Origin: Girardia tigrina
Lineage: Eukaryota
Reading direction: 5' to 3'
Assembly: GCA_001938485.1 (NCBI GenBank)
Contig: MQRK01225780.1
Span: 48,656 to 112,655, forward strand
Length of the DNA stretch: 64,000 nt
The notes under the pieces were generated by a model. That model ran no database searches, was not told the origin of the DNA, and worked only from the letters and a program-made list of their open reading frames with translations. Position 1 is the stretch's first letter; every line of letters begins with the position of its first letter. Positions 1 to 64,000 of the stretch are shown here, piece by piece. The position numbers and the translations under genes are program-made.

Positions 1-1440
1 ATATATATATATATAGAAAGTAAGCTAATAAAAAGAATGGAAAAAAAATTTATTTAAAAAAGTATTTATAGAAAATAAACAAATAGTTTTCAGAACTGCG
101 TTGCTAAAAATTATTTTTGGAATAAATAACTTTGAGATTTGATTTCCTGTAACGAATTAATGAACTATAAAAATTGTGAAAAATTATATGTGTATATTAT
201 AAGTTCTGTATGGAATTATATGGGAGGAAAATTTGGTAAAGGAGTTTTGTGACTAAATTTTAAATATTGTTACGATTTTTTGTGTGAGCTCAATAAGTTT
301 TTAAATTTGTTGGGAAAAATTAAAATTATGATATGCAAAAATTTTAAAGTAAATAAAAATGTGTTTTATTTTAATTAAAAATGATTTAATTCAATTTTAA
401 TATTTTTATTTTTAGTTTTAATATATTAAAAATAATTGATTTCTAAATCAATACAACATTCGATTCTACACCATTTAAAGATTTTAATTTCAAATATTAA
501 AATTTATTTCAAAATATTTTGCAACAGGGGGGGAGTATTAAGTATTTAGGATCAAATAGAGGATGATCCATCTGACGGTGAGCTAGTCTCCAATCCATAT
601 AGGATGAGGATTGGAGATTCATCGGAGGATATAGATAACTCATCATGGGAGGAGGATTTGACCTTCGATGATGAGTTATTAAGGTTAGATCAGTGAGCAG
701 AATGTCGGGCTTGGCGGAAACGTTCACCCAAGTGATGAGTGCGGGGGAGGCCGCTAGTGAAAGAACTCCTGGGGCAACCAGGGCCGGTGCAGAGGACGCC
801 TTCGGGCTGATGCATGCGGCGTATTTATTTATGTATCAACCGGGCACTTTTGCTCACTGACAAAAATAACTTAAATATCCACTTTCTTTTATACAAAAAT
901 TGATATAATCAACTGAAGGAGTTAATATTGATTCACTATTAGCACAAACGTTAGGTTTTATCTTTCTTTCATTTAATAAAAGAAATGGTTTGATTGTAAT
1001 TAAGTTTTAGAACATAAAATATCTGTTGATGATGGGATTCTTAAGAATTTATCAAAATATTTTCATTTTGGCTTTGTATTGGGATTACATTGCAAGATTC
1101 AGTAGCAGTTAGTAGAAAGTAGAGTTCAAAATAACATAAATTACTTGTCCGAATTTTCTAAGAAAGAAAAAAATATAGAGTGCTTTAATTTATTTAGACA
1201 GTAGCTCTCCAATTCTCAAAATTGTCGTCAGACACAATTATAAGGTGTGTACTAAAAGTATACTCTTTGATCAACTCATCAGTTTTGATTTACCCCAAAC
1301 AGACGCATACTTGTTTAATCAAACCAGGAAATAAGAGGCAGCAATTCGCCGTCAATGATTGTATCAAGAGATTAAAGGAAGAATTTATATGTCTACATAT
1401 GTATATTCCAAAAGTAAAACTCTCCTCATAAGTAGTTAAA

Positions 1441-1908
1441 TCCCAAGGACAAAGCTGAGATTTCTAGAACGTTACATTTATTCTGTACTTTCATATGGCT
1501 CAGAATGTTGGAAGATTTCTCAAGAAATGGAGAAGTGAATTGATGTAGCTGAGATGTGGTTTTTACACCAAATGATGAAGATTAGTTGGACCAGGGGTAT
1601 TTATAATAAAGATGTATTGGCACGCTTTGGCTATAGAAAATGAAAATTAATCATGACCATCAAAGAAGACAATCGAAATTCGTTGGCCACATCAATAAGA
1701 AAAAGGAATTTGAAAATGTAATCACCACTGGAAAGATTGTTTGCAGGAGAGATCGCAATAGGCAGCAACTAACATATTTGAAAAGTTTATCCTTCGTGTT
1801 AAACGCTTCCAGTGTACAATCCCTTTAAAAAAAACAAAGCGTTTGTTGTGAAGGTCAATGGGCACCAATGTCCTGAGGGATAGGGTACCACAAAATGAAG
1901 AAGAAGGA
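1441..1908 (+). mobile_element. RTE-clade LINE, 5'-truncated 3' fragment (decayed)
   Basis: Manual translation KLRFLERYIYSVLSYGSECW...DVAEMWFLHQMMKISWT, then RRQSKFVGHI...TGKIVCRRDRNRQ, matches the RTE/BovB ORF C-terminus. Ends in a GAAGAAGAAG-type tail. Contains a stop and a frameshift. Confidence 0.8.
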
Positions 1909-2657
1909 GAATATTGAAAAAAAATCTACAAATTCAAATTCATATAAATAATTTCATATAAAAAACATGTTTTGGCTTATTTATTTACTTTATTTATTTA
2001 TTATTTACTTTCATGTATAATTCAATAAACTTCGAAATAAAATTTATTTTAATGTAAATGTTAATAAAATTGTGGCAATTTAAAACAAATTAATAGGCTT
2101 CATTGTTATTTAAGTACTAATAAAAATATAAATATATTAAAATATTTATACACGAATAATTATTTATTTGGATATTTTACATTATCGCTATATTTGATAA
2201 ATAACTTTGTTAAAGGAGACCCTACCAGGTAGCCAAAACGTTTTAAAAAGTAAAAAAAATTATATTATTTATTTTCAAACCTTTGAGGTATTAATTTAAT
2301 TTAAAATGAATTTATTATGGATTTCATCTTTTAGGTGAAACTTTTCTCTTTTAAGAAAAGTAAAACAAACTATATTGAAAAGTTCTATTTACAAATAACT
2401 TTAATCTTCATACATTTACATGAATGTACACAGTTACGATAGCATTCTATGAAACAATTTAATGTTGTAAAGGTAAAATGTGTCAAATTAAATTTCCATT
2501 GGAAATAAAAATGCAAAATAAAAGAAAGGACTGTTGAAGTCAAAATGATTTTTTTCGTTTTAAATCAAATGAAATTCAATAAAAAAACAAATGATTAACT
2601 TTTAGAATCTTAGTTACATTTGAGGTATTCAAATAGAAGATTGAGAAACCTTTCTGA

Positions 2658-3499
2658 TCATCGACAAGAACAACTACTGACAGACATGTCTTTAAATTCC
2701 CGTAATAAAGCATCTCCTTCATTATTTAGATATAATAAAGTTTCTGGATGTAAATGGTAAGGCACACAACAGGGTTTTGGAATAGAAATATCTTTCAAAC
2801 CATGCACCAACAATTGAATAATAGCATGATTTGTCGCATTGAAAACGTCCGATAACGGATATGGACAATTACCTTTACAATAAAAAGCATTGTAGCTTTG
2901 AGGGGCAATTATCCACTTGTTCCAGCCAACTTCTTTAAAAGTTACAATTAATGGATACCGTTGACAATCTTCTTTTTGACCAAAAACATAATTAGATATA
3001 TCACGTTTAGTTCGAGTTTGGTACAACTTTTCAGAATCAGAAACAAGGGGAGATGAATTTGGATGATGATTTACTGGGGTTTTGTTTCTGTAGAATGTCA
3101 CTATGTTGGCATGATACAAATACAATGTTTTAGTTGGTTTCATTTGATTTCTAGAATCAATTCGTTTGAATGTGGATTTATGTTGTTTCCATAATCCAAA
3201 CGTTTTTATATAGAAAACAGAACTGTCTAAATAATTAGAAATGTCAATAGAAATCCATCCGTGTTTGTCAAATGAATTTGAATTGATCAATTTCTCTTTA
3301 AAAAAGTGAAAATGTTCATTGAAAATCATTAAAATCATAAATAATGAATCATTATTATAATTTGAGGTTTCTTGAATCAAGCGTGGAAACAGTCTCTTGT
3401 TAATTCTTAGTTCTCTTGCAATAGGAAAACTTTTGTGTGAATCGGCAAAGGTTTTGAAAATCAGTTTGTGAATACCGACCGCCGACCATGTGTGAATAT
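2658..3499 (-). CDS. bmp2/4: BMP2/4 (TGF-beta family ligand), coding exon 2: prodomain end, RTKR furin site, 7-Cys mature domain
   Basis: RTKR followed by C..GWNKWIIAP..Y.AFYCKGNC..NATNHAIIQ..PCCVP..CSCR is the BMP2/4 cystine-knot signature. Acceptor TTTTTTTAAG ends at 3500; phase 1 keeps the frame of the 2658..3380 ORF (117-nt offset, no stops). Confidence 0.96.
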
Positions 3500-4844
3500 C
3501 TTAAAAAAATGAACTATGTTAATCATTATAATGTTTACTTACTAATATTATAAAGAATAAGGTTAGGGGGTGGTATTTCATGCACAGTTTATATTACTAC
3601 CCCCCAGGGACACGCAAGTAAAAGTAAATATTATTGAAATGATAATATGACAATATAAAATGTTAATTGTTGACCAAAGAAAAACCATTTAAAGATAAAA
3701 GCATTTAATCATTGTTCAAATGTGTACTGAGAGTCACCTTGATTAAATTCTATAAAAGTGATACATAGTTTTTTTAATAAAACAAAAAGAAAATAATATT
3801 TTATATATTTGATATTTGTGAAATGAGATATAATTTTTTTATATTCAGTCAATTTCTTTAGATAAAATTAACTTTAGAAAACGACTTAAAAATTTTTTTG
3901 TTAATGTAAAAATTAAAAAAAAGGTAAAAATATTTAATTTTATTTAGATCTTATTGGATCATAAAAAATAAATTATAAATTTGAATTAAGAAAAATAAAT
4001 ATAAATAAATATTTTTGAGAGATTTTTTAAAAAAATAAATAAAATTTTCATTTTTCTAAATTAAAGTCCCTTTAATGACATTAAACAATTAATTAATACT
4101 TGAATAAATATTATTTTAAAGATTTTTTTTGGAGATGGAAAATTTTAAATGTTCCTAAAATTATGATAAAATATTATTCAATAGGAAAATTTTATCACGC
4201 ATTATTTAAAAATATTATTAAAAAAGTGTTTTATTTTGCCATTCCTATAGAAAACGTAATAAATTGTAAAAAGAAAATTATATTCTATTGTTTGAAAAAA
4301 AAGCAAAAAAAATATTATTTAAAATTGAAAATTTCAGTAATTCATATAGGAATAATATAAAAAATATTACGAATTATTTAATTAAAATTTGTTTTATTTT
4401 ATACAATAATTTATGATAATATTTGAATTTGAAACAAAATAAAAATAAATAATAAACAAAAACTATAAAATTTAAAAATTTCTGTATAAATAAATATTTT
4501 ATTTCCAAAAAAATATTTTTCAAAAATAGTTTAATAAAAATATTTTACAATAATTAATTATATAACGGTTTTCTTTTAATAATTAGAAAAAAATTATTTA
4601 GTTATTATCCTTTATTTATTGATTATTATACAATTTAGAATGATTTATTATTTATTTTAAATGATATTTATTTGAAAAATAAAATTAGTAACATATTTGT
4701 TTTAATCAATTTTAAAATTATAATTTTATTATAAATAATAATATTTGTTTCATACAAAGTAAAATCGAAAAAAAACAATAAAAAAAGATTTTATTTTACA
4801 AAATTAAATGGATTAATTTTTGAAGGAAAACAAATAGAATTTAC

Positions 4845-5211
4845 TTCGTAATCTTTGGCAATGAATCATTTCTATTGGTCCTAAATACTGAAATTTGCCT
4901 TCAATCTCAACGGAAAAATTATATAAATTAGACCGATATTTGTCGTAAAGAAATTTCATAAAATCTGGTACAAAATGCGGCAGTTTTTCCGACAATTCGG
5001 CATATTTTTCATTGTCACCGATTTCTTCCGGTTTAAGTCCCATATTTGATAGAAGAATCTTCTGTAAATTATTGCGCACTTTTTCTGACTGATTTTCGCT
5101 ATTATCACTGAACATTCGTTCATAGAACGAATCTCGTGCATCGTTCGATTGTGTTAGTTTGAATAGAAAACAACAAAAAACTTGAATATTAATAATTCGT
5201 AATTTTCTCAT
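4845..5211 (-). CDS. bmp2/4: BMP2/4 coding exon 1: signal peptide and N-terminal prodomain
   Basis: Signal-peptide-like start; LLSNMGL...VPDFMKFLY is the BMP prodomain latency motif. Donor CGA A|GTAAA at 4844. The joined CDS is 367+842=1209 nt (402 aa) with a 1345-nt intron. Confidence 0.92.
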
Positions 5212-5438
5212 GGAAAATCTTTTGAAATGGGATTAAAAAGTTTTTCAAAAAAAAAGAAAAAAAAACAAAAAAAAGCAATCGTTGTTTAATTTTCTTCTTT
5301 CACAGTGTCAACACACAATAGGAAAATATTATCACAAATTGCAAAAAAAAATTTTGTAAATTTTTAATATTAGAATTTTGTTTTAACATTTTGTTTGTTA
5401 ATTATCAGAATTTAATTCGATATTAAAAACTAAATTTG

Positions 5439-5447
5439 ATTGGCGCC
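5439..5447 (-). promoter_or_regulatory. Overlapping CCAAT box and GGCGCC (Smad1/5-type) motif ~230 bp upstream of the bmp ATG
   Basis: Minus strand reads GGCGCCAAT in otherwise very AT-rich upstream DNA. Function is inferred only. Confidence 0.3.
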
Positions 5448-5854
5448 TCTCCATTAATTGATATATGATAACACACAATCTGCTCTACAAACTATAGGTG
5501 TAAATTAAAACAAATTTCCCAGTTTACCCAATAGCGATTATTGATACAATTCTGAAAAGAATAATAATATGTTCTTGTTTGAAAAGATTTTTTTGTCTTG
5601 AAAATTGTCTATTGTTCTGGAAAATTTGTTGAATTACCTTTGTTTATCGTTTTGTATCATGTTTATTCTTGAAATTTTTGCTAGCGTATTTTTTCCCTCC
5701 GTTTTATTATTAAGAAAAAATGCTACACTAACTTTGTGTTTTTTAAAAATTTATGTTTTAATTAGATTAGTTTAATTTTGAGAAATATTGGTTTTGAATA
5801 TTTGAATATTTATATTTAAATATTTTATAAAAACATCGGATTCTTATTTATAGA

Positions 5855-6346
5855 TAGCGGTGGGCACGGTTCGCGTTTAAACGACCGTTTAAACGTTTTC
5901 GATTTTTAAGACGTTTAAACGTTTAACGATTTATAAACGAGCCTATAGTTCTTAAGTTCGTATTTCAAACTCACGATATGGGTTATACTTTTTTGAAACT
6001 TATCACGCTACCTAAGGCTTATTCATTTGTAAAGAACACATTGTCCCAATCTATTGAGCTTTCTCGTGGGACTATAAATACAAAATATGAAAAGTGGCAT
6101 TAATATCATATTTGAGAATTGCATCAAAATTTCCAGTAAATTTTTTTGTTAGACGTAAAATTATTTAAATTATATTTGTTCGTTTTCTAAATTTTTTCGA
6201 GTAAAAAAGTTTTAAAAACTAGATGTACTGTATTGAAGGAAAGGTATTGGTTTTTGATTAAGCTTATAATTAAAATTTTAAACGTTTAATTTGCTAAACG
6301 AAGACCGTTTAAACGTTTAAAAAAAATTAAAACGTGCCCACGTCTA
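5855..6346. mobile_element. Non-autonomous hAT element (MITE) upstream of bmp
   Basis: TIRs TAGCGGTGGGCACG / CGTGCCCACGTCTA; perfect 8-bp TSD TTTATAGA (5847-5854, 6347-6354); clustered subterminal CGTTTAAACG palindromes. Confidence 0.9.
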
Positions 6347-6383
6347 TTTATAGATGAATTATGACATTAGTATGTAAAATGAA

Positions 6384-7575
6384 TACTGGGTGCTTTTAAT
6401 ATGTACTATACCTAAGGTGAAATAATGTAATTTGTGTGATTAAATAAATTAATTTAGGTTTTAATTTCAGCAATTGTTTTATTTTATCAAACGCATTAAA
6501 ATTTTTATTGCGAAATTATGAATTTTCTTCAGTGCGATGATTTTAAACGTCGAATATTGCAACTTTATCAAGTTCTTTGTGTGGCAGAAGAAGACGTGCA
6601 GTGAAATCTACGATATTTTGCAGTCAACTTACCTATATGACTCTCCATCTCTGATAGCTTAAATATTGCGTCAGAGAGTTTAAAAGTGGTGGCACCTCCG
6701 TTTTTGATCACGAAAAATGAGGTCGGATAAAGGAAATGTTTGAAAAATTTGATGAAAGGTTTGAGAAGAGCGTCGAATTACCATGAAAATGCTGTTAATG
6801 AAGTTCAACATCAATGTTAGTACAACCCACGCCAAATTCAAATCATGGTTATCAGAAAACTTTACTCCAGATTCGTACTCTGCTACTTGACTGATGAAAT
6901 AATGTGAAAACGCTAGGAGGGCAGTCAAATTAACTTGAACCCGATGAGACATTCTTGACAAATTTAATTACGGAGGATGAAACACCAATAAGTATATATT
7001 TAGTGGAAACAATTCGTGAGTCAGCAGAGTAAAAATGCCTGGAGACAATCCATTTTTGAAGAAGCAAAAGGTTAGGGAAGATCATAAAGATGATGGATTT
7101 CGAGGATAAGTGCATCACCATCAACGCTGCTTTTTACAGCCAACACTTGGCAACCACCAAAAAGAATAGTCGAAAGCAAAATGAATTCCCATTATGGTTT
7201 CTCCGCGACAATGCACTAGTAAATACATTAGGTATTTCTGGGGTCACAATTAAAGGTGTTGAACTATTACTTGGGGATCATTCTCCGTACCGTCCACATT
7301 TTGCACCGTGTGATTTTTACGTCCTCAAACACCTAAATAATCATTTCAGAGGTATCCAGTTTGTATCAAAAAATGATTTTAAGGTTACTGAGGAGGATTT
7401 CTTTGCAGCATACCCAAGAAATTTTAAAAAGGTGTTTTCTGAGTTGATTATTCGTTGAAAGAAGTTTGTTGAAAATTGTTGCCTACATAAGTTATGCATG
7501 GTGTGATGAAAGTGACCATTTTTGAATTTGTTTTCTTTTAAGGCCGAGAACTTATTGAACGTACCACACTTGTAT
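6384..7575 (+). mobile_element. Old decayed mariner element
   Basis: Fragments TEDET, RDNA and HSPYRPHFAPCDFY (the mariner YSPDLAPSDF motif). The right end ACTTATTGAAC...TGTA resembles a mariner TIR; the left boundary is approximate. Confidence 0.75.
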
Positions 7576-7918
7576 ATTGTTAAGTAGTTAATTTTGAAAA
7601 CAAGATAATAATTAAATTTTTTAATCATGTTACATTTACACCAATTTACACACTCATATACTTGACAAAGAAAAATAAACATTTTTTAACTTTTATTAGA
7701 AATACAATTCGAATCATTCTTGTGACAAAATATTTTTGAGTTTTCATTCGCAGACACCATTAAAAAGAAAAGATAATTACTTGTTATTCAATCATCTAAG
7801 CTATATTTTACATTTTAATATGTACTACGATTTTCATTGATTAAAATGAAAATGATATATTAAGTATTCAAAAACATTAATTTCGATTTATTCATATAAA
7901 AATTTAAAATGATACTTA

Positions 7919-9399
7919 GGCTGTCCCAAAAGTCCTCAGGTGGCCTTTAAAAACACACCAATATTTTACCAAATTTGGACTGAATATTATTCAGACTGTC
8001 ATAAATACTGTGTTAAAATTTCAAAGCATAAAATTTGAAACTTACCAAAAAAAATAAAATTATTAACCAACAAAAAAAATTAGATGCAGCGAATTTAAAA
8101 ATTTATTTAAAAAAATATTTTAAAAATTTCTTAAGCAACAACATATTCACCATTGTTGTCAATAACCAACTGACAATAGTTAAAAAAGTTTATCTAGTTG
8201 ATTTTTTGATAAAGATGTTTCTGTTGATAAAGAATTAAAAAAAGAATTTACAAGCTTCTTCAATTTCTTCATGTGATTTTTAAAACTTTTCTTCATTTTT
8301 GAAAACAAGAATCTGTCACAGATTAAAATCTGGTCTATAAGGCGATTGATATTTTTTTTCAATTTTTCTTCTTTCAAAAAAAAGAGTTGTTTCTTTGCTA
8401 GAATGAGGTCTTTCCTTATCATGCCAACACTTAAGTTCCTTTATCTTGATGCTGTTAGATCTAGGTTTCCGCCATTTTTCACCGGTATCATGAACAAAGT
8501 TCACATACGCCTCGGAATCAATCTTGGTACCATATGGCAGTGCTTTTACATTAAAACGTTTGTTGCAGGTAAAGGTTACGAAAACAAGAGATTTTTTATC
8601 AGTTATTGGCGATGGCTTTATCACTTTTGGTGGAACAGCAAAAAACAAAACAGAGGGAATCCAAACTTTGTGATCTTCTTTCTTTCCTCTACCTTGGAAA
8701 AAGACCCATGTCTCATCCTCGATCGCTATGTTGGAATATGCTTCATCACCCATCTGTGAAATTACATGGCATATATGCTTTGTAGTGTTAATGCGTTGTT
8801 GTTTATTAGCAGCAGAAAGTTCGTGAGTGACCCAAACAGAGGAAACTTTTTTGTAATGAAGTTTTTCACGCAAAACTTTGTGGACTGTATTTTTGCCTAA
8901 AGAAAGTTCATTTTCAATATAATGCAAAGACGCATTTGGAGCTTCATCAATCACTTCTTTGACTGCTTTAATCTTTTCATTGTCTATTAATGACAGCCTG
9001 CCACTTCTTGATGAATCGTCGAAGGACGTCCACTTTTCCTTTTTTAAAATCAGTCAACCATTCTGAATAATTTTCAGTGCTGGGTGATTTGCGTCTTCCT
9101 GCTGAAGTTGCTGAAGAATTTCTGAAGCAGAGAATCCTCTTTTACTTTGAGTTAGAATAAAAAAACTTTGGCAACATTTACTTGGCTCCATTGTTAAAAA
9201 CCGCTTGATTTGAATTCGCTGCACTTTTAAAATTTCAATACTTTAATAAAACAAAATTTTATTTTTTTTTAATTTTATACTTTGAGATTTTAACACAGTA
9301 TTTATGACAGTTTGAATAATATTCAGTCCAAATTTGGTTAAATTTGGTAAAATATTAGTGTGTTTTTAAAGAGGGCCCCTGATGACTTTTGGGACAGCC
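7919..9399 (-). mobile_element. Mariner-type element with ~115-bp TIRs and disrupted transposase
   Basis: TA|GGCTGTCCCAAAAGTC... and ...GACTTTTGGGACAGCC|TA. Motifs WVTHELS, EDETW, HDKERPH, SPYRPDFNL(CD). The N-terminus near 9191 is broken by a frameshift/stop. Confidence 0.9.
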
Positions 9400-11482
9400 T
9401 ATATATTAAATTAAAAATAAGTTTAAACATTTAATCTAAATTTAAATCAAATTAGTTCCAAATAATAAAAATTGAAGTATTAAATCAAAACAGCACACAA
9501 CATTCAAACTCAAAACATCAAACAATCTAAAAGTTCTTCTCAACACTAGAAGATTTCTACCAAAAAAATCTAGGAGATAAGAAGCTATCCAAATATAAAT
9601 AAATTTCAAAAACTTTAAGGCAAAATTAAATCCTTAAAAATAAAATAAAAAGGAAATAATCCCGAAAAATCGGAAGAAATTAAATTCAAATTAAACGGAA
9701 AAGCAAGTAGATTCAACTTCACATATCTCAAAATCGCTTATATCAAATTATTGCTTATCATAAATTTTTTTCAAAGTCCCGATTTTTTCTCCATAAGTTT
9801 CAAATTGATTAAAAGACGTACGCATTTCGCCATTTAGGCATCTTCAATATAAGAAAAAAGTGATTAATTAATATTATATAGTTAAAAACTTTTACATAAT
9901 ATGTCTCAAAATATGCTTTTAAAATATTTTTATGTCATTTAAAAACATAAATATGATTGGATAAATCAACTTGCTCGTTTCAGGTTGGCTTATGATGATT
10001 AATTAACAATGCTTCAGTAATAATCCTCACATGATTTGTGCAAAATTATTTAAAATTATTTTTAAATCTTTATTATTTTAAAATAATTCTCATCACCAGC
10101 ACATCTTTCCTTAAATGCAATAAAAGCTGCTCAATCACTCTCGACTTTGACTATAATTCCAGGTGATATGAGTAAATTGTAACAACCACTGGTTTCAATG
10201 CGAAGATCAGGTCAAATTAGGAGAAATTAAAGAGATCCAGGTGCCATAAATTCAACAAAACGTGAAAATGAGAAAGGCTTCGTATTCTACTGACTATGAA
10301 TAGATTCTTTCAGCAGATCACTCAATTAAAACTGAATGTGTAATTAATGGGTTTAAAAGGCAAACATTTTAAATAGCTGCTGCTATGTAGATGGTGATAA
10401 ATGAGCTAAAGATAATGAAGCCTACTTTGAGATTACATTGAAGATATCTTATAAAATCATACCGAATCCTTTATATATTTTTTGGAATACTTAACAGTAG
10501 ATTCAGGGACACGAAATTTGTTAATTCTGTGTATTACCCGCGGGAGTAGTTCATTTGGGTACCGTCGTTTGGGGCTTCATTTGGGAGTTTTTCATTTTAT
10601 AAATTCTGTTGAAGTAATAAATTTTGTTTTAAGACATCATTTTTTCAAACTTATCCTATTAAATTATCTATACTAGGGATTTAAGGGTACTTTCGATGTT
10701 GCTTATACGATCTCAACAATACAGTCCTTATCATACTTTTTAACTTTACGAAGATACCAACACAGTCAAACTCTCCCTTACATGGAATACTAATGAACAT
10801 ACTTATAACTTCAAAAGTAAAAAACACTTATTCATTCTTATTTAACAAAAACATAATAAAAGTATTAATTCTGTAAGAAAATCCGCGACATTTGAATCCG
10901 GATTCATTAAATCAAAACAAATCTGACTTATAGAAAGAAGTTTCAAAAATGCTGAAAAATATTATATCAATTTTAAGTTTGTTACTGATTTAATTCTTTT
11001 GATTAACGACAAATTTTACAATCTGTTTTAAACAATGAAAATAATTTTTATTCCAATTTTTCCAGACACCTTATTTAAATGGAGATTTTATTTTAATGAC
11101 AATCAGAAAGTAACAGGAAAAGCAAAAATAATGGCAATGGCGTCATGATTATCAATTATGCTTCATGATAATGGCAAATGGAAAAGGAATGGTAAAAACA
11201 GAACAATTTGAAAAATTAAACAAAAAATATAAAACCAATATGCAAATCAGTCATAAAGCGGTATTTGAATATTACTTTCAGAATTATCTAATTTATTTTC
11301 AACTATTCCCATTCAACTTCCATCAGTACTTAATTTAATTTTCTTTTAAATTTAATTTTTAAATGTATTAACAAATAATTTCTATATAATTTTAATGTAA
11401 TTTTTCTTAATTTTGAGATTAAGAGTATTTTTAATTGAATAGCAGTATATTTATAATGTTCATCAATTAAGCAAATGTTGAT

Positions 11483-12200
11483 GGTACGGTTCTTCCGTGT
11501 TATCTTACCCCAAAAAATTTCATGTGAAAATACAGAAAGGAGAATAAAAATAACAGATACTCATTATAATTATTTTCTAAATTACAGTTACAAACGTAGC
11601 AAATGCTTGTAATGTGTTTGTAAATGGTCATTTAGGTGGCCAGAAAACCACAATGTCGTTGAAGATAGTGTCGAACCATTTGACATTGTTGATTAGACAC
11701 GTTTGCTCCACAGAAACTCGCAAATGTAGGAGTCAATCATTTGTCTATGAGTTCCATTTTGTCGTTTGTTCTTTTGATTTGCCGCCATCCACGTTCTCTC
11801 AATTGTTTGTGTGTTGGCAACGATAACAAGGTTTACAAATAGTTGTGAATGGTTAACGGTTATGTGTGCGTAACCTCTAACTGGTATGTCTGCTATTCCA
11901 GCGTACACCCTCCACTCGTCCGATGCAATGTTACTTCCTGGTTCAATAGACTGGGTTATTATTGGTGTCAAAGTAGATACAGTTCGATTTGGGACCATGA
12001 ACAAAAAACAATCACCAGTTTCTCTACCGATACCACCAAAAACCCAATGTTGAAGAAATATATCATGATGGTAATGAAAAGACAAAGTCATAGCGTGATT
12101 ATTGCTCCGCATTTGAGAGTTTGCAGGATTCCACGTTTCTGAAAAAATTGGACAGCACTGGCTTTGTCATTGACTAACGCCGATAACCTTAATAAATTTG
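11483..12200 (-). mobile_element. Merlin / IS1595 (ISXO2-like) transposase remnant
   Basis: WVFGGIGRETGDCF..VPNRT..TL.PII...I.PGS.I.SDEW..Y...H.TVNHS..FV...NTQTIE..W...SY..EF.W is the IS1595/Merlin DDE signature. Ends are approximate. Confidence 0.85.
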
Positions 12201-12344
12201 ATTAAAATTATAGAGTCAAGTTCATATCATTTTTAGAATTTATTTCAGAAAGTTATATTCCAGGAAGTACCTTATCTACTGAAGTACCTCAATTTGATTC
12301 CTGTATCAAATCTTGGTCTAAAAGTATTTAATATTGTTTTAAGG

Positions 12345-12657
12345 CAGTGGTGTCAAACCTTTTTGCTGTGCGGGTCACTTGATACAACACAAATGCTCCG
12401 GCGGGCCACAATGGAAATGTCAAGTACATTATCAAACACAGAAAAATTATTTAACTAAGTATAAAAGAAAACATTTATTAAAAAAAAACATTTATTCTAA
12501 AAGAAACCATGCTACAGTACTATAATTACACTAGCTGTTATATTAATTTTTTATGCTTTTAGTGAAAATTTAGTCACTGTTATGTAAAATTACACTGTTT
12601 ATGGTTCTATTTAGATTTGTCAGACTTCTGATGCGGGCCGCCACTTTGACACCTCTG
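12345..12657. mobile_element. hAT (Charlie/Buster-like) MITE
   Basis: TIRs CAGTGGTGTCAAA / TTTGACACCTCTG; perfect 8-bp TSD TTTTAAGG (12337-12344, 12658-12665). Confidence 0.92.
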
Positions 12658-12846
12658 TTTTAAGGCTAATACATCATTTTATGGGGTTTTATTCAGTTGA
12701 ATTTGTAAAAAAATCGGAATATTTTCAGCAGCAATGAAAAATAAGATTGTCGCTATTAAGAACACCTATCTAGTTTTCAAATAAACTTGAAAAAAGATGG
12801 CAATTTTTTATTATAAACAAATAAACGCCATTTAAAAATATATTTT

Positions 12847-12891
12847 AGGATAATATATTTCGACGGTTTAACTGTCATCATCAGATCACTG
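12847..12891 (-). ncRNA. Minimal type-I hammerhead ribozyme (inverted PLE arm)
   Basis: Minus strand AGTGAT CTGATGA T GACAG TTAAA CCGTC GAAA TATATT ATCCT. One helix II mismatch relative to the copy at 15066. Confidence 0.75.
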
Positions 12892-15065
12892 ATTATGTTC
12901 TTTTTTTATTGCTTTTATATAAGAAATGAATGATTGTGTAATCACTTACGTAAGTCTAATCGAAAACTCATAACAAATTAGTTGAGAGTGCTGTTTGAAC
13001 ATTGATTTTAGGATCACATGATCTTATCAACAATGCTTCACATGACACTCTCCCAATAATTTTTAAAGTGCTTGCACAAAATCTTAAAATCATTTATGCT
13101 CATATTACATTTACACACTTTTATGCTCAGCAATATTACTCTTTCCCCCTTTTTTGATTGTGTTCTTGGACTCGTTTGTCGAGATGACGGGTAGTCTCTC
13201 CGATGTATGCGGCATTGCACTTATTACATTGTATTGATAAACAATGTCCAAACACAATCCTAAAGGAGTATGTGATTTATTGCAAAACATATTCTCAACT
13301 TTAAATGATTGAGACATAATTTTTAAATTTAAAATGTTATTTGTTGATTTCAAGATCGAATTCTTGAGGTGTTTAAACCCTCGGAGTAAGGTAAGCTTAG
13401 AGTATACCCAGGTGTAAAGCAGTTTTCAATGTTTAAACTATTAATTTTTTTTTATTTTTGATTTTTTCTTTTTCGATTATTTTATCTACAGTCTCGCGAG
13501 TGAGTCTATCTATGATGGACTTAGAGTAACCGTTATTATTCAATAACTTGCTCAATGTATCAATACTTTTAATAGATTCTGAAAATGTGGTATAACAAAT
13601 CTTTGATCATATTCCTTTTATATTTAAACTCACAAAAACTGTTTAATATCTAGATGCGAAGATAAATTATTTCATTCCTAATGATTTTATTTGTAAGGGC
13701 AGTTTTGAGTTTGTGAATTCCATTGCTAATTTTGAAATACGAACTGAAAATGATTTTAGGGTTCCTTTGATGTATCGAGTTTATTTACTAATTTTCCGTT
13801 ACAGGAAACCATCGAATTATGTTGTGAACTTTGGCGTAGGAATAATTTGGACAATTCTGATTTAGATGAAGTTACTTTTCGAAAACACTTAACATTTGCT
13901 ACTTCAAATGTCCATTTTCTATTTAATGGTGAATGGTACAAACAAATAAATGGGGTTGCAATGGGTTCACCATTGGTTCCGACGTTAGCCTCTATATTTC
14001 TTTCTTCCATTGAAGAAAAAATAGAATTGTTTTTAGGGAAAAAACCACTACTTTATAAGAGATATGTGGATGATATTATTCTAGTCTATGAATCTCGAGA
14101 ACATGTGTTTCCTTTTCTAGATTACATGAATTCGATTCAACCAAATATAATCTTTACAGTAGAACAGGAAATAAATCGAAAATTACCATTCCTTGATTTG
14201 TTAATTGAAAGGAAAAATGATCATTATGAAATTGAAATATATCGAAAGAAAACTGATACTGGTTTATACACCTCCATAAACAGTTTTTGTGAGTTTAAAT
14301 ATAAAAGGAATATTATCAAAGGTTTGTCATACCGCTCTTGGTCTCTTTCTTCCACGTTTTCAAAATCTATTAAAAGTATTGATACATTGTAAGCAAGTTA
14401 TTGAATAATAACGGTTACTCTAAGTCCATCATAGATAGACTCACTCGCGAGACTGTAGATAAAATAATCGAAAAAGAAAAAATCAAAAATGAAAAAAAAA
14501 TTAATAGTTTAAACATTGAAAACTGCTTTACACCTGGGTATACTCTAAGCTTACCTTACTCCGAGGGTTTAAACACCTCAAGAATTTGATCTTGAAATCA
14601 ACAAATAACATTTTAAATTTAAAAATTATTTCTCAATCATTTAAAGTTGAGCATATGTTTTGCAATAAATCACATACTCCTTTAGGATTGTGTTTGGACA
14701 TTGTTTATCAATACAATGTAATAAGTGCAATGCCGCATACATCGGAGAGACTACCCGTCATCTCGACAAACGAGTCCAAGAACACAATCAAAAAAGGGGG
14801 AAAGAGTAATATTGCTGAGCATAAAAAAGTGTGTAAATGTAATATGAGCATAAATGATTTTAAGATTTTGTGCAAGCATTTTAAAAATTATTGGGAGAGT
14901 GTCATGTGAAGCATTGTTGATAAGATCCTAATTGTTGATGTGATCCTAAAATCAATGTTCAAACAGCACTCTCAACTAATTTGTTATGAGTTTTCGATTA
15001 GACTTATGTAAGTGATTACATAATCATTCATTTCTTATATAAAAGCAATAAAAAAAGAACATAAT

Positions 15066-15110
15066 CAGTGATCTGATGATGACGGTTAAACCGTCGAAAT
15101 ATATTATCCT
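15066..15110 (+). ncRNA. Minimal type-I hammerhead ribozyme in the PLE 3' terminal repeat
   Basis: CTGATGA (15073-79), extra T, 5-bp helix II GACGG/CCGTC, GAAA (15096-99), palindromic helix III ATATAT, predicted cut after AUU at 15105, helix I AG(T)GAT/ATCCT. Confidence 0.85.
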
Positions 15111-16049
15111 AAAATATATTTTTAAATGGCGTTTATTTGTTTATAATCTAGTTTTCAATATTTTTATTAGTATTACATCAAAATTAAATTTTTTTGGATT
15201 CTATTTCTGGTGAGATGGGATCGATTTGTCATCCCAACCAGTCTGCAAAACTGACCAAATGGTTAACTGGTTTTTAATTAATGTGATTTTATGGCTGTTT
15301 TTTTATTACGGTTTTCTAATTTTTTATTCTTTTTGTAGAATTTATTTTAGTTTTTTTTGTTAAAAATAATTAATATTTATTATATATATGTAAAAAATGG
15401 TTCTTTTAATGCATTTATGAAATTGTTAGTATAGAGTTTTGTTTGAATATTTAAAATAAGAATTGCGGTAACGCAACAAAATGAATTGTAATTTTGAAGC
15501 AAATTCAAAATAAAACATTAAATAAAAATCAATTAATTGTTTTTAATTTAATTTATTGAATTTTAAAAATCAGAAAAAATGTTTTACTCAGATTATGATC
15601 AATTTGATGAAAATAAATTATTACAATGGGATCAAATTGTTCGTCATAAAAACAGAATCTCAGACGATACGTTTGTGAGTTCTCCGAATTGTCGTGAGTC
15701 CGTTGGCGACATTTTCAATGAAGCTTGTGATCAAGAATTTTCATATTAGGATAATTCATTTGATTATCGACTAAGAGGAAATTATAACGATTTCCGAGAA
15801 TTCCGAGTGGCGCCGGACAGATGGACCGATTACGACATGGTCGAAGACGCATTTTACGGCCATGTAATTATATTTGAATGGAAACCGGTCTTCATTAGAC
15901 CAAGAATTCTGATTGTCTAATGAAATGTCATATTGTGCTTTCAATCTTACCAGAGGTAGGAATTTTTTAGATATATTCCAGACTGGATTAGTCTACGGCT
16001 ATGGCTGAGTGCAGCAACCACGCAACATGGATCGTTCAACAATTACGTA

Positions 16050-16390
16050 CATTTACACCCTTCTAATTGATTAATAATTTTAATTATATTATTTAAGTAA
16101 ATGGAGATTGAATAATCCGTTAAAATATTTCCTACAAATTTTATTGTTTAAAAGTTAAAATAAATATTAATTATTGAAAAAATATTAATTTAATTTATTT
16201 TATTTTAAATTTTAAATAAAATTAATCAACTTATTTAAAATTTTACAATCATTTTAAATTAGAAATAAATTTAACCATTAAATATTTTCAGATAACAAGA
16301 ATCCAAAATATTATTCAACCAACTGGGTAGGAGACACAATTCCAAACCAACACACAATGTTCAAGCACAAAATATCAAACATTCCTCACA
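16050..16390 (-). mobile_element. LTR remnant of the same Gypsy family as 45196 and 58506
   Basis: Starts TGTGAGGAAT on the minus strand and shares the TGGGT(A/G)GGAGA motif ~60-100 bp inside with the other two copies. The left boundary is approximate. Confidence 0.55.
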
Positions 16391-17716
16391 GTCGCTAAAA
16401 AACTTCATTCTTTTCAATCAAAAGGGACATTTTCTTACACAACATAAAATTAAAGACCCATCTAACATAAAAAATGCATTAAAATAAAAACTAATATAAA
16501 TTATTATGCATTTATTCATTGCATTTTAACAGTGCAATTTGTATTATATATAAATTCGTCGAAAAAAACTAAAGCATTATTAATTGCTGTGATATACGCA
16601 AATTTATTTTTACATTTTATTTAAATTTCAACTTAATTTCATTCATTTTTCCTCGTGGAATTTAGCATCCGAATTCAATATTTTCAGTTCAATTTTATTT
16701 ATCATTTTTCTGTCTTGTTAATCTTTGTAACTGCGGGTCCAAATAAATTGAACAAAAAATTAATCAAATAAAAAAAAACAAAAATAATAATAATATCGAA
16801 TATCAAATAATATCGAAAAATCTTCTAAATTTTGTATTTAACTATTTTAATAGATTTTAATATCACAAAAACTTTCGAATAATGAATTTATCGGAAAAAA
16901 TAATCCACATATTTTCATAAATTTCCATGTCTCACACATTTTTGGGAGCGGTCGTAATTTGCTTCGCGTTATGTGATGGTATCAGTTTGTCACGAATTCA
17001 GGTGATTCTTGATTTAGATCGACACGCGCCACGAGCAACATCATCAATCGGTGATGGGTAATGATGTTCAGCCAATCCCAAAAGGTGGATGGTCACTCGA
17101 TTTCCAAATCTTCTTCAAAAAATCGATCAATATTTGGACAAGTCACATGTGCACCTAATTCTTGCCATTCTTTTTTACTTCATTATTTATTATTTGCCAC
17201 CAAACAGTCATCATCTTAATCTTGAATCAACACCAATTTTCGCAGCATTGTATACAAAACTTTGTGTAGATGGTGTCATTGTAAGTATAGTATTTAATAA
17301 AAGTATTAATAATAATTTTTTGTTTTAATTAATAAATAAAATAAGATTTTATTTATCTATTTACCATATTAAATATGTATTATGTATAAATAATTAAATT
17401 AAGGTTTGATAAAAAGATAAATAAAAGAGAAGAATGTTTATGACGGAAAAGAGAAAGAGTTCAAAGAAAGACACAGAAAAAAGAGCATTGAAAGAGAATT
17501 ATTTTCTAAGTTCAACCCGAAAATCCTTAATTAATTTCGGACCTTGAACTAAATTTTGTTATTTAACTTTGACAGATCACGGATGAACTTTAACCTATCA
17601 CGAAATCAGCCTGTTGATATAAAAGGACGATAACAAACGATTATTATTATTAATTCCGAAGAGAAATCAAGAGTCAAAATAAGAACTGTTCAGATAGATT
17701 TAAAAGTGTGGAATAA

Positions 17717-17723
<7 letters not shown>

Positions 17724-17765
<42 letters not shown>
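17724..17765. repeat. (TA)n microsatellite
   Basis: Read directly from the sequence. Confidence 0.95.
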
Positions 17766-17768
<3 letters not shown>

Positions 17769-18014
17769 GTAATATATTTTTCTTATATATTTAAAATCAA
17801 GCGAAATCTCGTTTCCTCAACCTACCCAATTTATAAATTCTCTTAAATAGATTAAGTTGTTTTTCAATTTGTTCGCAATTGTATATAGACAAATAAATAT
17901 TTATTGATAAAAATCTCCTGAGTTTCTCATTTTAATTTTAATACAACACCAGATAAACCCAACAATTGAATTTAAATTATTTTCAAAGAAATCAACCTTA
18001 AAAACAGAATGCAG

Positions 18015-18440
18015 ATCCCTAAAGTTATGATCTGGACAACACTTCTCTATACATGCGAGAGTTGGAAACTAATTCAGAAGAGCTAGGATCAACTTAGCAC
18101 GTTTGAAAGGAAGGGGTACAGGTAAAGACTGAAGATTGTGTTGAAAGAAAAGAGAACCAACGAATTCGTCTTGAACAGTGTCATTGAAAAACCAGTAAAA
18201 TAACAGGATCAAAAGAACAGAAGGAAACCGAGATTCTACGGATATCAGATAAGAAAATAAGCTCTAGCGAAAGTTATGGTTGAAGAAAGAGTAGAAGGAG
18301 AAAGATTAAAGCAACAATGAGAAAACGACTTAAAAGAATGAAGCGGATGCAAGATGCAAGATTTTGGAAGCATCGCTGCAAATAGAGAGCAGTGGCGAAG
18401 GCTTGTGCATATTCAGATGCACCCCCAGTCAAACGATTCA
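18015..18440 (+). mobile_element. RTE-clade LINE 3' fragment (decayed)
   Basis: Manual translation IWTTLLYTCESWKLIQKS*DQLSTFERK ... RTNEFVL ... NREQWRRLV gives the RTE C-terminal motifs LLY.CE.W and (D/N)R..WR. Confidence 0.7.
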
Positions 18441-20224
18441 GGTCAAAGAAAAAAAGAGAGAAAACAACTAAAATTAAACAAAGTAACAAAATAACCAAAA
18501 GCATGGAGAAATTAAAATTAATGCAAACGAGTACATTTACGATTGATTATTTTTAACGTTTTTGATGACACTATAAATTATGGAAAAAAACAAAAAAACA
18601 TTTAATTCTAACTTTTATACTAATACAACATGTATCTTTAACAAAGGAATATTTCTTATTAAGATAATATATAAACATAGATTTTTAATCTATTTTAAAA
18701 TAGTTAATTAATTATCACAATTTTTAAATCTTTTAAAATATTTTTATAAGAAAAATCATTTTTCAAATTTAAACAATATTTAAAAAGCTTAATTAATAAT
18801 ACTCAAGCGATTATCCTTTCATAAGATGTATTGAAGTTCTCTAGCAAAATTTTAAAGTCTTTATCATGTTTTTTTAACTAAATCTTATTTTCAAACTAAA
18901 TGTTGTCAAAACAGATCTATTTCTACTCAATTGAGTATGCTGGATAATTCTAGTGCGGAGGTGACGATTACGTGTTTGTTTCTTGCTTTTTTTTATTTTA
19001 GATTGAATTTAACAATATAGCAGTTAATGAAAAATTAAATAATCAGAAATCGATCAATAAAAATAATTAATTGCTATAAGTAGATAACTTGAACATTAGA
19101 TTATGATGTCACAAAAATTAAATGAAATGACTTTTACGAGGATAAGGAAAATTCTACTAGAGATCTAAAGAAAGTTAATAACATAGTAAAGTACTTTGGA
19201 AGAGTCTAAACTCGCAAAATGAATGCAGCAAGGAAAGTTTAAAAATTTTATCAGAAAATCAACTTCTCAAAAATGTAGAAAAGAAAAACAAGATACAAAA
19301 ACAATCTTTTCACGACCTGGCGGACTTAAAAATATAGGCAATGTATTATTGTTTGAGATATATGTTTACCCTCCATCAACTGCTTTGTTATAAAGAGGCA
19401 TTTTGATTAGTAACCCATCATTTACATAATGTGATTATCAAGTTGACCTTAGAATTGACCTAAAAAAGTATTTCTAGACTTTATTATCACAGATTTTGAA
19501 CTTTATTTTTGTAATATACAAAAATTTACTATAAAATGGAGTTAATACAAACCACCTGATTTTAATACCTTTAAGATAGGAAAAAGAGTAAATACAAACC
19601 GAATTTATTTCTTCTAATCAAAAAAGAATTATTAGTGGACGCAATTAATCTTAGTTTTTAATGTATGTTAAACGCCAATAATGAACCGCATTTGATGGAA
19701 AAAATCCTACCTTTCCGAAAAATTTCACTGATTATTCAATTGAGTTGCTCTTAGTTAATCGTTAAACCTTGTTTAATATATTTATATCTAATTATATTGA
19801 TACTGTACCAAATATTAATACACTTATAGTAGTATTATTTAACAATTTATTGTTTTTTTAGCACATTCCTTGTGTTTTATAAAGATAATAACATACAAAT
19901 TACCCGATTAAAATCATTGATTTTGATATTTTTCTTAAATATGTTTTATTACATATTTTCATTTTATGTTTTTTAATTTTTATTTAAAAGTATTTAAATG
20001 AGCAATTTAATAGACCTTGTTGTTTGCTAATAATGGCTGCCGTCATAGTTATAGTTCTATATACGTATACGCCGACATTTCTTAAACTTATGTTTAGAGA
20101 AGTATACAAGATCTACTGTTACCATGTATAGGGTATAAACAAATTTTGGTAGCTGTAAATAAATATATAATTAGATATATTTAAAACTTCCTATGGAAAT
20201 TTCAACAGAAGTTTTAAATTTAAG

Positions 20225-20266
<42 letters not shown>

Positions 20267-20268
<2 letters not shown>

Positions 20269-21799
20269 ATTTGCAAGCCATTAAAATCATTTTGCAAGTC
20301 ATTAATATCATTTTGCAAACCAATAAAATCATTTTGGAACAAAAAAATTAATTTGTGAACCATTAAAATTATTTTAAAAACCAGAAAAATTATAAAAAAT
20401 CAACATATTTTTAAAATATTGTGTAAACTCAATAAAATCAATAATAAGGTAATCAATTTATTTCATTAAATATTGAATTTTTCACCCACTGCAGCAATCG
20501 AAATATTTCTTAACATATTCATAATTTAACCATTGCAATACTGTTTTCTAACTGCACCTATAACTTCAAAAATTATCTCCGACAGTGTTCTATCATTTTC
20601 TTCACCCCGTTATTTCTCATAAGAGCGATTAAATTTTCCCGAACAACTTATTTCACTTTCGAAAATGGATGTTCAATATGGTTTAAAATATACGAATATG
20701 GTGAAAGAAACTTTAATGTTAAAGAAATTGGACGCAAAATTTCTTCAATATCGACCCGACGATGAATACGTACATTATCCGTTAGAATTCGAGCGCTTTC
20801 GTATCCACCTTGAGCGTGTAGTTCGGCAACGAGCTCCATCATAAAGCCATTAAACTTTACTGCAGTTACAGTACCATCGTCAATTATCTTTGAAAATTGA
20901 ATTCCACCACTACTCATTGCTGAAATAAGAGTGACGAAACTACCCCTGATTTTGGGAAAAACTACAAGAGCCATGGTTCCTTTTCGTGATAGCGCCATGG
21001 TAGCAGTCAAAGGCAAATTAAATCTACTTTCATCAACAAAAATACATTTTCTTTTGTCGGTAGGCGAATTTCTTGTAAAACCCAATGCATAAATCTGTCT
21101 TGCTTCAATAGATAGGGAAGAATTACGTCGATCAAGCTCTTAAGTGTAAGCATAAATTTTGTAAGGCCATTTCCTATACTAGACAACGAGACATCCAAAT
21201 TTTCAGCTGCAAGATGCTTCTGTATCTGCTTTAAGGTCACCACATTGTGTTGTTCTACGATAGATTCGATTCTATCAAGAACTTGCTGCGTCAGAACAAT
21301 GCCTCGAGCATCACCACGTTTTCGATTTGCAGTTGTACCTTCATCCTTGTATTTTTATGATAGTACGGACCGTAACTTGATTTGAAAGGTTGAGACAACT
21401 TCATTCATAGTGGATCCATGAACATTCACCTTTTTACTACAAGATTTTTTATTTCTTGTGTAATTTTATTTCTTAGTCGTGATAATTGTTGTGAATTTAT
21501 GCTGTCATAAATATTTTCATGATTTTCCTGCATTTTATTTTAATAAAAAATACTTTTTATTGATTATTAGAACAATTTTTGATTCATTGATTTTATTGAT
21601 TTGTAAAACAATTTTATTGGTTCACAAATTAATTTTTTTGTTCCAAAAATAATTTTATTTTAATAAAAAAAATACTTCTTATTGAATATTTTAAAAAATT
21701 ATGATTCATGGATTTTATTGGTTTGCAAAATGATTTTAATGACTTGCAAAATGATTTTAATGACTTGCAAAATGATTTTAATGGCATTCAAATGGCTTG
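20267..21799 (-). mobile_element. Tc1/IS630-type (DDE) transposon with internally repetitive TIRs, disrupted
   Basis: CIFVDES ... ILTDNVRIH ... LSPYSYILNHIEHPFSKVK. The ends are inverted arrays of a ~20-bp unit ACTTGCAAAATGATTTTAATG. Abuts (TA)n on the left. Confidence 0.85.
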
Positions 21800-23339
21800 T
21801 ATAACAATCAATAATTAGATGGTTAATTTTCATATCATTGTTTTGCCGGATTATTTTTCAGAAATAATGGATTTCAAAACAATAATGAACAGAAATCGAT
21901 GATTAAAGCAGCCAAATCAAATGCAAAACCAATTTTGATGAAGAAAATTACAAGTCATGTTCAATTTACGGTAGAACTTATTGAAGATAATGTCATGCTT
22001 GCTGAGTAGACTGGCACGAATAAGTTCATAATTTCGCTCGGATTTTTCACTTTCAAGAACTTCCACGAAGCCGGAATGTACATTGACCACAAAATAAGCA
22101 AAGAAGTAGTCGTCGTCAATGCTAAAGGGGCAAGATTCGGTTATTAACGAATTATGAAAGGCATATATTTAGTAAAAATATTATTTACAAAATTTAAAAT
22201 TGGTGTACAAGTGTTAATTGAATCATGAAGAAACATTTGATTTGATATCTGAAGAAAATTTTTTTATTGATAAAGAAAGTTCTTCGTGCATGTTTTCTTT
22301 TTATATAACCTATATATCTAATCTATATACTTATATATGTTAAAAAGTGGGTATTTTGGTAATCCTTTGATATCACAACGAATAATGAACACTATTTACA
22401 GTAACCATCAACAATATAAGAGAAAAGAAAACACATTATAATAACTCTGAAACAATTTCCCTTTTTAGATCAATCAATTTTTTAATATACCATCTTTTAC
22501 AGTTTGAAAGCTTAAATAAGGCACACCTAAATTAAAAACGTAAAATTTTTAAAGATCCGTACATATTACCACTAACATTAAAATGACTTTAATAAATACA
22601 CATTTCTCAAACTGTTCTTGAAACATATGACTTTTATGTTTTAATAAAATATAATATCTGCATAAGAATTAGTTTTTATGTTTTTGTTTTCAGTTTCATC
22701 ACACACAAGCCCATCAAAATTCTCATATTCTCAGGCTTATGTCACTGAGAAACAATAGCTGAAGTATCTCTGTTTTCGTCTTCTTCGACTTCTTCATTCT
22801 CTGTTTCTCCTTCCCAATGGTGGTAAATATTGCTTTTCTGATTCCAGATTTCATTGTATTAATGTAGATATTATCTCATGATTTACTTAGCTACTTGTGC
22901 ATAAGTTAACACGAAACTGTGTCATCTTTTAGTCACTCTATTCTCCCACTGACGTCTCAGATTAGCCTAAGAGCTATGATTTACTGATGTCTATAAACTA
23001 ACAAAACCTTTGTTAAGGTTCCAAGTATTTTTGCTGCGATTATATTTATGTTATTCATGTTCTTCTCCGTGATGTGAGCTCTCATGCTGTTCATAATAAG
23101 TATAGCCTTTTTAGTTTTAAAAAAGCCATCAGAACATTTTCAAAATGCGCATTGTTCTCAGAAATCCATCATTTTCTCGTCCATTTAACCTTTCTAGTTC
23201 ATCTGAATAATTAGACTCGGAATAAATGACGCTCTAAGAATTATGTTTCGTTTTAAAAGAATGAATCACGATAGTTTCGTTTAGGAACGTATCAATCATT
23301 TCATTTCGCGGATGATAATAATGAACAAGCCACACTTTC

Positions 23340-24265
23340 AAAAAAAGTTCAAAAACGAATTCAGGATATTAATCCTAAAACAATTTATGTGCATTGTGCT
23401 AGCCACAATCTCAACCTGGCTCTCTTTAAAGTATCAGAAATATGTTCTCTTCGCAATATGTATGACATCGTGTACCTAGTGTGCAGCTATTTTTTAATCT
23501 CTTCAAAAAGATCCATTATTCTCAAAAAATTTCTATCTGAGAAGAATAAATCGAATCTCATTGCATGGTGGGAAAATCGAAGGATAGAAAATCATGATGC
23601 CATATTTTGATTCATTGAACTTTATAAGAATGTTGCGGATGCTCTGACACATTTATGAGAATACCACGATACAGATACGTCATCAAAGGCAGAAGCTTAG
23701 TGCCTCCCCAAAGATCAACCTGTGACAGAATTCGAAGTATTAGGTCAATATCATATACACTTTTTTTCCAAATATTCCTCACTCTTCCAGTGACAACTGT
23801 TACAGCAGAAAGAAATTTTCCCATTGTGACTTGAATTAAAACCAATACGAGAAGTATCATGAATAGAAAACGATTAAGTGGTCTACTGATGCTGTTAATT
23901 CACTTGGACGTATCAATCAGTGTTGATGAAGTACTGTAAGAATTTGGAAAATCTCAACTATGACTGTTTTTTTAATATAAATTTACCTTTTATATACATT
24001 TCTGCATACCTTCATTATTATCTTTATTAAATTCTAAATTCCTTACTATTTCTGTAGAATACACTCACATTTCTGTCCAGACTCTCTTCATTCTTGCTAA
24101 ACAATAAACATTATAGAAATGTTATTTTACAAGACTACAAATCCATAACGGTATCAGTTTGTGCATGAGTGAGTAAGAGTGATTAAAAGTATGTGCATGT
24201 CGGTGTGAATGTGACTGAAAGTGTGGCGTATCCATAATTATCCCATCCCCTTGACTACACTCCTG
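23340..24265 (+). mobile_element. hAT transposase remnant (ZMYM1/THAP12-like) with right TIR
   Basis: YVHCASHNLNLAL; hATC dimerisation motif IFLTLPVTTVTAERNF...TRSIMNRKRLSGLLML.IH; terminal CCCCTTGACTACACTCCTG. Confidence 0.8.
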
Positions 24266-24832
24266 CGCATATTTTATTTTTAAAATACATATATTTGTAT
24301 ATTTATATTAAAACATTCTATATAATTCAATTTTGAATGTAAATAAGTTAACATTTCAAAATTATAGGATAATATTTAATGAGATAGGACAGTTTCGTCC
24401 CATTTGTTTTTGAAAAGGAAAATTTAACCTCTTATTATTTGTTATACTTGATACACATGGACAAAAAGTACGAGTAAATAACTTTTAACGTTAATAAAAA
24501 TATTAGTTTTATTTAAAAAAATTTAATTTGGATCAAAACAGTCGTACTTATTATTATGTAAATTACTCGTCCTCTAGAAAACAATAAATAATGGATTAAA
24601 TTTTTATTCAGTTTTATTTTTATATTCTAACAATCTTTGCCCTTTACATCCCAACCAAACCCTTAATAACGATATTAATTACATAAAATATTCTAAATCA
24701 ATATTAACATCTATAATATTTTGTTGGTATCATAATTGTTCAAACAATTTTGTTTTCCCTAGAATAATTTCTATTGAATCCTTGAGTTGAAGATGAATTC
24801 ACTCGCTCGGTTAATATTATAGTATATGTAAC

Positions 24833-25834
24833 ATGGGGAATCTCAATTGTTTCAAAGACTATCAGCATCAAAGTAAATCCAAATGGTACGATGAATGGCA
24901 GAACAATTCTTCATATCAACGTCCTTATAATTATTATGACAGAAATTATTGTGATAGAGTAAATGAAAACGAATTTGCGATTGATCAGGACGTAATGAAT
25001 AATTATTATCCCAATAGTTCATTTTCCGCTGCAAATTATCCCGGCTATGCAACAGACGTGGCAGAATCGCGACCATACAATGACGAGAGCAATAACTATA
25101 ATATGCCCATGACTCAGTATTATCTTGGAGAAGGATTTGGACGAGATACCAATATGCCGTGTGAAAATTTTAATATTGATTTTGATAATAATAAATCTGT
25201 ACAAGATAATGTACAAGAGGCTTTTATGTCGGACTGGTTTGTTAGAGAAGAAGCAGAATTAAATTGCAATGTTAAAGCTTTACAAAAGGGTGATATGAAC
25301 TCTCTCAGTAATGAAGAATTGTTTTGTGATGAAGTAGTTAAAACAACCAAATCTCATGCGAAAAAAGAAGTTAAAGTAGTAGATGAGCTTCAGGAAAACA
25401 CATCGGATTCCGATATGTGTAGTATTGAAGGTTTGGGAAAAACAGACAATAAAAACGGTGCTCTAATGGGATTCACGACGAAAAAAAATGATAAATGTTG
25501 CTATACAGCATATATAATGTGTAATAATTCTGTAGAATGGGATAATTTTCTGAAAAGGTCTGCAAGAATAATGACGGGATTACAACGACAATTTTCGTGT
25601 ATTATAAAATTTAGTGATAAAATATCTTTTCACAGAGGAAACTCTGTTAGAACGTTTCAAATAATAGGATCCCACAAAGGAAATGTTATTCGCTGCAAAG
25701 CGGCTTTACCGAAAATGGTTTCGAAAATGCTGATAACATCAATGACCTGTAGTGCTGAAGTTGAAGAATATTCAAAAGAGTGTACCCGAGATTCACGATC
25801 GACTTTGAATAGGAAAATGCGTGCAATTAATTAA
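24833..25834 (+). CDS. Intronless 333-aa protein: Tyr/Asn/Asp-rich low-complexity N-terminus and divergent KH-like C-terminal domain
   Basis: Longest intact ORF in the window, with no TE motifs. Starts MGNLNCF; AATAAA near 25935. The C-terminal pattern TAYIMC..EWDNFLKRSARIMTGLQRQFSCIIKF..VRTFQIIGSHKGNVIRCKAAL fits type-I KH topology by eye. Confidence 0.7.
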   Translation: MGNLNCFKDYQHQSKSKWYDEWQNNSSYQRPYNYYDRNYCDRVNENEFAIDQDVMNNYYPNSSFSAANYPGYATDVAESRPYNDESNNYNMPMTQYYLGEGFGRDTNMPCENFNIDFDNNKSVQDNVQEAFMSDWFVREEAELNCNVKALQKGDMNSLSNEELFCDEVVKTTKSHAKKEVKVVDELQENTSDSDMCSIEGLGKTDNKNGALMGFTTKKNDKCCYTAYIMCNNSVEWDNFLKRSARIMTGLQRQFSCIIKFSDKISFHRGNSVRTFQIIGSHKGNVIRCKAALPKMVSKMLITSMTCSAEVEEYSKECTRDSRSTLNRKMRAIN

Positions 25835-26559
25835 AATATTAGTAAACAATTTATTCTCCAATTCAAAGTGATAGAAACTCATACTCTTTTGTATATATAT
25901 GGTATCCATATTCATTTAATTCTGTATAAAATTGAATAAATAAATAATATTAATTATTCCAGTAATAATAGAAGATTTGCGATTCTTGAGAGATACGCTT
26001 TCTCTGCAAAAATTTGTGTTATGTTACCTAAAATATTCTATTTTGCCTTCTAGAAAATAGTGACTGATTTTGCTAAACGTATTCTAATTTTAATTAAATA
26101 TTTACAGTATTTGTTAGTTCATTGTAAGAAAATTGTGTTTATAATTTTTGAAAACCAATTGATAAGATCAGATATATTTATATCTTATTCAATATTAACA
26201 AAAAGTATAATAATAGAAATATTTGTGCTAGATAAAAATTAATAATTCATTCTGCGCAATTATAGTGAAAAGTATAAAATAATACACGAATTCACAAAAG
26301 CAAACTTTACCGAATGTCCACAGTCGTGAAGGATTCTCAGAGGTTCCAAAAAGTAAGAGAAATATGACGAATAACTTTTGAAGTCTATTGATAGACAGTT
26401 TTATAATGGATTGTAACTGTGTAATAAATCTGTTAAACTTTTTTTAAAGTGGCATATTCATTTTAAAATACAAAAATAAACGAGTCAATATTCAAAATAC
26501 AAGTTTATATCCTATAAAAGTATCTTGTGCCATATTTTGAATTTTTTGTGCCAACAAGC

Positions 26560-27240
26560 ATTGAAATTACGTGTATTTCGACGGTTGATTACATTTGCCA
26601 TAAAACTCATGTATTTTGACTTCGAAATACAATACATAAAGGGTAAACACACATCATCACATCAGTCCCCCTGCGGCATGGCAGCCACCCTTCGATTTAT
26701 TCACAAAGAATTCAAGTGGCCGATCATGCGTAACTTCGTGGAACAAAAAAGTCAAAACCTGCGCCACTTGCTGTCATGGATTATTCAAGCCTCCATACAT
26801 TACACATCAGTAGCCTAAAGAAAACAGTCCTTGGAGGAGACTGTACATGGAATAGACTCAATCAAAGTATACCGGCAATATCTTTATCGTGGCTGACACA
26901 TACTCCAGGTGGTTGGAAGCAACCCCATGAGTCAATGGAGAGGCAAAAGTAGTCATCGAGCATGTGCAACCTACGTTTACGCGTATTGATATACCGCGGG
27001 TCGTTGTGACAGATAAAGCACCTGAGTTTGCTGGAGGCGAGCTAAGAAAATAGCTCCAAGTACTTGGATTCGAATTAGTGCACTCTCCCCAGTATAGACC
27101 ACAAGAGCATACACTGGACTATTTAGTGAACCGGCAACTGACTCTCTGTACCCACACTCACACAGTTTACAAAACATCATAATGCGATCAAAAACATTCA
27201 TTTTCAACTACAAAACTTAGCACATTATCACAACTACCTG
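26560..27240 (+). mobile_element. Gypsy pol remnant A (RNase H end, HHCC and integrase core start)
   Basis: LMYFDFEIQYIKGK; H...GMAATLRFIHKEFKWP.M...V...TCATC; PWRRL..; FIVADTYSRWLEA. Confidence 0.75.
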
Positions 27241-27299
27241 ATACTTTATCAAACAGAAACTTTGTCCACTACCACGTGACGCACGTATCACCGTCGAGA

Positions 27300-28810
27300 C
27301 GGAAGTTTTAGTTCTGAAGCAAAACGGCACCATACGCTCATAATCCTCACTTTAGGTCATACCATTACACATTGTCAAGAAGAAGGATGGTTCCATGAGA
27401 CCATGCTTGGATAACAGACTCCTTAATGCATCAACTGTCCCGGACAGTTACCCACTTCTTAGAATCACCGATATTTTTCACAGCATAACATCAACAAAAG
27501 TATTCTACATGATCGATTAATAAAAAGTATACCACTAGATCCGTCAATGGTACCGTCAGATATCACCGAAACAGTCGTAACTACACCATTTAAACTCTTC
27601 AAATAAATCTGAAAGCTATTCGGTCTCCGGAACTCCTCCCAAACATTTTAGCAATATATCAACGGAATTGTTGCAGATTTTTCCTTCGGGAAAAATGGAG
27701 GTGACGGAACTGGATAAGTAATCAGTGACTGCGTTGTTTTTACAGGGTATGTGTTTGATGTGTAGACGACTCTATGTAGACGACATTCTTGTCGATTCAG
27801 TCAACACTGAAGAAATTATTCACTATCTCAATCTCGTTTTCTCGAGACTTCACGACGCCAATTTGCAGATTAATTTGACAAATCGTATTCAGTAATCTTC
27901 CTTGGCCATACTATATCAGACCACAAACACTCGCCCTAGCAGAACAACTCCAAGCAATCTAATCCATCCAAAATTAAAAAACTGTCTCAGACCTACGCAG
28001 TTTTCGGGAGATTGAAAATTAATCCTACACATGCATCATTAATTGCTCGACATTGACCATATATCTGTCGTCCGAAAGCTCCGGACACAAGAATCAGATC
28101 ATAAAGTGGATTGAAAACCTGAAACAAGCATTCGAAGCCATTAAGATAGCCATGTCAAAGTTGAACGTCCTGTCCTATATCTTAAAGGAAGCTCCTTTGA
28201 AACTCATAACCGACGCATCCAACATCGCAGCCGGTGCTATACTACAGCAAATCATCTCCGACCACACAAAACCACTGGAGTTCTTCTCTTACAAATTCAG
28301 CGCTTTCGAAAAACGTTAATTAGTATTTGATAGAGAGTTCCTCGCTATTTCCTCGCCGTAGAACATTCAAAACTTCACTCATACGGAAGAAATTCACTAT
28401 AAAAATAGACCTGAAATCCATAATCTACCTGCTCACAATCAGAAACATTTTACCAGAACAATAACTACAAATTTCATTTATTTCCGAATTTATCTTCACA
28501 TCAAACACATACCCTGTAAAAACAAAGCAGTCACTGATTACTTATCCAGTTCCGTCACCTCCATTGAATTCTTGCCAATGCTAACGTATTAGAACTTATG
28601 TGATAATCCACCATACACCAAGGATACCCTCTAATTTATCTACACCACTAAGACTGACCGAATCGCTACTAAGGACACCAAGAACAATCTTAGGCGAACC
28701 ATTATGCAAACAAGCTTTTCATTACGTTCGCAAGTTACACCACCCGGCAGCACTAATTCATAGAAACTAATACGCATACGCATTTGTGGTCTTCTATTGG
28801 CCGAGATGTC
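27300..28810 (+). mobile_element. Gypsy pol remnant B (RT, RNase H, start of integrase zinc finger)
   Basis: VKKKDGSMRPCLDNRLLNASTVPDSYPL; YVDDILV; LKLITDASNIAAGAILQQ..PLEFFS.KFS..EKR. Many stops and frameshifts. Confidence 0.85.
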
Positions 28811-30513
28811 AAGAAATTTAAGATCAATCATAAACTCAAACAACAGTTTTATCATTTTCCGTCTTATCATTTTATCATTATACAGTGCATGTTGATATAA
28901 AATTAGAAATAATAAATTTGCAAGATGATTGCACAAGAAATTTTATGCAGCTTTTGCAAGAAAATAAATAATGGGCAATAAGGAAATTTCAAAAAACTTG
29001 CCAAGTAATAGTTATTAATTTTCAGTTCAACTTACATGTGTGAACAAACTTGTTCATTAATGAATCTAAAGAAAAGAACAACAAGATTTACATTTTACAT
29101 TTTAAAAGGCTGTTAAAAATAACTACTACATGTTTCGAACTAGATATCAAGAGAACGACGATATCAATGTGCGATGCAAAGCGCCTCAAATCGTCGAACT
29201 AGTTTTTTTTTCATCAATTTGTTGCACTGAATTATTTAGTTTATTCGTAAATAAAATTTTGTACTTTTTTTAATATTTTTATTTATATTTTTAATTTTAA
29301 TATTTCGTCCAGGCCGTGAAAATAAATTTTCTTTCCAATTCTGCCCGAGTCAAAAATTGTTGGACATGTTTGGACTAACCTCATTTATAAATATTAATCT
29401 TTCTTCCAACTGATGAAATTCCAGAAACTTTAAATAAATTAAGGTAATATTTACTGATAAAACGGGCGAAGTTATTGACTGCTTCCAAAATGAAAGAATG
29501 AAAAGATACTTACTCAATGGTGTTACCGTTAGCTCATTTTGAGCATATGTATGACTTTCTATAAAATGGACTTTTGTATATTCAAGACAAATGAATTTCT
29601 TTCTCCGAGAATTGTAGTAGGACTTAATCATGTAGTTCTATCAATTATCGTCAGACATTTTATAATTTTAATTTCAAGTTTTGTTTAACGTCTATTTTTA
29701 ACACTATTAATGTTCGTAAAAATAACTTTTAAGGGAAAATATAATTGAAAATCTTTGATAATTTATTTATTTTAGAGTGCCTTAGATGTAGTAATTGTAA
29801 AATGTTCAGTCCAACACGGTTACTGTAAGCGTGGCACTAATCAAATTATCAAAGTAAATTTCATAAATTCTTTCAACAATTTCCTTGATGGTCCAACGGA
29901 GATTGATTGATAATTAATATAGACCAGAACCCATAAACAAATGTCATACACATTGAAAAATGGCAATTTTATACAGCATATCATTCATTAACTGAATAAA
30001 CAAACTGATATTTTGTTCGGAAAATTTAAGTATAATTTTTTAATGTTTTATTAAATTATCGTTTTCTATTTGATTATATATTTCCAGAGAAATGATATTT
30101 GAAAAATACTGAAAATATTTTTTAAAACAATTTTCTCATAATTTAAACAAATAAAATTTTCAACTGATAACTTTTTTTTCGTTTGATCGTAAATTTATTA
30201 GGGGAAAATTATTATGATAAAATTATTAAAAATATTTCATGAAAAATTTATTTTTAATTTAAATAAATTACAATGTAGCTTGAGAGATATAAAATGCTTC
30301 TTTCACTTTTATATTTTTTTTAAAGTTAAGTGTCTTAAGGTCCATAGTCAAATAAGGTCACATTATGTTTTGTAAATCTCATCAGGTACTGTCTTCTGTC
30401 ACAAGGTTAAACATATTTTCCGATATGCTTTGTATAAAAATGGTTTATTAATGTTGAATAATTATTTTATTTCTTTTTAATATCAATGAGGCGATAATAA
30501 TAATAATCATTGT

Positions 30514-30565
30514 AATACAGTCCATCTGTTGTGCTAATACAACTAATTATGGTTTCTTAAACATT
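30514..30565 (-). repeat. ~50-bp dispersed repeat next to a (TAA)n tract; second copy at 52154-52205. Probable LINE/SINE 3' end
   Basis: ATACAGT..A.CTGTTGTGCTAATACAA.TA.TTATGGTTTCTT.AACATT is shared by both sites; each runs into a (TTA)n tail on the minus strand. Confidence 0.6.
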
Positions 30566-30700
30566 TATATACATCAATATAGTAATATCCTTTCCATTAC
30601 ATTCTCTGGTTAAATGACAACGGTTTACCTGGTTACTTTCATATAAATAATTATACACCCATATTCATATGTATTAACCCTAATTATATTTATATTTATG

Positions 30701-30760
<60 letters not shown>

Positions 30761-30810
30761 NNNNNNNNNNNNNNNNNNNNNNNNNNNNNNNNNNNNNNNN
30801 NNNNNNNNNN

Positions 30811-32152
30811 TTGCATAAGTTCCCGCCGTTTTTTAAACATTTATTTTCAAAGAAATCAAAGAATTTTAACAACCAAAATAATGACTCAGTTAATTATATA
30901 TTTAATGAAATCCTAAAATTTTAACAGCATAAATAATAACACTTCAATCAATTATGTACTCTCCTTCATTGTTCACTACTTTTTCCCATCTTTCCACCAG
31001 TTTGTTGATTCCATTTCGCCAGAAATCCTTAAGTCGAGTCTCGAAGAAGTTGTTGAGTCAATTCTCAAGATGATCCTGATTTTCGAAGCTAAGACCCCTC
31101 ATTTCATTTGAAAGGCAGCGGAAGAGAGGGTAATCCGTCGGGAGAGGTCTGAGGAATAGGGATGATGTTGAAGGACCTTCCAACCGAGCTCTTGGAGTGC
31201 CATTTTGACAGTTTTTGCGGTGTGTGGTCGAACATTGTCATGGAGGAGGATCACCTGGCCTTGTCGATCCGGTCTTTTTTGTTGAATTGCCTCATTGATT
31301 CGATGTAATTTGGCTTTATAGAGATTCTTTTCTACTGTAATGTTCTTTCTAAGCATTTCCCAGTGGGTTATACCTTCCCAATCCCACCATACGCAAACAA
31401 TTGTCTTCATCGAGTGCAGGTCTTTCTTGATCCTGGGCTAAGGCTTCTCTCCTGGACTCACCCACTCTTTCCTTTGCTTCATATTCACATAGAGACACCA
31501 TTTCTCGTCTCCAGTGACGATTCTGCATAAGAAACGTTGTTTGTGGCAATGTCTTCCTTGGTGTCGAGCGAGATTTTGAGCAGCAATGGAAAGCGGCTTA
31601 TCCTTCTCTTTTTGGGTGAGTGCGTGTGGGACCCAAACTCCAAGCTTTTGAGTGAAACCCATCAACTGAAGATGGCGTGAAATTGTCGCAAAATCAAAAT
31701 TCATCTTTTCGGCCGATTCTCTGCATATCTGGCGGCCATCTTACTTCAAAATATCCCCGAGTTGGTCCTCGTCCATCTCGACTGGTCTTCTGGAGCAAGG
31801 AGCGTCGTTGAGGTCGAAATTATGGTGTTTGAACCTGGAAAACCAATCCCGAGCAGTTATCTCAGCTATAGCGTCATCTCCATACACGACACAAATATCC
31901 CTGGTAGCTTCACTCGCTTTTTGACCTCGATTAAAAGCGAAAAGAAGGTGTCGAAAATGCAATTTTTTGTCGACTTGACAATCCATTTGACGGTTCTAAA
32001 AAAAGACAAAAAAATAATATAGTTAAAAACGGTTACTTTAATCTTGTAGAGCATAGCACGGGCTTTCTAATGGTATATAACACTTCGCCAAACTTCAAAA
32101 AGTCTTTGTAGAACAAATAGTTTCATGTAACGGTGGGAACTTATGTAACAAC

Positions 32153-32156
<4 letters not shown>
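30811..32156 (-). mobile_element. Full-length ~1.3-kb mariner, frameshifted, inserted in (TA)n
   Basis: WVPHAL, TGDEKW, HDNVRPH, HPYSSDL motifs. TIR remnants TTGCATAAGTTCCCGCCGTT (cut by the gap) and AACGGTGGGAACTTATGTAACAACCCAA|TA. Confidence 0.93.
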
Positions 32157-32203
<47 letters not shown>

Positions 32204-32959
32204 GCCAGTCCCGACTGGAGTAACCATACCTTTATTGGTTACTTCCAGTCCGGTAACCGATATAATAAATTATAGAAATCATTTACATATAATCATTATA
32301 ATTCAAGTGTTCGAAAATTTTATTAACTAACACAATATTTATTATTCGATTCAAGTATTCATATATATTATAATACCCAATTCTAATTTTCAACTGTTTT
32401 CTCTAAAAAATAATGTATCGGTTAAATGATCCAAAAATCCAAGATAAATCTTTCATTCATTGGTCTTCTACTTAGACTTCACATTCTTGAACATTCTGTA
32501 CTGAAAGCAACTTATTTTTTTTTAATTTCATATGCATCCTTTCCTTTTTTTGTGATTGATTATAAAATCGTTTTAATTTTTTCATTATTTATATGATCAA
32601 TTATTTGTAATAAAAACATCTTAATTTATATTTGTTATTCATACTTTTTATTCCTATTGGTAAATTCATAAAATAAATCGACTCCACTATCAACCATTGT
32701 TATTTACTATTAGTTTTTTATCTAACTATTCATTGATTCTATTTTAGAAAGACAACCACAGTTACTCATATACTAGCGTCCTAACAAATATTTAATTATT
32801 TTTGTGTTCTTGGAAGCTCGAAAAACTATACCCAATTTCACTACTATTATTATTATTGCTATGCACGGATAAGGAATGATGGCCCATGGAAAAGATAACT
32901 GAATGAGTAAATTGTATAATAGATGAGACAATAAATAAAAGAACTAAAATAGTCAAATG

Positions 32960-33058
32960 ACAATGTTTGTTAAGGAAGCCAACCGATTCGATATCTCAAT
33001 TAATATACTCTCTTAAAATGTAAAAATATATAATGAATACGAACTTTATTACTGACTT

Positions 33059-33098
<40 letters not shown>

Positions 33099-33148
33099 NN
33101 NNNNNNNNNNNNNNNNNNNNNNNNNNNNNNNNNNNNNNNNNNNNNNNN

Positions 33149-33192
<44 letters not shown>

Positions 33193-33291
33193 AAGTCAAT
33201 AATAAAGTTCGTATTCATTATATATTTTTACATTATAAGAGAGTATATTAATTCAGATATCGAATCAGTTGGCTTCCTTAACCAACATTGT
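32960..33291. repeat. Inverted repeat (~104-bp arms, ~5 mismatches) centred on (TA)n with an assembly gap
   Basis: 32960-33063 is the reverse complement of ~33187-33291. Confidence 0.85.
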
Positions 33292-34095
33292 TGATTGATA
33301 TTTGATAATGAAGTTGATGAACTTCATAATAGGCTTTCTAAAAATGGATTTAATAAAAAGTATTTAAATAAAATCATAAAAGATACTGTTGAATCCATTT
33401 ATTTAAAATCAAATAATACATCAAATATAACTTCGGGAAATGACATTGATAATCAAATGATTATCAATCTAAAATTACCGTACTCAGACAGAGCAAAAGA
33501 ATTCAATCGATTTTTAGAACATCGAATACCTGTTGGCTTAAAATTGAGTGTAATCTTTGTAACTAATAAATGCCGGAACTATTTTTCCAACAAATCAAAA
33601 ACTCCTTTGTGTATTAAGGTAAATCTAGTTTATCAATTTAAATGTCGCAAGTGCGAAGCATTGTACATTGGAGAGACAAGTCGTCATCTCCGCACTAGAA
33701 TTGCTGAACATACTTAATCGAGTAGAAATCGCTCGATATTGAGCCATATTAAAAGATGTAAAGGTAATCTTATGGATTACAATAAAGATTTTAAAGTGAT
33801 TTTAAATTTGACACAAATTATGAAAAGAGTATTGCCGAAGGATTGTTAATAAAACATCATAAACCATGCTTAAACGTGCAAGGTGATTCATCTAATCATA
33901 TTAAAGTTTTTTAAATATCATTAAAATACTTTTTTTAAAAAGCATGTTTTTGAGACGTATGATGTAATAGTTTTCAACTATATAAATAGTAATTAATCAC
34001 CTTATTTCATTGCACTGAAGATGCCGAAATGGTGAAACGCGTATGTATTGTGAATAAATTTAATATTAAAAATGGCCTTTGTTTTCATTATTATT
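33292..34095 (+). mobile_element. Penelope-like element 3' fragment (linker + GIY-YIG + terminal repeat), second family
   Basis: LSKNGF...LKLPY...KSKTP....NLVYQFKCRKCEALYIGETSRHLRTRIAEH, followed by a 3' UTR containing a hammerhead. Confidence 0.9.
34006..34054 (+). ncRNA. Minimal type-I hammerhead ribozyme
   Basis: CATTGCA CTGAAGA (34015-21) T GCC GAAAT GGT GAAA (34034-37) CGCGTA|TGTATTG. Palindromic helix III ACGCGT, GUA cleavage triplet ending 34043, helix I CATTGCA/TGTATTG. Confidence 0.85.
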
Positions 34096-34124
34096 AAAAA
34101 TGTCATTAGCAGTTCTAGATAATA

Positions 34125-35824
34125 CAGTGTCGCTCAAATTAATCCATCAGTACATTTTTTTTCATATTATTTAAATTTGTACAAAATTTACCAAACCAAC
34201 CATTCTTGAAATTTTACATGTAACTAACTTAAACATTGAGTTAATTTATCAATAAAAATATCTCGTAAAAAATAAAAATTGAAATATTTATGTAAGATTT
34301 TCAAAAAATTTGGTCGCTCAAATTAATCCGCCATTACGTAATATCAATAAAATTTTATCATTTCTGTAAAAATCTATTAAATTATAATTACATTATTGTT
34401 TAAGAAACCAAGACAATGAAAATCCTAATGAAATTTTATTAGAAAAAGACAGACCGAATAACGGTTATTAATATTTTATGGGTCCTCCTTTTGCATCAAT
34501 ACAAGCTTGAATTCGTCGAGGCATACCATCGATGAGAACATGACAAGCAGCCTTAATGTCCTGATCATTGTTCCATATATATTTTATTGTATTTATGAGT
34601 TCTTCTTTGGTATTTATATGCACAATGTGAACTTTTCTTTTGACAAAAGCCCATAAATTCTCTATTGGAGAGAGATCTGGGCTATATGGAGGCCATTTTA
34701 AGACAGCAATGTTCTGGCTTTCTAGAAATGAAGTCACAGACTTGGACTTATGACACGGAGCATTATCCTGCTGAAAAATATCAATCAAAAATGAATGACG
34801 TTCATTCATTAGGGGTAACAGGTTCTTTTTAAGGATATTTATGTACTTTTCTGAATATATGGTTCCTTCAACTATTTCTAAGACTCCTGTTCCATCTTTT
34901 GAAAAGCAGCCCTGACCATAATTCGTTTAAGAACTGGTCGATGTTGCCTAGTGTGTTCATTTTGAATTAGTTGGCCTTTTCTTTTTCTTATATATTGTGC
35001 TCGTGGAGGACATATATCAAAAGCAGATTCATCGGAAAAAAGAACCTAAAATTCAATGAAAAATATTATTACGTAATACAGCTATTATTTATTCTACCTT
35101 CTTCCAAAGAAAACCATTCCACTTTTCGTACAATTTAAACCATTTATATCGTACATCTTTTTGGCGTTTAGACAGTGAAGGTGATATTAGAGGTCGGTAT
35201 GAAGATAAAGTACTTCTTATTAATGATCGTTTCATGGTATTAAGACTCACATTCATGGCATTCAAACCAACAGCAGTTTGTATTGTACTTGAGGTTGCTT
35301 TAGGATTTATCAAAGCTTGCTTCACGAGTGCCCTGTCAATTCGATCAGATAGTTTTCTTTTTCTACCACATTTTACATTTCGTTGCGCTCCAATTTGGCC
35401 GGTTTCTTTGTATCTTTTTATGATACCCGATATCGTTGATCGAGGGATATCAGTATCCAATGAAATTTGAATCTGTGTCTTCTTCTCATGATAGTTTTTA
35501 ATAATTATTTCACGGATAGATAGTGGTGTATCCATAAGGGCAGAATCTTATTAAATAATATAGATGATCAGTATCATGTATAATAAAAAGAACAAAATTT
35601 TATTGATATTACGTAATGACGGATTAAATTGAGCTACCAAATTTTTTGAAAATCTTACATAAATATTTCAATTTTTATTTTTTATGAGATATTTTTATTG
35701 ATAAATTAACTCAATGTTTAAGTTAGTTACATGTAAAATTTCAAGAATGATTGGTTTGGTAAATTTTGTACAAATTTAAATAATATGAAAAAAATGTACT
35801 GATGGATTAATTTCAGCGACACTG
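34125..35824 (-). mobile_element. Tc1-family IR-DR transposon (Minos-like) with an intron-containing transposase
   Basis: TA|CAGTGTCGCTCAAATTAATCC...GCGACACTG|TA; ~230-bp TIRs with inner direct repeats. Exon 35535-35098, 52-nt GT-AG intron, then VLFSDES...FQQDNAPCH...WPPYSPDLSPIENLW. One frameshift near 34911. Confidence 0.93.
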
Positions 35825-36283
35825 TATATATATATATATATATATATTAATTTAACCAGACAACAGAAAGATAAATAGAAAACGTGTTATTTAATCACAG
35901 AAATTTAACTGTACAGAAAGCAGTTTGAACTAACCGAAATTGTTAATTACTTCGTTTCAGGATGGGAAATATAGTTGCTTTGGTCCTTTAACCAGCTTCT
36001 TAAAATTTAATTTGTGAAACTTTCTTTGTTGAATTGGGCAGATGAAAATCGTTTCTTCGGTCAGTATCTTTTCTTCATATACTGAGTGAATTTTCACAAA
36101 GAAGAAAACATAGAAGAAAACAAAGAACCAAATATATAAGAATAAATGAGGTAAAAAGATTATAATACAAATATGAGCATAAATATGATATTATAAAGAA
36201 GAATACAAATGAGACGATTTAAGGCATTTTTACCTCTTGTTTTATGTCTATTGCGTTTGTTATTTCAATATCATATTTATTAA

Positions 36284-36730
36284 CCTTTTTAGTCCCGTCG
36301 GCACCATATGGTGCCAGGGGGCAATATCTTTTGAACCGCTTTTAATAATTTTTTTAAAAATTAAACCCCATGCATTACACCAAAAGAGATATACAGGGGC
36401 TCAAACGTAGCCAAATTTGTACTTTTTTCAAGAAAATCGATGTAATTTGACTACGTCTATGAATATATAGATGAAAATTCAGATTACATATCACAAATTC
36501 CTATTAAATCGTTTTAATGTAAATCGATTCATTTATTTATATAGTAAATCGTTTGTATAAAAATTAAATGTGGTACTCATAAATCATCACAACATCCTCT
36601 TGGTAGCCGCTATGGACGAATTCAGAGAGAATATCGCTGATGTCGATTCTGAAAATGATTCTGATGATGAATTTGATTTGATGGATAATCAAGAAGATAA
36701 TACAACGGAGAGTAATGAAAAATTTTTGTA
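36284..36730 (+). mobile_element. piggyBac-like left end remnant
   Basis: TTAA|CC start, subterminal palindrome GGCACCATATGGTGCC, then acidic MDEFRENIADVDSENDSDDEFDL like piggyBac N-termini. No DDD core seen. Confidence 0.5.
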
Positions 36731-37329
36731 GCAGGATTTATACCCGGTTTTATTCAACTTGTTTTTCCAGCTCAATATTTTCAAATTTTTTTATAATTAC
36801 TTATCTTTTTATTTTTCATGCATAATTTATCAAGTAATCTATGTTAAATAAACATATTTGAGCAAAACGAAATTTGAAACTCAATAAGTTAATATATCAC
36901 ATGTGTCGACGATCCTGATTTATTATAAATTTTTATGTGTTAATTGCATTGTAATGGAACTATATATTTATTTTTACTTTTAGTTTTGAAAATCGACAAT
37001 TTGAAACTATTGATTGTAAAAAAATCTGATTAACGTGAATGACTTTTCTAAAATATTTTCATAATGAATATTTATTCAATAAGTAAAAGCATCATAATGA
37101 AAAAAGTGTATTAAGTTAACTTTAAAATAAAATCTTCAAATTGATATTTTAAAATACCAGCTTAAAGCAATTAAAGGCTTAAACAATACAAAAAGTTTTA
37201 AAAAATAACGAGTAGGAACACAAATTTAAAGTTTTTTGTTATGATAATATATTTCGATGTTTTGATCATTCACGATTGTGTAATGTGTTGCGTAAAATTA
37301 ACCACTTAAGTCTTAAATAATATTATTAA

Positions 37330-37897
37330 TAAAAAAATTTTTTTATAAAAACAACCACGTTTTTCAAGCATTACCAATGCACTAAAAAGAGGAAAATAAT
37401 TTTTTTCTAGACATGTGAGAAATTTTATANNNNNNNNNNNNNNNNNNNNNNNNNNNNNNNNNNNNNNNNNNNNNNNNNNNNNNNNNNNNNNNNNNNNNNN
37501 NNNNNNNNNNNNNNNNNNNNNNNNNNNNNNNNNNNNNNNNNNNNNNNNNNNNNNNNNNNNNNNNNNNNNNNNNNNNNNNNNNNNNNNNNNNNNNNNNNNN
37601 NNNNNNNNNNNNNNNNNNNNNNNNNNNNNNNNNNNNNNNNNNNNNNNNNNNNNNNNNNNNNNNNNNNNNNNNNNNNNNNNNNNNNNNNNNNNNNNNNNNN
37701 NNNNNNNNNNNNNNNNNNNNNNNNNNNNATTATTTTCTTTCAAAATTTTTTTTATAATATTGTATTGTCATCGGAAGCAAGCCTGTATAAAAAAATTCAG
37801 CTCAATTGGATGACTGAAAGTGGTCGAAAAATCAATCGCAAGATTTGTTCCAGACAGACAAACAGACAAGAAAGCAAGCTAATAAAAACGTGGTAAA
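37330..37897 (-). mobile_element. Helentron-associated (HINE/DINE-1-like) non-autonomous repeat, copy 1
   Basis: Near-identical to 55820-56439. The minus strand starts TTTTACCACGTTTTT, has a (GTCT/GTTT) microsatellite and ends in the inverted AAAAACGTGGT plus T-run. Interior is a gap. Confidence 0.6.
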
Positions 37898-37899
37898 AT

Positions 37900-38245
37900 T
37901 GGTTGAGAGTGCCATTTAAACATTGATTTTTGAATCACTTTATCTTATTAACAATTATTAAAAGACACTCTCAATAAATTTAAAAATGCTTGCACCAAAT
38001 ATTGAAATTATTTATACTTAAGTTATATTTACAAGTTTTCCTTCTCTCAACAATATTACTCTTATCATATCAACAAGAATGATCTTGAACTCGTTTGAAG
38101 AGATAACGGACAGCTTCTCCAATGTATATTGGATTGCAGTCATTATTGCATACTGATAAACAATGACATAACACAGACTCAAAGGAGTAGGTGAATTTTT
38201 ACACATATTTTCAACTTTAAGTGACGGAGATATATATTTCAAATT
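37900..38245 (-). mobile_element. Decayed Penelope GIY-YIG fragment related to the 12781-15145 family
   Basis: SLKVENM..TPLSLC..IVYQY...YIGE.VR mirrors 14630-14990; truncated by the HINE-like insertion. Confidence 0.75.
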
Positions 38246-38497
38246 AAAAAATATTTAATGCTCAATTAATTAATATGCAAACTTATAGAGGGGTTACAGG
38301 TATAATATTTATTGACAAAACAAAACTTGTAAATGTAACTGGAGTAACTCGTAATGATTTAATAACTATGTGCTAGAACTTTAGAAATTATTAGCAAAGT
38401 GTCCTTTAAATAAAATTGACAATAAATTTTTTTCATTATTATAATTTTTTAGAGTATTGTATTTTCATCAACAACAAAGAACACTAAAAAATATTAA

Positions 38498-38545
38498 TTA
38501 GCAGCTGATGATGATCAAGGAGGATCGAAATATGTATATGAAAAT
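38498..38545 (+). ncRNA. Degenerate hammerhead ribozyme motif
   Basis: CTGATGA (38505-11) T GATC AAGGAG GATC GAAA TATGTA. The core and helix II are intact; helix I pairing is largely lost. Confidence 0.55.
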
Positions 38546-38860
38546 AAACTGAAAACACGCTTTTTAAAATTAAAATTTGTTAAATTGGATCAAATCAAAT
38601 AATATTTCGAGAGACCTTGAGTAATAACTTGTATGCAAATATAATAATTAATAATAATAATTATTATTATCATGATAATAATCAATCAGATTAAAAAAAT
38701 CAAATCAAATTTATTAATGTGTAATTATATTTTTTTTGACAATTTTCATAGGATAAAAATGCAAAAAAACAACAGAATTCACCGAAAGAAAAACGGAAAA
38801 GTAACTTAAACATAAATAATTATCACGAAAAAATATTATTTCTAAGATATTTTTTTGAAA

Positions 38861-39010
38861 CTATATAATATAGCAACAGACGCACCGTAGTATAGCTAGG
38901 ATTATGGATATAATTATGACAACAATTGTTACGCCAATCAGGGTTTTTGACAAAGGTGTAAGATAAGAACAGCAATACTGATTAAATCCTTCATTGCAGC
39001 AGCTTCGAAT
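38861..39010 (-). CDS. Candidate last exon of a small Cys-rich single-pass membrane protein (Shisa/CYYR1-like layout)
   Basis: CCNEGFNQYCC, then hydrophobic LIGVTIVVIIISIILAIL, then juxtamembrane RCVCC. Possible acceptors TTTTCAG and TTCGAAG upstream; the 5' exons were not resolved. Confidence 0.4.
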   Translation of the reverse strand: MRSCCNEGFNQYCCSYLTPLSKTLIGVTIVVIIISIILAILRCVCCYII

Positions 39011-39706
39011 TAAAAATAAACGTTCAACTGAAAATAAAAAATATATTGACATTAAAATAATTATAAGGGTAAACAATTTGTATATTATCTATTTGTAGTT
39101 TTTAATCTATTTAGATAAGTAAGTTTATTTTAGTAACCAAGTTTAACGAGAAAAAGACGATAACGAATGTTGAAAGATATCTAAAATATCAAATAACAGA
39201 ACATTTTCAGTTTTAAACAGCATCTGTGATGTCTCGTGTCAATTATACACCAAGGATGGTAGCAACATCATAAGTTAGAGACAATTTTTATGTTTTGTTA
39301 TATTTAAGAGAAACAAAGAATGGGAAAACATTCCTTCTTATTTACAAATTATATAATAATAAAAATTATAAAAAATAATATTAATAATAATAAATATAAT
39401 AATAATTATTATTATTACTATTATTTTTATTATTATTTTCAGTAATATTATGAAAAATAAACTCGTAAAAATTTTTTGAATATGATTTATTTAATTTTAA
39501 ATTATTTAAGTTTTAAGGGTTTTATTCAAGTATATCGATAAAGTATATGAGTGACCCCTTTGTTTACTTATTTATTTTATTTATGGCCTTTAAATAAATA
39601 ATTTGGTTTCTAATTCATTTTTGACATCACTGACATTTAGAATGATTAGATGATGTAAGCGTGAGAACTGTCGTCTAGATCGAATCCGTCTAAAAATAAT
39701 CAAAAT

Positions 39707-40139
39707 GAGTACAGGACATCTGGACGCCGGGAAATTTAGACACCAGTATTTTTTATTGTTTATACAATTTTATCATAAATATTTGTTGGCATATACAATT
39801 TTTATAAATTGCTGTTATTTTTATTTATATAAAATAAAATATAAAAGTAATATTTTTTTTGAAAAATTTGAAAATTTGGAAATTTTTATAAATAAAGCTG
39901 TTTTTAATTGAATTTTGTTATAAATTGTTAGTTATAAAATAATATAATATTATATTGTACAAATATAATAAATTAAATTTTATTACATAAATATTTAATT
40001 CTATATAAACAACAATAATTAATAAAATTTATATACTTGAACAAATATTTACAATAAAATGGTGTATACAATAAAAATACTTTCGTCAAAACGTCCGAAA
40101 AAGTGGCTTTAAAATGGTGCTGTCGATGTGGCCTGCTCC
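39707..40139. mobile_element. Degenerate fold-back MITE (long imperfect TIRs)
   Basis: Left GTATTTTTTATTGTTTATACAATTTTAT..AAATATTTGTT matches the reverse complement of ~40020-40080; imperfect GC-richer termini. No clean TSD. Confidence 0.5.
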
Positions 40140-40900
40140 AGAGTAAGGATTAAAAATTAGTTTTGATTTTATTTTAGGAATTTAATTTCATTAAAATAAC
40201 TTTAATTCTATTAATATGGCTTGAAGCCGTGGATATTGAAACGGAAAATATCGGATGATTGTGTTACAAATTTTATTAGACGTCATTATATCTTTTCTGT
40301 ATTTCATTTCCAAAATAATCTTAATTTTGTGGTAAGACATTTTGAATTAAACATTCATTCTAAATACACGAGAAACTAACCTTTCTCAATCACTTAAACT
40401 CATTTTAACAGCTATAAAACATGATAGTCTTACCTTTTAAACCTTCGATACTATTTTGAAAAACATAAATTTGTCAAGAACCAAACATAATATAAAGGTT
40501 TTTGCCAGTTCAATGTAACCATCTTTTGGGTATAAAAGTTTTTCCTTCCTAAAATGCACATCTATTCACAAAACAGTATAAAGCATTCAATTGATAATAA
40601 AAGTTGGACTTAAAAGTAGTAAGTATATAAAGATTATATACAAATTATTTTCTCACAGAAAAGGTAAATATTAAGAAATTCATGAGAAATTGTATTATGA
40701 GTAGCGCATATTCTTGTTAGATCGATTTGTTTTTTCTTTGGAGAAAAAAATTTTCTTGAAATTTTATGGAATAAGCTTATAAGCTTGTTATTTATAAAAT
40801 AATATAATATAATATAATAAAAATAATATAAATTAAATTATATTACACATATATATATATATATATATGTGTAATATAATTTATATATATATATATATAT

Positions 40901-41077
40901 AACATTAAGATTTAATGGCAATTTAATGGCAAAAAAAAATTAATTGCGTAATAGTCAAAGTGCCATATAAATGACTTGTAATTTGAAATTTACTTCACAA
41001 CTGATGATGCCGTAATGGCGAAATAAAAAATTTTGGGAAATAAAAAACTTTTAAAATGGCGTTTGTTATTTTAATTT
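40901..41077 (+). mobile_element. Solo ~180-bp non-coding PLE terminal-repeat unit between (TA)n tracts
   Basis: TATAAA (40966), hammerhead, AATAAA and AAAATGGCGTTT, the same layout as the coding PLE ends; flanked by (TA)n on both sides. Confidence 0.75.
40994..41039 (+). ncRNA. Minimal type-I hammerhead ribozyme
   Basis: TTCACAA CTGATGA (41001-07) T GCC GTAAT GGC GAAA (41020-23) TAAAAAATT|TTGGGAA. AUU triplet ending 41032; helix I pairs 6 of 7. Confidence 0.75.
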
Positions 41078-41241
41078 TATATATATATATATATATATAT
41101 TGGGTTCGTGATTAAAATCCAAAGTCATTATTTGCAACCTTTATTTCTAATACAACTTTCATTATTCAAACAAATTTATGAGGAACAATATCTCAGTTAC
41201 ATAAACCAGATTTTAAATTTCTAAATATAAATAATAATATC

Positions 41242-41281
<40 letters not shown>

Positions 41282-41669
41282 NNNNNNNNNNNNNNNNNNN
41301 NNNNNNNNNNNNNNNNNNNNNNNNNNNNNNNATATATATATATATATATGTTATTTTATTCAATTTTGCATAAATCATATTTTGTTTTGTTTTACTAATT
41401 TTTACAATGTTTATTAATTGAAATATAAATTTAGATCTTTAAAAATATTTTAATGGACAAGTCCTGTAAATTTAAAAAAAAAATAATTTTTTCTTTAATT
41501 TTAAATCATTCAATTATAAATTATTTCTTTAATAAGACTTTCGTTGACAATTAAATTCAATAAACATTATGATTTTTATTTTAAATAGTGTTACAAGATA
41601 TATCAAAATCTTCTTTACAACATTCTTTAACTCCGAAACTGTTATTTTAATTATGATTTTTTGAAACCT

Positions 41670-41945
41670 AATTTTTATAGAAAGTTGTTCCAATTTAATT
41701 AGTAAAATTAAATTATCATTACACTATAATTTTTTATAAAAACTTATTTCATTTTAATTAGTAAAATACTATCTGGGAACTATAATTTTTATAAAAAGTT
41801 ATCTCAATTTAATTAGTAAAAATATTACGTATAAACCATAATTTTTTATGAAACCTTATTTCATTTTAATTAGTAAAAATATTATTTATAAACTTAAATT
41901 TTTTTATAAAAAGTTATATCATTTTAATTAGTAGAACATTATTTT
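41670..41945. repeat. AT-rich minisatellite, ~57-60-bp unit, ~5 copies
   Basis: Recurring ...TAATTTTTTATAAAA.TTAT.TCA.TTTAATTAGTAAAA at ~41700, 41760, 41815, 41875 and 41930. Confidence 0.75.
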
Positions 41946-42235
41946 TAATTTATCTCAAATATAAATATGATTTTTAATTTAAAAATATCAAAAATTTACA
42001 GTTCACCAAAAAGAACCCTTAGTAATATATATAAGCAAATATGATATAAATTTATTATAAGTACTCTTATTGGTCGAAATCAAATCTAAACATTTAATAA
42101 GAAGTACCAATTATTATTTTAAATTACACTAAAAAATTAAATGTTACATTTAAATTTCTTTTTTTTTATTGCGCATCGAAACATGCCCCCATCAGTCATT
42201 CACATATTACAAAAAGACGGTTGTAGGGCATTTTA

Positions 42236-43076
42236 ACCCATGATCTGGTTAGACCCATGTACATTTTCAACCCCGGGTTTTTCGACCCATATTTCAGAGC
42301 ACAAAGTAAATTTTAAAATGAAAAATAAATTTTACACTGATATTCAATATAATTAGTAATTTAATAATCAGATAATAAAGTTATTATGGAATATCTAATT
42401 TTCCTAAATGGAAATTTGATCGGGTCAAACATGTAAGAATGCGGACAGATATATTTACCACAATTTCTTCTACTTCAAAAATATCTCTCGTGCTATTTTT
42501 GATGTGCACCTTTTGGTTAATTAATATACAGTATAAAAATATTAGGTTCACTTACAAGTTTATCATATAAATCACTTCTATCGGTATGTGAAATTTAGAC
42601 GAGGAACGTTTGAACTTTGATATTATTTTATTATTCTTGAATGCCGATATTTGTTTATTTTCAAATTTTAATTTTAATAAATTATAGCTTAATTTAAATA
42701 TATAAATTTAAATATCGTTTACATTAGTTTACAGTTATTTCAAGTAAAGTTCAAAAAATTAAATATTCAAGTAAATTTTAGAAAAATAAAATACTTTAAA
42801 TTTTAGAAAAAATTTGAAAACTACTTTAATAGGTTAGAAAAATTTAGATCTGGTTTATAAATTAGTAATCATTTAGTTAACAAGTTAGTTTTAAACAATA
42901 AAAAACATTTTTAAATATTTTTTTATTTTTGCAATTTTATTTGAAATTTTAAAAATTTTATTAATTTTTAATTTAAAATTTTACAAAATAAATTATTAAT
43001 AATTTTTAATTTTTTTTTAGATATGCGTTGAAAGGGCCGATGTTGAGAATGTACATAGGTTGAACTAGGTCAACGG
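42236..43076. mobile_element. Degenerate TIR-bounded non-autonomous element, superfamily unclear
   Basis: Left CCATGATCTGGTTAGACCCATGTACATTTTCAAC resembles the reverse complement of the right end, CCGTTGACCTAGTTCAACCTATGTACATTCTCAAC. Confidence 0.45.
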
Positions 43077-44260
43077 TACTATTTTGATTAACCATAGAAG
43101 TCAAAAGTATTATTTCAAATGATGGTTATTCTGCTTTGTTTATTTTTATCAGCCCTTAGTATTATGAGTTATATCTCTATCTGTTCTGATCTTAAACGAT
43201 TTCCTCATAATGCTTCAAATACAGTGAAAGATTAAAAAAAAGATGTGATACAAGAACTAAAAAAATTGTAGATTTAAAAATTCTAAGAGGACATTTAATA
43301 TGGATTAAGGCCCTAAAAACAGTGAACATAGATTACATAAATTGATGGTGTTTTGTTTTTCAACCGTCGGAGACGGATGGCATTAATTAAAACATGTTAC
43401 AAAGGTGTGTACAGAAAAAATATCGAATAATGAAGAACCGTTACTAGCTATTTAATGTTAAATTAAATGTAAAAAGTTATAAAAGTTTTTAAAAGTTATA
43501 AAAATTATAAAAAAACGGATTATGCGGGAATTCAGACTATACGCTCTTCATACTATACCGTCTTCAATATGTTAAACAATAATATTTCAACTTAAATAGT
43601 TAAATTATTCACGATCAATTAAAACTAAAAATTAATTTATTAAACATATTATTTTATTGAAATTATGTAATACTTTTGGCCATTTGATACATTTATTGTT
43701 TTTTTGAAAACTCGGAATGCATTCCGATTAAGTTCCGTGAAACATCAACCTTTAATTCTGCACAATTTTTTAATGTTTTTGTGTGACTTTGTTTTTAAAT
43801 AAATGAAGCTACTCTTCTTAATCTGATAGTTCTACATTTTATTTTTATTGTTATTTTTATTATTATACTTAAATCAACCTACAGGAGTAAAGTATATTAA
43901 TTGTCTATAATTACTTTACAAAGTATTTATAAATTATTGATGATTTAATCTTTTTGATTTTGTGTAATTTATCGTTTATAAAAATACTGATTCTCCATTT
44001 TTATATTATAATTTTGAAATTATCAATTCTGATATCGCATTCACATTTTTTCCTATGACATAATGAAATTGTTAAGTCAGGTTCAATTAAGTATTACATA
44101 ACTTCTATTAAATACAATTTTTTAATGAATTAATTTTTAGTTTTTATTATTGATCGTCATCATTAACTATTTCAGTTGAAATATTAATGTTTAGGAGCAT
44201 AAAATAATGTTAAATGTCCTCATAAAAATTTTAAATCTACCATATTTTACTTCTTGTAGC

Positions 44261-45589
44261 CATGGGCGGATCCAGGGAAAAGCGTGATGGGGAATTTTCG
44301 GATAAATAAAATTATAAGATTTGAAAGTTCCTTTTTCCTCAGTTTTTTCTCAACTGGTTTCTTCACTAGTTCATCAATCTTTTTAAATACTTCTGATGGA
44401 TTTTGATCCACGATTCTAATCTCGACAAGCTTCTTCATTATTTCCAAAATATTTTTCTCTTTCGAGAATGTACTTCTAATTCTTGTTTCCCAGCTGCCTC
44501 CTTGTGTTTTCTCAAATTTGTTTATCGCCTCTGGTGTCATGAATACTGTAACTAATATCGCGTTTCTTTCTTCCTTAAATCCCAAAATCTTTGAATATCT
44601 CTCAAAGCTTATTAGGAATTCTTCTAATTTTGCTTCAGACCCATCTAATGTCTCCGGTCCTTTGATAATTGATGTCATGTGGTCGTGTGTCGTCATATTA
44701 AGAACATTTAGATAAGTCTCATTTGAATTTTTATTACAATTACATTTAGAGTCATTACAACTCTCAAAAGATCTTCCATCGTTTGTCATCGTTCTAATTG
44801 ATCTTCTTATTTCTATTTTTATTCATGATTATTCGAACAATATTTCTAAGTCATTTTTTAAAATATTTAACTTCTAAAAAATATTAATTAGAAATAATAA
44901 TTTTAACCATTTCTTAATAAAAACCAAAATAATAAAAATATTATCAAATTATTAAAAATGTATTTAATTTAAATTTTACTAAAAATATTAAACTTAATTT
45001 TAATTGTTAAATTAAAAAATATGAACTTATCAAATGATTATTTTAATTATGTTCGAATAGTCAAACACTTTAAATTTAATAAAAAAGACCAATTTCCACC
45101 TGGGTGGGAGAATCACCATTCTAAGTTCAACATAATTACATCAACATACAGAATCAATACATTTACACATTCAAACAATTTAAAATATTCCTCACACGGT
45201 ATAAATTAGAAAAAGCATAAAAATATTTACCATAAAATTCATAGATTAATTTTAAATTTAAGTGAGATGTTGTAGCACTCTAATATAAAAATGAGCGGAG
45301 AACAGTTTATCGGAATTGAGAGCTTTTACTAAAGTAAGAGTAAACGTTTTGTATGAAATCTTGGTGTATTTTCTTAAATTGTCTGTAAACAAAATAATTT
45401 CCGTATAGCTCATTAGATTATTGAACTCTTAATAAAGTTATAATTAAACAACGTAACGTTGGGAACCTATAAAATTTGAGTTTTCTTTGCCATAGCCGAC
45501 AATCCCGCAACACTATTCTATATTTAAATTTGAGATTCTAGGGGAGAGTAATTACCCATTTTATCCCCCCAACCCTGGATCCACCCTTG
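44261..45589. mobile_element. hAT-type TIR pair enclosing Gypsy gag/LTR sequence
   Basis: CATGGGCGGATCCAGGG ... CCCTGGATCCACCCTTG; flanking 8-mers CTTGTAGC / CTGGTACC match at 6 of 8. Confidence 0.6.
44310..45196 (-). mobile_element. Gypsy 5' LTR region plus gag N-terminal fragment
   Basis: TGTGAGGAATATTTTAAA start shared with 58506. ORF ..GPETLDGSEAKLEEFLISFERYSKILG..W resembles a Gypsy gag N-terminus. Confidence 0.65.
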
Positions 45590-46339
45590 CTGGTACCACA
45601 TTTTTTTTACAATGTCTATAATTGAAGCATTATAGGGAAATAATTTAAGATCAAAACAGATAAATAGATACAACTCATGATACTTAGTGAGGAAAAAATA
45701 AAACTAGCAGAATAATCATCAGTTGAAAGGTTATTATTATTATAAGTTCTGCGAGTCAAGAATGGTTTTAAAAATTACAAGGAATCGAGAAATTTGTAGA
45801 ACCGTACATAATCTGGAAGGCCTACATACATAAAAAATGGATGATAATATAATTTTAAATCATTTTGTTTCTGCAAATCATATAAGATCATAAAATAATG
45901 TAAATATTAGTACTCGTAATACACAAAAGGTGTTTGAAAAATTGGGGTCTTAATTTAAGACTGAATTTAACTGAATGCAAGACTCTTAAATACTGAACCT
46001 TAAAAACATAACTCTTGAGTAAGAAGAATATCACCAATATGTTGATGTTTTTGCTAGAGATACATGAACTGAAATTGGACTTCTGGGAATGCTGCGTTTC
46101 CAGCATACAATCAAGGATAAAGTTGATCCCAAATAATAATGGAGTGTATTCTAAATATTACTATTAACATGTAAGTGAGTATGCCTATGTGGTTGAGGGG
46201 ACCAGAGTCACTGATCTGGTACAAACGGAAGTGCGCATCCAAGGGGATACTGCCGAGAGAACTCATTCTCGGCATGAACGTAAGGATACTGTCTCCAGGC
46301 CTCAAACCGGCTGCGTATATCATGCCACAGATTTTATCG

Positions 46340-46692
46340 CCACTGGTTTCACCACCCAAAATCGTATTTAGTCCAATGAGGATTGTTGGGATTGTGATAA
46401 TTTTAATGTTCGTCGGACACACGAATCGATTTTCTTTGAGGGCATTTACAACAGTGGTATTCAAACCCAAATCCAAAAACGTGCATTTCATCAAGTCCCA
46501 TGTCGGCAATTTTGAGATTGAATTAATCAAATATCGATTGGCCCACTTAAGTTTGGGGGTTGTAGGATTGAAGTTCAGTCGGCGATTTTTGCATGAAATT
46601 ATCGGAGGATTTTCTGATTTGAGAAGATGATCGGTATTATCTTTAAATTTCAATGGAACAGAAATTCGTTTAAATTCTTTCATGGTAGTCAT
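46340..46692 (-). pseudogene. DEAD-box helicase (DDX28-like) N-terminal fragment, degenerate
   Basis: TFLDLGL...NALKENRFVCPTNIK..IPTIL.G.N....ETSGDK is a Q motif (Q to K) plus a ruined motif I (ETGSGKT). PIISCK..LN recalls DDX28 N-termini. Helicase homology stops there. Confidence 0.65.
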
Positions 46693-48599
46693 ATTACGTT
46701 ATGATAATACAATAATGATGTATCGATTCAAAATTTCAAAATATGTTGATTATTAAAACAACACTAAATATCGAAACTTTATTTCAAATAAAAAAACTGC
46801 CAATTTATGTCGTAGGCCGGATAAATAAATGTCTTTTCTTTTTCTTTTTATTATTTTTTAATGTATGTCTGGATTTTTCCAGCTCAAAAATTTTAAGGAT
46901 CGCAAATCCAATTAAGACATTTTAAATAATTATAAAATCAAAAATTAAACTAAATATAACCTAGAAAAACTCTTAATTGGTTGCTGCTGCTGATAAGCTT
47001 TAGTGAACACTACAGTGGTCATAACATATAAGTAAAATTAGCAATCAGTCTCTGACAATTTGTATAGAAAACTCAACATTATTTCTGAGAGTGAATTAAA
47101 TTAACCGGATTTACTGAATTAACATTTGAAATAATACTTTTAAATACTATGGTTAATCAAAATATAAACTACTCCATTTTCAGTTGATATTTATATGCTG
47201 CAATGAAACATGAAGATAGAATGTATTGAGTAACAAATAGATATATGGGGTTCACAAAAACTAATTTCGGATATTTTGCAATATATGCTTGTACGATGCA
47301 TTTTCAATGCAACAGCTTTATACTTTAAAAATATGCCTATTTTAAAAGTTGACATTTTAAAGTAAGATTCAGTGTGAAAGATGCATGTTATTAGTTTGTT
47401 TTTAAGTAAGTTTTGTTTATAAACCTCAGACTATAAGTTGTATTTTCTACCAATTTTTTTGTCGCAAAATACCGCCCAAACAATTAAAAGGTTTGTGATT
47501 TGTACCGTGATGAACAAACAGTAAAAAGATTGTTTGACAAGTTCTGTTTTAGTCTAACGATTCCTTGAAAATATTAAAATCTTGACAAACTTGGATTGGA
47601 TTTTTAATTTCGATGTCTCAAAAAATTTATATAAAAAATTTAATTTCTGATTAAATTTATTATAAAACAAATGTCTTCCAGTTTGATTATGTGGATATCT
47701 TTTGTAATATGTGGATGCCTGATAGAATCTAGAATATTATTGAAAAAACTATACTTGCATTTTTAGAATTAATAAAAATATTTATTTTTCATATATACAG
47801 CCATTATTAAAAATGGTTTAATGGTCATGAATCAACTTGCAAATGGTATTGCATTTTGCCACTGATGACTTTGCTTCCGGATAAAAAAGGCCGAACATAT
47901 GAAAGAACATTTTTAGTTCTTATAGCTTATCTTTTGTTAAAAATCTTTCACTAAATTTGAAGCTGTGTAGTGAAATTATGTGAGATCACAGCAGAAACTA
48001 TTTTAGTCTTGTTTTCTGAAGAGAAATATAAATTTCAAATGATTTTTATTTAATTATGGAAGATGTAATTCAAGTTTGCCGAAAACGTCAGAGTTCAGAT
48101 AATTCGATACGAAATTTCAAGTCAGTTATTGTGATCATTTCATGTGCGATAAGAGTTACGATTTGTTGTTTCAAAAACACGAAAATAGCGGTCAAAGTTA
48201 CGACACAATGTTACTAAAGGAGAGTTTTCGTTAACGACTGTGTGATAACGATTCTGTCGAGTCTTATTTGAGTTATTATGTCAAGGAATGAACACAGTAA
48301 AAAATAATTACATTCAGTAGGTCATGTTGATGGAAAAAACGAAACATTTTCTTTGTGTAGTTATAAAAAAGATGGTTCAGAAATCATTTATTGTTTCTGA
48401 AATAAAGGTTCCTGATCGGTGTGGGCCTCGTCTCTTCCAGATTGTTGTATAGAATTCCTATTCATTTTTTTTCTGCTGAGTGCACTCCTATGGGATATGG
48501 TGTTCCAGAACTCGCACTCCAGACCTTGTTAAAATCAACAGTGTTTTTATCTTTGTATTTAGTTCTTTTTCTTTCATCAAAATTATTATTATTCTATAC

Positions 48600-48918
48600 C
48601 AGATGTGCGCAACCTGCGGCCGAGTGAGGAACGTTGTGCGGCCGTGGAGAAATGTATGAATTTAGTCATTAAATTAAATTTTAAAACAATAATTAAAATT
48701 TTAACATTAAATTTTAATGTATAAAGCGGTCATATATATCAAATATTTGTGCCGTCTCATGGCTTATGATAGGCAATAACATCTTGTTTGTGTGAGCGCC
48801 CACATTTGCGGTAAGCCGGCTACACATGACCAATAATCACTTCGAAATTCATGCGACCGTGGTATCAGAAGACTTATTGCTTTGTGGCCGTCAAAGACAA
48901 AAGGTTTGCACACCCCTG
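48600..48918. mobile_element. hAT (Charlie-like) MITE
   Basis: TIRs CAGATGTGCGCAACC / GGTTTGCACACCCCTG; perfect 8-bp TSD TTCTATAC (48592-48599, 48919-48926). Confidence 0.9.
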
Positions 48919-49875
48919 TTCTATACATTCAATATTTTAATCTTTTTTTGGTGAAATGAATCAAGACGGCTTGTTCATGTTAGCAGATTTGTTTAAATCG
49001 AATTAAATATATAGAAAAACGAGCGTAACTGTGTGATTAATAAAGATTACTGATTTCCTTGGAGTTTTGATTTTATTCCAATTTCGTTATTATTCTTTTT
49101 AAACTTTGTAAATATTAAATATTCATTTGTAATTATTTTTTGTCTATTTTAGTTAAATGTCTTATGATGTTCGTATACCATAATTTTGAAGGAAAATATT
49201 TTTAATTTAAAGAAATATTAAAAACTTTAGTTAAATATTAAATTAATTATTAAACCTTTAGGTACCTATATTGTAGCTAAACTTTTAATTCTTACATATT
49301 AAAACTAACCAGGCAAAAATGACAACTTATGGAACCCGTCTTTCCACAGAAAAGTAATCGGCTTTATAAGTTAAGTATTTTCTAAATTCTGCACAATTTG
49401 TTGATGACAAACGATACAATCCTATAAATGTCTTTCGCTTGTACAATTCACATTATTTTCAAATAAAAGTTGTCTTGTTTATATTAAATTTAGGAATTTG
49501 TGAATAGAAATTTAATATTTTGTTACTGTAAAAAATTAGACTGTTCTTAAACACATTTGTTTATAAAATATTTTAAATGCAAAATATTTATTCATTGTTT
49601 TTTTAAAGAAAATACTGATTAATTTTGTATAAATTTCAAATTATAATTCTCATAACATAAGAAATTTTCCGTAATTTTTCATATATACAACAAATTTAAT
49701 TTATAAATAATTAATAATAATGAAATAATGACGAAAATTGAAAATTTCACAATAAAAATTTTAACACGTTTGATAAAATATAACAATTACTGAAATTAAA
49801 ACCTAAATTAATTTATTTATTAACACAAAAACTAAACTTTGTTATTACATTTTTTCTATTCTTTTTATTAGCTTA

Positions 49876-49918
<43 letters not shown>

Positions 49919-50699
49919 TGGAATTTAGAAAACTATTTTTGAAAGTTTTTTACTCAATCTATTTTCTACAAATTTTGCACACTTACTCATTCTCGATGAC
50001 AATAAATGATTATTTGAAAATTTGATAAAAAAAATATTCTAAGGTACCAAAATGGGAAAAAAACTGCCAAATCGGAGTTCCTGGACAATATAAATATAAA
50101 AATATCTACTTACAAATTATAAGTAGTTTATATACATATATTTATTTATATGTATCAGGTACGTTTTTAAGTGTCATTAATTAATTCTGAGTATATAAAA
50201 TTGTGTTCAGACACAGCGCTAAACATGATTCAATCACAGAGTCATCATTAAGACACACTTGGAAACATAAGTAGAGATACACACAAACACAGACAAATAC
50301 TAATGATAAATTCTTTTTATTTTTTAATTAAAGATTTTATGATTTAAAACGGTTTTACTTTGTCCTCTTTGAAATATTAATATCTTATCAAGGCATCTCT
50401 TCTGTTTTAAAGCATGAGTTTTCTTTTCTACGTAAACACTTTTAATTCACATTACGAGAGACAGTATTGTGAATGATAATTGATTATAGCATAAATCTTA
50501 TAATACGAAATGGGAAAAGTAAACTCGACTCATTACTTAAAATCTTTAATTAAATAAAAATGGTATTATTACCTGTAATTATAAAAGTTAAAACTTATAT
50601 ATTATTTTTTCCTTTTTATTAAATACTTAAATTAAACTCCGAACAATTGATAATAGTTGTGTTCTGTTTTACAATCAAAACTAAATCAACCACAATATA

Positions 50700-64000: not shown

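Follow-up and report, generated by a model that had tools for sequence, protein, structure and literature searches.

Organization of the locus

The window (the whole stretch of 64,000 nt analysed here) is AT-rich animal DNA from a fragmented assembly of 1.43 Gb in 255,254 contigs. Its minus strand carries a gene of the BMP/TGF-beta family at 2658-5232, with the TGF-beta-domain part at 2661-3500 (mature domain PF00019, E 7.6e-31), and broken LTR-retrotransposon-like frames at 58528-61317, in which a protease, an RNase H and an integrase-like part were recognized by inspection. The feature under study is a short module at 40901-41077. The earlier note, made from the sequence, had described it as a TATA-like box, a hammerhead, AATAAA and AAAATGGCG between (TA)n tracts, and all of these parts are present. 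From left to right, the layout is (TA)n, an inverted tail, an 11-nt duplication, an A-tract, a pLTR running to a short end at 41078, and (TA)11.

The left flank contains a perfect palindrome of 50 nt (40834-40883), about 15 unique bases folded back around (TA)n, which is possibly a snap-back or fold-back copy of target DNA made during insertion. The left (TA)n itself (40882-40901), the target microsatellite, adjoins the tail end of an inverted arm (40900-40925, minus strand). This arm is a copy of the 3' tail of a Penelope-like element (PLE) family, at family positions of about +83 to +108 from the hammerhead core, and it corresponds to ORF codons ~11-18. At the inversion junction lies an 11-nt tandem duplication (40910-40931, plus strand; units 40910-40920 and 40921-40931). 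The sense arm (40931-41078, plus strand) is a 5'-truncated pLTR, which begins at the A-tract following the ORF stop codon and ends at the "short" 3' end of the family. On the same strand it contains a TATA-like box (40966-40971; compare PMC3846280), about 30 nt 5' of the hammerhead and with a putative promoter role; a minimal type I hammerhead (40994-41039), with a predicted cut after 41032; AATAAA (41039-41044), a putative polyadenylation-like signal; and the start codon with the first ~7 codons of the PLE ORF (41056-41078, ATG at 41056). Within the hammerhead we distinguish the core (41001-41007), stem II (41009-41019), GAAA (41020-41023) and an A5 loop (41025-41029). The right target microsatellite, (TA)11 at 41079-41100, adjoins the short 3' end, and with (TA)n on both flanks a TSD is unreadable.

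Because 40900-40925 is the inverted family tail (~30 bp), both of the ends adjoining (TA)n are 3' ends of the element, and the orientation of the two arms is observed directly. The left (TA)n had been taken as a plain boundary; the tract is there, and what had been overlooked is that the left 26 nt of the module are an inverted tail. As the 5' boundary of a unit this tract was rejected, since it adjoins a 3' end in inverted orientation; copies with truncation lengths of 43-707 also have TA on their 5' side. Moreover, the last 23 nt of the module and its first 26 nt, the latter inverted, are the first codons of the PLE ORF, and the proposed non-coding nature of the module is not confirmed.

The right neighbour (41101 onward) was likewise rejected as part of the unit, being a separate repeat family. 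This high-copy, non-coding repeat (41101-42018, ~0.8-0.9 kb; 1,526 candidates for its first 145 nt) is sharply delimited, contains a (TA)n in its interior and terminates in a 6-bp inverted repeat (GGGTTC...GAACCC); it appears MITE- or HINE-like. PLE copies are inserted into other copies of it (L004, L033).

Relation of the module to a coding PLE family

The earlier note was right that no RT or EN domain sequence lies within the module at 40901-41077. When the unit was searched against the genome, 1,473 candidates came up and 40 of them were scored; apart from the self match, the best of those 40 were 91-94% identical and began at query positions 11-36, and query 1-39 matches the opposite strand just past their 3' ends. 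Upstream of most copies we found a frame with RT (YVDD), followed by a C-terminal GIY-YIG-like domain; the YVDD motif and the GIY-YIG-like motif with Cys/His were read in pieces from L046 and other copies. The closest database relatives of the family protein are RVT_1 proteins of 760-820 aa, with 40-44% identity. A 349-aa family fragment (L046) gave no match in Pfam, and its homologues match RVT_1. No intact full-length copy was seen among the sampled copies, and the window copy has no domains.

In tandem copies, the ATG of the module opens a long RT/EN ORF; the unit is accordingly a pLTR into which the first codons of the ORF fall. The pLTR continues into the long ORF in L025, L109, L110, L113, L120 and L130, with endonuclease sequence upstream in L025 and L110. 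Membership of the window copy in this family is a direct observation, and from its sequence 40931-41078 reads as the pLTR of a coding PLE family with at least 876 ribozyme copies genome-wide, which does not agree with the claim of a stand-alone unit. The family can be assigned to the EN+ PLEs with a C-terminal GIY-YIG, and is probably Penelope/Poseidon-like, with Hydra as another possible clade, a placement judged from linker cysteines: the RT-EN linker shows no extra cysteine motif, unlike that of Neptune/Nematis as described in PMC8557442.

Copy boundaries across the genome

Boundaries were compared in two samples. The core sample combined the first 30 pattern matches in contig order with 40 loci chosen among 100 listed of 876; the 40 were picked for upstream room, and the sample is mostly from short contigs. 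It holds 73 distinct cores at 70 loci, 18 of them cut by contig ends or gaps and 55 in which the 5' junction can be seen. The breakpoints of these 55 occupy 53 distinct positions: 38 copies reach the ORF stop or beyond, 17 end inside the pLTR, and at least 20 adjoin an inverted piece. About 7-9 of the 55 are coding-free like the window copy, each with its own start (-14, -36, -43, -60, -64, -65 and -66). The independent sample, drawn from 382 exact matches to a tail 24-mer, contains 61 tail-bearing arms at 60 loci, and in the 43 with a visible junction the starts are spread from +71 to -1092.

The breakpoints are not purely random, because 5' junctions cluster in the A-tract in which the window copy starts. 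This tract lies behind the ORF stop, 60-77 nt upstream of the core, and its 18 nt contain 10 of the 55 junctions against 2.4 expected (~4-fold; Poisson p 2e-4, computed post hoc and with imprecise positions in A-tracts). The earlier note had favoured a small retrozyme-like element, had given extreme 5' truncation of a PLE as the other option, and had held that the former would fall if all hits were 3' ends of longer coding PLEs with random truncation points. The copies are essentially of that kind, being the 3' portions of a coding PLE truncated at scattered 5' points, and the departure from randomness is the A-tract clustering; the second option is supported. We rejected the possibility that 5' ends are set by hammerhead cleavage, as tail arms starting 3' of the core are scattered from +13 to +71.

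At the other extremity, the family has two 3' ends ~30 nt apart, which are observed directly: short (28 of 62 ends scored) and tail (23 of 62). A few copies (L106, L118) end ~20 nt past the tail, possibly at a third, minor 3' end. TA repeats adjoin 57 of the 61 tail ends, an observation that supports an insertion preference for TA microsatellites, as the earlier note had supposed. Neighbouring core pairs are head-to-head in 17 of 19 cases, the other two lying on the same strand with ORF or flank plus a gap between them.

The hammerhead of the window copy

In the window the core pattern is marginal, with one match and the same count reached in 6 of 100 shuffles, and an Rfam scan at gathering score returned 0 matches. 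Despite this, the motif is to be read as a real hammerhead. A 34-mer over the core has 876 exact genome matches against 0 for a control, and five other cores in the window, which belong to other PLE families, keep the conserved boxes and have stem II sequences that differ yet pair. The hammerhead has a type I minimal core, an extra base before stem II and a G-C closing pair, with a palindromic helix III in the family; stem II of the window copy is short (3-4 bp). Family hammerheads are mostly single dispersed motifs from truncated PLEs. In unconstrained folding, the hammerhead fold was not the MFE structure (z = 0.41).

Most family copies carry a CATG palindrome in the helix III loop, which A5 replaces in the window copy. 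The earlier note had pointed out this loop and set it against the palindromes of other copies in the window; the A5 stands, and the palindromic loops compared belong to different PLE families, A5 being a one-off change from the CATG of its own family. The loop 31-mer occurs once in the genome (searched with up to 1 mismatch), and this uniqueness is observed directly; as a single-copy feature, the A5 loop was rejected as a subfamily marker. Because the private loop sequence (41020-41034, plus strand) is a 15-nt direct repeat, at 93%, of sequence lying 17 nt downstream (41037-41051), a separate template slippage likely replaced the palindromic loop.

The predicted helix III duplex has -4.6 kcal/mol in the family versus +2.2 kcal/mol in the window copy, where predicted monomer closure of helix III costs 1.8 kcal/mol; the prediction is that the A5 loop prevents dimers from folding. 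According to PMC4209133, metazoan PLE hammerheads probably act as dimers via the helix III palindrome, and single motifs gave no cleavage. Given this dimer mode and the loss of the palindrome, the hammerhead of the window copy is predicted to be inactive, and the copy as a whole, which has a single hammerhead and lacks both the palindrome and an ORF, is predicted to be inert.

Inverted arms and their junctions

On the element RNA, the two arms of the window copy do not overlap and are separated by 7 nt present in neither, which is the geometry of twin priming. The junction 35-mer, like the loop, was directly found to be unique, with a single genome occurrence (up to 1 mismatch searched). Six tail matches deviate at the same base as the window copy, and the other five are point variants that continue normally. 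Contigs from 4 of the 24 listed public sequencing runs contain the family; their sequence parts from the window copy at 40931 and 41023, where it shows the family palindrome. No contig of these 4 runs spans the locus, and the empty site was not seen in them.

Inverted pairs combine one tail end with one short end in 9 of the 10 classifiable pairs picked by core (13 found, 3 unclassifiable) and in 8 of 8 picked by tail (12 found, 4 unclassifiable). Overall, tail+short accounts for 17 of 18 classifiable pairs and tail+tail for none of them (naive p ~0.01 for each sample, with copies not proven independent). The pairs outside this rule are L024 (short+short), L118 (both arms past the tail) and L173 (tail on both). 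L188 shows the same tail-only arm as the window copy, and L181 and L191 are mirror-image TA-bounded units of ~200 nt with other junctions. Most inverted pairs consist of arms that overlap on the RNA.

Proposed origin by priming on two strands

Taken together, we consider it very probable that the window copy is a single, severely 5'-truncated insertion of a coding PLE, made of a sense pLTR and an inverted 26-nt tail arm and likely primed on two strands. Both nicked strands of a TA microsatellite would prime reverse transcription, one at each initiation site of the element. One cDNA would start at the tail end and stop after ~26 nt, while the other would start at the short end, ~30 nt upstream, and run for ~145 nt to the A-tract. 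Repair would then join the two short cDNAs and leave the 11-nt duplication, as in L1 twin priming (PMC2837659).

Several properties reported for PLEs are consistent with this scheme. In vitro, the PLE protein cuts AT-rich DNA and extends both strands, its RT starts at two adjacent sites that delimit the tail, and hammerhead cleavage is unnecessary for insertion (PMC11167929). Inverted 5'-truncated copies with a tail on one end are standard for PLEs (PMC8557442), and the completion of PLE insertion is treated as an unresolved mechanism (PMC11167929, PMC8557442). Counting against the scheme, the overlapping arms of most pairs would need a tandem transcript or two RNAs.

The pairing of one tail with one short end tentatively suggests a rule, which we put forward as a possibility that may well prove wrong: a PLE RT dimer could prime both strands of the target, using the two initiation sites of one RNA, and the window copy would be the extreme outcome, with the cDNA primed at the tail coming up against the second primer. 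If true, genomic stubs like this one would record a fixed-site twin-priming mechanism for PLEs. The pairing and the non-overlapping arms give a prediction testable in the existing in vitro PLE system. Among the titles found in the incompletely covered literature, none extends twin priming to PLE tails; the accessible text of PMC8557442 does not contain "twin priming", nor that of PMC3846280 "twin".

Comparison with known insertions and alternative explanations

The architecture of the window copy has already been published for PLEs, and the copy is ordinary in this respect. EN+ PLE insertion units (Adineta vaga Pen2a, PMC3846280; scheme in PMC8557442) share with it a pLTR with TATA box and first ORF codons, 5' truncation with an adjacent inverted 5'-truncated copy, a ~30-bp tail on one end only, and a microsatellite or AT-rich target. 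Compared with them, the window copy is an extreme minimal form, without the ORF body, with the tail alone as inverted arm and with an unreadable TSD. Poseidon PAc of Anolis (PMC11167929) has the same two RT start sites delimiting a tail inside the 5' end of the ORF, the same AT-rich targets and the same extension of both strands, which here are suggested by genomic comparison alone; its ORF starts inside stem II, whereas that of the present family starts downstream of the hammerhead. L1 twin priming (PMC2837659) likewise yields two inverted, non-overlapping segments with a small internal deletion and a very short 3'-most segment; in contrast to L1, the window copy lacks poly(A), and its second priming site is fixed in the element and not at a random internal position.

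A variant within the same family assignment keeps the PLE origin, but derives the inverted arm from two RNAs (dual priming) or from fold-back or self-priming on an antisense template. Dual priming leaves the same footprint in L1 as twin priming (PMC2837659), self-priming on an antisense template has been proposed for head-to-head PLE structures (PMC3846280), and both the overlapping arms of most inverted pairs and the fold-back palindrome in the left flank would suit such an origin. We nevertheless judge it rather unlikely: with two independent RNAs, random pairing of ends would give ~50% mixed pairs instead of the 17 of 18 that are tail+short, the arms of the window copy are non-overlapping and nearly abut, and the arm junction is without a palindrome.

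It is improbable that the structure arose through misassembly at this locus, or that a longer inverted insertion was later shortened by a deletion between AT-rich tracts. The number of contigs, the repetitive flanks and the public contigs that stop short of spanning the locus leave some room for it, and the small duplication at the junction, which is placed in an A/T tract, is of the sort that repair deletions leave. However, a misjoin of repeats would not create new, single-copy sequence such as the junction 35-mer and the loop 31-mer, a second tail-only arm exists (L188), and after a later deletion the near-abutment of the arms on the RNA would be a coincidence.

Two-strand priming of a coding PLE also has to be set against the retrozyme-like unit proposed in the earlier note. 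Non-LTR retrozymes consist of units of 150-450 bp in tandem, contain type I hammerheads and give rise to circular RNA (PMC7229834). Activity requires two hammerhead units in succession, and an origin from pLTRs, with monomers left behind, has been proposed (bioRxiv 10.64898/2026.07.22.740005). The window unit resembles them in its ~180 bp size, low GC, type I hammerhead and relation to a pLTR (PMC7229834; bioRxiv 10.64898/2026.07.22.740005). Unlike them, it lacks tandem units and fixed boundaries, has a single hammerhead and is continuous with a coding PLE family; this hammerhead is of the minimal type, and not the canonical retrozyme form with a 6-bp helix I, a 4-bp helix II and a loop-loop contact. 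We regard as very improbable the reading of the module as one lone monomer of a non-autonomous retrozyme, in which a fixed unit of ~180 nt multiplies by itself via self-cleaved circular RNA and is mobilised by PLE proteins. In favour of this reading, the module combines TATA, a hammerhead and AATAAA but no RT/EN domains, several further copies are coding-free and TA-bounded (L034, L047, L181, L191), 5' junctions cluster at the A-tract, and a short-read assembly could collapse tandem arrays. Against it, the junction and loop of the module are single-copy, coding-free copies share no start, none of the 19 neighbouring pairs is a short head-to-tail repeat, two head-to-tail junction patterns (gap ≤14 nt, a narrow test) had 0 matches, the left end is an inverted, ORF-derived tail, and monomer excision, which takes at least two hammerheads, is impossible with the one core of the family that the window holds.

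The window copy is one among many hundreds of dead PLE ends and of little importance as an object; its use is as a warning that a lone pLTR stub within (TA)n can be mistaken for a retrozyme.

Other PLE ends in the window

Another PLE family is represented at 12810-15147 by a head-to-head insertion whose inverted arms measure 871 bp and each carry a hammerhead; it contains an RT fragment (13760-14392), and outside the part that they have in common its two ends are unlike. The stretches 33150-34120, 9802-10074 and 38505-38543 are PLE ends that belong to other families and carry hammerheads and palindromic loops. One of these ends starts in a (TA)n with a fold-back (32947-33303) and adjoins a Tc1-like element (34122-35827) with 235-bp inverted repeats.
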